Shown here: positions 1 through 64,000 of the stretch, piece after piece
How the letters are laid out: each line of letters opens with the position of its first letter
Numbering within the stretch: the stretch's first letter is position 1
Origin: Candidatus Hydrogenedentota bacterium
Lineage (GTDB): Bacteria > Hydrogenedentota > Hydrogenedentia > Hydrogenedentales > JAEUWI01
NCBI GenBank assembly: GCA_034669905.1
Contig: JAXMOL010000001.1
Coordinates: 224,001 to 288,000 of the forward strand
DNA length: 64,000 nt
Direction of reading: 5' to 3'
Position numbers and translations under genes: made by a program
The notes under the pieces: generated by a model
Seen by the model: only the letters and a program-made list of their open reading frames with translations
Database searches by the model: none
What the model was told of the DNA's origin: nothing

Positions 1-711
1 CATGCGGACAGCCTTATCCCCACGGTGCAGCAGTATGGGGCGCTGAGTCTGGTGGAAAAAGATCCCGACTATATCGTCTGCTACGGGGGCGATGGCACCC
101 TGCTGGCCGCCGAATTACGCTGGCCCGGCATCCCCAAGTTGCCCGTGCGCAACAGCCGCAGAGGCCACCGCTGTATCCCTCACCCCGCCGATGAGGTCTT
201 CGAAGGACTCATTGCCGGTGCCCTGGTCGAAAACCACTACACCAAGATCGAGGGTGAAATTCTGCGGGAAGGCAAGCGCCTTTATCCCGACACCATCGTT
301 GCCCTCAATGAATTTAACGTGCACATGGGGCTCATCAACAGCGCGGTTCGTTTTCAGCTCTGGCTCAACGGCGACCCCTACGAAGAAGGACTCGAAGTCC
401 TCGGTGACGGCTTTGTCGTGTGCACTCCCTTTGGCAGCACGGCCTACTTTGCCCAGATTACCCGGGGCATCTTTACCCGAGGCATTGGTATCGCCTTTAA
501 GTCTACCAATGCCCACGTAGACCATCTGGTCCTGCCCGATGACACGGAATGCCGCATCCAGATTACCCGGGGGCCGGCGGTGCTCGCCTTCGACAGCGCG
601 GATGAATATGTCCATATGGAAGAGGGCGACGAGTTGATGGTCCGAAAGCATGCCCTGGGGGCTACGATTCTGACCTGTGGCCCGCCGAAACAGTTGGAAC
701 AGCCCTTTTAG
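1..711 (+). CDS. NAD(+) kinase; 5' end probably truncated by the window edge
   Basis: GGDGT motif, ALNE motif and GDG..VCTPFGSTAY motif typical of NAD kinases. The frame is open from position 1. Confidence 0.85.
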   Translation, partial: HADSLIPTVQQYGALSLVEKDPDYIVCYGGDGTLLAAELRWPGIPKLPVRNSRRGHRCIPHPADEVFEGLIAGALVENHYTKIEGEILREGKRLYPDTIVALNEFNVHMGLINSAVRFQLWLNGDPYEEGLEVLGDGFVVCTPFGSTAYFAQITRGIFTRGIGIAFKSTNAHVDHLVLPDDTECRIQITRGPAVLAFDSADEYVHMEEGDELMVRKHALGATILTCGPPKQLEQPF

Positions 712-725
712 CGGGTGGACGATTA

Positions 726-760
726 GAAGGACCAAAAGGACGGAAACGACCTGAAGGACC
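726..760 (+). repeat. 9-nt periodic intergenic repeat, AAGGACNNN-type
   Basis: gaaggaccaaaaggacggaaacgacctgaaggacc; near-identical copy at 61941-61977. Confidence 0.8.
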
Positions 761-899
761 TGTAGGGCTTGCAGTCCCGATCGCGGGCCTGTCCGATTCG
801 CGAGGCCCCCTTCTGCCCCAGTTTGGACGTGGCCCTCCCATTCCGTATACTGCCTGTCAGTGGGCTGCGCGTGTGTGCGCCCGGTGGAAAGGTGGATTC

Positions 900-1397
900 A
901 TGACCGAAGAATATGTGCGCCCCTCGTGGGACGATTATTTCATGGAAGTAGCCAACACGATTGCGAAGCGGGCGACCTGCGACCGGGGCCGCAGTGGCTG
1001 TGTGATTGCGCGGGAACAACAGCTGCTGGTCACCGGCTATGTGGGATCTCCCACGGGCCTCCCCCACTGCGACGAAGTGGGACACTTTTTCAAGAAAGTC
1101 GAGCATGACGACGGCAGTGTAACCCAGCACTGTGTGCGCACGGTGCACGCGGAACAGAATGCCATTTGCCAGGCGGCAAAGCTTGGGGTGTCCCTGCGCG
1201 GCGCGACCCTCTATTGCCGGATGACCCCCTGTCGCGTCTGTGCCATGCTCATCATCAACTGTGGCATCAAACGCGTTGTGTGCGAGAAGAAGTACCACGC
1301 CGGCTCGGAATCGGAAGCCATGTTCGCCGAGGTGGGCATTGCGCTGGAATATAAGAACAATGAGGTACTGAGTTACGAAGGACAGAACGTCACCTGA
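900..1397 (+). CDS. dCMP deaminase / ComEB-like cytidine-deoxycytidylate deaminase
   Basis: RPSWDDYFM N-terminus, HAEQNAI and PCRVC zinc motifs. ATG at 900 follows an AAGGTGG RBS-like sequence. Confidence 0.92.
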   Translation: MTEEYVRPSWDDYFMEVANTIAKRATCDRGRSGCVIAREQQLLVTGYVGSPTGLPHCDEVGHFFKKVEHDDGSVTQHCVRTVHAEQNAICQAAKLGVSLRGATLYCRMTPCRVCAMLIINCGIKRVVCEKKYHAGSESEAMFAEVGIALEYKNNEVLSYEGQNVT

Positions 1398-1490
1398 GGG
1401 ACCTTCGCCGTCTTGCACCTACCCCCGCAAGCCAGTACACTAATCTATTCGACCTTTGACCCCTACGATACGAACAAGGAGTATTGCATC

Positions 1491-2453
1491 ATGGCCGACC
1501 ACTTGAGCCGCCGTGGATTTATAAAGTCAACGACCGCCGCGGGTGCCGCACTGGGTGCCGCCGGTATGGCGGCCACTCCGACCGCCTCGGCTAAGCCCGC
1601 CGCCGCCCGCTACCAGGACGGCCTGAGCCCCTGGCCCCTTTCCATGAACACGAGCACCATCCGACCGGCCTCCTTGCAGGACAAGATCAAGGTCACGGCG
1701 GAAGCGGGCTGGGATGCCATCGAGCCCTGGATCGACGACATCAACAAGTATGAAGAAGAGGGCGGCGACCTGAAGGCCCTGGGGAAAGAAATCAAGGATC
1801 GCGGACTCTATGTGCCCAACGTCATCGGCCTGTGGGGCTGCATGCCGGGCACCCAGGAAGAATGGGACGCCTCCCTGGAAGCCACCCGCAAGCGCATGCG
1901 TCAGTGCGCGGACATTGGCTCCCAGCACGTGGCCGCCATCCCCGCGCCCGACCGGGCCGATTTCGACATCAAATGGGGCGCCGAGCGCTACCGCGACCTG
2001 CTCAAGATTGGCCGCGAAGAATATGGCATTACGGTGGCCTTTGAATTCATCGGATTCCTGAAAGGCATCTACCGCTTTGGACAGGCCTGTGCCATTGCGC
2101 TCGACTCCAACGACCCGACGGCCTGCCTGATCAATGACACCTTCCACCTGTGGCGCGGCGGCTCGGGCTTCAACAATCTTGGAAAGATTGATGGCTGCCT
2201 CATTGCCAATTTCCACTGGAACGATGTGCCGGCCAGCACGGAGCGTGAAGGCGCGGGTGATGACGTCCGGGTCTATCCGGGTGATGGCGACCTGCCGCTG
2301 GAACAGGCCCTCCGTGACCTCAAGCGAATCGGCTACGACAAGACCCTGTCGCTCGAAGTCTTTAACCGCGAGTACTGGAAACAGGACCCCAAGGTGGTCT
2401 CTGAAACCGGGCTGCGCAAGATGCGGGAATGCATCGAGCGTGCGCAGGTCTAG
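1491..2453 (+). CDS. Tat-exported sugar phosphate isomerase/epimerase (xylose-isomerase-like TIM barrel)
   Basis: SRRGFIK twin-arginine signal; FEF, DTFH, HWND, PGDG and SLEVF motifs; AAGGAG RBS. Confidence 0.85.
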   Translation: MADHLSRRGFIKSTTAAGAALGAAGMAATPTASAKPAAARYQDGLSPWPLSMNTSTIRPASLQDKIKVTAEAGWDAIEPWIDDINKYEEEGGDLKALGKEIKDRGLYVPNVIGLWGCMPGTQEEWDASLEATRKRMRQCADIGSQHVAAIPAPDRADFDIKWGAERYRDLLKIGREEYGITVAFEFIGFLKGIYRFGQACAIALDSNDPTACLINDTFHLWRGGSGFNNLGKIDGCLIANFHWNDVPASTEREGAGDDVRVYPGDGDLPLEQALRDLKRIGYDKTLSLEVFNREYWKQDPKVVSETGLRKMRECIERAQV

Positions 2454-2589
2454 AGCACCGCACGCCGAAATCCTATCTACCATCATACGCGGGTGGGTTA
2501 GTCCAATCGGGATTAGCCCACCCCCGTTGTATACTACCCGCCAAGACACCCGACAACCCCACGCATTATGACCCTCCAGGAGGTGCTCC

Positions 2590-3522
2590 ATGCCCAAATG
2601 GCTGAAAATCCTACTCGCAATTCCCCTCCTCCTGGTGGCCCTGCCCGTCACCGCCCTGATTGTACTGGCCCTCTTCAACGGCCGCATTGGCATCGAAACC
2701 AACTACCGCACGAGCGCTTCCCTGGCCGAGCCGCCCGCCCCCTTAGCGGCGCCGCTCACGCTGAAGGTCGTTACCTTCAACATCCAGGATCTCCCCTGGG
2801 TCAGTGAAGAGCGGCCCCGGCGCATGCGGGGTATTGGGGCCGTGCTGAACATCCTCGACCCCGACATCGTGGGCTTTCAGGAATCCTTCGTGGAGGAGGA
2901 CCGGGACATCCTGTTGAAGGAGCTGGCCAACACGCGCCTCCAACACCATCAGTATTATCCCAGCGCCACGGGCGGCAGCGGACTGCTCATTTCGAGTGCC
3001 TTTCCCATCGCCGAGGTCTACTTCCACCGTTTCTCCGTCTCCAATCCCGCCTACAAACTCTGGGAAGGCGACTGGTGGGCCGGTAAGGGCGTTGCCTTGG
3101 CCCGGGTCACCCTGCCCGAAGGAGGCCAGCTCGACTTTTACAACACCCACGCCCAGGCCGGTTATGGCAACCCCGACTATGACATCGTCCGCACGCAGCA
3201 AATGACTGAGCTCGCCGATTTCGTCACGAAGAGCCAGGTCCCCACAACCCCCACGCTGGTCGTCGGTGATATGAATTGCCGACCGGGCGACGCGGATTAT
3301 GAAACGGCCGTGAGGGGTGCCGGGCTGGAGCGCATGATGGCGGAGGATTCGCGGATTGATCACATTTTCGCGATGAAGAACCGCCACTATACCTTTCGAG
3401 TCGTAGAAACAACGCCCATTGAACAGACGGTCAAATTGGGCGAGAAGACGCTTTCCCTGAGCGACCACACGGGCTGGATGAGCACGATTGAGATAGTGCC
3501 TGCTGGAGATACCCCGCAATAA
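2590..3522 (+). CDS. Endonuclease/exonuclease/phosphatase family protein, neutral sphingomyelinase-like, with N-terminal membrane anchor
   Basis: TFNI, FQE, GSGL, KG, NTH, GDMN, RIDHIF and SDH motifs; AGGAGG RBS. Confidence 0.85.
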   Translation: MPKWLKILLAIPLLLVALPVTALIVLALFNGRIGIETNYRTSASLAEPPAPLAAPLTLKVVTFNIQDLPWVSEERPRRMRGIGAVLNILDPDIVGFQESFVEEDRDILLKELANTRLQHHQYYPSATGGSGLLISSAFPIAEVYFHRFSVSNPAYKLWEGDWWAGKGVALARVTLPEGGQLDFYNTHAQAGYGNPDYDIVRTQQMTELADFVTKSQVPTTPTLVVGDMNCRPGDADYETAVRGAGLERMMAEDSRIDHIFAMKNRHYTFRVVETTPIEQTVKLGEKTLSLSDHTGWMSTIEIVPAGDTPQ

Positions 3523-3581
3523 GGGAAAGCACCAATCTACCGCCAAGCATGAAGCCAATCCCGTCGGCACCCCCGTTGTGG

Positions 3582-4190
3582 CTACATGTTGTTCCGAATA
3601 CCCCAGAACCCCGAGAGCACCTTGAGCGACAAAACTGCCACGCAGGCCCAGAGCAGGTAATCAATCGTGCCGGGCCACCACCAGGTCTCCACGATGAACC
3701 ATCCATAGACGTAGAAGCGGGGACGGAAGAGCCAGGAGTAGGGGGCCTTCAACGCGTTGCGCGCCATGGCGAAGAGCACGACGACCGTGTAGGTCGTGAT
3801 GTATAACACGCCCGGCAACATGGCCACCACATCGAGGTGCATGAGGGTAATGGTGGAGGCGGCGATGACGGCCTGGTCAGCCATACTGTCGGTAAAAGAA
3901 CCCATCCGGGAATCGGTGCCCAGATAACGAGCCAGGGGGCCGTCCAGTCCGTCTATCACCACGTGGAGCACCAGGCAGACCATCGCCCAGACCGGAAAGC
4001 TCACATAGATCGGACAAAAGGCGAGCCCTGCCAGCAGGGAAAGAATGGTCAGGTGGTCGGGGGTGATCTTGCAGGCCGCAAGGAGACGCAAGAGGGGCGC
4101 GAAGAGCCCTGCACGCCATTGCTGGGTGCGCACCATCCACGCCCGCTCCCGTGCGGCATAGACATCAGCCTTGTCTTGGTTATCGCTCAT
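3582..4190 (-). CDS. CDP-alcohol phosphatidyltransferase family protein
   Basis: ITPDHLT and DGLDGPLAR...GSFTDSMAD signature; hydrophobic segments. Confidence 0.88.
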   Translation of the reverse strand: MSDNQDKADVYAARERAWMVRTQQWRAGLFAPLLRLLAACKITPDHLTILSLLAGLAFCPIYVSFPVWAMVCLVLHVVIDGLDGPLARYLGTDSRMGSFTDSMADQAVIAASTITLMHLDVVAMLPGVLYITTYTVVVLFAMARNALKAPYSWLFRPRFYVYGWFIVETWWWPGTIDYLLWACVAVLSLKVLSGFWGIRNNM

Positions 4191-4201
4191 TGCTGGTCCT
4201 T

Positions 4202-5059
4202 CTACCGCCTGAGAGCACGGACAAGCCGGTTAAAATTATTCTTGACCAGGAGCGAGTAACGGTTTCCCCGTTGATAGGGCAGGGCCTCAACAATCATGAA
4301 GGTCACATCATCCTGCATGTCGTCCGCGTTCCCCGTGTGCGCTGCCAGGACGCGTTGGATGGTCCCCAGACAGCCATCTATCGACACATTGCTTCCGGGT
4401 AGCCCTTCCGAAGTCCAAAGGGACGCACCCAACTGGGTCCGCTGCTCATTAAACGCCTCGGTCAGGCCATCGGTATGAATCAACAGGCGGTCTCCGGGTC
4501 TTAATTGGGTTCGTCCCATAGTGAAGTCGGCGGTGCCATCGACGGCCAGCGGAACATTGCTCAACCGGTTGCTGCTGTCCCGCTCCAGGCGCAAGGGTTC
4601 CCAGGTGTCTCTCCCGGCCCGGCATATCCGTATCGGCGGATGGCCTGCGTTGCAATAGGCCAATCGCCCATTGAGTGAGTTATAGCTGAGGCAAATGGCG
4701 GTGGACATAACCTCCAGCCCGCGAGAGGCGGCCCGCTCATTGACTTTGCGAAGGACGGCCGAAGGGTTGGCCCGGTGGATATGGCTCGAAAACACTTCCT
4801 CGAGCCAGGCGCTGAAGGTAGCCACCGAAGAGCCGTGGCCCGTCACATCGGCCACACACATACGCGCAAGGGCACCGGAACCACACGCCGAGAGATAGTA
4901 CAAATCGCCCCCTTGATCGCTCTCCGCCGGTCGGGAATAGAGGCGGCCCCGCAAGCCGGGTATGGCGATGGGCACATCTACCTGACCGTTGCCCCCCCAC
5001 ACTTTCCAGCACACCAGTTCCTGCGCCGGGCGGGCTGTCGTTCCTTGCGATTCGGGCAC
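4202..5059 (-). CDS. Stand-alone PP2C/SpoIIE (RsbU-like) Ser/Thr phosphatase
   Basis: GGDLY, ADVTGHG, NAGHPP, TDGLTEA and DDVT motifs. Confidence 0.9.
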   Translation of the reverse strand: MPESQGTTARPAQELVCWKVWGGNGQVDVPIAIPGLRGRLYSRPAESDQGGDLYYLSACGSGALARMCVADVTGHGSSVATFSAWLEEVFSSHIHRANPSAVLRKVNERAASRGLEVMSTAICLSYNSLNGRLAYCNAGHPPIRICRAGRDTWEPLRLERDSSNRLSNVPLAVDGTADFTMGRTQLRPGDRLLIHTDGLTEAFNEQRTQLGASLWTSEGLPGSNVSIDGCLGTIQRVLAAHTGNADDMQDDVTFMIVEALPYQRGNRYSLLVKNNFNRLVRALRR

Positions 5060-5230
5060 GGACCATTACTCCCTGGGATTCGTAGCTTCGGTGATGAACT
5101 GCGATGGCCCCGTGAGCCACCGGACCACTTCGCAGTGCATAGTTACCATAGCACATTGATTCAGCAGGTGCCGAAGCCATTTGCAGGTGCATGCCCCCCT
5201 TGTTAGAATGCCCAGAGAGAGGGATCCACC

Positions 5231-5863
5231 ATGCTGAATGACCTTAAGAAGATTATAGAAGCCCTGGATGATGACGATGCCGGCTGGGTAGGCCGACGGG
5301 ATGCCGCCGATGCCCTGGGTGAAATCGCGGCCAATGCACTCGCCGCACTGCACGCCCATGCCGATGAAAAAGATGTGGATGTCCGCACGGCCGTCCAAAA
5401 GAGCCTTGCCCGCGCCGGTGTGGGTTCAGGAGGCGCCGCGCCCATCCCCTCGGCAGCCCGCCCGACCCTGAAGGAACTGGCCCAGGCCTGTGAGAAAAAA
5501 ATGAAGCGCGCGGTGAAAGCCAAGGGAAACGGCTTTGTGGTGCGCGTGCAGATGAAAGCCGGGCGCACGCAGGACGTCCTCATCGCCCCGCAGAAGCGAG
5601 AAGATGGCCGGGAACTGCTCCGGGTCTCGACCCAATGCGGTGTGGCCGATGACGAGACCCTCGCCTGGGCCATCCGCCGAAACAGCCAACTCATGTATTG
5701 CGCCTTCAGCGTGGAGCCCCACGGCGAGGTGGAGCACCTGGTCATCGTGAAAAACTTTAACCCCGACTATGTGACGCCCGCTATGGTGAAAGACGCCGTG
5801 AAGGAGATTGCCTTCTACGGCGATTGGCTCGAGAAGAAGCTCTCGGGCGAAGACAACTTTTGA
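5231..5863 (+). CDS. HEAT-repeat protein with a C-terminal YbjN/T3SS-chaperone-like domain
   Basis: N-terminal RRDAADALG / DEKDVDVRTAVQKSL HEAT-like helices. C-terminal GRTQDV...AIRRNSQL...VKEIAFYGDWLEKKLSGEDNF resembles YbjN-like domains. Confidence 0.6.
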   Translation: MLNDLKKIIEALDDDDAGWVGRRDAADALGEIAANALAALHAHADEKDVDVRTAVQKSLARAGVGSGGAAPIPSAARPTLKELAQACEKKMKRAVKAKGNGFVVRVQMKAGRTQDVLIAPQKREDGRELLRVSTQCGVADDETLAWAIRRNSQLMYCAFSVEPHGEVEHLVIVKNFNPDYVTPAMVKDAVKEIAFYGDWLEKKLSGEDNF

Positions 5864-5960
5864 CGGATTGGGTACGGGTCTTCCGGGGCACAACCCGTAA
5901 TCTCATTCACGGTTCAGGGAACTTATTCAGCCCGTTCTATTCCGACTAACCCGCCAGCCA

Positions 5961-6042
5961 ATTCCCCTCCTGGGAGGGGTTAGGGGTGGGTTTGCGGCGT
6001 TCTTCGTGACTTGACCCACCCCCAGCCCCTCCGAGGAGGGGA
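5961..6042. repeat. REP-like palindromic element (CCCCTCC..GGAGGGG family), inverted pair
   Basis: ttcccctcctgggaggggttaggggtgggt ... acccacccccagcccctccgaggagggga; related copies at 48850-48997. Confidence 0.75.
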
Positions 6043-6299
6043 GTGCTATCGGATATTCGTCGAGGAACCCGCTGTAGATTTAAAGGCCTATCTGCGTGCA
6101 TCAGCCCACCACGAACGTCGGGTGCCACGGTCAAGCCCGGTAGGGTTTGCCCATGAGAAGTCGCGAAAGATGGCCCGCGCGCGCACCGCTCCCCGACGTA
6201 CCCGCACCCATAGGGCCGCTCGTACCTCACGTCCGTATAGGTGGCACCCCTACCGTTTCCTTATTGGCGGGAGGGGATTGAGATGAACACGCAGGCGGC

Positions 6300-7031
6300 C
6301 TATTTCAACGGCTCCAGGCGGATGTTTCGGTAGGCCACGGGACCGTGGTCACCCTGAAACATGAGGGGGCCGGTGGCTTGCTCGTCGGTATAGGTCCCGG
6401 AACGGGTCGGCCCTGTCACAGGCTCGTTCTCGTGGATAACCTCGCCATTCAAGACCACTTTCACGAACTCGGCGTCTTTAATCTTCTTGCCGTTTTCGTC
6501 AAAGCGAGGGGCACGAAAAGTAATATCGAAGGCCTGCCATTCGCCGGGTTTCTTTGACGCATTCACCTTGGGGGCCACCCCACCGAAAGAGGGCGCACCG
6601 TTTTTGCCGTTCTGCTCGTAGATGCCGCCACAATCGCTGTACTTCAGTTCTGTCTTGCCCCAGCTGTCAAGGACCTGAATCTCATAGCGGCTCATGAGAT
6701 AGATGCCCGAGTTGGAGCCCTTGGCCACCGCGAACTCCACATGAAGTTGCACGTCGCCATGCTCCACCGCCGAATGGAGATCTGCCGTCTTCCCCTTGTC
6801 CCCATTCACCGCCACCGCCTTGCCCTCGGTCCAGACCAGCCGCTTTTCATCATCGGGCGCGAGGGATACGTCGCCCGCCATGAGCCAATCACCCAGGGGA
6901 GCACGGCATTGGGTCAAGTCCCCCGTGGAGAAGAGATCGACGGGGGCGGCCAGTGTTTCCGCCGATACGAAAGTCGGTGCAATGACCAGCGTGAGAACCC
7001 CGAGAATGGTTGAACGAAAGCGTGAATGCAT
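6300..7031 (-). CDS. DUF1080 (3-keto-disaccharide hydrolase-like) secreted protein
   Basis: Signal peptide; NSGIY, YEIQVLDS, PGEWQ and QGDHGPVAYRNI motifs. Confidence 0.9.
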   Translation of the reverse strand: MHSRFRSTILGVLTLVIAPTFVSAETLAAPVDLFSTGDLTQCRAPLGDWLMAGDVSLAPDDEKRLVWTEGKAVAVNGDKGKTADLHSAVEHGDVQLHVEFAVAKGSNSGIYLMSRYEIQVLDSWGKTELKYSDCGGIYEQNGKNGAPSFGGVAPKVNASKKPGEWQAFDITFRAPRFDENGKKIKDAEFVKVVLNGEVIHENEPVTGPTRSGTYTDEQATGPLMFQGDHGPVAYRNIRLEPLK

Positions 7032-7149
7032 GAGCGTGCCCTTTTTGCGATGTACTACCGGTTTGGTTGATGTGCTGGTTAGTTATCAAGACCCGAGTCT
7101 ACCACGAACAGAGATGACATGTGCACGTATCCGCCTCGGTATTTTGATT

Positions 7150-7265
7150 AACCACAGAGAACGCAAAGAGCACAGAGAAGGTAATGTAGGGGACCCCCAA
7201 TTTGGGCCCTTTCATCAATGAACTTCTGCTATCTCCTTTTTGTGTTCTCTGCGTTCTCTGTGGTT
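7150..7265. repeat. Inverted repeat with about 9-nt internal periodicity (AACCACAGAG family)
   Basis: aaccacagagaacgcaaagagcaca (7150-) pairs with tgtgttctctgcgttctctgtggtt (-7265), 23 of 25 positions matching. Confidence 0.8.
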
Positions 7266-7273
7266 CAAAAAAC

Positions 7274-10200
7274 CTACTTAACCAGCTCCAAGGCCGTCAC
7301 ACACTTCTTCACATGTAAGTCCTGCGCATCGTTAACATTAATATACGGCTGCTTGGGCGAATCTTTCGTGGGCTGTGCCGCGCCGATTTCCCACGCGGCC
7401 CGCGCCTCCTCCGCCTTGCCCAGCTTCGCCAGGGTCTTGCCCTGCCAGTAGCGGAGTTCGGCATCGGTCAACACATAGCGAGCACCCACTTCCAGATACT
7501 CGGGGTAGGTCAACGCCTCGCTAAAATCGGACAGCGCGCCGTCAAGATCTCCCGCTTTAAAGCGGAGCTTCCCCCGACCCAGGAGGGCATCCTCAAAAAT
7601 ATCGTGGGGACGGGTGGAACCTTCAAAGTTGGTAAAAGTCGAGTTCTTCAGCAGGCTCAGACAGTCGTCAAAACGCCCTTCATCGACGTAGGCCCGGGCA
7701 CGCCACAGCACGATATCAAAGCGTGCGGGTACGGCTTCGGGCATCCCTTCGAGCAGGGCGATGGCCTCCCCTTTTTTCTCATCCGCCGCTAAAATCTGGG
7801 ACAGGTCCCGATAGAGCATCTGATCTTCCGGGCTTGCTGCGATGGCCTTACGATAGCGGGCCGCCGCCGTGACGAGGTCTTTTTCCACCTTCCACGCATC
7901 GAGTCCCAGCAGGCGCTCGGGGATACTTCCACCGCCCTGGGCGACCGCAGTCTTCCAATGGGCCACCGCATCACTGCGGTTGTAGAGGCCCGCCTCGAGC
8001 ATCCCCTGCAGGGTTGCGACCAGCGCACTGTCGGGTTGCTGTTTCGCAGCCCATGCAAGCACGGGGCGCATCTCAGGCCGCGCAGGGAAGTCCAGCCCCA
8101 AGGCCATTCCTTCGAGTTGCGAAAGGGTCGTCGCCCCGCCCGATTCGTCCCCGGCCCTGGCCTGACACCAGGCATGGGCCAACAGTGGAATGGGGCCATA
8201 TCCTGTGTCGGTCTGACGCGCCCCTTCCAGTATCGTGGCGGCTTCTTCGTAGAGCCCAAGGTTAGTGAAAAAGGTGACGACCTCCATCAGGGTGAAGACG
8301 CGCTCGCCACTTTCCTGCTCCCAGAAGGCCAATGCCCCTTCTCCCTCCGCCGGGTCCGCCACGGCCGCGAGGGCGTGGAGCATGAAGTCCGTTGGGTCCA
8401 CCGCATCACGGAGGGGTTCCAGGTCGGCGATGATCGCTTCTCCGTTGGCGTAGCGGGCAGCCAACCACCAGTCGCGGTATCGGCTGTTTTCTGGTGCAAG
8501 ATGATGGGCCTCGGCAAAGGCTGCCACGGCCGCCGAAGATTCTTTCTGCAACATCTTCGCCCGCCCCACGAGACTATAGCCCCGCGCGATGTCTTCCGAA
8601 CCCTGCACCACCTTGTAACCACTCACGATGGCGTCATCCGCCTGGCCCAAAGCCAATTGGGCAGCCCCTTGCAGATACCACGCGTCGGAAGATTCTTCAT
8701 CCACCCGGATGGCCTTTTTCGTTTGCCCGATGCAGCCATCATAATCGCCCCGCTCCAACAAAAGGGTCGCGAGGGCATTCAAGGCGTCCACATGGCCCGG
8801 CGAAACGGCCAGCACTTCTTCGTACTTCTCCCGCGCAGCCTCGGGACGATTCTTGCGGTCGAGCAATTGGGCGCCCATGAAGAGCTGGGTGTCCTCGGGC
8901 AGGGTCTTCTGCCAGGCGGCTTCCCCTTCGAGATCGGGCGCATCCACCGGCGTGATGGCGAGGGGCGTGGCATAGGCGAGAAGGGTGTTGCCCGCGCTGT
9001 CCCTGACGGTGATATCAATGGGACCGTCGGGCACATCCGCGAGGGATTCCATGTGGGAATCCAGGGGCGACAGGTCGAGGGTCTTTTCGGCCAACACCCG
9101 TTCACCCTGAGACAGGGTCAATCGCGCACCGGTAAATTCGGCGGTAGCGATGAGGGCCAGATTGAGCGCGCCCCCTTCTCGTTTGGCGTTGACGGCCACA
9201 TCGCGGTTGGCAAACTCGAAACCATCGCCCAGGCCATGAACAGGATACCAGTATTCCCGCCAGCTGATTTCCTCGTGGGGCTTGAGGAAGCCATAGTCCG
9301 CCTGGGTCAGGAGGGGCCCGGTCTGGACTTCGATATAGGGCGCTTCCTCCCGGTTGCCATCGGTGAGGCCCATCTGGCTCATGACGCCAAAGTCGTCCTC
9401 GCCCCAGGTCCACGCTTTTTTACCCTGCACAATGTGGTGGTTGGCGTGGGAAACAATGCCCCGATCGAGGTCCACGTCATAGGCCCCGAAGAAATCCTGG
9501 TCGCAACCATAGGCGAAAACCGAGGCCATGGTGGGGTAGTTTTTCAGATAGGTCATGTCCACGCCGTCGTTCACGGGCCATGTAAAAAACTCATCCCCGT
9601 TGTGATTGCTCCCGAGGGACATGGGATAGATGAAACGGGTGCTGTCGAGGTTGAGGAAGGCCGTGTTGTTCCAGAAATAATAGGTGTGGGTACCGTCCGT
9701 CGGATTAAACATGCGGATGGATTCATCGAGGTAGGCCTTGCCGGGGTGGAGCGTCACGCGCACGGTCCAGCGGGTGCGAAACATCTTTTCTGTGTTACCG
9801 ATGACCAGGGTGGCGGAGCCGTCATCATTTTTCACGATCGTGGCATCCACCGGCGACACGATGGTGACGGTGTGCCCCTGGGGCCCCACGTTCCACTCGA
9901 TGCCCCCGGCAATCCACGCGCCCCGCATGGCAATGAGCGCGGGCTTGATCACACCGGGATTGTGAAACATCTCTTCGTTGGTGGTCTTGTCCCACACCGA
10001 GTGGATACGCCCGCCCAGCTCGGGGAGGCAGGTAATTTTGAGGTATTCGTTTTCCAGGTAAAGGGCCCGATAGGTACGCATCACTTTCTCGTCGAGAAGG
10101 TGATCCTGTCGGGTGTAGGGATAATAGATGCGGCCTTCGTATTCCTGGTAGACCGGGTTGGGGTCGTCAATCCAGGGATAGGTCGGGAGGTCGAGGGTGC

Positions 10201-10282
10201 CTTCCCAGGCGCGGACCGGCTCGGCTTGGGTTGGCGCGGCCACGGCGAAGACTACAAGTAACACGGCAAGTAAACGAGTCAT
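7274..10282 (-). CDS. DUF5107 domain and TPR-repeat secreted protein
   Basis: Signal peptide; LENEYLKITCLPELGGRIHS and GAWIAGGIEWN motifs; GKKAWTWG; long helical TPR-like C-terminal half. Confidence 0.85.
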   Translation of the reverse strand: MTRLLAVLLVVFAVAAPTQAEPVRAWEGTLDLPTYPWIDDPNPVYQEYEGRIYYPYTRQDHLLDEKVMRTYRALYLENEYLKITCLPELGGRIHSVWDKTTNEEMFHNPGVIKPALIAMRGAWIAGGIEWNVGPQGHTVTIVSPVDATIVKNDDGSATLVIGNTEKMFRTRWTVRVTLHPGKAYLDESIRMFNPTDGTHTYYFWNNTAFLNLDSTRFIYPMSLGSNHNGDEFFTWPVNDGVDMTYLKNYPTMASVFAYGCDQDFFGAYDVDLDRGIVSHANHHIVQGKKAWTWGEDDFGVMSQMGLTDGNREEAPYIEVQTGPLLTQADYGFLKPHEEISWREYWYPVHGLGDGFEFANRDVAVNAKREGGALNLALIATAEFTGARLTLSQGERVLAEKTLDLSPLDSHMESLADVPDGPIDITVRDSAGNTLLAYATPLAITPVDAPDLEGEAAWQKTLPEDTQLFMGAQLLDRKNRPEAAREKYEEVLAVSPGHVDALNALATLLLERGDYDGCIGQTKKAIRVDEESSDAWYLQGAAQLALGQADDAIVSGYKVVQGSEDIARGYSLVGRAKMLQKESSAAVAAFAEAHHLAPENSRYRDWWLAARYANGEAIIADLEPLRDAVDPTDFMLHALAAVADPAEGEGALAFWEQESGERVFTLMEVVTFFTNLGLYEEAATILEGARQTDTGYGPIPLLAHAWCQARAGDESGGATTLSQLEGMALGLDFPARPEMRPVLAWAAKQQPDSALVATLQGMLEAGLYNRSDAVAHWKTAVAQGGGSIPERLLGLDAWKVEKDLVTAAARYRKAIAASPEDQMLYRDLSQILAADEKKGEAIALLEGMPEAVPARFDIVLWRARAYVDEGRFDDCLSLLKNSTFTNFEGSTRPHDIFEDALLGRGKLRFKAGDLDGALSDFSEALTYPEYLEVGARYVLTDAELRYWQGKTLAKLGKAEEARAAWEIGAAQPTKDSPKQPYINVNDAQDLHVKKCVTALELVK

Positions 10283-10331
10283 TACGATTCCCCTGTTTTG
10301 GTTTCACGATTCCCGACGAGTTTTTATTGTA

Positions 10332-10437
10332 GAGACGGGGGGACGTTGGTACAAGGTTGATTCTTGTGGGACCTGTGCGGCCGGCGAACAACGTCCCACA
10401 GGTCTCACCGGTCCCACGCGTCCCACAAACTCCCCAC
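10332..10437. repeat. 9-nt periodic GGGAC/GTCCC inverted array
   Basis: gtcccacag-gtctcaccg-gtcccacgc-gtcccacaa, preceded by gagac/gggac units in the opposite orientation. Confidence 0.6.
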
Positions 10438-10540
10438 ACTCTATAGCCCGCCCGCCCAACTATGATAAGCTGGACCCAGCAGCAATTGAGGCCCGCGCCT
10501 CGCACACCACAGCCCATACAACTTCTCCGGGAGCACCGCC

Positions 10541-12634
10541 GTGTCTGACGACCAGCCCGTTTACATTAATCATCTCATCCACGAAACCAGTCCCTACCTC
10601 CTCCAGCATGCCCACAATCCCGTGGAATGGTATCCCTGGGGGGAGGAGGCCTTCACCAAAGCCCGGGAAGAGGACAAGCCCATTTTTCTTTCCATCGGCT
10701 ACGCGGCCTGTCACTGGTGCCACGTGATGGAGCATGAATCCTTCGAAAACGAGTCGGTCGCCAAGTTTCTCTCGGAGTACTTTGTCAGCATCAAGGTGGA
10801 CCGGGAAGAGCGCCCCGATCTCGACGACATCTATATGAGCGCGGTGATGGGCCTTACGGGCCATGGCGGATGGCCCATGACGGTCTTTCTCACGCCAGAC
10901 CTTGAGCCCTTCTATGGCGGTACCTACTACCCGCCGGAAGACCGCCACGGGCACCCGAGCTTTATGACCATCCTCCGCGGCATTGCCCAAAGCTGGCAGG
11001 ACAAGCGGGAAGACATCGCCAAGGGCGCGGAGAACATCACCCAGTTTCTTGCGGAGCAGTCCCGCAAGCCGGTGAATGATAAGACGGTCATGGCCTCCAG
11101 TGTGATCACCCAGGCCGCCCAGCAGCTGACCGAAAACTACGATGCCACCCATGGCGGTTGGGGCGGTGCCCCCAAGTTTCCTTCCAGCGGCGGCATCGGA
11201 TTCTTGCTGCGGGCCTACCGCACGACGGGGGACCGCGAACTCCTCGACATGGCCACGGAGACCCTCGACAAGATGGCCCGGGGCGGCATGTATGATCAGC
11301 TCGGCGGCGGCTTTCACCGCTATTCGGTAGACGCCGAATGGTTGGTGCCCCACTTTGAAAAAATGCTCTATGACAACGGACAGCTCGCCCAGGTCTATCT
11401 GGAAGCCTGGCAGGCCACGGGCAACGCCTTTTATAAACAGGTGGTCTGTGAAATCATCGACTACGAACTCCGGGACATGACCGACTCCCTTGGTGGCTTC
11501 CACAGCACGGAAGACGCCGACAGCGAAGGGGAAGAGGGCAAGTTCTATATCTGGTCCCATGGGGAAATCATGAAAACCCTCGGCGAAGAAGATGGCGCGC
11601 TCTTTTGTGCCTACTACGCCATCAAAGAGCGGGGTAACTTCCAATCCCACGAGCCCTATCACACCGGACTCAACATCCCCCACGTCACCCGTCCGCCCGA
11701 ACAGATTGCATCGGAGCAGGGCCTCGAGCCGGAAGCCCTGGAAGCGCGCATGGCCCCCTTACGTGCCAAACTCATGGCCGTCCGCGAAGGCCGCGTGCGC
11801 CCCGGGTTGGATGACAAGGTCTTAACCTCGTGGAACGCCCTCATGATTGGTCCCATGGCCCAGGCGGGGGTAGCCTTTGGCGAGCCCCGCTATGTGGAAG
11901 CGGCGGTGAAAGCGGCCGAGTTCCTCATGGCACACATGTGGAAAGACGACGGCCTCCTGCGCACCCACCGCCATGGCGAGAGCCGTCTGCCGGGGTACCT
12001 CGATGACTACGCCTTTACGGCGAACGCCTTTGTGGACCTCTATGAAGCCACGCTGGACGCCCGGTGGCTGGAACATGCCCGGACGATTACCGAGCAGATG
12101 ATTGCCCGATTTGGGGATGAGGATGGGACGAGTTTTTACTTCACCGAAGCGGCCCACCAGAATCTCATCGTCCGCACCCGGCCGACGTACGACGGGGCCG
12201 AGCCTTCGGGCAATTCCGTGGCGGCGCTGGTTCTGTTGCGGCTGGGCCATATGCTGGACCATAAGGATTTTCAGCATTGGGGACGGAAGGTCGTGGAAAC
12301 GACGCTCCCCCTCGTGGCCCGTGCGCCCCAGGGATACCTGCGCATGCTGTGGACCGTGGACTTCCTGTTGCACCCGCCGGTGGAGATTACGCTCGTGGGT
12401 AAAGGCGATGATGCCGGCGTGGCCGCCTTACATGAGACGCTCATGCAGCGATACCTGCCAAACAAATGCGTGTTGTTGGTAAATCCCGAGACCTATGCCT
12501 TCACGGATGAGTTGCCCATGGCCGTAAGCAAGACCATGGTGGATGAAACCGCCGCGGCCTATGTCTGTCGCGAGCAGGTCTGTCAGGCCCCGGTGACGAC
12601 GGTGGAGGCGTTGGCGGAGCTATTGGCGGGGTAG
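10541..12634 (+). CDS. Thioredoxin-domain/DUF255 protein (YyaL/SSP411 family)
   Basis: [50 protein letters not shown] and DDKVLTSWN motifs. Confidence 0.95.
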
Positions 12635-12867
12635 GGACGGCAAGGACCTCAAAGACGAAAAAGACCTAAGGGACGTTGTGAAAAATTCGCGGGCACTCGC
12701 AAGACTATTGGAGCAGAGCTCCACGGACTGCATTCCCAAGCAGAGCTTGGGAACGAGGGAAAGCCAACATTTCTTGCTCCGAGGATCAGCCTGGGAATGA
12801 GGGCCCTGAAAGCGTGTGCGCAATAGGTCCCTGTCCTTTACGTCCTTTCCGTCGTTTAGGTCCTTTC
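12633..12867. repeat. Composite repeat: AAGGAC 9-mer arrays in inverted orientation (12633-12675 forward, 12826-12867 reverse) enclosing a TTCCCAAG..CTTGGGAA palindromic element
   Basis: gggacggcaaggacctcaaagacgaaaaagacctaagggac ... ggagcagagctcc..tgcattcccaagcagagcttgggaacgag ... gtcctttacgtcctttccgtcgtttaggtccttt. Confidence 0.75.
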
Positions 12868-12868
12868 A

Positions 12869-12910
12869 CAAAAAAACGCCCGGGTCAGCCGAAGCCAACC
12901 CGGGCGTTTG
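12869..12910 (-). terminator. Intrinsic terminator of ileS
   Basis: aaacgcccggg / cccgggcgttt stem; the A-run on + is a U-tract on the - strand, just after the ileS stop. Confidence 0.8.
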
Positions 12911-12925
12911 TCGTCTCTATCTAGT

Positions 12926-15900
12926 TCACCCCACTGCCACCAGCAGCCGCAACTCGCTGCCTTCCACCGTCACCACCTTGGCATCTCCGTCCGCCGCACC
13001 GCTCACCAGCGAATTGGCCAACACTTCCTGGGCGATATACTCGCGGAAGCCATCAATCGCCTCGTTCAACGATGCATCGTCGGTCGCATAGGTCACGGCG
13101 ATGCGCGCGTCGTAGGCGAGGTTTTGCTCTTTGCGGATGTCCTGCAGGGCGCGGACCACTTCGCGAACCAAACCCTCTTTCCGCAGTTCGTCGGTGATTT
13201 CTGTGGCGATGACCACCACCAACTGCTTGCCCTGGGCGGCGGCGAAACCTTCCTTCGGCGTGAGGCGCACGTCCACTTCATCGGCGGTGAGCACTTCCGG
13301 CTTACCATTCACTTCGATGGTGATGCCGCCATCCTGCACCTGGGCCGCAAGGGCCGCCCCATCGGCACCGGCGAGGGCCTTGCGGACCTGCTGGACGTTC
13401 TTCCCGAAGCGGGGTCCGAGGACCTTGAAGTTGGGCCGCACTTCGTAGGAAACGTATTCTTCCGGGCTGTCCGTGAAGGCCACTTCCTTGATGTTCAATT
13501 CTTCCTGGATAAGGTCGAGGTGTTTCTCGAGGGCAGCGCGCTGGTCGGCATTGGCCACGACGAGTTCGCAGAGCCCCAGGGGCTGACGCACCTTGATGTT
13601 TTCTACACGGCGGGCACTGAGTCCCAGCGTCACGGCCTCGCGGGTGAGGGCCATCTGGTCCAGCAGCCCATGGTCAATGGTGGCCCCGTCGGCTACCGGG
13701 TAGGTCGCCAGGTGGACACTGTCCGCCGCACCAGCCACGGGTTTCGCCAGGTTGCGCCACGTCACTTCTGCGAAGAAGGGCGTGAAAGGCGCGGCCAGAC
13801 GGGCCAGCTTGATGAGGCATTCGTAGAGCGTCCAATAGGCATCGGCCTTGTCTTCGCTCCAGCCACTCGCCCAGAAGCGCGCACGACTCCGGCGCACATA
13901 CCAGTTGGAGAGGCTGTCCACAAAGCCGGAAACTTCACGGGCTGCCGGGTAGGTTTCGTAGGTATCCAGGGCACCCCGGGCATCGACGATAACCCGGTCG
14001 AGCTCGTTGAGGATCCACTGATCCAACTCAGCGCGTTCGGCCACCGGGCGATAGACCGCATCGCCCCCGGTGCCCCCGGCAGGTGCGGCGGCGGGGTCGG
14101 CGAAGAGTTCTTTCAACACGGCCTGGGGCGCACTGGACGGATCAAAGCCATCCAGGTTCGCATAGATCACGAAGAAACTGTAGACGTTGTACCAGCGCAT
14201 CAACAGTTCGCGCTGGGACTCTTCCACGATGCGCTCGGAAAGGCGGCTGCTGTTCGTGGGCGGGTTCTTGGCGATAAAGCTCCAGCGCAACGCGTCGGCA
14301 CTGAACTTTTCGAAAAGGAGGCCCGGCTCGCTGTAATTCTTCAGACGCTTCGACAACTTGAGGCCGTCTTCCCCGAGGATGTGTCCGAGGCAAATGCAGT
14401 TTTTGAAGGGATGGGGCCAGGGGCCTTTTTCTTTTCCATGAACCACCGTGCTGATGGCCAGCAGGGCATAGAACCAACCCCGCGTCTGGTCAATGGCTTC
14501 ACTGATAAAGTCGGCCGGGAAGCGCTCGTTGAACTTTTCCGCAGAACCTTCCACGTGGGGATAGCCCCACTGGGCGAAGGGCATGGAGCCCGCGTCAAAC
14601 CACACGTCGATGACTTCCGTCACACGGCGCATGCGCCCTTCAGGATCCTTGGGACTCTGGAAGGTTACGGCATCGATATAGGGCTTGTGGACCTTGAGGT
14701 GCTCACTGAGTTCGGGTGTTTCGGCCTTGGCCTGCTCCCAGACCTCGGTGCCTTCGAGGCCGGGCTTGGCGAGCAACTCGTCGTAGGAGCTGATGCATTC
14801 CATGTGGCCCGTCTTGTCGCAAATCCACACGGGCAGGGGCGTACCCCAATAGCGCTCGCGGGACAGGGCCCAGTCCACGTTGTTTTCGAGGAAGTTACCA
14901 AAGCGGCCATCGCGGATGTGCTGGGGCTGCCAAGTGATCTCCTTATTATTCGCCACGAAATCGTCTTTGAACTGGGAGGTCTTGATAAACCAGCTCTTCC
15001 GCGCGTATTGGATGAGGGGATCATTCTCCGCACGGGGACAGAAGGGATAGGAGTGTTTGTATTGCTCGTGTTTAAAGAGGTGTCCCCGCTCTTTCAAGAC
15101 ACGGAGAATGCCCTTGTCCGCGGCCTTACAGAACTGGCCCGCAATGGGGCTCTGGTCGTAGGGGTCCACATCGGTGACGCGCTCGTCGAAGGTGCCATCG
15201 GGCTTCACATAACAAAGGAATCCAATGCCGCTTTCCTTGCAGACGCGGTAATCGTCTTCACCGAAGGCCGGGGCCATATGGACGATGCCCGTACCGGTTT
15301 CGAGGTCCACAAAATCACCCGCGATAACCATCCAGTGTTTTTCGGAAACCGCGTCGGGATTTTCCATGGCGGCCGGGGTGCCGTAGTTAAAGAGGGGCTC
15401 GTAGCGCACACCCAGGAGATCGCTCCCCTTGAGCGTCTGAACAATCTCCGCCTCTTCGCCGAAATACTTGCTGACGAGGGCCTGGGCGAGAATCAGCATC
15501 TCGTGGCCGGATTCGGTCGCGTGCTTTACCACGGCGTAGTCCGTCTCGGGGCCCACGCACGCCGCGCAGTTGCTCGACAGGGTCCAGGGGGTCGTCGTCC
15601 AAATGAGGAGACCCGCGTCTTCCCCTTCCAGGTTGAGGGCTTGCTTGCCATCCTCCGTGAGGGAGAGTTTAATCGTGACCGCGGGGTCGTCCACGTCGCG
15701 GTAGCCTTCACCCACTTCGCCCGCCGAAAGGGCTGTGCCGCCCTGGGCCCACCACCACACGACCTTATGGCCCTGATAGAGGAGGCCCCGGTCGAAAAGT
15801 TGCTTCAGGGCCCACCACACACTCTCCACATAACTCTGGTGGAAGGTGACATAGGCCTCGTCCAGGTCTACCCAGAAACCAATACGGTCCGTGAGTTGTT

Positions 15901-16312
15901 CCCATTCCTGCTTATAGCGGAAGACCGACTCAATGCAGGTGCGGTTGAACTTCTCCACGCCGAATTCTTCGATGGCTTCTTTACCGCCATCGATGATACC
16001 CAGCTCTTTGCAGACCTCGATTTCCACGGGCAGTCCGTGGGTATCCCAGCCGGCTTTGCGCTCGCAGAAATTGCCCGACATAGTCTTGTAACGGGGGAAG
16101 ATGTCTTTGATGGTGCGCGTCAGGCAGTGGCCCGGGTGGGGCATCCCGTTGGCCGTGGGAGGCCCTTCGTAGAACACGAAACGGGGCGCATCTTTCCGCT
16201 GTTCCAGACTTTTTTTATAGGTCTGGTGTTCTTTCCAGAACGCGATGGTCTCCTTTTCCGCCTCGGCAAAGTTAAAGGGGGACGGGACCGGTTCAAAGGC
16301 ATCGTTAGACAT
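12926..16312 (-). CDS. ileS: Isoleucine--tRNA ligase, type 2 (eukaryote-like)
   Basis: FYEGPPTANGMPHPGH, GWDTHGLPVE, WTTTPWTL, DWALSRERYWGTPLP, DQTRGWFY, KLSKR, LSNWYVRRSR. The long C-terminus (VRQPL, EG..REVVRALQDIRK) is type-2-like. Confidence 0.97.
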   Translation of the reverse strand: MSNDAFEPVPSPFNFAEAEKETIAFWKEHQTYKKSLEQRKDAPRFVFYEGPPTANGMPHPGHCLTRTIKDIFPRYKTMSGNFCERKAGWDTHGLPVEIEVCKELGIIDGGKEAIEEFGVEKFNRTCIESVFRYKQEWEQLTDRIGFWVDLDEAYVTFHQSYVESVWWALKQLFDRGLLYQGHKVVWWWAQGGTALSAGEVGEGYRDVDDPAVTIKLSLTEDGKQALNLEGEDAGLLIWTTTPWTLSSNCAACVGPETDYAVVKHATESGHEMLILAQALVSKYFGEEAEIVQTLKGSDLLGVRYEPLFNYGTPAAMENPDAVSEKHWMVIAGDFVDLETGTGIVHMAPAFGEDDYRVCKESGIGFLCYVKPDGTFDERVTDVDPYDQSPIAGQFCKAADKGILRVLKERGHLFKHEQYKHSYPFCPRAENDPLIQYARKSWFIKTSQFKDDFVANNKEITWQPQHIRDGRFGNFLENNVDWALSRERYWGTPLPVWICDKTGHMECISSYDELLAKPGLEGTEVWEQAKAETPELSEHLKVHKPYIDAVTFQSPKDPEGRMRRVTEVIDVWFDAGSMPFAQWGYPHVEGSAEKFNERFPADFISEAIDQTRGWFYALLAISTVVHGKEKGPWPHPFKNCICLGHILGEDGLKLSKRLKNYSEPGLLFEKFSADALRWSFIAKNPPTNSSRLSERIVEESQRELLMRWYNVYSFFVIYANLDGFDPSSAPQAVLKELFADPAAAPAGGTGGDAVYRPVAERAELDQWILNELDRVIVDARGALDTYETYPAAREVSGFVDSLSNWYVRRSRARFWASGWSEDKADAYWTLYECLIKLARLAAPFTPFFAEVTWRNLAKPVAGAADSVHLATYPVADGATIDHGLLDQMALTREAVTLGLSARRVENIKVRQPLGLCELVVANADQRAALEKHLDLIQEELNIKEVAFTDSPEEYVSYEVRPNFKVLGPRFGKNVQQVRKALAGADGAALAAQVQDGGITIEVNGKPEVLTADEVDVRLTPKEGFAAAQGKQLVVVIATEITDELRKEGLVREVVRALQDIRKEQNLAYDARIAVTYATDDASLNEAIDGFREYIAQEVLANSLVSGAADGDAKVVTVEGSELRLLVAVG

Positions 16313-16828
16313 GGAGCAGGCTTCCTTCGCTAGGGGCGACGGGTTGTTGTGTTTATACCGGGAGCAATACGCACTTTCCGCCCCGAAAACAGGTTCCGGC
16401 ACCACAGAAAGGGATTAAACGGCCGAAAATGGCGTACCAAGCCCAATATGATCGCTTTTCAGGGCCAGATCATGCAACTTTTGGACGAATTTGGGGAATT
16501 GGGCGGTGTGAAGCGGGGCGATAGCGTGGCACGGTCGGGTTACTGCTATTCGTCACGGCACCATGTGGCACCGGTCACAGGGCAGGCCTTTCAATATCAT
16601 GAGCAGTCAACCAAGAAATAAAACGACAAGCCTTCGTGCCACGCGTTCCGGTATATCGCAACGTGTGTAGGGCGCAAGGCTGGGCGGTGCATGGTAGCGA
16701 TCTGAACCCTCTGTATCTCAACACGAGACCATCACGAGAGTGGAAGAGCGCGGATTGCCGCGACGAAGGCGGGAGGTGCGTGGCGTAAGTTGTGGCAATC
16801 TAATGGTGTTAGGACAATCACACGTTTT

Positions 16829-16844
16829 TGGCACGGTGCTGGCT
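16829..16844 (+). promoter_or_regulatory. sigma54 (-24/-12) promoter, copy 1
   Basis: TGGCACGGTGCTGGCT against the consensus TGGCACG-N4-TTGC(A/T): one mismatch, exact GG-N10-GC spacing, conserved in copy 2. Confidence 0.8.
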
Positions 16845-16940
16845 TCACACTCCCATACGCCGTGTGGCGTACGAACAATTGAACGTAAACGTCGATGAAT
16901 CCATCCGCGATTTGCAGGGAAAAGCCAGGAGGAATTTACT

Positions 16941-17075
16941 ATGAACACTATCGAACTCAACGAACTGAACCATGAAGTGACTGTCGAAGAAGCCAACAAC
17001 GTTGTCGGCGGCTACAAACTCAAGAACGTCGTGGTTTCCAGTTACAAGCTCAAAAACGTCGTTGTATCCAGTTAA
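16941..17075 (+). CDS. 44-aa double-glycine-leader peptide precursor MNTIELNELNHEVTVEEANNVVGG-YKLKNVVVSS-YKLKNVVVSS (not in the ORF track)
   Basis: AGGAGG RBS 8 nt upstream of the ATG; EVTVEEANNVVGG leader; core decapeptide repeated with only synonymous differences; paralog at 17604. Confidence 0.85.
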   Translation: MNTIELNELNHEVTVEEANNVVGGYKLKNVVVSSYKLKNVVVSS

Positions 17076-17154
17076 GGTGCCTGCGGCCTGTTCGGTGGCC
17101 CGCGCCACCTGATAGTAGTCCGAGACGGCCCAATACGGATACGAGATTAACGAC

Positions 17155-17208
17155 CACAAAAACGGCTGGTGCCCCGCACATCGTGGGCGCACCGCCGTTT
17201 TTTTTTGT
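17155..17208 (+). terminator. Intrinsic terminator of peptide cassette 1
   Basis: aaaaacggc-tggtgcccc-gcacatcgt-gggcgcacc-gccgttttttttt. Confidence 0.85.
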
Positions 17209-17491
17209 ATGGGTGGCCCGCGAATCGACAAATCGGCATTGTGCGCCTCGAATCCCGATTGGACCAAGCACCAGCCCAAAGGATGTCCCCAAGGGTCGTG
17301 CCGCACGAACCGGTATCTCGGTATCATTCGCCCCGTGCAAGGATGGGCGTTGCATAGTATCGAACTGAGGCCACCGTGTCTGAACACGAGACCATTGTAA
17401 GAATACGATACCCCGGCCTGGCCCGTCGGAGACGGGAAGTTCGCGGCGTAAGCCGCTGAATTATATGGGTGTTATGACAATCATACGTTTT

Positions 17492-17507
17492 TGGCACGGC
17501 GCTGGCG
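17492..17507 (+). promoter_or_regulatory. sigma54 (-24/-12) promoter, copy 2
   Basis: TGGCACGGCGCTGGCG with GG-N10-GC spacing, at the same distance from the ATG as in copy 1. Confidence 0.75.
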
Positions 17508-17603
17508 CTACATTCCTATACGCCGTGGGGCGTGCGAGCAATTGAACGTAAACGTCGATGAATCCATCCGCGATTTGCAGGGAAGAACCAGGAGGAATTT
17601 ACT

Positions 17604-17774
17604 ATGAACACTATCAAAATCAAAGAACTGAACCATGAAGTGACCGTTGAAGAAGCCAACAACGTCGTCGGTGGCTACAAATACAAACTCACCAACGTCG
17701 TAGTTTCCAGTTACGATACCTCCGGTCAAGCCGACGCTACTCGCCGCAACCCATCGCTCAAAACGAGTCGTTGA
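17604..17774 (+). CDS. 56-aa double-glycine-leader peptide precursor MNTIKIKELNHEVTVEEANNVVGG-YKYKLTNVVVSSYDTSGQADATRRNPSLKTSR (not in the ORF track)
   Basis: Same RBS and UTR as copy 1. Leader residues 8-24 are identical to copy 1 and differ at 4 nucleotides, all synonymous. Confidence 0.85.
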   Translation: MNTIKIKELNHEVTVEEANNVVGGYKYKLTNVVVSSYDTSGQADATRRNPSLKTSR

Positions 17775-17806
17775 CACCGTTCAGGAGCGTAACGGGGTTA
17801 CGGATG

Positions 17807-17856
17807 ACAAGAACGGCAGGTGCCTGCACAATGTGCATGCGCCGCCGTCTTTTTGT
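17807..17856 (+). terminator. Intrinsic terminator of peptide cassette 2
   Basis: aagaacggc-aggtgcctgcaca-a-tgtgcatgcgcc-gccgtcttttt, homologous to the terminator of copy 1. Confidence 0.8.
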
Positions 17857-18025
17857 TCGGAAGAACAGACCGACGTCCGGCAACTTTGGTGGGTCTTGAT
17901 TCCTCTTGGAACTAGATCTGGGGGACTCTTTTGCCGATGGCCATTCGTATTTCAGTATCTAATTCGCAAGTTAAACCACCCCGAGATTCCAGCCGCAACC
18001 AGATAACCCCCACTCGGTGACGCCC

Positions 18026-19978
18026 TCAGGGCACCACGTGGTAGAGGTTATAGGGCTGACTTTTCAGCACGGGCTCCAACTGCAGCCTCATCTCACTCGG
18101 GGCCAGGATATAGTCAAACCCATAGGCCTCGGCGAGGACGTGCCACTCCTCTTTCGTCCGACTGGGCCAGCTGGCAAGGGGTTCCTCCGTCATATCCCCA
18201 TCCACAGGAAAGCCGTAGACATCGGCGTGCATCTTCTTGAGGCTCGGGGCCAGATAACGCAGGTAGGTCATGTGGTGAGCGGCCTGGTAGTCCGCGAAAA
18301 TCGGATGGCGGGTTTTGGCGAGCCAGGCCACGTCCCAATAGGGCGGTACAAGCATGGCATCCGACTCGCCCCGTTCGGCGAGATAATCTACCACCTCCTG
18401 CTGCAAGGGGTGGACGGGCAGCTGTTCCCGATGGGCGAGTTGGCCCACGAGGAGTTGGGCTCCCAGGGTCAGTAAGAGGATTCCCTGGTAGGCACCTACC
18501 GGCCCGGCAAGCTCGCCCAACTTCTCGAAGCGAATAAGCACCGCTGCCACGACCAATCCCGCAACCAGAGCGGCCAGCGCAAAGGGCGATAGTCCCGCGA
18601 GGAGAAAAGCGCCGCACACGGCAAAAAGCAGCGGGAGGAAGAGCGAGCGCCCGTGCACCATGCGTGCATAACCCAGGGCGGCCAAAGCACCGCCACACAG
18701 GAGCCACAGGGCCGTGTCGGGATTGTTGAAGTAGCGGGTCGCCAAGCCTTCGGGGAGTATCACTTGCCAAAGAGGACCGAGGGACACCCACAACAAGATC
18801 AGGCACACAAAGATGCGGGAAGCAAAGGGGGGCCAATCGTTGGTGCCTGGCGTCCGCGCCAGCAATCCCAGGGCCAGGGGCACCAACAGAATGGCCAGGT
18901 GATTGGTCAGGCGGTAGGGCATCCAACCCAACAGCAAGAAGGGTATCTCCCCGCCGACCACCTGATGCACCAGCCAGATGAGTCCCACAACGGTGGCGAG
19001 AATGCCCGCATAGAGCGTGACCCAGCCTCGGTCCCGTTCTCCCATGGCCTGTCCCCGCTCCAGGGCGAGGCTGCCGCCGGCCATCAACAAGACCAGCGCC
19101 ACCCCCACTCCACTTTTCCAGAAGGGATTGAGCCGGGCGAAACCGCGATGGAGATCATAGCGCTCCGTGTAGGCCGCCCAGATGGCGTGGGTATCACCCG
19201 TGGCCGCGTAGGCCCCTTCGGTGGGCAAGGGCACGTGAAGACGCGACTGGATGGCGTAGAAAATCACGCAGGGCACCAATCCCAAAGCGAAATAGCCCAA
19301 GGCCTGCACGACCCGCCTATGGTCCCGCTGATAGCAATAGATAAGCCACTGCACCCCGGCCACGGCCCCAATAACGGGTAGTTGTCCGATATGGATGGCC
19401 ACCATGAGCCCCAGGAGAAGCCAGACGGTCCGCCAGCAATCATAGAGCAACAGGGCAAAGACCAGTAGCGCGTAGCCCGTGCCGATTTGTCCGATGGCAT
19501 ACATGTGGGGCCAGGATTCGATAGGGTAGTAACTCTGCAGGCCCTGATGAATGCCCAACAAAACCAATACGACAGCGATATGGCCATACCACGTCTTTCC
19601 GGAAAAACGGGTGCCCAGCAAGAAGACCGGTACGGTGCAGAAAACAAGCTGGAGCACGTTGCGGTAGCCATTCACGAGAAGGGGCGAATCCACGAAGTGC
19701 AGCACCAGCGCCGACAGGTAGCTCTGCCCACTGAAGACATTCCGGCAATATTGATAGCAGGGATGGCCCTCGGGATAGGGCACGAGGCCCGTGATCAGGA
19801 GGGCGTGCTCATAGGTCTCTTCCCAGCGAACGCCGCGTAGTGCGACGGCGAAAAGTGAAAAAGCGACCCAGCCGAGGCTGCCATACCACAATGATCGAAA
19901 GTCGATGGACTGCTTTTCTTGTTGACGTGCCGAGGAAATAGCGATGGCTCCCGTAGTGCGTTGGAAGGAAGGCCCCAT
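18026..19978 (-). CDS. Large polytopic membrane protein, possibly GT-C-like; start uncertain
   Basis: Many hydrophobic segments, N-terminal VRWEETYE acidic loop, soluble C-terminal domain (LAEAYGFDYIL). Confidence 0.6.
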   Translation of the reverse strand: MGPSFQRTTGAIAISSARQQEKQSIDFRSLWYGSLGWVAFSLFAVALRGVRWEETYEHALLITGLVPYPEGHPCYQYCRNVFSGQSYLSALVLHFVDSPLLVNGYRNVLQLVFCTVPVFLLGTRFSGKTWYGHIAVVLVLLGIHQGLQSYYPIESWPHMYAIGQIGTGYALLVFALLLYDCWRTVWLLLGLMVAIHIGQLPVIGAVAGVQWLIYCYQRDHRRVVQALGYFALGLVPCVIFYAIQSRLHVPLPTEGAYAATGDTHAIWAAYTERYDLHRGFARLNPFWKSGVGVALVLLMAGGSLALERGQAMGERDRGWVTLYAGILATVVGLIWLVHQVVGGEIPFLLLGWMPYRLTNHLAILLVPLALGLLARTPGTNDWPPFASRIFVCLILLWVSLGPLWQVILPEGLATRYFNNPDTALWLLCGGALAALGYARMVHGRSLFLPLLFAVCGAFLLAGLSPFALAALVAGLVVAAVLIRFEKLGELAGPVGAYQGILLLTLGAQLLVGQLAHREQLPVHPLQQEVVDYLAERGESDAMLVPPYWDVAWLAKTRHPIFADYQAAHHMTYLRYLAPSLKKMHADVYGFPVDGDMTEEPLASWPSRTKEEWHVLAEAYGFDYILAPSEMRLQLEPVLKSQPYNLYHVVP

Positions 19979-20060
19979 TATAGACGGGAGCACGTGCAAA
20001 TTATAGGCAGAAAAATGGGCCTTTGCAGCGCATCGGGCAGGAGCGCGGGGTAGTTGCAAT

Positions 20061-20091
20061 CTCGTTCCCAAGCGCTGCCTGGGAATGCAGC
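20061..20091. repeat. CTCGTTCCCA..TGGGAATGCAG palindromic REP-like element
   Basis: ctcgttcccaagcgctgcctgggaatgcag; related copies at 12728-12757 (reverse) and 61985-62014. Confidence 0.75.
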
Positions 20092-20093
20092 CC

Positions 20094-20543
20094 CTATAGC
20101 GCCTTTACCAGAAAAAACTTGCTGTTCCCCTGGGAATCCCAATCGGCCAACTCGCCCCTGACCACATAGCCCGCCGCCTGGTAGAATTCCGGCGCCTGAT
20201 AGGCCATCGTGTCCACATAAGCATGGCAACAACCCCGCGCCACCGCAATGGCCTCCGCCATTTCGAGAAGCGCACGGCCGATGCCCTGCCCGCGCAAGGC
20301 TTCCTCCACGGCCATGACGTCGGTCTTGAGCCACGTGAATTGGGTCGTTCCGAATAGCCCACCCACCACTGAGCCTTTGCCGTCATAGGCAAGCAATTGG
20401 ATAGGTACCGCCTCGTTCTCTGTGCGCTCCCGGGCTTCCCAGAACGCCGGGTTGGCCCGTTGGTTGTGGTTGCGAAGGATCGTAAAGACCGTTTCCTGGT
20501 CGGCGTCGTGCATGTCATCGATGGATTCAATCTGAAAACGCAT
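20094..20543 (-). CDS. GNAT family N-acetyltransferase
   Basis: RGQGIGRALL acetyl-CoA motif; DTMAYQAPEFYQAAGY. Confidence 0.92.
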   Translation of the reverse strand: MRFQIESIDDMHDADQETVFTILRNHNQRANPAFWEARERTENEAVPIQLLAYDGKGSVVGGLFGTTQFTWLKTDVMAVEEALRGQGIGRALLEMAEAIAVARGCCHAYVDTMAYQAPEFYQAAGYVVRGELADWDSQGNSKFFLVKAL

Positions 20544-20681
20544 GGTGTATCGATTCCCTTTTTACGCGACCGCCCTGCGTCGCATGACTCCATTGTAGTC
20601 ACGGCACGGGGCAAATCACAGGGGCGGCGGGCGCGGTGGCTATGCTATAGTGCCGGGCGTTACCGGTATGAAGGAATCTGC

Positions 20682-22811
20682 ATGGACGCACCCGAAGAAT
20701 CGAATCCCCCCACCGCCCGCTGGGCCACCCTACGTGGCTGGTTCCGCCCGTGCGTGCCCGATGTTCGTCGTGCCCTGGCCCTCTTCGGGATGGCCTTTGT
20801 TATGGGGGTCGTCTATGTAAGCACCTGGGGCGGCCCACCCGAATTCTGGCAGCAGATCTTCGGCCCCTCGGTCATGATGGCCTGTGGTGAAGGCTTCACC
20901 AATCCCCACCTCGACGACGTGCCGGGCCTCGAAGACTTCCTCTATCTACGCGCCGAGTCCTTCCCCTGTGAAAACATCCCCGCCGACGTCCGGCGCTTGC
21001 CGTCCGACACGAGTGCGATGGATTACGATACGGTCCAGGAATTCCACCCCGAGCCCCAATTCAAGGGGTGGACCCAGTGGCAGCGTTTTCACCGCTATCT
21101 CTTGATGAGCGTGGCCCTGTGTTTCTACCTCTTCGGCGTGGCGTGGCAGTCCCTCGTGCCCCTCTATGGCCTCCTCTACGGCCTCACCAACGCCTTGGGC
21201 TATGGCCTCTTTCGGCTGGCCATGGGCAGGCGCTGGGCGACCGGCTTTGCCCTCCTCCTCATGACCTCGCCGGTGCATTTGCAGCAACTCCCCCAGCTCC
21301 GGGACTACAGCAAGGCCCCCTTCTTCTTCCTGATCATGCTGATTATGGGTTGCTTACTGACACGCCCCTTGCCCCTCCGCCTTCAGGTGCCCCTGGCGGC
21401 AATGGCGGGATTCGTGGGGGGACTCGGCCTGGGCTTCCGTCAGGATATTGCCTTTGCGGCCGCCGTCTTCTGCCTCTTGGTGGCCCTCTTTTCGCCGGGG
21501 CATATCAAGAAAACGTGGTGGCGACGGGGCCTGATTATCACCGTATTCTTGGCAGCCGTTGCCGTGCTGGGAACGCCCATCGTGCGGGTGCTTTCCGGCG
21601 TCAACAACTCCACCCACGACACGATTATCGGCTTCACCCACTATTGTGACGAGCGCCTGGGCGTGGAAGCTCCGCTCTATGATTTCGGCGACCCCTTTCT
21701 CGATGAATACGTGCGCGCTATCCTCATGGGCTATGCCCACCGCACCGAAGGGCGCACCGAAGTTTTCCGCCACTACTCGCCGGACTATGATGCCGCCGGA
21801 AAAGCCTACTTTCGCGACATCGCCACCACCTTCCCCGCCGATCTCATCGTGCGCGGCTACGCCTCGGTGCTCCGCATCGTCGACGAGCTCCAGATCAGCT
21901 CCGCCAACAACGCGCCCCGGGGTATCACGAATCAGTTCGTGGCCCGACTCTATCAGTGGCGACAGGCCCTCCTCGATGGCATACCCGGCGGCGGACGTTA
22001 TTACGTGGCCGCCATGCTGCTGGTGCTGGGCGCGATCAATCCCCGACTGGCCCTCGCCCTCTTTATCGCCATCATGATACTGGCGGGCTATCCGGCCCTG
22101 CGCTTCAGCGAGCGTCACGCCTTCCACATGGAAATCGTGTCTCTATTTGCCCTGGGTTTTCTCCTCCACGGCCTCTATCTCGCAGCGACCACGGGCTGGA
22201 AACGACGTCATGAATTCACCTGGACGGCGGGCCTCCATGCGACCAAGGGCTACGTCCTCCGTGGTGCGGTCGTCGCCACCACCCTGGTCGCGCTCTTGCT
22301 GGTTCCCCTCTACACCGCACGACTCTGGCAATCCCGCCAGGTACCGCCCCTCCTCGCCGCTTACGCCCAGGCCGAGCGGGAACTCGTGCGGACGGAAGTG
22401 ACCCCGGTAGACGACACGACCGTGCAGATGGCCCTCCCCACCCTGGTCTCCCGGATGGGAGACGAAGGTCCCCTTCCCATGTATACCGAAGTGCTGGTCC
22501 TGGAATTTGCGCCGGGGGACACAGCGGTACCTGTCGATTTCACCTACGAAGCCGATCACCCCAACTTCTTGTTCAATCGGAGTATGACCGTGCCTGCCCG
22601 TTCGCAGGACACGGAACCCACCCATCTCTACTATCCCCTCTACCACGGATTGGACGCGCGCTTTCAGGCCATTCGGCTTTCGAAGGCGGGACATGAACGT
22701 CTTCGGGGAGTCTATCGGCTCGTGGATCTCAGCGACCGGGGCATCTTGCTCAATGCCGTCTTGCCACCGGACTGGGAACGCGGCCCCTTCTACCAGAAGT
22801 TTTCACGATAA
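20682..22811 (+). CDS. Large polytopic membrane protein (GT-C/PMT-like)
   Basis: Multiple TM segments; LRDYSKAPFF and GLGFRQD motifs; periplasmic loops; AAGGA RBS before the ATG at 20682. Confidence 0.6.
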   Translation: MDAPEESNPPTARWATLRGWFRPCVPDVRRALALFGMAFVMGVVYVSTWGGPPEFWQQIFGPSVMMACGEGFTNPHLDDVPGLEDFLYLRAESFPCENIPADVRRLPSDTSAMDYDTVQEFHPEPQFKGWTQWQRFHRYLLMSVALCFYLFGVAWQSLVPLYGLLYGLTNALGYGLFRLAMGRRWATGFALLLMTSPVHLQQLPQLRDYSKAPFFFLIMLIMGCLLTRPLPLRLQVPLAAMAGFVGGLGLGFRQDIAFAAAVFCLLVALFSPGHIKKTWWRRGLIITVFLAAVAVLGTPIVRVLSGVNNSTHDTIIGFTHYCDERLGVEAPLYDFGDPFLDEYVRAILMGYAHRTEGRTEVFRHYSPDYDAAGKAYFRDIATTFPADLIVRGYASVLRIVDELQISSANNAPRGITNQFVARLYQWRQALLDGIPGGGRYYVAAMLLVLGAINPRLALALFIAIMILAGYPALRFSERHAFHMEIVSLFALGFLLHGLYLAATTGWKRRHEFTWTAGLHATKGYVLRGAVVATTLVALLLVPLYTARLWQSRQVPPLLAAYAQAERELVRTEVTPVDDTTVQMALPTLVSRMGDEGPLPMYTEVLVLEFAPGDTAVPVDFTYEADHPNFLFNRSMTVPARSQDTEPTHLYYPLYHGLDARFQAIRLSKAGHERLRGVYRLVDLSDRGILLNAVLPPDWERGPFYQKFSR

Positions 22812-22901
22812 GCGCCTCGGTCAAACTTGCCTGAAGTGCCCCTTATGTCTCACAATGCCCTTTGTAAAATGAAGGTCACTTTACTAATCGGGAGTAAGCG
22901 C

Positions 22902-24038
22902 ATGCTGTACGGACTACGGGGCCTCGCCCTCTCCATCTTTTTGGGTTTGGCTTTCACCGCCTCCGCCGGGGACAAGGTCATGGAAACGTGGCATCTTGCA
23001 CCCTTCTGGCAATCCGACACGATGCACGGCGAAAGCCTCTTTTTCCTGGAGCCGGAAGCAGGCGCTCCCGCAACCGCGCCCCTGCTCTTCACCCCCATCA
23101 AGGTCCTCTCCCTCATTCACCCCCCTACGGGCACGACCTATGAAGTGGGCCGGGATTATATTGTGGACGTCGAGAAAAAGCGCATCACCCTGACGGACGA
23201 TTCCCGTATCCCTTTCACCACCCGCAAAGACTTTGAGCCACCACTTGGCGCGAGCGGTCAACTGTACAAAGACGAAACACGGGATATCTTTTTTGGCGCC
23301 GGCCCCTACTTTCATAACCGGCAGGTTGAAATCAGCTACACCCACGCGCCCGATGCCTGGGCGGCCATGAAGGGACCCCAGCCCGAGGCGACGGCCCACC
23401 TGCCCCGCACGGCTGCGATTTTAAAATCGGGCAAGCCCCTGTCTCTGTGCCTGTTGGGCGACAGCATTTCCACTGGACTGGACGCCTCGTCGACCTCCGA
23501 CACGGCCCCCCACGCCCCTGGCTACGGGATGCTGGTCGCCCATGGCCTGGAAGAAATCTTCGGAAGCCCCGTGGCCTTCACCAATTTCTCCGTGAGCGGT
23601 ATGGCCGCACCCTGGGGCGCCAAACAGGCACCGGCCGTGGCCGCCAAGAAGCCCGACCTGGTCCTTATCGCCTTTGGGATGAATGACGCCTCCTCCCGCC
23701 GTGCGCCCGATGTATTTCGCGCCGACATCGAGGGCATCATGGCCGGCATCCGCAGTGCCCACCCGGACTCCGAGTTTCTACTCGTATCCACGATGCGGGG
23801 CAACCCCGACTGGAAACACACGGCCCCCGAACTCTACCCCCAGTATCGTGATGCGCTCCTGACCCTGGAAAAACCCGGCGTGGCCGTCGCGGATCTGACG
23901 GCCTTCTGGACTACCCTGCTGGCCCACAAGCAATTTGTCGACATCACGGGCAACGGGGTCAACCATCCCAATGACTTTGGCCACCGGGTCTACGCGCAGG
24001 TCATTCTGGCCCGTCTTGGATTCAGCCCCACGGAGTAA
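22902..24038 (+). CDS. SGNH/GDSL hydrolase, secreted
   Basis: Signal peptide; GDSIS, AFGMND and NHPNDFGH blocks. Confidence 0.88.
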   Translation: MLYGLRGLALSIFLGLAFTASAGDKVMETWHLAPFWQSDTMHGESLFFLEPEAGAPATAPLLFTPIKVLSLIHPPTGTTYEVGRDYIVDVEKKRITLTDDSRIPFTTRKDFEPPLGASGQLYKDETRDIFFGAGPYFHNRQVEISYTHAPDAWAAMKGPQPEATAHLPRTAAILKSGKPLSLCLLGDSISTGLDASSTSDTAPHAPGYGMLVAHGLEEIFGSPVAFTNFSVSGMAAPWGAKQAPAVAAKKPDLVLIAFGMNDASSRRAPDVFRADIEGIMAGIRSAHPDSEFLLVSTMRGNPDWKHTAPELYPQYRDALLTLEKPGVAVADLTAFWTTLLAHKQFVDITGNGVNHPNDFGHRVYAQVILARLGFSPTE

Positions 24039-24041
24039 CAC

Positions 24042-25541
24042 GTGTCGTCTCCAGAAAACAAGGAGCCTGTACTCGATTCCATCGCCTTTCGGGCGCTGGG
24101 CGAATTAAGTATGGGTATTGTCATCACCCGGGACAACAAGGTGGTCTACAGCAATGCGGCCTTCACGTCCATGACCGGGCTCGAGGCGGATGCCATTGCG
24201 GATTCCCGCCATCCCTTCCTGGGCCCCCCACTGGTCACCACCGCCACGGCCCAGTTGATGCAATCCTACCTGGACGAACCCAGCCCCTCCACACCGCTAC
24301 GCCTGGACTACGTCCGTGCCGACAGTTTATCCGCCTGGAACGAGGTTCAGCTTTTTCGGGAAGGCGCCTATGTCACCTGGATGCATCGAGACGTCACCCA
24401 GCAAATGGGTACCCACGAGCTCTGGCAACGCTATGAATTCCTGGTGGACACCTCCCATCAGTTTATGGCGCTTGTGAATCCGGAATATGCCTATGAACTG
24501 GTCAACCGCTCCTTTGCGGCCGCCTTCGATACAACGCCCCAGGAAGTCTATGGGGTCCATGCCGCCACCGTCTGGGGAAAGAGCATGTTCTCCAACGTGG
24601 TCGCCCCCCACCTCGACCACTCCTTTCAGGGCAAGGAAGTCCGGGTCATTCACGAAGTCGATCTGCCGGTTGGCGGACGCCGTTACCTCGACATGATCTA
24701 TACGCCCTACAAGAATCAGGAGGGGGCTGTTGTCCACGTCGTGTTCGTGGCGTGGGATGTTACCAAAGAAAAGACTGCCACCGATGCGGTGCGCGACGTC
24801 AATCGCGCGCTGGAGCAGCGGGTGGCCTCCCGCACGGCGGAGCTGCAGGACACGCTGCAAGAGTTGGAAGCCTTCAACTATACGATTGCCCACGATTTGC
24901 GATCGCCCCTTCGCTTTCTCAAAACCTTCACCAAAATGCTCGACGAAACCTGCGATGAAAGTCTGGGCGATCCCGGCCGTTACTATGTCTCCATGATTTC
25001 CCAGGGCGTGGCGGAAATGCAGCACATGATCGATCGGCTGCTCGACTTCTCCCGCCTGAGCCGAAAACCGCTGTGCCTCGAAAAGTGCAACTTGAACGAC
25101 GTGGTGTTTCGGGCGAAACAGTCGGTCTTCTTCGAAGGAAACACCCAGGTCGAGATCAGAGAACTACCCCAGTGTCTGGGCGACGCCGATCTGCTCAAGC
25201 AGGTCTTTGTGAATCTCCTCCAGAACGCGGGCAAATTCAGCCAGAAGAACCCGTCTCCGAAAATCGAAGTCTTCGCCGAGCCATCGGAGCCATCGAAGGT
25301 CCGCATTTGTGTGCGGGACAATGGGGAAGGCTTTCACATGACCCACGCAGAAGCGATGTTTGCGCCCTTCAAACAAATCCACGAACACACCGACGACCAG
25401 GGGAGTGGCCTGGGGCTTGCCATTGTGCGGCGGATTGTGGAGCGCCATGGCGGACGGGTCTGGGCGGAGAGCGAAGAGGGGCTGGAAGCACGCTTTTACG
25501 TTGAACTGCGTAGCATGGGCACACCAACCCCCCAAAATTGA
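24042..25541 (+). CDS. PAS-domain sensor histidine kinase (cytoplasmic)
   Basis: Two PAS-like regions; IAHDLRSPL H-box; NLLQNAGKF; DNGEGF; GSGLGLAIV. Confidence 0.95.
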   Translation: MSSPENKEPVLDSIAFRALGELSMGIVITRDNKVVYSNAAFTSMTGLEADAIADSRHPFLGPPLVTTATAQLMQSYLDEPSPSTPLRLDYVRADSLSAWNEVQLFREGAYVTWMHRDVTQQMGTHELWQRYEFLVDTSHQFMALVNPEYAYELVNRSFAAAFDTTPQEVYGVHAATVWGKSMFSNVVAPHLDHSFQGKEVRVIHEVDLPVGGRRYLDMIYTPYKNQEGAVVHVVFVAWDVTKEKTATDAVRDVNRALEQRVASRTAELQDTLQELEAFNYTIAHDLRSPLRFLKTFTKMLDETCDESLGDPGRYYVSMISQGVAEMQHMIDRLLDFSRLSRKPLCLEKCNLNDVVFRAKQSVFFEGNTQVEIRELPQCLGDADLLKQVFVNLLQNAGKFSQKNPSPKIEVFAEPSEPSKVRICVRDNGEGFHMTHAEAMFAPFKQIHEHTDDQGSGLGLAIVRRIVERHGGRVWAESEEGLEARFYVELRSMGTPTPQN

Positions 25542-25884
25542 ACTCCGCAGGCTAATTCACCGGATGGGACCCACCCGAAAAAGTACGTCGCGCCCTCCCG
25601 ACAATCGATTCCGCCCAGCCCCCCGTTACGATTGTGCTAGATAGTTGGTGTATTTTTCGATACAATGAGGGTGTGTGTAGCGTTGGCAATGCAGGTGTCT
25701 CGGGATCGTCACCTGAATCGGGGAGCAACTGACTCTCGTATTGGCCATAGCGTGCAATACGTTCGTACACGCCTACATACCGAACGGTTACGATTGGGAA
25801 GATCGAAACCGCGCTGACACGGGCAGTTTCTTTGCTGCCCGGTGTGGTTTCGAGTAACAGTTATTGCAGGAATTCGAGGCATAA

Positions 25885-26607
25885 ATGCGAACCGAAAAAA
25901 TCCTGGTTGTCGAAGACGAAGATGATGCGCTTACCCGCACCCGTCAGGTTCTGGAAGACGACGGGTATACGGTCACCACAGCGAAAAACGGATTGGATGC
26001 GTTGATGCAGATTGCCGACCACCAGCCGGACCTGGTGGTGCTGGATATCAATCTTGATGAGGGGGAAGGCAATTCCCCGACCATGGACGGCATTGAAGTA
26101 CTACGGGAAATGCGGAAGGAGTCGGACGCTTGCGTCCTCATGCTGACGACAACGTCCATCAGCTATGTGAAGGTCGCCGCACTGACCATGGGTGCCGACG
26201 ACTACCTCACCAAACCCTTCGACCCCAAAGAACTCACCGCCCGCGTTCAGGCCATCTTGCGACGTGCCAAAGGAACCGCACGCGGTTCAGACACCCTGGA
26301 GTTTCAGGGACTCAGCATTGATCCGGGCGCGCGCATTGTCTTGAAGCATGGCGAAGATGTAAAGCTCACGCCCATCGAATTTGATTTGCTGCTCGCACTC
26401 GCGCGACGTCCCGGACAGGTCATCGGGCGCAGCCAGCTCATCAGCCAGGCCTGGAATTTCAAGTATGCTGGCGACGAGCGTCTGGTGGATGTGCACATGG
26501 GACGCTTGCGCAAGAAGCTGGAAGACGATACCTCCAATCCACGTTTGATCATGACCGTCTGGGGCAAGGGCTATCGCTTCGAGGGGGTTGCGGCCAACTC
26601 CGACTAA
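25885..26607 (+). CDS. OmpR/PhoB family response regulator
   Basis: VVEDE, VLDINL, GADDYLTKPF receiver; winged helix LTPIEFDLL..VDVHMGRLRKKL..TVWGKGYRF. Confidence 0.95.
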   Translation: MRTEKILVVEDEDDALTRTRQVLEDDGYTVTTAKNGLDALMQIADHQPDLVVLDINLDEGEGNSPTMDGIEVLREMRKESDACVLMLTTTSISYVKVAALTMGADDYLTKPFDPKELTARVQAILRRAKGTARGSDTLEFQGLSIDPGARIVLKHGEDVKLTPIEFDLLLALARRPGQVIGRSQLISQAWNFKYAGDERLVDVHMGRLRKKLEDDTSNPRLIMTVWGKGYRFEGVAANSD

Positions 26608-26622
26608 AGGGGAAGCATCGCA

Positions 26623-26976
26623 ATGATTACTGCGCCAGAAATGGAAAATGGTATTGCCATCGTGGCCTTTACCCAGGACAGCCTGGATGCGAGCAACACC
26701 AAGGTTTTCCGTGAAGCCATTCAGCCCGTGCTGGAAAACAACAAGAGCGTACTCCTGGATCTCTATGCCCTGCAGTTTGTCGACAGCTCCGGGCTGGGCG
26801 CCCTGCTCTCCTGTCTACGTGCCGTCAACGATGGCGGCGGCACCCTCGCCCTCTGCAACATGAGCAAACCGGTGCGCACCCTTTTCGAGTTGGTGCGCAT
26901 GTTTCGCATCTTCGATATCTACGCATCCCGCTTCGAAGCCCTCACGGCGATGAACGTGGGCACTACGCCAGAATAG
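26623..26976 (+). CDS. STAS-domain anti-sigma-factor antagonist
   Basis: LDASN..FVDSSGLGALL motif; the 3' end overlaps the convergent DUF1501 gene by 14 bp. Confidence 0.92.
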   Translation: MITAPEMENGIAIVAFTQDSLDASNTKVFREAIQPVLENNKSVLLDLYALQFVDSSGLGALLSCLRAVNDGGGTLALCNMSKPVRTLFELVRMFRIFDIYASRFEALTAMNVGTTPE

Positions 26977-28405
26977 GCTTCACCACGTGACCCGCCACAT
27001 CGGTCAGGCGGAAATCACGTCCCTGAAACCGAAACGTCATCTTGGTGTGCTCAATGCCCAGCAGGTGTAGAAGCGTCGCGTGGAAATCATGGACGTGGAC
27101 GACGTCCTCCACCGCGTTGTATCCAAAGTCGTCGGTCGCGCCGTGGGTGATCCCCCCCTGGACACCCCCTCCGGCCATCCACAGGGAAAAGCCCTTGATG
27201 TGGTGGTCGCGCCCGGAGCCCTGGGCCATCGGTGTGCGGCCAAATTCGCCGCCCCAGATGATCAGCGTATCTTCCAACATTCCCCGCTGGGCGAGATCCT
27301 TGACGAGTGCCGCCGAAGCCTGGTCCACCAGTTTTGCGGTGGTTTCCACCCCGCCCTTAATTCCCCCGTGGTGATCCCACCCGCGGTGATAAAGCTGGAT
27401 AAAGCGCACGCCCCGTTCCGCCATTCGCCGGGCCAACAGACAGTTCGCCGCAAAGCTGCCATCGGCCCCTTCCGTGCCATACATTTCGCGGATGTATTGC
27501 GGTTCGCTGGAAAAGTCCACCAGCTCCGGCACACTGGTCTGCATCTTGAACGCCATTTCGTACTGGCTGATGCGGGTCTGAATTTCCGGATCTTCGACCA
27601 CCCCATCCCGATGTTGGTTTAAGGTCTGCACGGCATCCACCACATCCCGTTGACGGGTCCTATTGATGCCTTCAGGATTACTCAGATACAGCACCGGGTC
27701 GCCCTGCGAATGAAACTGAACTCCCTGGTATTTGCTCGGGAGAAATCCGCTGTGCCACTGACGGGCCGCGATGGGCTGGCTTTGCCCACCCCCGACGGAA
27801 GTCAAGACCACGAAGCCGGGCAGGTTGTCCGCTTCGTTCCCCAGCCCATAGGTAATCCAACTCCCCATACTCGGGCGACCGGAGATGGAGGTGCCCGTAT
27901 TCATAAAGGTGTGGGCGGGATCATGGTTAATCTGTTCTGTCTTCATGGACCGGATAATGCAGATGTCATCGGCGATACTGCCGATGTGTGGAAACACGGT
28001 CGCGATTTCCTGCTGCGACTTTCCGTACCGTGCGAAAGGATGCTGGGGGGCCAGACATTTGAGCTCTTTCCCCTGCAGCTGGGCAATAGGCTGGCCGGCC
28101 GTAATAGATTCCGGCATGACCTGTCCGTCGAGCTCGGCCAACTTCGGCTTGTAATCGAAAGACTCCAGATGGGATGGCCCACCCGCCATATAGAGGTAAA
28201 TGACCCGCTTGGCCTTGGGCACCTGATGGCGTGGCGTAACCAGCCCGTAGCGCAACGATTCCTCGAGGGAGGGCTTCGCGACGGCCGACGCGCTCTGCTG
28301 CATCAGGCCCGCCAGCGCAACCGAACCAATGCCCCGGGCCGCCTTACCGAAAAACTGCCGCCGTGTCTGCTTCAGTTGAAGATCGTGGTAATTCATGGGA
28401 TTCAC
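26963..28405 (-). CDS. DUF1501 family Tat-exported protein
   Basis: TRRQFF signal; AKRVIYLYMAGGPSHLESFDYKP; GWDHH; WGGEFGRTP; GRDHH. Confidence 0.93.
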   Translation of the reverse strand: MNPMNYHDLQLKQTRRQFFGKAARGIGSVALAGLMQQSASAVAKPSLEESLRYGLVTPRHQVPKAKRVIYLYMAGGPSHLESFDYKPKLAELDGQVMPESITAGQPIAQLQGKELKCLAPQHPFARYGKSQQEIATVFPHIGSIADDICIIRSMKTEQINHDPAHTFMNTGTSISGRPSMGSWITYGLGNEADNLPGFVVLTSVGGGQSQPIAARQWHSGFLPSKYQGVQFHSQGDPVLYLSNPEGINRTRQRDVVDAVQTLNQHRDGVVEDPEIQTRISQYEMAFKMQTSVPELVDFSSEPQYIREMYGTEGADGSFAANCLLARRMAERGVRFIQLYHRGWDHHGGIKGGVETTAKLVDQASAALVKDLAQRGMLEDTLIIWGGEFGRTPMAQGSGRDHHIKGFSLWMAGGGVQGGITHGATDDFGYNAVEDVVHVHDFHATLLHLLGIEHTKMTFRFQGRDFRLTDVAGHVVKPILA

Positions 28406-28421
28406 CTGATTGAGCCGTTTT

Positions 28422-31400
28422 TCAGCTGCGGGTTATGGTTTCGTGGAGATTCAGTATCACCCGGGTCACGGAGGTCCAGGCCGCCACATCGGCCGGCTCC
28501 AGGGCCTCAGCTGCCGGGGCGAGGCCCGCGCGGGTCACCGCCGTGGCGGACGCCTCGTCTGCCGTATATTCCATCAGATGTTTTTGATAGAGGGCACGAA
28601 GTACTTCCAACTCCTGCGCATCGGGTTCACGAGACAAGGCATAGCGAAACGCCAGGGCAATACGGTCGTCGCTTCGCTCACCCGCTTCGACCATGATACG
28701 TTGGGCAAAGACCCGGGCCGTCTCCACATAGGTCGGATCATTGAGGAGCACGAGGGCCTGCAGGGGCGTGTTGGAGATGGTGCGTTCGGCCGTGCACTCT
28801 TCCCGGTTGGGCGCGTCGAAGGCGAGTAAACTCGGGTGTAGAAAAGAGCGCTTCCAGAAGGTATAGAGGCCCCGGCGGTATTGGTTTTCTCCCTTGTCGA
28901 TGTCATAGGCCAATACCCCGCCAAAGGTGTTGCAGTTGGCATAATAGCCTTCCGGCTGATAGGGAAAAACGGAGCGGCCACCAATATGGGGCGCAAGTAG
29001 TCCGCTCATGGCCAGCGCTCCATCGCGAATTAATTCCGCCTCGACCCGGTAGCGGGATTGGCGCGCATAGAGTCGATTGTAGGGATCTTTCGCCCGGAGC
29101 ACGTCATTGCTTGCACTCGATTGACGGTAGGTCTTCGAGGTGACCAGGACCCGCACCATGTGTTTCAAATCCCAGCCGCTACCCACGAATTCGGTGGCGA
29201 GCCAGTCAAGCAATTGGGGATGGGTGGGCCACTCCCCCTGGGCACCGAGATCGTCGAGCACCTTGGAAATCCCAACGCCATAGAACCGCTTCCACAGCCG
29301 GTTCATCGTGACCCGTGCCGTGAGCGGGTTGTCTTCCCGCACCAGCCAGTTCGCCAAATCGAGGCGGGTCGCACGGCGCTCAGAGACACCCAGCTCCGGC
29401 AAGACGCCGGGCGTGTCTGGCAACACCACTTCGCCACTCTCGTCGAGCCAATTACCCCGCGGCAGGACGCGTACTACGCGTGGCTCGGGAAGGGATTTGG
29501 CAATCAGTGTGGTCGCCATACCGGCTTTCAGGGCATCGAGCTCGGCCTGCCTGGAATCCCGGGCCACCCGTTCAGACTGCAAATGAGGGGTAATCCCTCG
29601 AAAATAGTCCCCCAGGGCCTTCGCCTGCTCCGGGCTGCGCTCCGCCCGGGCCACGGCCAGGGTACTGCGAATCGCTTCTGGTAGGACCGGCCAGGGGGTG
29701 ACCTCCGTCCCATCGCTGGTATACCGAAGTCGAAAACAATCGCTCTGGTGGAACTTGTGGCCGGATTCGAAATGGAGCTTGACCTCAAGCATGCCGCCCG
29801 GCGCTGTCGACAGCGCCTCACGAAGCGCGAATACCGCCAGGTGGTCTTCTTTCTTGAGGTGACCGTCCACCGCCCAGCCGCGGTTTTTGTCTTCGTTAAG
29901 CGCATCGCTCACGGGGAAACGATCCTGCGCGTAGTCTGCCAACGCATAGGCCAGGGCAAGGGGCTGGGCTTCCTGCCCATCGGGGGCACGATACGCCACC
30001 GCAAACTGGGTCAGCACAAAATTACTGCCGCCCCGGGAAAGCCCATTGAGATCGGGGTGATTAAACACTTCGAGCATGAGGGATTGTATCGTCGCCCCGT
30101 CGGTGGGTAGCTGCAGGGCATAGACATCCCGCGCCTGGGCCTTGCCTTCCGCCAGGATGCGCCCATCTTCCAGCACGCGAAAGGTAGTTCCGCCATTGGC
30201 CTTTGTTTCGGTCGGCGTCATCACCTGCCAGCCTGTTGCTTCAAGCCCCTGTTTGCTCAAAGCGGTCTGAGACTCCCAGGCAGACTGGGCGACTTCCAGG
30301 GCCGGTGTCGTTTGGGAAAGCGTGGTGTCGAGCCCCGCGATGGCTGCCGTGAGCGCCGCCTCCCGTTCCGACTCCTCGGGTGTCGGCAGGTACATGAAGG
30401 GCGCCCACTTGGCGCCGGAGCGGTACACGCCATCTTCTTCGATGTCGGCAAAGAAAGCGGAAAACGCATAAAAGTCTTTGGTGCTGATGGGATCAAACTT
30501 GTGATCATGGCATTCGGCACAGCCCATGGTCGCCCCGAGCCAGACGGCCGTGGTGGTCCGCACCCGGTCTGCCGCGTACTTGGCGATATACTCTTTGGCC
30601 TGGGCACCGCCCTCGGCCGTGATCTGATTCAACCGGTTGTAACCCGAGGCAATGAGTTGCTCCCGCGTGGGGTCGGGCAGCAGGTCGCCCGCCAATTGTT
30701 CGCGGGTGAACTGGTCGAAGGGCATGTTGGTGTTGAAGGCGTTGATCACGTAATCGCGGTAGGCCGAGATGCTGCGAAACTCATCGCTGTGGTAGCCATT
30801 GGAGTCGGCATAGCGCACCACATCGAGCCATTCCATCGCCATGCGCTCCCCGTAGTGGGGCGATTGAAGCAGGCCATCTACCAGGCGCTCATAGGCATCG
30901 GGCGCGGCGTCATTGACATAGGCCTCCACGGCTTCCGGTGTCGGAGGCACACCGAGCAGATCCCAATAGAGGCGACGAATCACCGTACGTCGGTCGGCTT
31001 CCGGCATGGGGGTCAGACCCTGCCGCGACAGTTTGCGACCAACGAACGTATCGATGGGGTTCTGATCCGGCTCCAGGGCAGAGCGAGGGTCAACCGGCGG
31101 AAGATAGGCCCAGTGGGGTTCATAGGAAGCACCCTGGGCTATCCAGCGACGCAAGACCGCTTTCTCATCGTCCGTGAGTTGCTTCTTCTGGTCCACCGGC
31201 GGCATCTGGTCGTCTGGGTCCACCGCAAAAATCCGATGGATCAACTCGCTGGCGTCAGGATCCCCCGCGACGATGGCCGCTACCGTTTCGCCCTCGGGCG
31301 GTGGAATATCGAGGCGCAGATCGCCTTTGCGTGTGTTGGCGTCCGGCCCGTGACAGGCGTAGCATTTATCTGAAAGAATGGGGCGCACGTCGCGGTTAAA

Positions 31401-31496
31401 ACCTACCGCGTCCGACGTATGGTCTTCTCCGGCTCCAGCGACACCGGGCAGAAGGACCGCCAATCCGGCCCCCAGAACAAGTCGTTGCCAATTCAT
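28422..31496 (-). CDS. Planctomycete cytochrome c + DUF1549 + DUF1553 (PSD1) protein
   Basis: FNRDVRPILSDKCYACHGPD, CAECHDHKFDP, PTHPQLLDWLA and NTPLQALVLLND motifs. Confidence 0.93.
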   Translation of the reverse strand: MNWQRLVLGAGLAVLLPGVAGAGEDHTSDAVGFNRDVRPILSDKCYACHGPDANTRKGDLRLDIPPPEGETVAAIVAGDPDASELIHRIFAVDPDDQMPPVDQKKQLTDDEKAVLRRWIAQGASYEPHWAYLPPVDPRSALEPDQNPIDTFVGRKLSRQGLTPMPEADRRTVIRRLYWDLLGVPPTPEAVEAYVNDAAPDAYERLVDGLLQSPHYGERMAMEWLDVVRYADSNGYHSDEFRSISAYRDYVINAFNTNMPFDQFTREQLAGDLLPDPTREQLIASGYNRLNQITAEGGAQAKEYIAKYAADRVRTTTAVWLGATMGCAECHDHKFDPISTKDFYAFSAFFADIEEDGVYRSGAKWAPFMYLPTPEESEREAALTAAIAGLDTTLSQTTPALEVAQSAWESQTALSKQGLEATGWQVMTPTETKANGGTTFRVLEDGRILAEGKAQARDVYALQLPTDGATIQSLMLEVFNHPDLNGLSRGGSNFVLTQFAVAYRAPDGQEAQPLALAYALADYAQDRFPVSDALNEDKNRGWAVDGHLKKEDHLAVFALREALSTAPGGMLEVKLHFESGHKFHQSDCFRLRYTSDGTEVTPWPVLPEAIRSTLAVARAERSPEQAKALGDYFRGITPHLQSERVARDSRQAELDALKAGMATTLIAKSLPEPRVVRVLPRGNWLDESGEVVLPDTPGVLPELGVSERRATRLDLANWLVREDNPLTARVTMNRLWKRFYGVGISKVLDDLGAQGEWPTHPQLLDWLATEFVGSGWDLKHMVRVLVTSKTYRQSSASNDVLRAKDPYNRLYARQSRYRVEAELIRDGALAMSGLLAPHIGGRSVFPYQPEGYYANCNTFGGVLAYDIDKGENQYRRGLYTFWKRSFLHPSLLAFDAPNREECTAERTISNTPLQALVLLNDPTYVETARVFAQRIMVEAGERSDDRIALAFRYALSREPDAQELEVLRALYQKHLMEYTADEASATAVTRAGLAPAAEALEPADVAAWTSVTRVILNLHETITRS

Positions 31497-31537
31497 GCTA
31501 CTACGCTCCGCTTATGGTCACTCCGGGCTCAAGACAC

Positions 31538-31577
31538 AAAAAAGGGTGCTGCCGACCCCTATGTGGCGGCAGCACCC
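31538..31577 (-). terminator. Intrinsic terminator between the Cys-repeat cytochrome gene and the PSD1 gene
   Basis: GGGTGCTGCCG/CGGCAGCACCC 11-bp stem with a U-tract on the - strand. Confidence 0.75.
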
Positions 31578-31590
31578 ATTATACCCTTAA

Positions 31591-33621
31591 TCAGGCGGTA
31601 CCGGGATTGCACTTTTTGCAAACGGCGGCCAATTTCTGTGCTTCCACACAGCAGGGGTGATCACAGTCTTTACCGTCGGCCTGGGCCTTGGCACAGCAGC
31701 TGCCCTCATCAAAGGTCAAGGCTACTTTCGCCGGGGCACCCGCTTTGGGGTTGCACTTGGCGCAAACCTTGCCCGCCGCCTTGGCTTCCACACAGCAGGG
31801 GTGGTCACAGTCTTTGCCTTCGGCTTGCGCCTTGGCGCAGCAGCTGCCTTCGTCGAAGCTCAGCTTCGGTGCGCCTGCTTTGGGGTTGCACTTGGCGCAG
31901 ACGTTACCGGCTGCCTTGGCTTCCACACAGCAGGGGTGGTCACAATCTTTGCCTTCGGCCTTGGCCTTGGCACAACAGCTGCCTTCATCGAAAGCCAACT
32001 CCTTGGGTGCCGGTTCCGCAGCGCCCTTGGGATTACACTTGGCGCACGCTTTTTTCGCCGCCCAGGCTTCTTTGCAGCAATCGTGGTCGCACATCTTGCC
32101 CCCAGCAAAGGCCTTGGCACAGCAGCTGTCCGCGTCGAACCTGGCCACAATAGCCAGGAGCTCTTCCGCCCCGGCATTGCACTTGGTGCAAACCGTGTTG
32201 GCCTTGCGCGCTTCTTCGCAGCAGGGATGATCACAAACCTTGTTCTCAGCGGCCGCCTTGGCGCAGCAGCTGTCGGCCGTGAAAAGCTCCTTGGGCATGA
32301 TCTTCGCCATTTCCGTCGTCGGAACGGCTGCCGGGTCCAGGCCCTTGTCGACCTTCAACGCGGGCAGCGCCGCCTGAAGGGCCGCGATACCGGCATCGGT
32401 CACGTCGGTCTGCCACAGGAAGAGCTTCTTGAGCCGCTTAAGGCCCTTCAGATGTTCAAGGCCCCCATCGGTCACCTTGGTCCCGTAAAGGTTCAGGTAC
32501 TCCAGGTGCTGAAGACCCGCAAGATGGACCAGGGCCGCATCAGTGATGTCGGTCCGCTCCAGGTGCAGGCGCGTCAGCTTCGCGAGCCCGGCCACCGAGG
32601 CCAGGCCCCCGTCGGTAATCTTCGTATTCGCCAGGTTGAGCCAGGTCAGCTGGGCGGCCAGGGGCGGCAGGGTCGCCAGTTCGGCGTCGGTCACCTTGTC
32701 GCCGATGAGATGAAAGTCCACCCGTACGAGAGGGGTCTTCATATCCAGGGGCATGGCCAGGGCACCGAGATCGGTGATGGCGGCCAGGGCTTCCGGTGCG
32801 GCCGGCGCCGTGTCTTTCGCCAGCACTTCCAGGATGTTGGGCTCTGCGCCCTTCGCATCGCCCGCGGCACCCATCGAAGCGGCGGCCGTTTCCGCCGTCC
32901 AATCTCCAAAGTCGGCTCCCGCCAGAATCCAGGCGTGGATCGCCTTCGTCTGTTCTTCCGTAAGGGGATCACCCTTGGCGGGCATGATATCCACGTCATC
33001 GGCGGGCAATACGGTCAGCTTATATAAGGAACTTTCTTCGGGCTTACCGGCCACAATGATGGGGCCATTTTCGCCCCCCTTGAGAATGGCTTCGGGCGAA
33101 TCCAGGCGAAGTTCGCCTTTCTGTTTTTCGGGTCCGTGGCAGGAAATGCACCGCTCCTGCAGGACGGGCCAGAGGGTGGTGGCGAAGGTACCCGTTGCCG
33201 CGCCGGCCGGTGCGGGTGCCGCATCAAACTTGGCGCCTTCCGTAATCCATTTGTGAATCGTTGCTTTCTGCGCATCGGTCAGGGGGTCCCCCTTGGCCGG
33301 CATGATATCCACGTCATCGGCCGGCAGGGCGACCAACTTGTAGAGGGAGCTTTCTTCGGCCTTCCCCGCGACCACGACGGCACCGTTTTCGCCGCCCTTT
33401 AGAATCGCTTCCTGGGAATCAAGCCGCAGCTCGCCTTTTTGCTTTTCCGCCCCGTGGCAGCTGAAGCAACGCTCCTGCAAGATGGGGTGCACGTCTTTCG
33501 AAAAGCTCGTCTCCTCCGCCTGTGCAGTCATTCCCGAGAGGGCCCCTCCCAAAAGGAGCGCTCCCATCAAGCTTCCGCGTATCGTCGCGCCGATACGTTC
33601 TTTTCCAGTAATGCCAGTCAT
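31591..33621 (-). CDS. Secreted protein: two planctomycete cytochrome c domains, an LRR region and five Cys-rich repeats
   Basis: Signal peptide; CFSCH and CISCH heme motifs; LTWLNLANTKITD/LEYLNLYGTKVTD LRRs; five FxxxSCC-x8-CDHxCC-x8-CxxCN repeats; AGGA RBS before the ATG at 33621. Confidence 0.88.
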   Translation of the reverse strand: MTGITGKERIGATIRGSLMGALLLGGALSGMTAQAEETSFSKDVHPILQERCFSCHGAEKQKGELRLDSQEAILKGGENGAVVVAGKAEESSLYKLVALPADDVDIMPAKGDPLTDAQKATIHKWITEGAKFDAAPAPAGAATGTFATTLWPVLQERCISCHGPEKQKGELRLDSPEAILKGGENGPIIVAGKPEESSLYKLTVLPADDVDIMPAKGDPLTEEQTKAIHAWILAGADFGDWTAETAAASMGAAGDAKGAEPNILEVLAKDTAPAAPEALAAITDLGALAMPLDMKTPLVRVDFHLIGDKVTDAELATLPPLAAQLTWLNLANTKITDGGLASVAGLAKLTRLHLERTDITDAALVHLAGLQHLEYLNLYGTKVTDGGLEHLKGLKRLKKLFLWQTDVTDAGIAALQAALPALKVDKGLDPAAVPTTEMAKIMPKELFTADSCCAKAAAENKVCDHPCCEEARKANTVCTKCNAGAEELLAIVARFDADSCCAKAFAGGKMCDHDCCKEAWAAKKACAKCNPKGAAEPAPKELAFDEGSCCAKAKAEGKDCDHPCCVEAKAAGNVCAKCNPKAGAPKLSFDEGSCCAKAQAEGKDCDHPCCVEAKAAGKVCAKCNPKAGAPAKVALTFDEGSCCAKAQADGKDCDHPCCVEAQKLAAVCKKCNPGTA

Positions 33622-33821
33622 TATCCTGCTCCAATCTGCACCGTATGACTCGATTTCGAACCGTCGAAACACACCGTCAACACGGGCTCGCTCGCCATTT
33701 ATTTATACGCAACACCAAACTCAGTTCTGTGCGCGCCCCCGTCGGGCATGGATTTCACCCTACCCGAACTATCGATAGTAACGCGCATAATTATCGATTT
33801 GCAACACCCCGATTCCGGGAC

Positions 33822-35075
33822 TCAGGACCCCGTCCAACCCACCAGCGGATGGCTCCGGTTTTCCAGCGGGAAGTGGACCCGTTTGCCTGCCACGTAGGCC
33901 GCATACACGGCCTGGATCATTTCCTGCGCGGCCCGACTATCCTGAATCGAGGTGGTCGGCTCCCGTTCTTCCTCAATCGCGCTGACCAGATCGGCCACGA
34001 TGGGCGCGTGCCGCTCCCGGGATTCATCGGTGATGTTCACTTCCGGCGCACCGGGCAGGGGCTTCCACGCGCTCACCGGCGCTCCCTCCCGATCGCTCCG
34101 AACGGCCCAACCCGAATCTTCGAGCCAGCGCACTTCCGGCACGATGGAGTTCATAAGTTCTTCCCGGGTCATCTTGACCACGGGCTTACGCGCCCCGGGA
34201 TTCAGCCGGATGGAGATAACGCCGGTGGTTCCCATGATGTCAATGCCCCAGCGCCCGCCATTGGATTCCCGGGTTCGCATGGAACTGAAATACCCCGGGA
34301 TCCCATTATCGAATCCAAAGGTCGCATGAATCCGGTTGCCCAATACCGGCCCCAGGGGCTCGGTGCCTTCGCGTACGTGTTCGGGCAGGGCCGTTTTCCC
34401 GTTGTGGGTAATGTCTGATTGGCACCAGAGGGGATCGCCCATAAAGTAGCGCATGAGATCGAAGAGGTGGGTACCCAGTACAATCAGGTCTTCGCCGCCG
34501 GCACGGTGATCTTCTTTACCCCGACTGCGCACTTCCACCACCGTCCCGATGATCTTTTCATCGTTAATCATTTTCTTGACGTGACGAATGGTTTCCGTCA
34601 TGCGAAAGTTGTAGGCGATGGCCCAGCGCAGGTCTTTGGCTTCCACCGCGTCAATCATGGCATCGGCCTCGGTCAGGTCGGAGCAGAGGGGCTTTTCAAG
34701 AAAGCCATGGGCCCCCGCCGCCGCACAGGCTTCCACGTATTCCTTGTGATTGATGGTCCACCGGGGTCCCACCGCAACGATGTCGGGTTTCTCCTTCGCC
34801 AGCATCTCCTTGTAATCCGCATAGGTATTTTCGGCCTTGGCTTCGGCCCCATGCTTGGCCCGACCTTCTTCGTCCGGGTCGGCCAGGCCCACCACCTTAA
34901 TCCGGTCATGCATATCAAAGGCCAGGTGCATGTGGTGCCCATACCCCCCCTGTTTGCTGTCGCCAATGATGCAGGCCCGGTATATTTTGTCGCCTTGCGC
35001 ACGGGCGGGAAGGGCCAGCCCGGCGGCCGTGAGGGCTGCTCCGGCAAGGAAGGTTCTACGATTGAACTCGGTCAT
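33822..35075 (-). CDS. Tat-exported Gfo/Idh/MocA oxidoreductase
   Basis: NRRTFLAG signal; EKP; GGEDLIVLGTHLFD; AGGAG RBS. The true start is far inside the 638-aa track ORF. Confidence 0.9.
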   Translation of the reverse strand: MTEFNRRTFLAGAALTAAGLALPARAQGDKIYRACIIGDSKQGGYGHHMHLAFDMHDRIKVVGLADPDEEGRAKHGAEAKAENTYADYKEMLAKEKPDIVAVGPRWTINHKEYVEACAAAGAHGFLEKPLCSDLTEADAMIDAVEAKDLRWAIAYNFRMTETIRHVKKMINDEKIIGTVVEVRSRGKEDHRAGGEDLIVLGTHLFDLMRYFMGDPLWCQSDITHNGKTALPEHVREGTEPLGPVLGNRIHATFGFDNGIPGYFSSMRTRESNGGRWGIDIMGTTGVISIRLNPGARKPVVKMTREELMNSIVPEVRWLEDSGWAVRSDREGAPVSAWKPLPGAPEVNITDESRERHAPIVADLVSAIEEEREPTTSIQDSRAAQEMIQAVYAAYVAGKRVHFPLENRSHPLVGWTGS

Positions 35076-35306
35076 GCTGTATTCTCCTGAAATGCTGCCA
35101 ACGATGTAAGCACACCCGTATGCGGTTCCTGCTGGGGAAGCCTGTCCACAACGCAGCAGCGCACCGGGGGCCGATTTTGATATAGTGCATGGGTACCCTG
35201 CCCCACGAGGACACGCCCTGACCCCCGGGGTACGTCGACCGTCGTGGGACGGCATCCCTAGAGTATTCAGTAATTTACGCCCAATATCAAGGAGACCACC
35301 CACCCC

Positions 35307-35690
35307 ATGGAAGGCCTTCCCGACGGCACCGCCGTTATTGTGATTGACCATGGCTCCAAACGGGACGCCGCGAACACCATGCTCTTCGATATGATTGCCC
35401 AATACCGCGCGGTAACCGGGGCGGCCATCGTGGAAGGCGCCCACATGGAACTGGCCAACCCCACCTTGGAAGAGGCGGTTCATGCCTGCCTCCGGCAAGG
35501 AGCACAACGCATCGTGGTCCACCCCTACTTCCTGGCGCCCGGGCGACACAGCACGGGGGATATCCCCGCGATGGTCCGCGAAGTGGCGTCCGCCCACCCC
35601 GACATCCCCTTTCACGTGACGAAACCGCTGGGTATCGCCCCCCAACTGGCAGAAGTGATGCAGCTGCGCATCCTGGAAGCCCTGGACTGA
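35307..35690 (+). CDS. CbiX/SirB-type class II chelatase, single domain
   Basis: IDHGSKR, AHMELANP and HPYFLAPGRHSTGDIP motifs. Confidence 0.9.
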   Translation: MEGLPDGTAVIVIDHGSKRDAANTMLFDMIAQYRAVTGAAIVEGAHMELANPTLEEAVHACLRQGAQRIVVHPYFLAPGRHSTGDIPAMVREVASAHPDIPFHVTKPLGIAPQLAEVMQLRILEALD

Positions 35691-35819
35691 ATCGGTCGTT
35701 GTATTTTTGCGGGACCGGCCTGAATATGCTACAACCATGAAAAAGACGTTGTCTTGCCCGCCTTGCGGCAGGTACCGTGTTTTCTGAGTTAACTGTGTTT
35801 CATTTGGAGAGGTGGCGCT

Positions 35820-36476
35820 GTGCCGGAAACGAGCAACCCGATTTCGATTGGGAATACCGCATTTCTAAACATGATGGACGAACGGTACCTCGTCGAGATT
35901 CGCGGAGCGGAAAGCAACCGCATCTGGGTCTCCTTCCCCGGGGAGTGCTATCCCCTCAGCGGCATGGGCGGGCGGCTGGAATTTCACCAGCCCACAGGTT
36001 TCTGCGCCTACAATGTGCAGGTGCTCAGTTACGCCGAAGGGAACAAGACCGGCCTTATCCTGGAACGGAGCGAGAGTGCCGATCAGCGCACCCACCGCAC
36101 CACCTGGCGTGTACCCACCAGCATCAGTGCTGCCGTAAACCTCGAAGGCAGTGACCACCGCTTTTCGGCCGTCCTCGAAAATATCAGTGCGGAAGGTGCC
36201 CTGCTACGGGCCCATCCCGTAATGACAATCCGGACTACCATTCGCCTGGCCTTCGCCCTGGATCAGGAGCACGGCAATCAACTTGTGGAGGCAAGGGTCT
36301 GCTACGCCCAGGAAGCCGACGCCATGGCCAATCCGCCCATCCAACAATACGGCGTGCGTTTTACCAATATGTCCCCCGAGACCAAGCGCTTGCTCACCCT
36401 CTTCCTCTACCACCACGTCCGTCGGCTCTATCCCGGGGATGTGGCCGCCATGTATCCCCGGACCCGCCGTCGGTAG
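35820..36476 (+). CDS. PilZ-domain (c-di-GMP-binding) protein
   Basis: RTTWR (RxxxR) and ENISAEGA (D/NxSxxG) motifs; YGVRF. Confidence 0.8.
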   Translation: MPETSNPISIGNTAFLNMMDERYLVEIRGAESNRIWVSFPGECYPLSGMGGRLEFHQPTGFCAYNVQVLSYAEGNKTGLILERSESADQRTHRTTWRVPTSISAAVNLEGSDHRFSAVLENISAEGALLRAHPVMTIRTTIRLAFALDQEHGNQLVEARVCYAQEADAMANPPIQQYGVRFTNMSPETKRLLTLFLYHHVRRLYPGDVAAMYPRTRRR

Positions 36477-36553
36477 GTGGACCGAAAGCACGGCCGTGTC
36501 GGTGATACGGTCGCATCCATGGTACAATTCGGGGGCAAAGGAGCTTCAGAATC

Positions 36554-37294
36554 ATGCGTTGGATATTTCTCATTTTCCTCACCGTCAGCCTCAGCGGATG
36601 CCTGGCCGATGTGCTCGTCACCACGGCCACCCAGGGCAAATTACAGGCCGAGCAGGCCACCGCCGCCCAAAAGACCCTCGAACGCGTCAAGGATGATACG
36701 GGATTGATGAATCTGCAGCGGGCCGTGGACACCTACCGTGCCGACACGGGCCACTATCCCGAGTCCCTCGACGTGCTGGGCTTCAACCCCATCCCCAAAC
36801 GGGGCGATGGCGGCAATTTCGGATACAACCCCGTGACGGGCGAAGTGCTGGAGAGCGATGCCGGGCCGACGGCCGCCGACTATCTCCTCATGGAACAGAT
36901 TGGTGCCGCCATCAATGCCTATGGCACAGCGGCAGGTTACTACCCGCCGACCCTCGACACCCTGACGGAAGCGGGTTATCTTTCCGTATTGCCACGGACC
37001 GAGTTTGGCCAGGAGTTTGCCTACAACAATCAGAATGGCGTGTTTACCCACCCCCTGGAAGGCTCCGTCAACGCGGCACGGCAGGCACCCCCGCAAAACC
37101 GGGGTGGTGCAGTCGCAGGCGGTGGCGGCCCCCTCGGCGAAGCCATGACCGGCATCGCCATCCAGGAAGAACTCAACCGAAACAGCAACGCCGGCGCAAG
37201 CCGTGCCCGGGGCACCGGTGCCAGCGGCATCAATCGGGCCACCAACACCCAGAACGACCGCCAGCAGAAAGCCCTCGAAGACCTGGGATTTTAG
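36554..37294 (+). CDS. Lipoprotein with two pseudopilin/GspG-like repeats
   Basis: LSGC lipobox; LQRAVDTYRADTGHYPESLDVL and IGAAINAYGTAAGYYPPTLDTL. Confidence 0.6.
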   Translation: MRWIFLIFLTVSLSGCLADVLVTTATQGKLQAEQATAAQKTLERVKDDTGLMNLQRAVDTYRADTGHYPESLDVLGFNPIPKRGDGGNFGYNPVTGEVLESDAGPTAADYLLMEQIGAAINAYGTAAGYYPPTLDTLTEAGYLSVLPRTEFGQEFAYNNQNGVFTHPLEGSVNAARQAPPQNRGGAVAGGGGPLGEAMTGIAIQEELNRNSNAGASRARGTGASGINRATNTQNDRQQKALEDLGF

Positions 37295-37446
37295 GGGGTT
37301 GGTCTAAGCAGACGGGTCATGATGAATCGCGCGGAAGTGCCTCGGACAGGTCTCCGACGTGCCGTGGCATGGAGCCCGCGCCCCTCTCATCTCCTGGTTT
37401 TTCCCCATCCCAATGGCCGCCCGAAAAGTGCAATGCCCACGCCTTA

Positions 37447-37493
37447 CTCAATGACGGTGACACGAGACATGGGGTCTCCGGTCCGTCATTGAG
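37447..37493 (+). promoter_or_regulatory. Long hairpin overlapping the RBS of the 37506 gene
   Basis: CTCAATGACGG (37447-57) pairs with CCGTCATTGAG (37483-93); inner GAGAC/GTCTC stem; RBS GAGGAG at 37491-96. Confidence 0.6.
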
Positions 37494-37505
37494 GAGCACG
37501 ATACC

Positions 37506-38186
37506 ATGCCGGTTTCTATGGGCCCCGCCCCCCGTTATCTGGAAGAATTACGCCTCGGTGGAGGCTACGACAGCCAACCCGATGGCGGCTGCGACTTTGA
37601 CCACGCTGGAAATATTCAAGGCAACGGCAGCCTGGAGATGGACGGCAGCGGTAGCTTTGGCGGCGATGTGGCCGTCGGCGGCGACTTTGAAGTGGACGGC
37701 GTGGACACCACGTGGAGCGTTTACCTACCCGCGACGCTGGGCATCCCCGACCCCTCCCTTCCCTGCGGCACTATGACCGTGACCAATTGGCGGAACTACC
37801 AGGTCGTCACCCCCAGTCTCGCCTTCGACCCCACCAACCCCGAAGCCGCGTTTTTTCAATGTCGCCTCCCCGAAAACTACGACGGACGCCCCTTAAAATT
37901 CACCCTCCAATGGAGCGCCACCACCGGCACCAGTGGTGACGTGCGGTGGGGGGTATTGCCCATTGCATTCACCGATGGTAGCTCGCTCACAAACGTGGGG
38001 GGCACGACCTATACCATAGACAGTTTCAATACGGCGAGCCATCTCCACACATGTGTAATAGAAGCGATGCCTACCTCGCCGACTGAATTGGCCATGATGA
38101 CGGTCAGAGTGGTGAGGTTAAGTAATGATGTGTCGGACACGTTCGGAACCGACGCACTCTTGTTAGGAGTCGGAGTTTCCATCTAG
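37506..38186 (+). CDS. Hypothetical beta-rich protein, possibly of phage-structural type
   Basis: Good RBS; Gly-rich N-terminal part; FDPTNPEAAFFQCRLPENYDG..FTLQWSATTGTSGDVRWGV. Codon usage shifts towards A/T-ending codons in the last third. Confidence 0.7.
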   Translation: MPVSMGPAPRYLEELRLGGGYDSQPDGGCDFDHAGNIQGNGSLEMDGSGSFGGDVAVGGDFEVDGVDTTWSVYLPATLGIPDPSLPCGTMTVTNWRNYQVVTPSLAFDPTNPEAAFFQCRLPENYDGRPLKFTLQWSATTGTSGDVRWGVLPIAFTDGSSLTNVGGTTYTIDSFNTASHLHTCVIEAMPTSPTELAMMTVRVVRLSNDVSDTFGTDALLLGVGVSI

Positions 38187-38192
38187 ATCGCG

Positions 38193-38969
38193 CTATCTCA
38201 ACGTCCCGCTGGCCCTCCAGCTAACGCCACGGTAGTGGTCAATATACACGTCTGTAAACTGCGCCTCTGAAAACCATTGCGTCACACGTCTCTTGTCTAT
38301 GAAATCAACTTGCGGTGCATTGAGCTTATCGAAAACATTAAGCAAATTACGTTCGAACGAAAGTTTCCGGAAGTTTTCAAAATAGGAGAAGTACGGTAAA
38401 AAGGAAAGTGGAAACCGGTAAATCGTATAGACTGGAACGTACATTCCGATTGTCAACACTTGAGATATCAGCTTTAGGGTTGCGGTGCTGGAGCGAGCCA
38501 AAAACCTCGCTCTAAATCGCTCAACTATATTCTTCGCTATCCAGTTACCTTCAAGGCTGTAGACCCAAACAATCATCCGACCACCTGGCGATAGGTGTTT
38601 CTTCATGTTCTCGACAGTCGAATCTGGTTTATCGGTGTGATGAATTACACCGATAGAGAATACGATATCGAACTTCCTATCGAGATCCATCGTCGCGACA
38701 TCTTCTTCTAGGAACTCAATATTGTCGGCATCTCTATTGCGTTGACGTGCCACCTCTGTTGCGTTGAGATCTACTGCCAACACGCTCTTCGCATGCGGGG
38801 CAATGAATGACGTATGCTGCCCCCCTCCGCAGCCGCATTCGAGTACATCTTTCCCTTCGAAAAAGGTGAGCGAATTGGGGTATATCCAGTCTTCAAACAA
38901 GAAACGTTCGTTGTCAGTGAATTCAGTCCACTGTTCTTTCCACTGGATCTGTTGCTCCTGCCTGTTCAT
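38193..38969 (-). CDS. Class I SAM-dependent methyltransferase (AT-rich islet)
   Basis: VLECGCGGG; FDIVFSIGVIHHT; LSPGG; GAGGAG RBS before the ATG at 38969. Confidence 0.9.
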   Translation of the reverse strand: MNRQEQQIQWKEQWTEFTDNERFLFEDWIYPNSLTFFEGKDVLECGCGGGQHTSFIAPHAKSVLAVDLNATEVARQRNRDADNIEFLEEDVATMDLDRKFDIVFSIGVIHHTDKPDSTVENMKKHLSPGGRMIVWVYSLEGNWIAKNIVERFRARFLARSSTATLKLISQVLTIGMYVPVYTIYRFPLSFLPYFSYFENFRKLSFERNLLNVFDKLNAPQVDFIDKRRVTQWFSEAQFTDVYIDHYRGVSWRASGTLR

Positions 38970-38970
38970 A

Positions 38971-39612
38971 TCACTCCTCAATCTGGAATTCAGATTTACG
39001 GTATCTGGAGACAAAATGGAGATTGCGGTCGAAGAGCCAGGAAAACGGATATGGATAGAGTCCCAGGCGGTTGACCGTCATTTCCAAGCGCAAGCCAACG
39101 GCCTCCACCGCGTCGCACCACTCTCCAGTTGAATAATAATTGTATGACAATCCAACACCGTGCCCCCGATTACCAACCCAATCCATCAAACACAAGGTAA
39201 AGTGGTCAATTAGCGAGTTGGAGAGGTGGTCTTTCAGGACTACACCAAACCTTGAGACTCTGGTCATCTCACGGAGCAGTTCAACAGGTTCATCGCAATG
39301 GTGCAAGACGTCGCAAGCCATACAGAAGTCCCACTCTTCATCAGCAAAAGGTATGGAATGTCCGTCAAATTTGGTGGTCTCAATTGCTTGCTCTGGCCAT
39401 AGCAGTACATCCACTCCCACCATTCGAATGTCGGGCCTCTTTTTCATAATCAAGCTAGCAAGTTGACCATTCCCTGAACCCACGTCTAAAACGCTGACAT
39501 TCTCTGGAAAAAACTCGACTAGATGGCTGGCTAGCCTAGGAATTCTACGTGCCATCACGGTGGAACTATGAATCTGCCCTAGGGTTGATGTCCACAACTT
39601 AGTCCCGATCAT
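38971..39612 (-). CDS. Class I SAM-dependent methyltransferase (AT-rich islet)
   Basis: VLDVGSGNG; IPFADEEWD; DVLHH; LKDH. Confidence 0.9.
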   Translation of the reverse strand: MIGTKLWTSTLGQIHSSTVMARRIPRLASHLVEFFPENVSVLDVGSGNGQLASLIMKKRPDIRMVGVDVLLWPEQAIETTKFDGHSIPFADEEWDFCMACDVLHHCDEPVELLREMTRVSRFGVVLKDHLSNSLIDHFTLCLMDWVGNRGHGVGLSYNYYSTGEWCDAVEAVGLRLEMTVNRLGLYPYPFSWLFDRNLHFVSRYRKSEFQIEE

Positions 39613-39854
39613 GTCAAAAATCTTTCACCTTGGACGAAGAAAGAACGGTCAGGATGTGACCGCGTCAACTACAGCTATCCGAAACATGCTACATGAAAAA
39701 CCTATTTCAAAAAAATCTGTCGAAAAACATCCCTCAATCTCTACCCACCTTATTACCTCGGCCTGCTTGACCGAAGGCTTCATTTTCTCTCGGTATTGTC
39801 CAAGACGGGGACCGCGACGACCGGGTAGCCCCGTACCGAAGCGCATGACAACGA

Positions 39855-39884
39855 AACGGCCCCGGGATGTCTTCCGGGGCCGTT
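39855..39884. terminator. Terminator-like hairpin downstream of the DapA-family gene
   Basis: aacggccccggga-tgtc-ttccggggccgtt. Confidence 0.65.
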
Positions 39885-39912
39885 GCGTTATTTTCGTGAT
39901 TCCATCGCAGGA

Positions 39913-40887
39913 TTAGTATTTTGCGAGGACGCTTTCCAATTGGGTCTTATAGGCGGCGTAGTCCGCGTCGGTCAGGGGGGTGGGATCCTGGCCGTAGGGA
40001 TTGGGATTCATGGAGCGGAAGTAGGGCTTGACCGCAAATCCCTTTTCGGTGGCATAGCGCTTGTAGAAGTCGACGGGGTTGCCGCAACCATAGACCAGGG
40101 CGTTGGTGTCTTCCTGGGCTTGGAGGGCCGCCGCGCGGTCCCCGTTGTCGTAGGCGGTCTGGATGGCGTTGATGACCTTGGGGTTCACCGAGGAACCCTG
40201 GCCGATAACCGCCGCGGCGCCCGCATAAAGGCCCGCATAGAAGGCTGTCTCGCAACCGACGATATAGCTGAACTCTTTGTCGCGGGTTGCGTGGGTCAGG
40301 TTAAAGATGATTTCGGCGTCGGGCGTGGAAACCTTGGCACCGCAGAGGTTGTCGATGTCCGCGAGCTTGGCGAGGAGGTCCCCCGTGAGGTGGTACTCGG
40401 CCTTGGAGCCCGGCGGCTGGTAGATGTAAAGGGGAATATCGATGGCTTCGCACATGGTGCCAAAGTAATCGAGAAAGAGCTCTTCTTTGCTGGCGCCATT
40501 AAATTCGAGGGCTTCCGGCACCGTGTGCACCACACCGGCGGCGCCCACCTCCTGGGCAAACTTACCGAGTTCCACGCCCTGCTTGATGAATTCTTCGGGA
40601 TTCGGGCGCTTGGTGTAGTCCCGGTTCCACTCGCCGTTACAGCCGAGGAGAACGGGGGTCTTTCCGTTGAGGTGACCACATACGTTGGTGGCCAGCTGCT
40701 TCACATCATCCACGGAGAAGGCATACATCTGGCCCATCCCGGCGCGGATGAAATAGGCGCTGACGCCCCCCTGCTGCTCCATAAAATCGATGAGGTTGCG
40801 CTGGCCGGCGTCGTCCAGGCTGCCGTCTTCGTTAAATGCGGTAAACGTGGGCGCAATGCTGCCACGGATGTGATCAGGTACGTTCAT
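39913..40887 (-). CDS. Dihydrodipicolinate synthase/N-acetylneuraminate lyase (DapA-like) family aldolase
   Basis: IAPTFTAFNEDGSLD N-terminus; catalytic Tyr (YIYQPP) and Schiff-base Lys (GAKVS) in the expected positions. Confidence 0.8.
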   Translation of the reverse strand: MNVPDHIRGSIAPTFTAFNEDGSLDDAGQRNLIDFMEQQGGVSAYFIRAGMGQMYAFSVDDVKQLATNVCGHLNGKTPVLLGCNGEWNRDYTKRPNPEEFIKQGVELGKFAQEVGAAGVVHTVPEALEFNGASKEELFLDYFGTMCEAIDIPLYIYQPPGSKAEYHLTGDLLAKLADIDNLCGAKVSTPDAEIIFNLTHATRDKEFSYIVGCETAFYAGLYAGAAAVIGQGSSVNPKVINAIQTAYDNGDRAAALQAQEDTNALVYGCGNPVDFYKRYATEKGFAVKPYFRSMNPNPYGQDPTPLTDADYAAYKTQLESVLAKY

Positions 40888-41090
40888 GATTGCTCTCTAC
40901 CTCTTCTGAAAAATGGCGGAAGCCCACATTGACGGAGCGCGGGCCGGGTTGCCCAGTATGCCACAGGAAATGGCAACACTGCATATTTCTCCATGGTCTC
41001 AGAGCGCCATCGGGGGCGCCATCCCGGTCGGAATCGTGTGGGCCGGGAGAAATAGTTGACCCGTGTGAGACATTTTTTTCGGTCGGAAGC

Positions 41091-41120
41091 TTGAAGCACC
41101 CGCTTTTTTTATGTTAGTAT
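41091..41120 (+). promoter_or_regulatory. Putative sigma70 promoter of the tRNA
   Basis: TTGAAG-N18-TAGTAT with TG extension, about 24 nt before the tRNA. Confidence 0.45.
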
Positions 41121-41143
41121 TTCCTTGCTTTGACGCAAGCTGC

Positions 41144-41220
41144 GTACCCGTAGCTCAATTGGATAGAGCACCTGACTACGGATCAGGAGGTTATGGGTTC
41201 GACTCCTATCGGGTACGCCA
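41144..41220 (+). tRNA. tRNA-Arg (anticodon ACG)
   Basis: Acceptor stem GTACCCG/CGGGTAC; D-arm AGCTCAATTGGATAGAGC; anticodon arm CCTGA-CTACGGA-TCAGG; GGTTCGACT T-loop; encoded CCA. Confidence 0.97.
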
Positions 41221-41523
41221 TTTTTTTGCTTCTCTCAAGTAACCCAGCGGTTCAGCATAGTGGTTACTTTTTTCTTTTAGGCCGCCTCCATTCGCGAGGC
41301 GGCCTTCTCTTTTTCCCGCCCATTCCATGGCTGCTCCGTTCCTCCCCGACCGTTTGTAAAGAGTTAATTCATAACGGTTTCTACACAAAAACTTCACACC
41401 CCAAAACCCAAACTACATGGTATACTTTTTTTGGCCATAAGGTGGTCAAAAGGGCAGTGCTTGTGCGAAGTGAGTTGATGCGCTGGCAGCGACGCATTGC
41501 AGTACTACACGGAGGTTTGCGTC

Positions 41524-41712
41524 ATGGAAATCTATGGAATCCCAGAAGACCCGTCTCTCATCACCCATTCCCGGGTACGTGCCTGGTGGCTCCACTCCTT
41601 GTGGGGATATCGGGTGCTCGATATACGCCGTCACCCCAAGGCCGGGTGGTTTGGTCGCTTGTCGTATGATGAGGCCATCCGCATGATTCCGAACAAGTCG
41701 GAGCTGAATTAA
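41524..41712 (+). CDS. Small hypothetical protein (62 aa)
   Basis: GGAGG RBS 8 nt before the ATG; the ORF ends 7 nt from the stop of the convergent gene. Confidence 0.55.
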   Translation: MEIYGIPEDPSLITHSRVRAWWLHSLWGYRVLDIRRHPKAGWFGRLSYDEAIRMIPNKSELN

Positions 41713-41719
41713 GACCGGT

Positions 41720-43600
41720 TCAGAATCGGGAGGGGTCGACGAGGAACACCGCCCCGTTGCCATCGGTGGCAATGGGCGCGAGCCAGTCGGCTGTACGGAG
41801 TTCCGCCAATACCCCCGCATCCACGGGGCAGGTGGCAGGGCAGTAGACGTATTCGACGCACCACTCGGCGACGAATGCCTGTCGTGATTCCATATCCCCT
41901 TCTGGACTGAAGAACCGGTTGACCGCCTCTTGCAATGGGCCCAGGCGCTGATCGCCGAGGTTCATGGCCCCCGGTCCACCTAAGATCTGATAGTCCCCCT
42001 GATGCACGAGGATTTCGCCAAAGGCGATGGGGGACCAGGAAGGGACCGCCACGGTGCCGGGCGGCAGGTGGCGTATAAGCCGTGTATCCGCCTCATCCAT
42101 GTATTCATAGTGGAGCCAGGCAAAGGGGCCTTTTCCCGGTTCATGGCCCAGGGGCCCCTGAAACCAGAGGGCCGCGACGGTGTTGGACAGCACCCCTCCA
42201 CCCAGCAACAACACCAGCCACACCCGCCGCCAAGGTCCCTTCATCTGCTGCAATCCCACGGCCGTCATCAAGGCGAGCGGCACCCCCATCAATACCATGA
42301 GCCGTTGGGGACTGAAGCGCAGAAACCACCCCTGCCCCAGGGCGAGTAGGGACACCACCAGCACTCCCACCAGCCAAAGCAGTATCCAGCGATGGGGACT
42401 CTCCGCCCCACCGTCGTTGGCTTTACCCGTAACCCGGTGAAGCAGCACGTAGAGGGGCAGCAGGGTCACGAGGGCGCCGTCACTCGCCACTATGGCGGCA
42501 TTCATGTCTCCCCCGGCCCGGAAATTTCCAAACCACAGCTGATGCCCCAGATAGAGGAGGGTGTAACCGAGCAGGTAGGCGCCCAGGGCGGTAAGGCAAC
42601 GCAGCAACGGGGTGGCCATGCCTGCGCGCACCCGACCCACGGCCACGGCCACGGCGGGCCAGTGAAACACGGTGCCAAAGAGCAGGGGCAAGAGGAGCAC
42701 ACAGTTGGGGGTGATATCGGCCACATTGACCCCATAGTTTGGATGCTGCCAGAGCAGGGCGATAAAGATCGCCGACCCCACGACGACAGGCAGGGCCGTT
42801 GCCACCATGAGTTTGAGTCGGAAGGCCCATTCATTCTTGCTGCCTGCCGCAAGATAGAGGGCACCCAAGGCCCAAAACAGGGGGCCAAGCCGCAGATTCA
42901 GCACGGCGGCAACAAAGAGCAGAAACCCCGTGAAAAATAAATGGCCGGGACAGCGGCACCGGTCGGTTTCCACGAGGGCGGTGAGGGCCGCGAAGCCGAG
43001 GGCCAGTGGAAGGGTGTAGTAAAAGCGGGGCATCAGCAGTGCGGGCGCGAGGTGCTGCCCTTCGATGAGTTCGTATTGGGCGAAGCGGTAAAACCAGACT
43101 TCAAAGGCGGGGTCATGGAGTGCCCCCTGCGCCCAGGCCCCCAGGAACACCAGGCCCCCGACACCACCGGCCAGGGCATAGAGGTAAAAGGCCAGCGTCG
43201 CCTCCCGGGGGGCGACGCGCTGGAAGAAGCGGTAGACATTCCATAAAAGCAGAAAGCCGCCCAGTCCATTCGCGAGTCCGAGGAACAAGAAGGGCGCCAC
43301 GCCGAGCATGCGCCCGAATTCACCCAGCAGGCCGTAGAGTAAAAAAATGGGTACGGAAAAATAGCCGAAGTCACGCGGCCCCGCTTCGGCCTTGCACGTG
43401 GCGAAGGGCGACGCGAAACCGGTGGCGAAACTCTCCATGGCGATGAGGTGGTGGCTGCTGTCACCCGTGTGCACCCCCGTGGGCACCGCACCAGATGGTG
43501 TCGCCTGTAGAATCCAAAGGTGGGTCAGGGGTTCCAAGAGGGCCAACAGCACCATGACGCCATAGGGCAGCAGGGCTTTCCACGAGAACCGCTCAGACAT
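41720..43600 (-). CDS. Large polytopic membrane protein (putative GT-C glycosyltransferase), paralog A
   Basis: Many TM segments; shares EPLTH.W, G.H.GD, RFA.YELIEG, PR.YYTLPL, FQGPLGH.PG and WCV.Y.YCPAT.PV with the neighbouring gene. Confidence 0.7.
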   Translation of the reverse strand: MSERFSWKALLPYGVMVLLALLEPLTHLWILQATPSGAVPTGVHTGDSSHHLIAMESFATGFASPFATCKAEAGPRDFGYFSVPIFLLYGLLGEFGRMLGVAPFLFLGLANGLGGFLLLWNVYRFFQRVAPREATLAFYLYALAGGVGGLVFLGAWAQGALHDPAFEVWFYRFAQYELIEGQHLAPALLMPRFYYTLPLALGFAALTALVETDRCRCPGHLFFTGFLLFVAAVLNLRLGPLFWALGALYLAAGSKNEWAFRLKLMVATALPVVVGSAIFIALLWQHPNYGVNVADITPNCVLLLPLLFGTVFHWPAVAVAVGRVRAGMATPLLRCLTALGAYLLGYTLLYLGHQLWFGNFRAGGDMNAAIVASDGALVTLLPLYVLLHRVTGKANDGGAESPHRWILLWLVGVLVVSLLALGQGWFLRFSPQRLMVLMGVPLALMTAVGLQQMKGPWRRVWLVLLLGGGVLSNTVAALWFQGPLGHEPGKGPFAWLHYEYMDEADTRLIRHLPPGTVAVPSWSPIAFGEILVHQGDYQILGGPGAMNLGDQRLGPLQEAVNRFFSPEGDMESRQAFVAEWCVEYVYCPATCPVDAGVLAELRTADWLAPIATDGNGAVFLVDPSRF

Positions 43601-45488
43601 GCCCAAGAGGCCCTTCGGGAAGGTTCACCCGATAGATGACAGCGTCGCCTTCCCAATCCACGGGGATAAGCCAGTGCGACCGATTAAATTGGTCGATCAC
43701 CTCGGGGGCGACCGGACGGGTGGCGGGGCAATAGATGTAGTCTACACACCAGCCGGCCACGAAGGCCCGGCGCACCACGTCGGTGGTGGCGGGATCGAAG
43801 AACTCCTGCACCTTACGGGCCATGGTCAGCATATTCACATCGCTGAATTCGAGACTGGGCTGTCCAAAGACCGTACGCGCATGGGGACGGCGCACGACGA
43901 TCACGTCGCCCAACAAGGGCGGTTCCGAGGCGGGGGCAAGTACCGTGCCGCCCTCGATACGGTCGATAAGGGCGATGTCGTCGGGCAGAACCAGTTCGCT
44001 GTGGACCCAGCCAAAGGGCGAGGTGCCCGGAGTATGGCCCAGGGGGCCTTGAAAGCAGAGGGTAGACACGCCCAGGGAACAGAGGCCACACACGACAATC
44101 CAGCCCGTATAGGCGGTGGTCAGTCTGGGCAGGCGCGCGCGAAGCATGTGCAGGCCTTCGGCGGCGAGGAGGGCCATAGGCGCGCCCAACACGATGAGGC
44201 AGCGCTCGGGCATAAGCCGCAGGAACCAACCATTCCCAAATGCCGAAATCGCCAGGCAAGCCAGCCCCAAGAACCAGAGGGCAACCCAGCTTTCCGTGGC
44301 GGCCAGGGGGTTGCTGTCTGCCTTGCGAAAGAGCACGATGCTCCCCGGGATGATGCCCAACAGGGCCCAGTCACTGATAGCGATGGCGGCCGCCGTTTCA
44401 CCACCGGAAAGAAAATTCCCATACCAAACCTGATGGGCCACGTAGAGCGCAGCGAAGGTGAAACCATAGCCCGCCCCCCAACCGAGGAGGAGCCGTCCGC
44501 TCCAGGGTAGTTTCCCGAGATGCTTCCAGAGCGCTACGAGCACCGGGGGCCAGAGCCAGAGGGTGGCGGTGATGAGGGAGCCGAACCACGCGCTGCGGCG
44601 GAGCAACTCGGAAAAGTTTTCGGCACCGGTCACGTTGAGTCCAAAGAGGGCCTGCATCACCAGGGTAGCCACCACGGTCGGTACGAGGTAGTAGATCACG
44701 TAGCGAAGTTTCTGCTTCCATGGCAGGCCCGGCTGGACGAGCATGAAGCAGGCGGCCACGCCCCAGAGGAGCAGACCGACCCGGGCATTCAGATAGGTCG
44801 TGAGCAGTTGGAGCAGGATAGCCCCCATGGACGGCATGGAAAGTCCCCGACTCATGGAGCCAATATAGGCGACCAGGGCCGCGAAGCCAATGCCGAGGGG
44901 CAGGGTGTAATAGAGCCGCGGCAGGACCAGCACGGGGGACAGAAAGGGGCCTTCGATCAGTTCATAGCGGGCGAAGCGATGAAACCAGGTTTCAAAATCG
45001 GCGGTATCACTTACCCCCCACGCCCAACTGGCGAGCCAGACCATGCCCCCCAGACCGCCACTGAGGGTGAAGAGCAGGAAGGCCAGGGACGCACGCTCTG
45101 GGGCAACGACGCGAAAGAAGCGCCACACCATGGCGAGAAAAAAGGCGGCAGCGAATCCATTTGCAATCCCCAGGGTCAGAAAGGGGGCCAGTCCCACGAG
45201 CCGCCCCACCCAACCAATGGCGGCGTAGAGCCAATGGTGCGGCAGGGCAAAGAGCGCGGGGTCCCGTCGTGCATCTTCCGTATCGCAGGCGAGATAGGGC
45301 GAGTAGAATCCGTTCCCGAAGACTTCCATATCGGTGGTAAAAAAAGGTGTGTCACCAATGTGAAAGCCCGAGTGGGCCACATCCTCCCCCAGGCCGTGGG
45401 CCAGCCACACATGGGTCAGGGGCTCGATAAGGGCGAATGCGACGATAATACCGACAATCCACCAGGGAGTCTTCGCACTATAGGCCAC
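43593..45488 (-). CDS. Large polytopic membrane protein (putative GT-C glycosyltransferase), paralog B
   Basis: GTG start at 45488 after GAGGAG; same motifs as paralog A; overlaps both neighbours. Confidence 0.7.
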   Translation of the reverse strand: MAYSAKTPWWIVGIIVAFALIEPLTHVWLAHGLGEDVAHSGFHIGDTPFFTTDMEVFGNGFYSPYLACDTEDARRDPALFALPHHWLYAAIGWVGRLVGLAPFLTLGIANGFAAAFFLAMVWRFFRVVAPERASLAFLLFTLSGGLGGMVWLASWAWGVSDTADFETWFHRFARYELIEGPFLSPVLVLPRLYYTLPLGIGFAALVAYIGSMSRGLSMPSMGAILLQLLTTYLNARVGLLLWGVAACFMLVQPGLPWKQKLRYVIYYLVPTVVATLVMQALFGLNVTGAENFSELLRRSAWFGSLITATLWLWPPVLVALWKHLGKLPWSGRLLLGWGAGYGFTFAALYVAHQVWYGNFLSGGETAAAIAISDWALLGIIPGSIVLFRKADSNPLAATESWVALWFLGLACLAISAFGNGWFLRLMPERCLIVLGAPMALLAAEGLHMLRARLPRLTTAYTGWIVVCGLCSLGVSTLCFQGPLGHTPGTSPFGWVHSELVLPDDIALIDRIEGGTVLAPASEPPLLGDVIVVRRPHARTVFGQPSLEFSDVNMLTMARKVQEFFDPATTDVVRRAFVAGWCVDYIYCPATRPVAPEVIDQFNRSHWLIPVDWEGDAVIYRVNLPEGPLGHV

Positions 45489-46470
45489 GAATATCGTCTC
45501 CTCGTTCCAGCAGGGCCTGCATGGCATCGTCCCCAAGCGTTCGCCGGGCACCCAAGGCACGTCGGGCCCGAATAGCGGCGGGCATACGGCGCATCAGGCC
45601 GCCCCACGCAGACAGGGTTACCACCAGGGCCGCCGCAGCACCCCATTCATTCCGGGCCACGGAAAAAAGCCGTGCCCACTGGTGGCACCGTTCTTTCAGC
45701 AGGGCCCGTCGGTTTCGCCACAGCAGTCTCCAGGTGAAATTCTTCCACACCAGCAGGGCGTGATTCTGAAAGCACTGTCGGGTACGCCACCAGATTCGCC
45801 CCTGAATACTGGCACTGCCCACGTGGAAGGCCACGGCGTCGGGAACGAGCGCGGCTTCATGGCCCGCCCACCGGGCCCGAAAACACCAGTCGGCATCCTC
45901 AAAATAAGCCACAAAGGTGTTGTCCAGCAACCCGATCGCTTCCAACATATCGCGACGAAAGAGGCCATAACCGCCGGAAATTCCGAAGGGCGGCGCGAAC
46001 TCGGTCACCGCCTCGCGGGAACATTTGTAGGCCAGACTGACGGGACGTCCATTCACCCCGATGCGGTCCCCCGCGCTGTAGATCAGTTGGGGGTCTTCGG
46101 TCCAGAGCACCAGCGGACAAATCATGCCATACCTTCCCTCACGGGCACATGCCAGGAGTTTCTCAATACACTGCGCTTCCAGTGTAACATCGTTATTGAG
46201 CAGGAACACCCAGGGGGCCCGGGCCATCACCAACCCCTGGTTGGCCGTGGGCGCGAACCCCCGATTCACCGGGGACACCACGCACTTCACGTGGGGATAG
46301 GCTTCCGCCAGCCGGGCCGGCGTATCGTCCGTTGAGCCATCGTCCACCACGATGATCTCCATGTCCTGATGGGTCTGCCTGGCGAGGGACTGGAGGCAGG
46401 CTTCGAGCAGCTCCCAGCCATTCCACGTGGGGATCACGACCGAAAGTTCGGGTACGGTAGGGGCGCTCAT
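45478..46470 (-). CDS. GT2 family glycosyltransferase (WbbL/rhamnosyltransferase-like)
   Basis: VVIPTWN, VVDDGSTD, NRGFA, LLNND and YFEDADWC motifs. Confidence 0.92.
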   Translation of the reverse strand: MSAPTVPELSVVIPTWNGWELLEACLQSLARQTHQDMEIIVVDDGSTDDTPARLAEAYPHVKCVVSPVNRGFAPTANQGLVMARAPWVFLLNNDVTLEAQCIEKLLACAREGRYGMICPLVLWTEDPQLIYSAGDRIGVNGRPVSLAYKCSREAVTEFAPPFGISGGYGLFRRDMLEAIGLLDNTFVAYFEDADWCFRARWAGHEAALVPDAVAFHVGSASIQGRIWWRTRQCFQNHALLVWKNFTWRLLWRNRRALLKERCHQWARLFSVARNEWGAAAALVVTLSAWGGLMRRMPAAIRARRALGARRTLGDDAMQALLERGDDIRGL

Positions 46471-47234
46471 CGGCCACGTTCCCGGGGGCTAATCCAGAGG
46501 AGGGCCCGGTAGCAGGTACCGAAGTGGAGACGGGACAGCACGGGCACCGACCAGCGCAACAAGACCTGGGTGATCGCATTGCCGCGTCCCGGCCAATTGC
46601 ACATGAGGATGCGCCACATGCCTTCCCAGGCCCAGAGACTGGCATTGCCACTCCGGGTAATCTGGTAGTCCTCCCCCGCCTTGGCCTGAAGGTCGCGGGC
46701 CACTTCGGTGCCATCGGGAAGTCCCTGATCGACGTGTTCCTCGAGCCAGCGAATGGTGCCCCCGCACAGGTCGTGGTAGGCCGTGCGAATCCGGGTCTCG
46801 GCTTCGCTGGACGCCGCACCTGACGGAAAGCCTATGGCCCCCACGCCGTCGGGTTTCAGCACCCGCAGAATTTCCCCATTGGCCGTCTCCCGGTGGGGCC
46901 GGGCGATGTGTTCGTAGGTATCCATACACACCACGGCATCGAAGGTACCCTCCGCAAAGGGCAGGGCCCCGATGTCGGCCACGACCGGCAACACCTTTTG
47001 GGTGTCGCGGGCCGCCTTCAGGTGCTCGGCGGCAATATCGATGGCAATGACCTGGGCCCCCGTAAATCGGGCCAGGCCATTCTCATTGGCCCCCACTTCG
47101 AGGAGGCACTGCGCCTTCCAGGGGCGATTGGGGAATCGGCGCAGCACCGGCAGGTAGCGCAAGGCCCAGTCCGGATAACCCCGGCCATCTTTCTCGGCGT
47201 AGTCACGCAGTCGGCGGCTCAGTTCACGCAGCAT
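46467..47234 (-). CDS. Class I SAM-dependent methyltransferase in the glycan operon
   Basis: LLEVGA; LPFAEGTFDAV; EHI; RVLKPDG. Confidence 0.85.
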   Translation of the reverse strand: MLRELSRRLRDYAEKDGRGYPDWALRYLPVLRRFPNRPWKAQCLLEVGANENGLARFTGAQVIAIDIAAEHLKAARDTQKVLPVVADIGALPFAEGTFDAVVCMDTYEHIARPHRETANGEILRVLKPDGVGAIGFPSGAASSEAETRIRTAYHDLCGGTIRWLEEHVDQGLPDGTEVARDLQAKAGEDYQITRSGNASLWAWEGMWRILMCNWPGRGNAITQVLLRWSVPVLSRLHFGTCYRALLWISPRERGR

Positions 47235-48843
47235 CGGAAACCCTCGCCGTCAGAAAACGAAATCCGGGAACGCGATCGAGCCGGAGCGTATCCCGGAGGA
47301 ACTCCACGTCGTAGCGGTCTATAAAGGGGGTCCATCGTAGGCAGGCGATATACAGCATGCCGAATAGTACGGCGCTGACAGCGGCAATTGCCAGATTCCC
47401 CACCCGATCCAGGTAGCCCTGGCAAGCCCACGTAATCGTGGCGCACAGCAGGAAGCCCGGGAGGCTGGCGACCAGGGGCCAGATACAGGCCGAACGGAGC
47501 AAGGCCCCGGGCGAAACGGCCACATCGTGTTTCAGGGCATTGAAAAACCAGAGGGTGGAAATCGAAAGGGCCAGGGTGGTGGCCAGGGGGATGCCGTAAA
47601 AACCGATGGCCTTAAAGAGTACGATGGTGAGGAGCACATTGCCGAACATGGAAATGAGTCCCGCGCGCATGGGCAGGCCGGCGTTCCCTTTTCCGAGGGC
47701 CACACTCACCCCCGGTCCGGGCAGCAGATTCATGGCATAACCCAGCAAGATAATCTGCGCCACCCCGCCCGCCACGCCAAGGGTGGATTTCACCTGATAG
47801 AGCGACAACACCAGATCGGTCACCGCGATGGCGAAGGCCGTGAGGGGTATGGTCACGGCCGCCACGTATTTGGTGGCCCGCACATAAAGTTGGGCGAGCC
47901 GGGCGTGGTCGTCCCGGGAATCCAGGTGGGATACGGCCGGCACCAGGGCGCTGACCAGTAAGGCCGGGATCTGCCGCACCTTGGCGGCAATGTCTTCGCC
48001 GATGCGATAGAGGCCCACCAACTCCAATTGCCCCCCGGTCGCCAGGGCCACAATCATGCGGTCGGTCTGGAAGTTGATGAGGTTGGATAACTTGGCCACC
48101 TGGGAGCGCCATCCAAAGGCCAGCAGCGTGCGAAAGAGGGGAACCCGCAGGTAGCCCGGCCGACAGTGAAGCCCGGGAAAAATACGGTAGGCCACCACCA
48201 TGTTGGCAGCCGCGAAGGCCACCAGTACGACGGCGTTGGTATAGAGCAGGCCCCGCACGCCGTGGCCCTGTTCGAGAAACCCAACGGTGGCCAGGACCTT
48301 GATGACAGAAGCCCCGAAGCTGAGGACGTTGGTAATGCCCATGCGTTGAAGACCCGATTGCAGGGCCGCAAAGGGCGCGACGCTGTTGGTGAGCACGAAC
48401 AGAATGAGGGCCCCCCGAAAAAGAAATCGGGCTTCGTCCCACCGGGTGTTATCCCCCAGGGCCCACGAGCGCCCCGGGTGGAGGGTGTTCATGAGGGCCA
48501 GGGTACCATCCATCAGCCAATCGATGAGGGGCCACCCCAGGGCCACCATGACCACCCCGAGGGCCGTGTAGAAAAACACGCCCGTGCTCACCACGGCACT
48601 CACCTCATCCCGCTGTTCATTCGCGGCGAAGGAGGCGATGTATTTGGTGAAGGCGCTGTTCACGCCGAAGTCGAAGAGGGCCGCGTAGCCGGTGAACACC
48701 GCGACCAGGGACCAGAGGCCAAAGCCTTCCATGCCCACGCGGTCGATGATGTAGACTGTCAGGCCAATGCTGACCAGGGCTTCCCAGAGACGGCCCAGTC
48801 CGTTGTAGACCGTGTTATGGGCGATGGTCTTACGCAGCGACAT
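47224..48843 (-). CDS. Wzx-like oligosaccharide flippase (MOP superfamily)
   Basis: IAHNTVYN..G.EGFGLWSL..FDFGV..AFTKYIA pattern; TDRMIV; many TM segments. Confidence 0.88.
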   Translation of the reverse strand: MSLRKTIAHNTVYNGLGRLWEALVSIGLTVYIIDRVGMEGFGLWSLVAVFTGYAALFDFGVNSAFTKYIASFAANEQRDEVSAVVSTGVFFYTALGVVMVALGWPLIDWLMDGTLALMNTLHPGRSWALGDNTRWDEARFLFRGALILFVLTNSVAPFAALQSGLQRMGITNVLSFGASVIKVLATVGFLEQGHGVRGLLYTNAVVLVAFAAANMVVAYRIFPGLHCRPGYLRVPLFRTLLAFGWRSQVAKLSNLINFQTDRMIVALATGGQLELVGLYRIGEDIAAKVRQIPALLVSALVPAVSHLDSRDDHARLAQLYVRATKYVAAVTIPLTAFAIAVTDLVLSLYQVKSTLGVAGGVAQIILLGYAMNLLPGPGVSVALGKGNAGLPMRAGLISMFGNVLLTIVLFKAIGFYGIPLATTLALSISTLWFFNALKHDVAVSPGALLRSACIWPLVASLPGFLLCATITWACQGYLDRVGNLAIAAVSAVLFGMLYIACLRWTPFIDRYDVEFLRDTLRLDRVPGFRFLTARVSDAA

Positions 48844-48849
48844 GGCGTG

Positions 48850-48997
48850 ACCCACCCCTCGCCCCTCCCGGGAGGGGAATTAAGCGAGAAATCGTACGGA
48901 CGCACGGCGGGAATAGCAAGACTCCCGTCGTGCTTGTTCGATGGGCCGACACAGACCCACCCCGTGCCCATCCCGAGAGGAGCCGGGGGTGGGTTTC
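48850..48997. repeat. CCCCTCC..GGAGGGG REP-like elements between the flippase and GT39-like genes
   Basis: acccacccctcgcccctcccgggaggggaat and acccaccccgtgcccatcccgagaggagccgggggtgggt; same family as 5961-6042. Confidence 0.7.
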
Positions 48998-49001
48998 CCG
49001 C

Positions 49002-50810
49002 TTAGCGCACCGCATAGAAGGCCACCTCCTCGACGCCACTCCCACCGCGACGGGGCAAATGGAGGGGACGATCAATCGCCTCGAAAAAGGCTGGGGACTC
49101 CCGCCACTGTTGCAACATGGTCGCCACCGCACCCGCGAGGGCGCCGGAAGAATTCACGTAGTCGGTGGGAATCATGATGTACCTAATGTCCTTCGCCTTC
49201 AGCCAGGCCACCTGGGCCTCCAGGGGTTCCGTCGCGATACGTTGGAGACTCCAATGATTCTGATAGGTCGGCCCGTCAATATAGTAACTCCGCTGATCGA
49301 GGACCAGGAGCTTGCCGCCGTCGTTCAGGTGTTCATTGGCATACCGAAATGCCCCATAGCGCTCCACCCGTTCGGTGAGATATTCCGTTTTCGTTTGGCG
49401 GCCCAGCACCACGCCCACCTTAAAGTGTACGGCGGCGGCGTGGAGACCGAGTCCGTAGGCAAAAGAAAAACACAGGATGGCCACGACGAGTCCACGGCCA
49501 CGGGCCATGCGCTCAGGCACCAGGGCGGCCACCACCATCATGGGTGTGAAGAAAGGCAGGATATAACGGGCCAGCCGCTGGAAAAAGAAGAAGGCCAGTC
49601 CCCCTGCAGTGCTGTAGGCCCCCAGGCTCCAGGCACGGGCACCGCCCAGTATCAAACCAGGCACGCCGAGGACCAGCACCATGCCTCCGGGAGATTTGCT
49701 CCAGCCGTCGTAGTCCTGGGGGCGCATGATGATGTCCCAGGGAAATCGCAGGAGTGCCCACAGGGAGAGGCCCCGGGCACGATCGATGGATTCATGGGCA
49801 CCCGGCGTGGAGATGGCGATATGGTCGATGGGGCCTTCGGGAAACACGGAAAGGAGGAAGGGAAACACGGGATTCCCGGTGAGCCACCAACTGCGTCCAA
49901 ACCACGGGAGGGCCGCCACGAAAGCGAGCGCCGCGAAAAGGCCCACCGCCCTCAGCCGATGGCCTGCGGGGGCATAAAGGGCCACCGCCACCAGCAAGAT
50001 GGGCACGATTAAGAACCCCGTGTGGCGAATTCCGCAGGCACTCCCGGCAAGAACGGCAGCGAGCACCAGGCCGGCCCATTGTCCCGTGCGGTGCGCGATA
50101 AACAGGGCGGTGATTGTCGCCGTACTGAAGGCTACAAAAGGCAAGTCAATGCCCACGCCACTGGCCTGGTCCATATAGATGGGGGCCGTCGCCAGCAAGG
50201 CCGCCGCGACGAGACCGGTCTGGCGGGTACCCACCCGACGCCCCAGGCTGTAAATCGCCAGGCAGGCCAGGAGACCGAAGCTCCAACTCAACAGGGAAAC
50301 GGGCAGTTCGTGGCCCCCGCTGCCGCTGTAGAAGGCGACGGCAAAGAGACTGTGGAGCAGGTGGGGATAAGCGGAGTAGACGTTTCCCGTATCGAGCGCG
50401 ATGTGACCGAGTCGGGTATATTCTGCCGGGAGAGCCAGGTGGGCGACGCAGGCATCCCAACTGGTGACGGGTGCGAGGGCACCGAGGAGACTCAGGGCGG
50501 CCGCCATGCCGATGGCCAGGCAACTCGCCTTTTCCAGGCGCGAGAACGGAGAAGCGGCCCAATCTGAAAAGGGGGCCGTGGGCACGGCGTATCGGTAGTG
50601 GCTGAGGAGTGAAAGCACAGCGACGCCGGCCAGCAGGGCCTGTGCCGCGACGAGCGACAGACTCCCCACCAGCAGGGCGAACAGGGCCACCGGGATGAGA
50701 CCCGTCAGGATACGCAGGCCGGTAGCTTCCAGGGCATCGACGAAGGGAAGGGGCCGCAGACAGCGGGAGCCCACGCCCCACGCGGCCGTCATGATGAGTA
50801 TAAATGACAT
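49002..50810 (-). CDS. GT39/ArnT-like (GT-C) membrane glycosyltransferase
   Basis: PVTSWDACVAHLALP early-loop Asp motif; YP.L; PWFGRSWWLTGNPVFPF; many TM segments. Confidence 0.75.
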   Translation of the reverse strand: MSFILIMTAAWGVGSRCLRPLPFVDALEATGLRILTGLIPVALFALLVGSLSLVAAQALLAGVAVLSLLSHYRYAVPTAPFSDWAASPFSRLEKASCLAIGMAAALSLLGALAPVTSWDACVAHLALPAEYTRLGHIALDTGNVYSAYPHLLHSLFAVAFYSGSGGHELPVSLLSWSFGLLACLAIYSLGRRVGTRQTGLVAAALLATAPIYMDQASGVGIDLPFVAFSTATITALFIAHRTGQWAGLVLAAVLAGSACGIRHTGFLIVPILLVAVALYAPAGHRLRAVGLFAALAFVAALPWFGRSWWLTGNPVFPFLLSVFPEGPIDHIAISTPGAHESIDRARGLSLWALLRFPWDIIMRPQDYDGWSKSPGGMVLVLGVPGLILGGARAWSLGAYSTAGGLAFFFFQRLARYILPFFTPMMVVAALVPERMARGRGLVVAILCFSFAYGLGLHAAAVHFKVGVVLGRQTKTEYLTERVERYGAFRYANEHLNDGGKLLVLDQRSYYIDGPTYQNHWSLQRIATEPLEAQVAWLKAKDIRYIMIPTDYVNSSGALAGAVATMLQQWRESPAFFEAIDRPLHLPRRGGSGVEEVAFYAVR

Positions 50811-51005
50811 TCTATACACTCCGCGGAGAATGTAGTAGGGACGATAGCACTTGGCCCCCGTCAAAATCACCTGTGGCCCCCATTTCGGGGCAGAAAAGCG
50901 GCTTCGGACCGCCGGGTCAATCCGGGTGGTTGTAGGCCGTGACGGTAAATGCCGTATAATTCCGTTTCCAACGTACGTGAGTATAGAGCGCAGTGAACCC
51001 TCGCC

Positions 51006-52403
51006 ATGAAAAGGAGGCAACGATTGATTGCTGAATTGCACCCGCGACGACGCCTGTCCCACGGGCTGGTATTGTCGACCGTCATACTATTGGGGGGCTA
51101 CCTCAGTGGTTGCGCCACCACGGGAGTTGGCGCACAAAGTGCCGTCATCCACGCCAAAAACGTGGTGGCTCCCGCCCTCGTCCACATCCGCCCGGTAAAA
51201 GAAGTCTATGCCCAGGGTAAACGCAAAGAAGTGCTCGTAGTCGGCAGTGGATTTATTATCTCTCCCGATGGCTACGTGGTAACCAATGAACACGTGGCGG
51301 GCGAGAGCAACTACGTCCGCTGTGTATTGGGCACCAAAGACGAAGTAGAGGCCGAGGTTATCGGGGTAGACCCCTACACCGATTTGGCCGTGCTCAAACT
51401 CGACGTGGGCTATCCCCTCCCCTATGTGCGCTTTGGGAATTCCGACAAGATCCAAGCGGGCCAGACGGTGATTGCCATGGGTAGCCCCCACGGTCTTTCC
51501 CGCTCGGTTTCCAAGGGTATTGTGAGTGTAACGGGGCGCCACCTGGCCGATCAGGCCGCCAAAGCCCCCTTCACCAACTGGGTGCAGACCGATGCCGCCA
51601 TCAACCCCGGCAACAGCGGTGGCCCCCTCGTTAACCTCAGTGGCAATGTGATTGGTGTTAACTCCATGGTCTTGCGCGGAGCCGAGAACGTGGGCTTTGC
51701 CATTCCCAGCAACCTGGCGAAACAGGTCGCTGAAGCGATCATCGCTAACGGCCGGGTACAACGCAGCTGGGTAGGCCTGGACCTGCAAGAGATGCTGGCC
51801 CGAACCGATGACCCCAATATTAAGGGTGTGGTGATTGCGGGGATTGACCCCCTCTCCCCCGCCTTTGAAGCCGGTATTCGCCCCGGCGACCTGTTGCTCG
51901 CCATTAACGGGGAGCCCGCCAACGCCCGCTTTGAAGAAGAACTCCCCCTGGTTCGGAGTGCCATCGCAGCATTGCCAGTCGGTGAAGCCATCCCGTTTCT
52001 TTTCAAGCGGGGTGACGAAGAACGCGAAGTCGTGCTCACCACCGAAGAGCGTGGTGGCCTGAAAGGGGAGCAGGGCGAGTATAAGGAATGGGGCTTTACC
52101 GCCTCCGAATTGACAGCGACCATTGTGCGCCGTGCCCGCCTCGATTCCAACAAGGGCGTCCTGGTCTCAGGCACCCAGGTCGGTGGCATCGCCAACAATG
52201 GAGGGCTCGCCCAGGGTGACATCATCCTGGCGGTCGACGGCATTGAGGTGATAAACCTGGCCCAGTTCAAGGAGCTCTATGATGAGCGACTGGAAAGCGG
52301 CCAGAAGCGGGTCTTGCTCCTGGTACGGAACCGGGCCCTGACCCGTTATGTCTTGATTGTGCAGGAAGACGACCGTTCGGAAGGAGCCGACGATGAGAAG
52401 TAG
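51006..52403 (+). CDS. HtrA/DegP-like serine protease with two PDZ domains, probable lipoprotein
   Basis: GSGFII, TNEHV (His), TDLAVL (Asp), QTDAAINPGNSGGPL (Ser); LSGC lipobox-like segment. Confidence 0.92.
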   Translation: MKRRQRLIAELHPRRRLSHGLVLSTVILLGGYLSGCATTGVGAQSAVIHAKNVVAPALVHIRPVKEVYAQGKRKEVLVVGSGFIISPDGYVVTNEHVAGESNYVRCVLGTKDEVEAEVIGVDPYTDLAVLKLDVGYPLPYVRFGNSDKIQAGQTVIAMGSPHGLSRSVSKGIVSVTGRHLADQAAKAPFTNWVQTDAAINPGNSGGPLVNLSGNVIGVNSMVLRGAENVGFAIPSNLAKQVAEAIIANGRVQRSWVGLDLQEMLARTDDPNIKGVVIAGIDPLSPAFEAGIRPGDLLLAINGEPANARFEEELPLVRSAIAALPVGEAIPFLFKRGDEEREVVLTTEERGGLKGEQGEYKEWGFTASELTATIVRRARLDSNKGVLVSGTQVGGIANNGGLAQGDIILAVDGIEVINLAQFKELYDERLESGQKRVLLLVRNRALTRYVLIVQEDDRSEGADDEK

Positions 52404-53778
52404 TATCCTGATGACCCTGGTCGCCACCCTGATCACGCTGCATGCCGCAGCTGGTGATGGTTTCACCCAGCAACAACTGGAATCCACCTACAACAAGATC
52501 ACCCCCGCCATGGGGCTCTTGAAATACTCCAGTGAAGTCACCAACAACAACACGGGCGAATCCTCCCGGCGGGATCGCAGTGCCCTGGCGCTGGTGGTTT
52601 CCGCCGATGGCCTGGTCATGGCCCATGGCCACATGAAACTGGACGGCAATGAGCCCTTCAATATCTCTGTAACCCTCGGGCAAGGCGATGAAGAAAAAGA
52701 ATATGACGCCGTGTTGCTCCGCAAGCCCGATGATGTCAACGTGGTGTTCCTGCGGCTTCAGTCGGATACGCCGCTGAATCTACCCTATATCCGCTTTGCC
52801 CCCACCTCGTCCCTTCGTCTGGGTGAGACGGTGGGGGTCTTCGGGCTGCTCGGCGAGACGCTCGACTTCAACCGGGGACTTCAGGTCGTGCACATCGGCT
52901 CGGTGCTGGAAAAGCCCCGGAAGACCTTTTGCCTGGACACGTCGGTTCGCTTTGGCTTCGTCAGTGGGCCCGTGGTGGATACGGCAGGTCGGGTAACGGG
53001 TGTGGTCGGCTTTGACCTGAGCACGGCAGAAGGCGGCGACCTCTATGTGCGCAGCGGCCATCCCCTGGTCTACCAGTCGGAGCTTTTTGCCAAGTACATC
53101 AAGAATCCGCCCAGTGAGACCGAGATCGATGAAGGCGAAGACCACGCGTGGCTCGGCGTCTTTACCCAGCCGCTCACCGATGACTTCGCCGCCTATTGGT
53201 CCCTCGACCCCAAGGGAGGGCTCATTGTCAGCACGATTGTTCCGGGCTCTCCTGCGGAAGGCGCAGGCCTCCAGCTCGGTGATGTAATCGTGAAGTTTAA
53301 CGGTACCCCCGTTGTGGCCAAACAGGATCGCGACGTACTGGGCTTCACCAAGCTGGTTCGTGAAGCCGGTGCCGGTAAAGAAACTGAGATGCGCATCCTC
53401 CGAAACGGGGAGCCCGTGGATCTTACGGTGAAGCTCGGCGTACGCCCCCGCAGCTCCCAGGATGCCGAAGAATTCGTCGATGAGACCTTTGGCTTGACGG
53501 TGCGGGAAATTACCCGGGACGTCCGGATTCGCCTCAATCTCTCTGAAGACGTGCACGGCGTCATCGTCCGCTCGGTCAAATCGGGCAGCACGGCCCAACT
53601 CGCGCGCATGCGCCCGGGTGTAATTATTATGGGCATGGGCGATTATCCCGTTCAGAATCTGAAAGATTTTGAGGATGCCGTGAATACACTAAAAGAACAG
53701 AAACCGGCTGAGGTTGCCGTCTTCGCCCGTCTGGGCTCGGAAACCGGCTTCTTCCGCCTGGAACCCGTCTGGAAATAA
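52393..53778 (+). CDS. HtrA-like protein with a degenerate protease domain and two PDZ domains
   Basis: Signal peptide; PDZ motifs AWLGV and PGSPAEGAGLQLGDVI; protease-like region lacks the catalytic Asp and Ser (VNVVFL, GFVSGP). Confidence 0.8.
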   Translation: MRSSILMTLVATLITLHAAAGDGFTQQQLESTYNKITPAMGLLKYSSEVTNNNTGESSRRDRSALALVVSADGLVMAHGHMKLDGNEPFNISVTLGQGDEEKEYDAVLLRKPDDVNVVFLRLQSDTPLNLPYIRFAPTSSLRLGETVGVFGLLGETLDFNRGLQVVHIGSVLEKPRKTFCLDTSVRFGFVSGPVVDTAGRVTGVVGFDLSTAEGGDLYVRSGHPLVYQSELFAKYIKNPPSETEIDEGEDHAWLGVFTQPLTDDFAAYWSLDPKGGLIVSTIVPGSPAEGAGLQLGDVIVKFNGTPVVAKQDRDVLGFTKLVREAGAGKETEMRILRNGEPVDLTVKLGVRPRSSQDAEEFVDETFGLTVREITRDVRIRLNLSEDVHGVIVRSVKSGSTAQLARMRPGVIIMGMGDYPVQNLKDFEDAVNTLKEQKPAEVAVFARLGSETGFFRLEPVWK

Positions 53779-53780
53779 AG

Positions 53781-54413
53781 ATGATGCGGAATGTAACACA
53801 CGTCGACAGGAATGGTGTTCGCACCGGCCTGCGCTGGGTCCTCGGACTCGCGCTGGCCGGGGCGCTCCCCTTCCTGTCGGCGTGTTCCGCACCGGAAAGC
53901 CAGGCCCGCACCCTGACCGACGTCGCCGCCGGTGGGGACCACCAGGACTGGGATCAGATCCGTCCGGAAATCAAGGCCTATCTGCAGGCCCATCCAGACG
54001 ACCCGATCGGTCACTATTATTATGGCTTGAGTTTTCTTCACCACGCGGCACCGCAGTTGACCTATGCCGAAGGAGAATTTCTGACCGCACTCCGATTGCT
54101 GGAGGACCTGGAAGCCTTTCCTGAGGAAGCGTTGGCCATGACGAAGGCCGAATTTACTGGCCTCGTTCACCGGAAGGCGGCGCTGGTCTACATGCGCGGC
54201 TACCGGGAAGCCCTGCAACTGGGCCTTCCCCAGTCCTATGGCCTGGCGCTCTTGAAGAAATCCAACACCCAGGTGGAACTCGGTCTCAAGGCGAACCCGG
54301 ACTCGGGGCATCTGAAAGAGTATTCCGAGTTCCTGCGCAAGGCCCTGGGCCTCGATTCACCGCAGGCCCCCAAGATACTGACCAAGCGGGCCGGCAGCAG
54401 CGTCAATATCTGA
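53781..54413 (+). CDS. Hypothetical helical (TPR-like) lipoprotein
   Basis: LSAC lipobox-like segment; HPDDPIGHYYYGL TPR-like pattern; starts 2 nt after the previous stop. Confidence 0.65.
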   Translation: MMRNVTHVDRNGVRTGLRWVLGLALAGALPFLSACSAPESQARTLTDVAAGGDHQDWDQIRPEIKAYLQAHPDDPIGHYYYGLSFLHHAAPQLTYAEGEFLTALRLLEDLEAFPEEALAMTKAEFTGLVHRKAALVYMRGYREALQLGLPQSYGLALLKKSNTQVELGLKANPDSGHLKEYSEFLRKALGLDSPQAPKILTKRAGSSVNI

Positions 54414-54652
54414 CAGACCAGCGGCTACGATGGTCTCTTCGGCAGCGGGGTATCAAAATCGGAAGAACTATCGGGTCCGCCGTGACGTGCCACGCGCTCG
54501 GACGACCCCGTCACCGTGGGGAAATGGCCCCATCCCGTGGAAAAGCTTGGAACGCCCTCCGCATTCAGGTACACTTAGACCCGAGGTGAACCACAGCGGA
54601 TTTGCCATTTGAAACCACAAATTGTCGGGTTGTATAACGGAGTTTTTCGACA

Positions 54653-56290
54653 ATGAATGCTGCTGAGCTGTTCGTCCAATGCCTTGAGGCAGAAGGCGTT
54701 ACGTATATATTTGGTGTCCCCGGGGAAGAGAATGCGCACTTTCTGATGGCCTTGGAGAACTCGTCGATCGAGTTTATCATGTGCCGTCATGAGCAGTCGG
54801 CCGCCTTCATGGCCGAGACCTATGGCAAGCTCACCCGGGAAGCAGGGGTCTGTCTCAGTACCCTCGGACCGGGCGCGACTAACCTCGTCACCGGTGTGGC
54901 CAGCGCCAACAGCGACCGGGCCCCCATGGTCGTCATAACCGGGCAGGCGGACCTCCAACGGCAACACAAAGAGAGCCACCAGAATATCGATGTGGTCTCC
55001 ATGTTTCGCCCCGTCACCAAGAATGCGACGCCCATCATCCACCCGGACAATATCCCCGAAGTCGTTCGGTGGGCCTTCAAGCAGGCCGTACGTGAAAAGC
55101 CCGGTGCCTGTCACATCGAACTGGCGGACGACGTGGCCGCCATGCCGGCGACCAAGCGTCCCGTGAAGAAAAACTATCTGCGCCGCTCGGTGGCCGACGA
55201 TAAAATTATCGACATTGCGATGGATGTGATTCGTTCGGCAAAGAACCCGGTGGTGCTTGCGGGCAATGGGGCCATCCGGACGCGTACCGCGAAGATGTTG
55301 CGCGAGTTCTCCGACCTGACCGGCATCGGGGTGATTTCCACCTTTATGGGTAAGGGCTGCGTGCCGCGGGATTCGGAGCAGTGCATCTTTACCCTGGGCC
55401 TCCAGACGAAGAACCTGGCCAACGCCGCGATTAAGGCGGCCGACCTGGTGATCACGGTAGGCTATGACCTGGTGGAATACCACCCGAGCGTGTGGAATAA
55501 GTCGGGCAATAAAAAGATCATCCACATCGATTTCCTGCCCGCCGTGGTGGACAGTAATTATGAGCTCGATGCCGAAGTCGTGGGCGATACGGCCCACACG
55601 CTCTGGATGATGAATGAGCGCCTCCGCGCCAACCCGATGCACTTTGAATTGAATGCCCAGCACAAGACCCGGCAGGCCATGCTGGAGCTCTTTGCAGAGC
55701 ACAAAGACGATGACACCGACGGCTCTATCCGCCCGCAAAAAGTATTGTGGGATGTGCGGGAAGCCATGGGCCCGGAAGATATCGTGCTCAGTGATGTGGG
55801 TTCCCACAAAATGTGGATCGCCCAGTATTACCAATGCGATGAGCCTAACACCTGCCTCATTCCCAATGGCTTCTGCTCTATGGGCTGTGCCCTGCCCGGG
55901 GCCATTGCGGCCAAGCTGGTCCACCCCGAACAACGGGTGATGGCCATCTGTGGTGATGGCGGCTTCCTCATGAACGTGCAGGAAATGGAGACGGCCGTTC
56001 GCCTCAAGCTGAACATTGTGGTCATGGTCTGGGTCGACAATGGCTACAACCTGATTGAGTGGAAGCAGCAAAACGAATTCGACAAACACACGGCCCTGTC
56101 TTTTGGCAACCCCGACTTTGTGCAACTCGCGAAGGCCTTTGGGTTTCACGGGATGTACGTCGACAAGTCGCGCGATCTCGGTGCGGCCCTGGAAGAAGCC
56201 TTCTCGGTGGACAAACCCACCTTGTTGGCCCTGCCCATTGACTACCGCGAAAATGACCGCCTGACCGAACAACTTCAGATCATCGTTTAA
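54653..56290 (+). CDS. ThDP-dependent enzyme, acetolactate synthase large-subunit family
   Basis: IFGVPGEEN, RHEQSAAFMA, GPGATN and GDGGFLMNVQE..N motifs. Confidence 0.93.
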   Translation: MNAAELFVQCLEAEGVTYIFGVPGEENAHFLMALENSSIEFIMCRHEQSAAFMAETYGKLTREAGVCLSTLGPGATNLVTGVASANSDRAPMVVITGQADLQRQHKESHQNIDVVSMFRPVTKNATPIIHPDNIPEVVRWAFKQAVREKPGACHIELADDVAAMPATKRPVKKNYLRRSVADDKIIDIAMDVIRSAKNPVVLAGNGAIRTRTAKMLREFSDLTGIGVISTFMGKGCVPRDSEQCIFTLGLQTKNLANAAIKAADLVITVGYDLVEYHPSVWNKSGNKKIIHIDFLPAVVDSNYELDAEVVGDTAHTLWMMNERLRANPMHFELNAQHKTRQAMLELFAEHKDDDTDGSIRPQKVLWDVREAMGPEDIVLSDVGSHKMWIAQYYQCDEPNTCLIPNGFCSMGCALPGAIAAKLVHPEQRVMAICGDGGFLMNVQEMETAVRLKLNIVVMVWVDNGYNLIEWKQQNEFDKHTALSFGNPDFVQLAKAFGFHGMYVDKSRDLGAALEEAFSVDKPTLLALPIDYRENDRLTEQLQIIV

Positions 56291-56404
56291 GAAGCACGGC
56301 CCGACCGCGCGCCACCGGCCGCATCGCGTCCTCTATAGAACCTGGTTCCCCAGCCCCCTTGTGGCCTGGGGGACGCCGACACCAAATGAAGGGAGAGAAC
56401 GGAT

Positions 56405-57841
56405 ATGTTGAAAGAGACTTACCCGTATTACCTCGCAAATAAACCCCAGCAGCCCAACGCGGACCTGGAGGTTTTCGACAAGTACACCGGTAAGGTTGCG
56501 ACCCGCGTGGCCATGGCCGATGAAGCGGCTATCGATCTCGCCATCGCCAAGGCGGTGGAAGCCGACGGCCCCATGCGCCGCATGCCCTCTTACAAACGCC
56601 AGGAAGTGCTGGAGCACTGCGTGGCGCGGTTTAAAGAGCGCTTCGACGAGCTGGCCGAGTCCCTCTGCATCGAAGGCGGCAAGCCCATCAAAGACAGCCG
56701 GGGCGAGGTATCCCGTCTCATCGACACCTTCAAGATTGCGGCCGAACTGTCGGTCGATATCGGTGGCGAAGTCCTTTCCATGGACCGAAGCGCCCGGGCC
56801 CACGGCTACAGCGGCATGACGAAGCGGGTACCCATTGGCCCCTGCTCCTTCATCTCGCCCTTCAACTTTCCGCTGAACCTGGCGGCCCACAAAGTGGCCC
56901 CGGCCCTGGCCGTGGGGTGTCCGTTCATCCTCAAGCCCGCGAGCCTGACACCCCTTGGCGCGATCATCATTGGCGAAATCCTCGCCGAGACCGATCTGCC
57001 CGAAGGTGCTTTCTCCATCCTGCCCTGTAAGCGCACCGGTGCCGCCCTCTTCACGGAAGACGAACGCCTCAAGTTCCTCAGTTTCACCGGCTCGCCCGAC
57101 GTGGGTTGGCAGCTCAAGGCGAACGCGGGTAAAAAGCCCGTCGTGCTCGAACTCGGTGGCAACGCCGCCTGTATCGTAGACGAAGACGCGGACCTCGACG
57201 ACGCCGTGGCGCGCATGCTGATTGGTGCCTTCTACCAGTCGGGACAGAGCTGCATCGGCGTTCAGCGCATCATCGTACATGAATCGAAGTATGACGCCTT
57301 CAAAGAGAAGTTCGTGGCGGAAACCAAGAAGCTGAAGGCCGGTGACCCCCGCGATGAAGACACCTTCATCGGGCCCATCATCTCCAAGGGCGAAGCGGAT
57401 CGCATGGAAAGCTGGATTAAGTCGGCCGTCGACAAGGGCGCGACCCTTCTCTGCGGTGGTGGCCGTGACGGCAACATGCTCGAAGCCACCATCCTCGAAA
57501 ACGTGGACGAGAACGAGCCCATGTACGCCGAGGAGTTCTTTGGACCCGCCTGCTTGCTCACCAAGTTCAGTGACTTCGACGAAGCGCTGGAGCAGGTGAA
57601 CAACAGTAAATTCGGCCTCCAGGCGGGCATATTCACCCGCGACATCTACAAGATTAACAAGGCGTGGGACGTACTCGATGTAGGCGGCGTGGTCATTGGC
57701 GACGTCCCCTCCTGGCGCGTGGATCACATGCCCTATGGTGGCGTGAAAGACAGCGGCCTCGGTCGCGAAGGCATTAAATACGCCATCGAAGACATGACCG
57801 AACTGCGACTGCTGGTCGTGCGCACGCCCCCGAATGTGTAA
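56405..57841 (+). CDS. NAD(P)-dependent aldehyde dehydrogenase
   Basis: PFNFP, FTGS, LELGGN, GQSC, EEFFGP and PYGGVKDSG motifs. Confidence 0.95.
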   Translation: MLKETYPYYLANKPQQPNADLEVFDKYTGKVATRVAMADEAAIDLAIAKAVEADGPMRRMPSYKRQEVLEHCVARFKERFDELAESLCIEGGKPIKDSRGEVSRLIDTFKIAAELSVDIGGEVLSMDRSARAHGYSGMTKRVPIGPCSFISPFNFPLNLAAHKVAPALAVGCPFILKPASLTPLGAIIIGEILAETDLPEGAFSILPCKRTGAALFTEDERLKFLSFTGSPDVGWQLKANAGKKPVVLELGGNAACIVDEDADLDDAVARMLIGAFYQSGQSCIGVQRIIVHESKYDAFKEKFVAETKKLKAGDPRDEDTFIGPIISKGEADRMESWIKSAVDKGATLLCGGGRDGNMLEATILENVDENEPMYAEEFFGPACLLTKFSDFDEALEQVNNSKFGLQAGIFTRDIYKINKAWDVLDVGGVVIGDVPSWRVDHMPYGGVKDSGLGREGIKYAIEDMTELRLLVVRTPPNV

Positions 57842-57863
57842 GCAACGAGCATAGACTGATTAC

Positions 57864-57894
57864 AGGGCCACCGTTGGCGAGACGGTGGCCCTTT
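57864..57894 (+). terminator. Intrinsic terminator after the aldehyde dehydrogenase
   Basis: agggccaccgt-tggcgag-acggtggccct followed by ttc. Confidence 0.7.
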
Positions 57895-57910
57895 CTGGTG
57901 GGGGAGTTGA

Positions 57911-57972
57911 GTGGACAATGTGGACGTGGTGGACGGGAAACGCGCAAGGTCCACCTTGTCCACCAAGTCCAC
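57911..57972. repeat. 9-nt periodic GTGGAC/GTCCAC inverted array
   Basis: gtggacaat-gtggacgtg-gtggac ... gtccacctt-gtccaccaa-gtccac. Confidence 0.75.
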
Positions 57973-58038
57973 AAGACGGCCCTTGCCACCTCGTCCACCC
58001 GCTTGCTTCCGCGGGGTCGCCCCTGCTTAAATGCCCCC

Positions 58039-58896
58039 ATGGCACCACCCCAGCCCCACGGCACCGCTACCATCGGCCTGATTCAATTCGCCGGTATCCC
58101 CGGTGAAAAGCCGCGAAACATCGACACCGCCACCCGGCTCATTCGTGAGGGCGCGGCGGCGGGTGCCCAGGTCGTCATGACACCGGAAGTGGCCCTTAGC
58201 GGTTTCGTGGGCGGCGACGCGGAGCGGGCCATGGCGGAAGCGATTCCCGGGCCGAGCACGGACCACTTTGCCGCCCTCGCACGGGAGCTCGATTGCTACA
58301 TCCTCGTCGGCCTTTCCGAACTGCGCGATGGGCACCTCTACAACGCCATGGTGACCATTGACCGGCAGGGAGAAGTGGTAGGCGTCATGCGCAAGGTCCA
58401 CATCAACCGCCACGAAATTCCCGGCGGCTGGCGCAATGGCTCGGAGTTCCCCGTGTGGCGCTTCGAAACCGAGACAGGGGCCTTCACGGGGGGCATCATG
58501 ATTTGTTACGACCGCGAGCACCCGGAAAGTGCGCGGCTGCTCATGCTCCAGGGCGCTGACGTTATTTTTAATCCACTGGCGTGTCCCTGCCCCACCGACG
58601 ATATCCACCGCTGCCTGCTGCGTACCCGGGCCTTTGAAAACGAAGTCTACCTCTGCATGGTGAACCACGCGGCTCCCCGGGAGAATGGGCACAGTATGGT
58701 GATAGACCCGGAAGGTACCATTGTCGAAGAGGCGGGCGAGGAAGAGACCGTGCTCGTGACGACCCTTGACCTGGATCGCCTCAAGGCCTACCGAGAGAAT
58801 TCGATCTACGGCATGCACCACCGCCGGCCGGAGTTGTATGGGCCCCTATGCGACACGAAGGGTCGGATGCATCCCCCGGAGGCGAATCTGCCGTAG
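58039..58896 (+). CDS. Carbon-nitrogen hydrolase (nitrilase/amidase) family
   Basis: Catalytic triad TPE, RKVH, ICYD; GHSMVIDP; RRPELY. Confidence 0.92.
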   Translation: MAPPQPHGTATIGLIQFAGIPGEKPRNIDTATRLIREGAAAGAQVVMTPEVALSGFVGGDAERAMAEAIPGPSTDHFAALARELDCYILVGLSELRDGHLYNAMVTIDRQGEVVGVMRKVHINRHEIPGGWRNGSEFPVWRFETETGAFTGGIMICYDREHPESARLLMLQGADVIFNPLACPCPTDDIHRCLLRTRAFENEVYLCMVNHAAPRENGHSMVIDPEGTIVEEAGEEETVLVTTLDLDRLKAYRENSIYGMHHRRPELYGPLCDTKGRMHPPEANLP

Positions 58897-59017
58897 GAGC
58901 GACATGACCATGCCAGGAAATTGACGGATTCCAAGACCACCTCGGAGTGCCACAGGCCCGAGAAGGTTAGCCCGTCAAGGGGCACAACAGGCCTACCCAC
59001 CGCTTCCAACGCAATCT

Positions 59018-59268
59018 ACGGGTGCCACCCTCAAGCGTTGTGGCGAAGCCACAGAAGCTTGTGGGTGACGTTGAATAACCATAGCCCCTCAAGACATGGC
59101 CCTGCCTCAGAATAATCCGCACCCACAAAGGCGGTCGCGGAACTCCCGTCTTTGAGGGTGGCACCCCAACGTCATCAACGCAAACCACGGGTGCCACGGG
59201 CAGGCCCGCAGGGATTTGCCCGTGCATTCGACTCCCCACTGTCAACTATCAACTATCCACCGTCAACT
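59018..59268. repeat. GGGTGCCAC REP-like cluster plus a 7-nt TCAACTA periodic tract
   Basis: gggtgccaccctcaa (about 59020) is inverted relative to ttgagggtggcaccc (about 59152); another acgggtgccac at 59187; tgtcaactatcaactatccaccgtcaactac at about 59240. Confidence 0.6.
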
Positions 59269-59656
59269 ACTCCCCCTCCTTCTCCTCCAGCAAGCCTTTC
59301 AACCCCTCAAAGGCGTTGTGCCCCAAGGTGACTTCGGTCGTGCCGAGGCCCGTGTTGCCGGTGCTCTCCCGCTCCACGGCGTCCTGGTGTTCATCGTCGT
59401 GGCAGTAGAGACACAACAGCTCCCAGTTACTGCCGTCGGGCGGGTTGTTGTCGTGGTTATGGTCTTTGTGGTGGACCGTGAGCTCCCGCATGGCGGCGCC
59501 TTCGAATTCCTTGCCGCAGCGGGCGCAGACGTGGGGAAAGAGGGCAAGGGCCTTTTCGCGGTAGCCCTTGCTCCGGTTTTCCTGGTAACCCCGGGCGCGG
59601 GCGGCAATGGCGGCGAGCTTTTCAGGGTCTATTTTAGTTTTCTTGCGGCGTATCAT
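59267..59656 (-). CDS. YajD-like HNH nuclease-domain protein
   Basis: YREKAL.LFPHVCARCG.EF; LTVHHKDHNHDNNPPDGSNWELLCLYCHDDEH. Confidence 0.9.
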   Translation of the reverse strand: MIRRKKTKIDPEKLAAIAARARGYQENRSKGYREKALALFPHVCARCGKEFEGAAMRELTVHHKDHNHDNNPPDGSNWELLCLYCHDDEHQDAVERESTGNTGLGTTEVTLGHNAFEGLKGLLEEKEGE

Positions 59657-59725
59657 CGGGCCTCTCCGGGAATGTGTTGCGTCTGGCATTATGGTAGCAA
59701 GTTTGGTGGCACGCTACCAAGCGTT

Positions 59726-60205
59726 GAAAGGTCCAAAAGGACGGAAAGGACTTAAAGGACATTGGGCGCCAATACAACGGGAAGTTCTCGCAAAAGAGTC
59801 TCTTTTGAATTCCACGAACTAAGTCCGCGTAGCGGACAACGGCTTGAAGCCTGGGGTGGAGCGCAGCGGAACCCCAGGACCCAACGTCGAAAACAGTACA
59901 AGCCCGCGTAGCGGGCGATGGCCGGAACGCCGATGAATCCCTCACCAAACATGAAATCCTCACCACTATCCGCCACCCGCTCCGCGGGTTCGTAAATTTA
60001 CCGCCATGAAACCTGGGGTTCACTCGTACCTCGCTTCACCCCAGGCTATACGCCTCAACCCGCTTCGCGGGCTAAGTGCAACGAATTGCCGCGTTACCCC
60101 GTCTCGCCCGAAACTCAAGTTACTGCCGCAAATCGACCTCTCCCCTTTTCCCTCAGCTCGAACCGTGCGCCGTCCTTTTCGTCCTTTGAGTCCTCTAGGT
60201 CCTTT
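59726..60205. repeat. Composite repeat: inverted AAGGAC 9-mer arrays enclosing CGCGTAGCGG and CCTGGGGT..ACCCCAGG palindromes
   Basis: aaaggtccaaaaggacggaaaggacttaaaggac ... cctggggtggagcgcagcggaaccccagg ... agcccgcgtagcgggc ... cctggggttcactcgtacctcgcttcaccccagg ... gtccttttcgtcctttgagtcctctaggtccttt. Confidence 0.75.
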
Positions 60206-60298
60206 GCTTCCCCGTGCCCCTTCCCACCATGCGTTTTTCGGCGCCAGATGCTACACTGTTCTTTCCCTAACATCTCTTCTAACAGGAGCCCCATCACG

Positions 60299-61939
60299 AT
60301 GAATCGATTCTATGCCTGGGCCCTTTGTGGCCTGCTCTCCCTCGGTCTTTCCCCCTTCGCAGGCGCCGAAACCATCACCGCCGATGTGGTCGTCTATGGC
60401 GGCACCTCTTCCGCCGTGATGACGGCCGTGCAGGTGGCGCGCCTCGACAAGACGGTGGTGATCGTTTCACCGGACAAACACCTGGGCGGACTCACAGCCG
60501 GTGGACTGGGGTGGACCGATGCGGGCAACATGAATGCGGTGGGCGGTCTTGCCCTCGAGTTTTACCGCCGCATCCACGATCACTACGAACAGGACAGTGC
60601 CTGGCGCCAACAGACCCGGGAAGAATTCCGCGCCCCCGGCTCGCGTTCGGCCAAGATGTATGGCAAGGGCAACGCCGTCTGGTCCTTCGAGCCCCACGTG
60701 GCGGAACAGACCTTCGAAGGCTACATCGCGGAACTCAAGTTCCCAGTGCACCGCGAAGCCCTGCTCAATCGCGAGACCGGTGTGGAAGTCAAGGAAGGGA
60801 AGATTCAGTCTATCACCACCCTGGAGGGCGACACCTTTGTGGGCAAGATTTTCGTCGATGCCACCTATGAGGGCGACCTCCTCGCCGCAGCGGGCGTTTC
60901 CTATCACGTGGGTCGGGAAGCCAACGCGGTCTATGGCGAAGAATGGAATGGGGTGCAGGTGGGCATCCTCCACCACGGCCACCACTTCAAAACGGATATC
61001 AGCCCCTATGTCGTTCCCGGTGATCCCGAGAGCGGCTTGCTCTATGGTGTGAGTGACGCGGACCCCGGTGTGCGCGGCGAAGCCGACCAACGCATCCAGG
61101 CCTATTGCTTTCGCATGTGTCTGACCAACGCGCCGGAAAACCGGGTGCCTTTCGCCAAACCGGAAGGCTATGACCCCGCGAAATACGAATTGCTCGCCCG
61201 CGTCCTGGCTTCGGGTTGGAATGAAGTTTTCCAGAAGTTCGACCCCGCGCCGAACCGCAAGACCGACACGAACAACCACGGCCCCTTCAGCACGGACTTT
61301 ATCGGCATGAACTACGACTACCCGGAGGGCAGCTACGAACGGCGCCGTGAAATCATCGCCGAGCATGAGCAGTATCAAAAGGGCCTCATGTATTTCCTCG
61401 CCAATGACCCGAAGGTACCCGAAGCAATCCGCACCGAGATGTCCACCTGGGGTCTCGCGAAGGACGAGTTCACCGACAATGGCAACTGGCCCCACCAGCT
61501 CTATATTCGGGAAGCCCGGCGCATGATTGGGGCCTATGTGATGACGGAGCACGATGTGTTGAATAAGCGGAAGGTGCCCAAACCCGTGGGCATGGGTTCC
61601 TACACGATGGATTCTCACAATGTGCAGCGCTACATCAAGCCCGATGGCTTCGTGCAAAACGAAGGGGACATCGGCGTGAAAACGCCCACCTATCAAATCA
61701 GCTACGACGCCCTCACGCCGAAGAAGGACGAATGCGAAAACCTGCTGGTTCCCGTGTGCGCCTCGACCTCCCACATTGCCTATGGCTCGATTCGCATGGA
61801 GCCCGTGTTTATGATTCTGGGACAGAGCGCGGGCGCCGCGGCGGTGCAGGCGATTGACGCCGAATGCGCCGTGCAGGAGGTGGACTATGGGGTGTTGAAA
61901 AGGACCCTGGAAGCCGCCGACCAGCGCCTGGCGCTATAG
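60299..61939 (+). CDS. Secreted FAD-dependent oxidoreductase (FAD_oxidored family)
   Basis: Signal peptide; DVVVYGGT Rossmann start; DATYEGDL; QAYCFRMC; YIREARRM; SIRMEPVFM. Confidence 0.88.
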   Translation: MNRFYAWALCGLLSLGLSPFAGAETITADVVVYGGTSSAVMTAVQVARLDKTVVIVSPDKHLGGLTAGGLGWTDAGNMNAVGGLALEFYRRIHDHYEQDSAWRQQTREEFRAPGSRSAKMYGKGNAVWSFEPHVAEQTFEGYIAELKFPVHREALLNRETGVEVKEGKIQSITTLEGDTFVGKIFVDATYEGDLLAAAGVSYHVGREANAVYGEEWNGVQVGILHHGHHFKTDISPYVVPGDPESGLLYGVSDADPGVRGEADQRIQAYCFRMCLTNAPENRVPFAKPEGYDPAKYELLARVLASGWNEVFQKFDPAPNRKTDTNNHGPFSTDFIGMNYDYPEGSYERRREIIAEHEQYQKGLMYFLANDPKVPEAIRTEMSTWGLAKDEFTDNGNWPHQLYIREARRMIGAYVMTEHDVLNKRKVPKPVGMGSYTMDSHNVQRYIKPDGFVQNEGDIGVKTPTYQISYDALTPKKDECENLLVPVCASTSHIAYGSIRMEPVFMILGQSAGAAAVQAIDAECAVQEVDYGVLKRTLEAADQRLAL

Positions 61940-61940
61940 G

Positions 61941-62330
61941 GAAAAGGACCTAAAGGACGGAAACGACCTAAAGGACCGTTTCCTCTCGTTCCCAGGCTCC
62001 GCCTGGGAATGCAGTCCCCGGAGCTCTGCTCCGAGACACGTCATCCCCGCGAAGGCGGGGATCCAGCAACGTGAATACAGACCGCTATGGAACCCACTGG
62101 ATTCCCGCCTCCGCGGGAATGACGTTCCGGGTCATTGCAGTCCCCGAGCGCTGCTCCGAAAGATCGTACGACGCAGACTCATCCTTGGAACCAGAAACTT
62201 AACAGACAGTCGTCATCCCCGCGAAGGCGGGGATCCAGCAACGTGAATACAGACCGCTATGGAACCCACTGGATTCCCACCTGCGCGGGGATGGCCTTTT
62301 CTCTCGCTCCCAGGCGGATCCCGGGAACGA
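61941..62330. repeat. Mosaic repeat cluster: AAGGAC array, TTCCCAGG..CCTGGGAA element and two direct copies of an ~85-bp GTCATCCCCGCGAAGGCGGGGATCCA element
   Basis: 62039-62124 and 62211-62296 are near-identical (offset 172). Each is an inverted pair around the spacer gcaacgtgaatacagaccgctatggaacccac. Confidence 0.85.
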
Positions 62331-62357
62331 AAAATTAATACACAGACTGGAGAAAAC

Positions 62358-64000
62358 GTGAACTACCTCAAGGCAATCACCACAGGCCTGTTGGCCCTGA
62401 CCTGCACCCTGGCCCCGGCGCAACGCCCCGAACTGGCCGACGACCTTCCCCTCATCGACGGCGACTGGTCCAATGATTCCGACAAATTCAGCTTTGTCAT
62501 CCTTGGCGATAAGACCAGCGGTGGCGAAGGCAAGTGGCCCATCTATGACCGGGCCGTGGACTCCATCAATCTGCTGAATCCCGACTTCGTCATCAGCGTG
62601 GGCGATATGATTCCGGGCCACATGGATACACGCGGCCCCTGGGATGCCGAGTGGGCCGAGTATATGGACCACGCGAAACGTATCGAGGCCCCTCTCTTTT
62701 TCACGGTGGGCAACCACGATATCTCCAACCTGGAAACCTATCGGTGGTGGCAGGAAGACTTCGGCCGCACCTATTATTCCTTCGACTATAAGGGCTGCCA
62801 CTTCCTCAGCTTCAACACCGAAGAAGAACGCATCGACGGCCGGGGGCCCGCCTGGCAGAAGATGATGGACTGGATGCGCAAGGACCTCGCCGCCGCCAAG
62901 GACGCGCGCCATACCTTTGTGTTTTTCCACAAGCCCATGTGGGACGACCCCCGCTTTGAAGACGACTGGGCCGAGCTGGAGGTAGCACTGTCCGACCGGG
63001 CTTTCACGGTGGTGGCAGGTCATGAGCATTACCACAGCACGGAGTTCCGGGGCGACGACACCTATGTCATTCAAAGCGCCACGGGCGGCGGCATCGATTT
63101 AAGCGCCGTCAAAAAGTGGGGCGCCTTCCACAGCTTCGGTTTCGTCACCGTGGATGGCAATGAAACCCGTTACGCCGTGGTAGAACCCGAGGGCGGCATC
63201 TGGCCCGTCGATGTGGCCCCCGCCGCGTTCCGCAAAGCCATCACCCATAAGCTGGTAAAGACGGACACCCTCGCTGGTGTGGAATTCACGGTGGAGGACG
63301 TCAAGCTCCAGACGCGCTTCACCCTGAACAACGTTTTGGATAAGGAAGTCACCATTCGCGTGGTGTTGGAAGAATTTCAGCGCTCCGGATGGGTCGTGCC
63401 CCTCCGGGTCAATGGCGACTGGAAAATCGACGAGGACGCGCTGGTTATTGAAGCCACCCTTCCCGCCGGTGCGACGAAGGAGATTCCCCTTTCCCTCTCC
63501 GTGCCCCGCGCCCGTCTTGCCTATCCGCCCAACGTGGGCTGGTCGGTCCAGTATGATGGCCACTGGCTCAACAAAGAGGGCATGCGCATGGTCGAAATCA
63601 CGACCGTGCCGATTCATCCGGTAGCCAGCTACCGTGCCCCGGAAACCGTCCAGCTCGTCGGCCCCTTCACGCTAGGTCCCATCGACACGAGCCACCTGCC
63701 CGAAGCGCCGGAAAAAGCCAACGCCAACTTTTATCGCACCTTTGGTCCGGAGGGTGGCTTTGAAGCCGACGCGACTTACGCCGATGGACTCATCTGGCAG
63801 ACGGTACAGCCCCAGGGCTTTGGCCTGGTGAATGGAAACTCCCTCATGGGCACCCTCGACCACGTGGCGGCCTATGTGGCGTGTGCCGTGTATTCGCCGA
63901 AGGCCCAGGTCACCCATGCCGTGGTGGGCGCGGATAATTTTTCCCAGACCTATGTGAACGGTGCGCTGGTGGAAAACGGACAGGCCTTTGGCGGCCATGG
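62358..64000 (+). CDS. Secreted calcineurin-like metallophosphoesterase, 3' truncated (missing from the ORF track)
   Basis: GGAG RBS and GTG at 62358; MNYLKAITTGLLALTCTLAPA signal; ILGDKT, VGDMI, VGNHD, FHKP and AGHEH motifs. Confidence 0.85.
   Translation, partial: MNYLKAITTGLLALTCTLAPAQRPELADDLPLIDGDWSNDSDKFSFVILGDKTSGGEGKWPIYDRAVDSINLLNPDFVISVGDMIPGHMDTRGPWDAEWAEYMDHAKRIEAPLFFTVGNHDISNLETYRWWQEDFGRTYYSFDYKGCHFLSFNTEEERIDGRGPAWQKMMDWMRKDLAAAKDARHTFVFFHKPMWDDPRFEDDWAELEVALSDRAFTVVAGHEHYHSTEFRGDDTYVIQSATGGGIDLSAVKKWGAFHSFGFVTVDGNETRYAVVEPEGGIWPVDVAPAAFRKAITHKLVKTDTLAGVEFTVEDVKLQTRFTLNNVLDKEVTIRVVLEEFQRSGWVVPLRVNGDWKIDEDALVIEATLPAGATKEIPLSLSVPRARLAYPPNVGWSVQYDGHWLNKEGMRMVEITTVPIHPVASYRAPETVQLVGPFTLGPIDTSHLPEAPEKANANFYRTFGPEGGFEADATYADGLIWQTVQPQGFGLVNGNSLMGTLDHVAAYVACAVYSPKAQVTHAVVGADNFSQTYVNGALVENGQAFGGH

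Follow-up and report, generated by a model that had tools for sequence, protein, structure and literature searches.

The stretch of DNA analysed here, hereafter the window, comprises 64,000 nucleotides of a Candidatus Hydrogenedentota genome (G000; 7.44 Mb, 59% GC, 95.7% complete) and corresponds to C1:224001-288000 of that assembly. In the gap between a divergent ileS and a convergent gene ending at 18026, it carries two short open reading frames (ORFs), at 16941-17075 (44 aa) and 17604-17774 (56 aa), each within one of two homologous cassettes of about 660 bp. The cassette starts are spaced 663 bp apart, the cassettes share 81.5% identity across 378 bp, and the stretch from promoter to ATG (112 nt) is identical at 101 of 112 positions. 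An earlier note on this DNA had described these cassettes and credited each with a promoter, a conserved UTR, an AGGAGG ribosome-binding site (RBS), a double-glycine (GG) leader and a terminator. All of these elements could be located, on the + strand.

In cassette 1, a sigma54-type -24/-12 box (GG-N10-GC; 16829..16843) is followed by a conserved 5' UTR (16844..16940) with two predicted hairpins and the AGGAGG RBS (16927-16932). The ORF encodes a 24-aa double-glycine leader (16941..17012; 43.2 bits against the leader profile of the family, of which this sequence is itself a part) and a 20-aa core (17013..17075) in which a 10-aa module resembling a strand of Hcp is duplicated (17013-17042 and 17043-17072). 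Behind the stop codon, alignment to the syntenic orthologue of genome G004 reveals the remnant of an ancestral C-terminal tail, decayed and now non-coding (17076..17120), and further on lies an intrinsic terminator-like hairpin with a T run, conserved in G004 (17160..17207; -28.1 kcal/mol). Cassette 2 repeats this order, with a sigma54-type -24/-12 box assigned by motif match (17492..17506), a conserved 5' UTR (17507..17603) with its AGGAGG RBS (17590-17595), a 24-aa double-glycine leader (17604..17675; 42.5 bits on the same profile, this sequence again included), a 32-aa core formed by the Hcp strand and a tail (17676..17774), and a terminator-like hairpin with a T run (17808..17855; -25.4 kcal/mol). 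Both hairpins were found by folding energy and T run, neither being listed by a simple terminator scan, and an Rfam search of 16300-18100 matched no family. For 16600-17900 no RNA record was listed, which carries no information on expression.

The boxes lie 112 nt 5' of the ATG in each cassette and have the correct GG-N10-GC spacing, in agreement with the sigma54-type promoters that had been proposed. The -12 element of both reads TGGC, not TTGC, and a lone box of this type is not above chance, with 15 one-mismatch matches in the window against a shuffle mean of 9.9. The enrichment is family-wide: 32 of 73 family genes are preceded by a box at a distance of 60-200 nt, as compared with 43 of 3393 background RBS+ATG sites, and the boxed genes are mostly the first of an array. 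The genome encodes rpoN on contig C23 and a sigma54 activator on contig C6.

Both window leaders end in EVTVEEANNVVGG, and the 24-aa leaders terminate in VVGG. The earlier note had counted four differences between the copies at residues 8-24, all synonymous, and had taken them as a sign of selection. The count is right, but the reading omitted three non-synonymous differences at residues 5-7. Since the whole leader thus shows 4 synonymous and 3 non-synonymous changes, the window pair by itself says little about selection. Across the family, ten disjoint cross-genome pairs gave a pN/pS of 0.12 in leaders and 0.17 in cores, for pairs picked at 75% protein identity or more, which biases pN downwards. 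By these ratios, the coding sequence of the family is under purifying selection.

Two of ten family genes in this genome lie in the window, which was first described as holding an orphan pair. The ten were recovered with a leader-only profile among 140,438 Met-started ORFs (three further rows are internal starts of the same 10 genes) and are spread over six contigs (C1, C3, C6, C28, C38 and C47). The family is present in 10 of the 15 genomes of the host's family and in 10 of 126 phylum genomes at 80% completeness or more, a threshold at which G012 falls out and G074 comes in. The peptides extracted from 10 genomes make up 75 rows, 74 of them distinct, and database searches yielded 124 homologues (120 of them listed), three of which carry Nif11-type leaders. 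Leader-bearing relatives outside the phylum were found in Desulfobacteraceae, Acidobacteriota, Parasphingorhabdus and Parasphingopyxis records. Among 12 tblastn loci, a leader-bearing ORF outside Hydrogenedentota was recovered only in L102, L103, L106 and L108; L104, L105 and L107 stand on tblastn evidence alone, and L109, inside a long ORF, was dropped. The GG, whose loss in homologues had been named as evidence that would speak against the first reading, is invariant across all 19 rows of the leader alignment.

No PCAT (C39 peptidase-containing ABC transporter), HlyD or maturase was found among 47 ORFs of the window that were put through a Pfam scan, and the proposal that processing is supplied in trans fits the content of the genome. 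Contig C6 encodes a 1039-aa exporter in which two cNMP domains are joined to C39 and ABC domains, with the catalytic Cys, His and Asp in place, together with HlyD, a PpiC-related protein (TIGR04500 match of 48.8 bits, below the cut-off of 180), the sigma54 activator and two family peptides. Another gene of C6, whose motifs suggest an amidinotransferase-like product, gave no match in the searches made to confirm this. An orthologue of the exporter (at least 64% identity) accompanies the peptides in all 10 of the 15 genomes that have them, the 5 genomes without peptides having exporter matches at 42% identity or less only, and a C39 domain was found in 5 of 5 further peptide holders tested. Peptides, exporter and a Cys-rich protein described below are present in the same 10 genomes and absent from the same 5, these genomes being kin and not independent.

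The leaders have the features of PCAT-exported peptides: the GG end and hydrophobic residues near -4 and -7/-12, with acidic ones in between. The system also shares with such peptides a C39-ABC exporter with intact catalytic residues, an HlyD protein and precursors of less than 100 aa. It differs from them in its cores, which are fragments of Hcp, DUF1559 and other proteins, in its dispersed genes with their own sigma54 promoters, in the two cNMP-binding domains of the exporter, and in the lack of any immunity gene seen in the cassettes. On these genomic grounds the window peptides would work like PCAT-exported peptides and would very probably be cleaved after GG and exported.

Exported GG peptides may serve several purposes. 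Class II microcins follow the same GG-leader/PCAT export logic (PMC12219008), and the window peptides could be toxins of this microcin or bacteriocin type, acting on a receptor or a membrane, with the origin of their cores incidental. The earlier note had called the system bacteriocin-like, and nothing tested supports bacteriocin activity. Neither window peptide matched an NCBIfam bacteriocin family, and the best curated family, L_biotic_typeA, reached an E of 0.13, below cut-off and in the leader region only. The cores are polar and 20-32 aa long. Furthermore, the terminator stands about 90 nt or less past each ORF with no conserved ORF in between, and simple inspection revealed no evident immunity-type ORF between ORF and terminator in either cassette. 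We consider a toxin of this kind very improbable. PCAT-exported GG peptides also include pheromones (PMC7018657), and the exported peptides could be signals, either pheromones or mimics of fragments from attacked or lysing cells, that a receptor reads and that feed back on the sigma54 activator. The dedicated activator beside the exporter and the weak matches of the leaders to ComC are in line with signalling. On the other hand, the exporter locus showed no receptor kinase, and ten different cores per genome, some of them chimeric, are unusual for pheromones, which makes signalling improbable.

The RiPP-like side of the first reading fared better: it gained a candidate enzyme with a predicted RRE fold. 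This putative enzyme is a Cys-rich protein of 363 aa whose gene adjoins the sigma54 activator on C6; a paralogue precedes the peptide gene of C3 by 250 bp. The protein is found wherever the peptides are, in 10 of the 15 genomes, and in none of the other 5. In its structural model (pLDDT 90), residues 277-363 are predicted to adopt an RRE fold. The top five rows of the structure comparison are all RiPP RREs (TigE, Z 8.1, rmsd 3.0, 81 aligned; MibB, 7.3; PbtF, 7.1; MccB, 7.1; TbtB, 6.6), at Z-scores of 7-8 that are middling and fall in the range the comparison tool calls common. Foldseek placed TbiB1 on top with a probability of 0.96 but an E of 0.18, and one homologue is fused to PqqD domains. 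The N-terminal Cys-rich domain reached at best a Z of 3.4 against solved folds, a score from a model of pLDDT 74 that does not prove a new fold, and the protein matched no curated RiPP enzyme family. Eight Cys are invariant or nearly so across its homologues.

Like RRE-dependent RiPP pathways (TigE, MibB/NisB, TbtB, lasso B1, MccB), the system thus has a co-occurring protein with a predicted C-terminal RRE-like fold, and also the TIGR04500-like PpiC protein on C6, a type listed near graspetide loci (PMC8939145, Table 1). Unlike them, it has a Cys-rich N-terminal domain without a solved-fold or curated enzyme match, and no YcaO: YcaO, LanC/LanM, radical SAM and ATP-grasp proteins were absent among the ORFs scanned at the window and the C6 locus, and YcaO was not found genome-wide in G000. 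The window peptides probably work like an RRE-dependent RiPP.

The nature of a possible modification is suggested by other genomes. In Parasphingorhabdus and Parasphingopyxis (both Alphaproteobacteria), the peptides are followed by a PF10119 gene, the only one of the genome, whose product is a homologue of the rickettsial lysine methyltransferase PKMT2 (E 2e-22), so that these loci recall the rickettsial PKMT1/2 enzymes. The Cys-rich protein was not found in these two, and PF10119 gave no match in G000. The Cys-rich family itself shows weak PF03692 matches in 14 of 107 homologues (best E 0.0026, no match for the G000 copy) and a PF03692 lead at 0.82 in the ESM Atlas, a likeness to FliB (4Fe-4S); the FliB paper compares a PF03692-type motif with its own 4Fe-4S lysine methyltransferase (PMC8598068). 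The CX4CX3CC spacing of FliB given there differs from that of the Cys-rich protein, a comparison of spacing and not of homology. The exchange of Cys-rich protein for PKMT homologue therefore suggests lysine methylation as a shared step, on the basis of two genomes and a weak family link. Lys occurs in 165 of 166 cores, which is weak support for methylation at a Lys content of 9.6%. No modifier is universal: the Cys-rich protein is missing from G042 and G043, and the former has no PF10119 either. That the cores are modified appears to us evenly balanced and, if they are, methylation of Lys would be the most likely form.

The cores had been assigned to no recognised family, and both prove to copy an Hcp strand. 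Scored with a profile built from 51 single-domain Hcp proteins, each window core exceeded every one of its 200 shuffles, and the matches fall on profile positions 98-119 of 161, in one late Hcp beta-strand. The same shuffle test is passed by 130 of 166 distinct family cores and by 2 of 166 length-matched control fragments, and other family cores cover several further Hcp segments. Compared with an Azospirillum Hcp, the window cores gave p values of 0.0002 and 0.0012 (0 and 11 of 20,000 decoy windows scored as high), values that are partly circular, as this Hcp was chosen via a related core. The Pfam Hcp model (PF05638) yielded 15.6 bits for peptide 2 (E 0.021, below the 23.5-bit cut-off; core 2 alone, E 0.11), no match for peptide 1, and stronger matches for sibling peptides (E 2e-6 and 1e-5). 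Other searches added little: neither peptide 2 nor the core alignment gave anything useful when searched against PDB sequences, tblastn against plasmids gave no match for core 2 and one Hcp, at E 2, for a related longer core, and the ESM Atlas returned for peptide 2 leads below 0.9 only (hypothetical, ComC, lantibiotic-leader). Taken at the level of sequence, both window cores are copies of one Hcp beta-strand. Unlike Hcp, with its 160 or so residues, they comprise 10-20 residues of it, are fused to an export leader and stand outside a T6SS locus, and such a piece presumably cannot form the Hcp fold alone. On the best foreign Hcps the window cores score 46-64, against 18 and 42 on the host's own Hcp (contig C9), core 2 fitting its own Hcp (42) and that of Azospirillum (41) equally well. 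We also considered that the cores might be nearer to Hcp proteins with a signal peptide than to canonical Hcp, and rejected this as the score was higher in only 37 of 125 cores.

Comparison with related genomes reveals how the pair has changed. G004 has a single syntenic copy after ileS, and G007 has an empty site at the corresponding position downstream. Relative to G004, copy 1 has undergone a 30-nt internal duplication, the repeats of which differ by 4 synonymous and 0 non-synonymous changes, and its core is stopped where the orthologues carry a conserved Tyr, with the decayed tail behind the stop. Copy 2 reads through the ancestral stop for about 9 codons further, and the C-terminus has thus drifted in both copies. 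The early stop of one and the read-through of the other, set against G004, therefore delimit the conserved unit as a Y-K-L-x-N-V-V-V-S-S(-Y) strand, a module in which hydrophobic and polar residues alternate.

The new stop of copy 1, the read-through tail of copy 2 and the empty site in G007 could also mean that the window copies are decaying remnants without present function. The earlier note had itself named, as a case against its reading, fragments of a longer ordinary gene that decayed here. Fragments they are, by origin. They are not a gene decaying in place, because they have their own leader, promoter and terminator and belong to a family under selection. Indeed, neither copy has lost its promoter, UTR, RBS, leader or terminator, the duplicated module shows the 4 synonymous and 0 non-synonymous changes given above, and an orthologue stands in synteny in G004. 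We hold decay to be extremely improbable.

Hcp is not the only source of cores. Among the 166 cores, 92 contain Hcp motifs only, 20 Hcp and the DUF1559 C-terminal motif, 7 Hcp and a gp19-like motif, 4 Hcp and GWGSS, 2 Hcp and FG-GAP, 1 FG-GAP, 17 the DUF1559 N-terminal motif, 8 both DUF1559 ends, 6 DUF1559 and a gp19-like motif, and 9 are unassigned. Chimeras of motifs from different sources account for 39 of the 166, in classes that were set after inspection of the data and in a core set skewed by the profile with which it was collected. Sequence matches make the DUF1559 and H-X9-DG assignments of sibling cores firm (E 2.2e-9; 31.7 bits against a cut-off of 19). The FG-GAP and gp19 assignments, with weak matches (E 0.032 and E 0.18), are in part presumptive. 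That the modules might be conserved as DNA, as recombination sites would be, was rejected because synonymous codons vary inside every one of them.

The DUF1559 modules, absent from the window peptides, come from the side of Gemmataceae DUF1559 / H-X9-DG prepilin-like proteins (PF07596, TIGR04294), which the sibling cores match; unlike those proteins, the cores hold terminal motifs only, often fused to Hcp pieces. One sibling DUF1559 core is 75-97% identical to at least 120 full-length proteins and, among those matches listed, all 9 that are organism-named belong to Gemmataceae or Fimbriiglobus. LPAVQ is found in 120 of 120 listed DUF1559 proteins and LPALAR in 0 of 120. The host carries 53 DUF1559 matches of its own, and these genes gave 46 LPAL-type matches and no DGSVR match. 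Copying of the modules from the host's own DUF1559 genes was rejected, as those genes use different motifs. Since the DUF1559 cores match LPAVQ proteins of Gemmataceae and the genes of G000 are LPAL-type, the modules are thus foreign in type.

These elements could form a single chain. The window genes are satellite members of a ten-gene family with cores drawn from Hcp and other surface proteins; their expression would likely be turned on via sigma54, a leader-binding enzyme would likely modify the precursors, and the ABC exporter of C6 would cut the leader and export the core. The freed strands might then act as decoys that jam or occupy the type VI tubes and pilin-like fibres of neighbours. 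We advance the whole chain, from sigma54 expression through leader-guided modification and PCAT export to decoy action, tentatively, at somewhat under an even chance, and the decoy role of the released cores is likewise a tentative proposal whose chances fall below even. Hcp tubes assemble in the cytoplasm, and an exported decoy must therefore get inside the rival or else target Hcp that has been released. Another point against decoys is that 9 of 10 peptide holders in the phylum have an Hcp of their own.

Alternatively, the peptides could tune the type VI system or the pilin-like proteins of the cell that makes them. Hcp is found in 9 of 10 peptide holders as compared with 15 of 126 phylum genomes, and G000 has, besides its 53 DUF1559 matches, an Hcp gene on C9 among recognisable T6SS-type genes. 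However, the 126 genomes also include 6 with Hcp and no peptides and 1 with peptides and no Hcp, the overlap comes mostly from one genus, and the modules are nearer to foreign than to own proteins. Furthermore, no full-length Hcp was found in five distant genomes of unstated completeness with family matches (G043 being known from tblastn alone), for which reason the peptides do not seem to depend on a T6SS in the same cell. Such tuning is distinctly improbable.

The main rival to the decoy mechanism is self-assembly into an extracellular fibre. The exported cores would be beta-strand building blocks that co-assemble outside the cell, as a functional amyloid or a coat, and Hcp and pilin pieces would have been recruited because they polymerise. 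Several observations are consistent with this. Modules occur in tandem within single cores (twice in window peptide 1, three times in a C6 core, and as 3x SY(Q/K)LT in a G003 core), hydrophobic and polar residues alternate, there are ten dispersed copies with a strong RBS, and a peptide holder can lack Hcp. These modules also turn up in long mosaic proteins: P0391 and P0392 are long, have signal-like N-termini and mix Hcp and DUF1559 motifs, and P0253 is a six-domain Hcp protein with the same modules as linkers. This reuse points to a general module vocabulary and not specifically to an attack on type VI secretion. On the other hand, the cores keep family-specific Hcp and DUF1559 residues (75-97%) beyond what a generic amyloid needs, and the DUF1559 N-terminal module is, as we take it, a pilin-helix segment. 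We regard self-assembly, both as a fate of the cores and as the reason for recruiting these pieces, as unlikely; the remaining readings (signalling, control of the host's own T6SS, bacteriocin action of the classical kind, decay) rank below it.

A more far-reaching form of the decoy proposal is that this cross-phylum system maintains, in shuffled form, a library of the best-conserved surface-machine motifs of other microbes, and that its members, modified by an RRE-bearing Fe-S lysine methyltransferase of a new class, are secreted as anti-T6SS and anti-pilus decoys. The sequences make this conceivable, and we consider it doubtful. The sources of such a library would be the type VI tube, Gemmataceae pilin-like proteins, FG-GAP adhesins and phage-type tail tubes.

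Literature searches, subscription papers and supplements aside, returned no description of this peptide family, and no paper in the literature searched reports secreted peptides arising via capture and shuffling of protein fragments. Judged by its sequences, the family is real, conserved and undescribed in that literature, and follows an export and RiPP logic already known but carries a highly unusual cargo. It also offers a candidate enzyme, Cys-rich and with a predicted RRE, together with its probable substrates. If the cores are decoys, these bacteria would have built a means of competition, or of defence against type VI secretion, from the weapon's own parts, and the cores would be short, ready-made and easily tested peptide inhibitors. 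Should they self-assemble instead, they would form a new extracellular material of borrowed strands. Either way, these would be secreted peptides that arise by the capture and shuffling of protein fragments.

Four near-identical genes of the double-glycine-leader peptide family lie at the facing ends of contigs G000:C47 and G000:C38 of the Hydrogenedentota genome (loci L020 and L019), so that an array at these ends probably broke the assembly, and this array may hold more copies of the family gene. In the related genome G007 (L118, G007:C376:9430-11214), the site that corresponds to that of the window pair carries no peptide genes but tandem repeats of ~300 bp with a TGGCAC box, and an ORF that we take to be transposase-like. 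A segment of ~130 bp of this repeat was also found in the window at 16518-16645, immediately 5′ of cassette 1.

The cores at three loci of related genomes (L070 in G001, L073 in G006 and L065 in G008) carry a conserved C-terminal module, VFVGGWGSSMYQY; a source protein for this module was looked for and not found. Two proteins of ~365 aa each, P0391 and P0392, share the vocabulary of the peptide cores, namely a Gly-rich motif of Hcp, several LLPAVQ motifs, and H-X9-DG and NNLKQ motifs, and their N-termini are signal-like. Signal-like N-termini are also present in many single Hcp proteins (35 of the 37 that are 176-260 residues long). Six tandem Hcp domains are present in many proteins of 1000-2100 aa (P0242-P0271 and others), and such a protein is a whole Hcp ring in a single chain. 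The Hcp gene of G000 itself is surrounded by a T6SS-type cluster (L031-L032, G000:C9:39400-59500), in which all genes except Hcp were identified by eye alone and which a gene for a 3004-aa secreted protein adjoins.

Several large membrane proteins with no Pfam match are encoded in the window (18026-20071, 41720-45560 and 47224-51062). Genes for glycosyltransferases, methyltransferases, flippases and PMT-type proteins lie close by, and the region looks like a surface glycan cluster.

Contig G000:C6, which bears the C39-ABC exporter, also encodes a 68-aa GG peptide (L015:7194-7400) that carries an RVIRLDDL motif and whose core has no Hcp likeness. Its gene has a sigma54-type box of its own and is the first in the operon of the Cys-rich protein and the activator. 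In a Desulfobacteraceae locus (L102), a gene for a TPR and glycosyltransferase 41 protein (O-GlcNAc transferase type; L102:3375-4949) adjoins the peptide genes and is a candidate additional modifier. The same locus holds a homologue of a 350-aa protein whose gene on G000:C6 follows that of an Arg-rich GG-leader peptide lying outside the main family (L015:5446-6764, minus strand). This protein has motifs that we regard as reminiscent of the amidinotransferase (pentein) fold; none of the libraries searched gave confirmation of this fold. Together, the Arg-rich peptide and the 350-aa protein possibly form a separate arginine-modifying peptide cassette that shares the same exporter.

Follow-up and report, generated by a model that had tools for sequence, protein, structure and literature searches.

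A decapeptide repeated in tandem at the end of a very short reading frame raises the question of what kind of gene encodes it and why it recalls a strand of Hcp, the protein forming the tube of type VI secretion systems (T6SS). The window, i.e. the whole stretch of 64,000 nucleotides analysed here, comes from a Candidatus Hydrogenedentota bacterium (GCA_034669905.1) and contains two such genes side by side. Both look like real genes, with selected, Hcp-derived cores, and belong to an unnamed family of export-type peptides.

Two peptide genes in tandem

The first gene (16941-17075, forward strand) encodes 44 aa. Its double-glycine leader (16941-17012, 24 aa) belongs to a leader family common to 8 other genes of the genome and ends with ...EEANNVVGG, directly followed by two copies of YKLKNVVVSS and the stop, so that the two units are the whole predicted mature part (17013-17075). 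Units 17013-17042 (TACAAACTCAAGAACGTCGTGGTTTCCAGT) and 17043-17072 (TACAAGCTCAAAAACGTCGTTGTATCCAGT) differ by 4 synonymous and 0 non-synonymous changes, all at third positions, as stated in the preliminary description, and this pattern has a low neutral probability (binomial P = 0.0024, with S = 6.7 and N = 23.3 sites). The repeat had also been said to be held at the amino-acid level. Purifying selection on the units agrees with it, but the identity between units is not kept across relatives: the tandem units are YRLSNVLVSS and YKLKDVIVTS in P0003, YRLTNVLISS and YKLKDVLVSS in P0012, each with the Hcp pattern. Since these units diverged yet keep the pattern, selection acts on the pattern and not on the identity between copies.

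The second gene (17604-17774, forward strand) has a nearly identical leader (17604-17675), separated from the first by 4 silent and 3 replacement changes. As previously reported, its GG is followed by YKYKLTNVVVSSYDTSG, a longer Hcp strand which, together with a variable tail, forms the predicted 32-aa mature core (17676-17774). Both ORFs carry the ending ...EVTVEEANNVVGG with an acidic/hydrophobic pattern upstream, as in double-glycine leaders, and the GG is invariant among 11 aligned peptides of the family.

The promoter-leader unit was duplicated in tandem (16674-17636, forward strand; 663-nt spacing, 81% identity over 300 nt). In both genes a sigma-54 (-24/-12) promoter-like site of the type TGGCACG-N4-TGGC lies 112 nt upstream of the ATG (16829-16843 with 1 mismatch to the consensus, and 17492-17506, both forward), and an AGGAGG ribosome-binding site precedes each start (16927-16932 and 17590-17595, forward). 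At up to 1 mismatch, the level to which the background refers, such sites are present in 0.84% of 5000 random windows of 400 nt and in 9 of 25 peptide genes of relatives; at up to 2 mismatches they are present in 22 of the 25. With a matrix built only from 19 sites of relatives, those of the window rank 5th (gene 1) and 10th (gene 2) among 103 sites in the genome. No site of the T6SS cluster is present among the best 45 of these 103, and therefore we do not claim co-regulation with the T6SS. A consistent upstream activator motif was not found, GTATC/GATAC being present in 11 of 21 regions.

Each gene is followed by a terminator-like hairpin with a T tail on the forward strand (17160-17207, -28.1 kcal/mol, z -4.55; 17810-17856, -24.0 kcal/mol, z -3.44), neither of them flagged by a consensus terminator scan. 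The folding of the 5' UTRs is no stronger than in shuffled sequences (z -1.5 and -0.08), for which reason no RNA switch is claimed, and Rfam returned nothing at E ≤ 5 over 16300-18100. The flanking genes, both on the reverse strand, are ileS (12926-16405) and an unassigned membrane protein gene (18026-20071); none resembling an immunity or tailoring gene was recognised in this neighborhood. In G069 the orthologue of the window peptide also adjoins ileS. A 40-nt palindrome, probably a REP-like intergenic repeat, is present in two inverted copies (12718-12757 and 20061-20100, 85%).

Resemblance of the cores to Hcp

The proposed likeness to an Hcp strand was upheld by profile, shuffle, PDB, genome-window and large protein-set tests. 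Among 24,736 Pfam models, the best match of peptide 2 is Hcp (PF05638, E = 0.021), under the cut-off (15.6 against 23.5 bits) and limited to a single strand, thus not a full Hcp domain. Peptide 1 has no Hcp match in Pfam, and the orthologue from G069 matches the same Hcp region (E = 0.056). A profile of six peptides compared with 177,635 PDB sequences gave one match at E ≤ 10, which is the Hcp EvpC (E = 0.2). Peptide 2 alone returned nothing in a PDB sequence search, and its leads in the ESM Atlas all scored under 0.9.

An HMM of 119 Hcp proteins, a set gathered via the cores and hence biased, scored the window cores at 8.0 and 11.5 bits, values that none of 3000 shuffled sequences attained, placing the similarity above the shuffled background. 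An unbiased test of the Hcp likeness is offered by the genome itself: for the 17-residue core of peptide 2, the best of 4.29 million windows from long frames is the genome's own Hcp strand (score 42; the next is 32). Searching 1.84 billion proteins with a nine-peptide profile, we found 142 matches at E ≤ 0.001. Of these, 98 are no longer than 130 aa and 86 of the 98 fit the leader-plus-strand pattern; among the 44 longer proteins, 41 match the Hcp HMM, and PF05638 was recognised in 24 of 28 long matches run through Pfam.

The peptide cores follow Hcp column by column (Y-E/K-L-K/E-N-V-x-V/I-T/S-S-Y). They align locally with positions of about 95-110 of the Hcp profile, in the long beta5/beta6 strand, and in the predicted structure of Hcp the segment falls within the long strand E91-111 (mean pLDDT 88, Z about 20 to solved Hcp structures). 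In the Hcp of A. baumannii, the hydrophobic core includes Leu102, Ile104, Leu106 and Val109, and the segment Ser112-Glu120 forms a pair with beta2 of the adjacent subunit (PMC4469607). Judging from residue spacing, the decapeptide would comprise the buried portion together with two interface-strand residues, and the core of peptide 2 probably spans most of the inter-subunit strand. Compared with Hcp/TssD (PF05638, TIGR03344; EvpC 3eaa, PA0085 1y12), the matching strand covers only 10-17 of about 160 residues and lies behind an export leader, and the peptide genes are outside the T6SS cluster and also present in genomes where TssC was not found.

The peptide family and its predicted exporter

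In the host genome, this leader is encoded by ten genes spread over six contigs. Six of the cores start with YxKxGDIKG, a word from the N-terminus of Hcp, two with LLLPAVQ, and the other two are those of the window. Near-identical peptide genes at the start of contig C38 and the end of C47 (L009 and L010 in G000) are probably one tandem array broken by the assembly. Of the 89 candidate cores collected from loci and matches, 67 have an Hcp word, 17 have a pilin word and in 7 there is an FG-GAP-like word; 8 have no such word, and some of these 8 (several) are false ORFs. The words may be repeated (twice in window peptide 1, three times at C6:26285), reordered (in L135 the late strand comes ahead of the HKKWIDILS segment) and combined across unrelated families (Hcp, DUF1559 pilin and the FG-GAP-like word), and for this reason the native fold is not kept. 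The partner strand of the hairpin is present in only 13 of the 86 leader-plus-strand peptides.

One pilin-type core passes the cut-off of the H-X9-DG model TIGR04294 (34 against 19 bits), and another matches the N-terminal region of DUF1559 pilins at 49 places of the host with 41-55% identity. We presume the LLLPAVQ word to be of planctomycete type, the sole support being proteins P0245 and P0262; in the planctomycete genome G137 no match to a pilin-type core was found. VTLKRG, which we take to be gp19-like, and the word presumed to be FG-GAP-like obtained no support from Pfam for these labels. Longer mosaic proteins without the GG leader (P0245, P0262, P0038, P0223) contain Hcp and LLLPAVQ words between acidic spacers. 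Hcp or pilin words are also found on proteins with seemingly other export signals, recognised by eye in P0245 and P0262 and through PF07589 in P0045, which points to an extracellular role of the words.

The family is widespread and copies pilin motifs as well as those of Hcp. Named members elsewhere are from Alphaproteobacteria (Limibaculum, Paracoccaceae), and the two alphaproteobacterial genomes tested have a T6SS and a C39 exporter of different layout. A pattern scan of genome contigs found at least 119 stretches; 26 among the matches listed are in frame, mostly by chance, and 2 are family peptides (L118 and L135). Viral and metagenome scans gave one locus each, both judged to be chance matches. 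The plasmid matches are three records annotated as Hcp, and the one inspected is full length.

An exporter adjoins two family peptides on contig C6, composed of a C39 peptidase ABC transporter (27891-31058) and an HlyD protein (26691-27887) with the domains PF03412, PF00664, PF00005 and PF13437. The transporter joins two cNMP domains to the C39 peptidase and ABC parts. This locus also has a sigma-54 activator, a Cys-rich protein and one peptide with a different leader, and the PpiC-like protein encoded next to the exporter has a partial match to TIGR04500 (48.7 bits, cut-off 180). No known family of tailoring enzymes was found there. The Cys-rich protein (L006:1068-2207 and L007:4112-5338) has about 380 aa and no Pfam or NCBIfam family; it is close to unnamed Myxococcota clusters (score 0.97), with a weak YkgJ/CxxCxxCC lead (0.82), and adjoins peptide genes at C6, C3, G068 and G072. 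The peptide at the head of the operon with the Cys-rich protein and the sigma-54 activator (L006:694-900, G000:C6:23193) represents a second double-glycine type (RLDDL...VVGG, then SQGKLLFG) with its own strong sigma-54 site, and may serve as an autoregulatory signal.

Among 135 genomes of the phylum, 11 have peptides found in them and 12 have exporter matches. All 11 peptide-bearing genomes have the exporter (partial in G070 and G043), although they are kin and this co-occurrence does not count as independent evidence; in the twelfth, G071, the exporter is only 31% identical. The leader, the exporter and their co-occurrence support the predicted double-glycine export system. Precursor and exporter are of known kind, while the cargo of the window peptides is outside Pfam and NCBIfam: NCBIfam gave 0 matches, and Pfam only L_biotic_typeA (E = 0.13), on the leader and below the cut-off.

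The host has a full T6SS on contig C9, away from the peptide genes of the window. The T6SS sheath gene TssC was not found in the peptide-bearing genomes G043 (92% complete), G072 (88%) and G070 (60%), the completeness of the last two being such that a missing TssC is no proof of absence; G064, which has TssC, yielded neither peptides nor an exporter. Because of these genomes, it is unlikely that the peptides belong to the weapon of the producer itself.

Possible roles of the core words

Double-glycine peptides are known to serve as toxins, as pheromones and as precursors of RiPPs. Like class II bacteriocins, ComC-type pheromones and NHLP-Nif11 precursors, the window peptides have an acidic leader ending in GG and, in the genome, a C39-ABC transporter with HlyD, and the leaders of relatives weakly match TIGR01847, TIGR03949 and ComC. 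Unlike them, the cores of this family are copies of Hcp and pilin motifs, the genes are scattered, with sigma-54 sites and no immunity or known tailoring gene recognised next to them, and the exporter has two cNMP domains.

We favour the reading in which the peptides are exported linear mimics acting as decoys or signal ligands, giving it somewhat less than an even chance. In its favour are the loss of the fold order, the mixing of unrelated families, the rarity of the partner strand among the leader-plus-strand peptides and the presence of the words on proteins with seemingly other export signals. The sigma-54 promoters would be driven by the activator of the exporter locus, and the precursors would be cleaved after the GG by the C39 transporter and exported, possibly gated by its two cNMP domains. 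Outside the cell, the released words might bind a putative receptor or partner that recognises Hcp fragments, the tandem repeat raising the avidity. Such logic resembles that of flg22 in plants, where a conserved buried segment is sensed as a fragment; we know of no bacterial sensor of Hcp fragments, and none was found in the literature searched. For a broader proposal we see about equal chances of being right or wrong: several phyla would have a regulated and exported library copying the most conserved words of foreign surface machines (the T6SS tube and planctomycete-type pili), as natural mimics of MAMPs. These would block, deceive or set off the sensing of patterns among microbes, or would disarm those machines directly.

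Whether the words are foreign to the producer depends on the word. Compared with the own Hcp, the gene 1 unit shows 3 of 11 identities, and compared with foreign Hcp strands as many as 9 of 11; it is closer to all 133 foreign Hcp tested than to the own one, the 133 being a biased set since they were chosen by similarity to these cores. The core of peptide 2 has 7 of 17 identities to the own Hcp and up to 12 of 17 to foreign ones, and its score with the own Hcp (42) equals the median of the same 133 (42; 58 are higher). As for the pilin word, PAVQ is in 0 of 47 own pilin N-termini. Given the scores of peptide 2, only gene 1 and the pilin words are clearly non-self. Four near-identical genes of 143-aa type IV pilins (G000 C16:126770, C55:33097, C2:214138 and C6:189118) have sigma-54 sites closely resembling the ones found at the peptide genes.

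The cores could instead enter neighbouring cells and disarm the T6SS of rivals by poisoning the folding or ring assembly of Hcp through strand exchange, and in the same way the pilin-type cores could act on pili, which we find doubtful. Since Hcp assembles in the cytoplasm, uptake into the target cells would be required; besides, the producer has its own T6SS and no immunity-like gene beside the peptide genes was recognised. The location of the core in the long strand of the predicted Hcp model is consistent with such a poison, as are the non-self character of the gene 1 unit and the probable span of peptide 2 over the equivalent of Ser112-Glu120. There are designed precedents: synthetic tandem repeats prone to aggregation (Pept-ins) enter E. 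coli and kill by aggregation, according to PMC5830399, and a baseplate-mimic peptide (BCP) blocks T6SS baseplate assembly, according to PMC8406304. As these sources present them, both are short copies of a segment of the target itself, and Pept-ins are also tandem repeats, with basic residues; they are designed, whereas the present family is natural, and many of its cores are not of aggregation type. Among natural proteins, the prophage P-FimU pilus mimics (PMC12952977) and the tail-assembly blocker Tab (PMC10884400) likewise imitate or disturb parts of filaments; they are encoded by phages, act in or on their own host and are not exported double-glycine fragments. It had been suggested that the peptides add a strand to tubes. 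This is possible, but the gene 1 decapeptide and the members ending in SSYS appear to stop where the inter-subunit strand starts, and many sister peptides copy other motifs instead, such as the N-terminal strand or the pilin helix.

Extracellular self- or co-assembly into beta-sheet fibres or a matrix, either amyloid-like or as an Hcp sheet split among complementary peptides, is in our view unlikely. The unit is a tandem strand rich in Val, Ser, Asn and Tyr, further Hcp segments are found in other peptides of the genome, and the secreted mosaic proteins P0245 and P0262 repeat the words between acidic spacers, all in agreement with assembly; against it, neither the pilin word LLLPAVQKVREAA, presumably helical, nor the GDIKGES words are typical of amyloid, and the position-by-position conservation of Hcp exceeds what a generic beta-propensity needs. 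We regard as very unlikely that the peptides are RiPP substrates modified by the Cys-rich and PpiC-like proteins, with an Hcp likeness resulting from the capture of gene fragments. The Cys-rich protein adjoins peptide genes at the four loci mentioned above and the exporter-adjacent gene partially matches TIGR04500, which would fit modification, but Cys is rare in the cores (8 of 98) and no known tailoring family was found. The related suggestion of a multi-core RiPP found no support, as neither a spacer nor a recognisable site of cleavage separates the units, no tailoring enzyme was recognised beside the window genes, and the conservation follows Hcp.

The open literature searched has no description of the peptide family, and neither there nor in the libraries searched is there a family with cargo cut from conserved cores of the secretion tubes and pili of other microbes. 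With 10-35 residues and no evident modification, the cores are open to immediate synthesis and testing. If they block Hcp assembly, they would be natural T6SS inhibitors, and if they are ligands, bacteria would sense conserved protein patterns. Should the library of MAMP mimics be true, it would represent a new class of interbacterial effectors and imply receptors for Hcp and pilin fragments. Many short genes that have no annotation, or are annotated as fragments of Hcp, would also find an explanation in this family.

Other unusual contexts of Hcp were noticed during the survey. In Hydrogenedentota, Hcp domains are found behind N-terminal segments resembling signals or anchors (L047, L049, L050 and L059, from G076, G077, G072 and G003, respectively). 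P0180-P0187, P0196, P0204 and P0226 are large proteins in which six Hcp domains follow one another in tandem, and some of them also have planctomycete-extracellular, dockerin or Ig parts; the arrangement looks like an entire Hcp ring in a single secreted chain.
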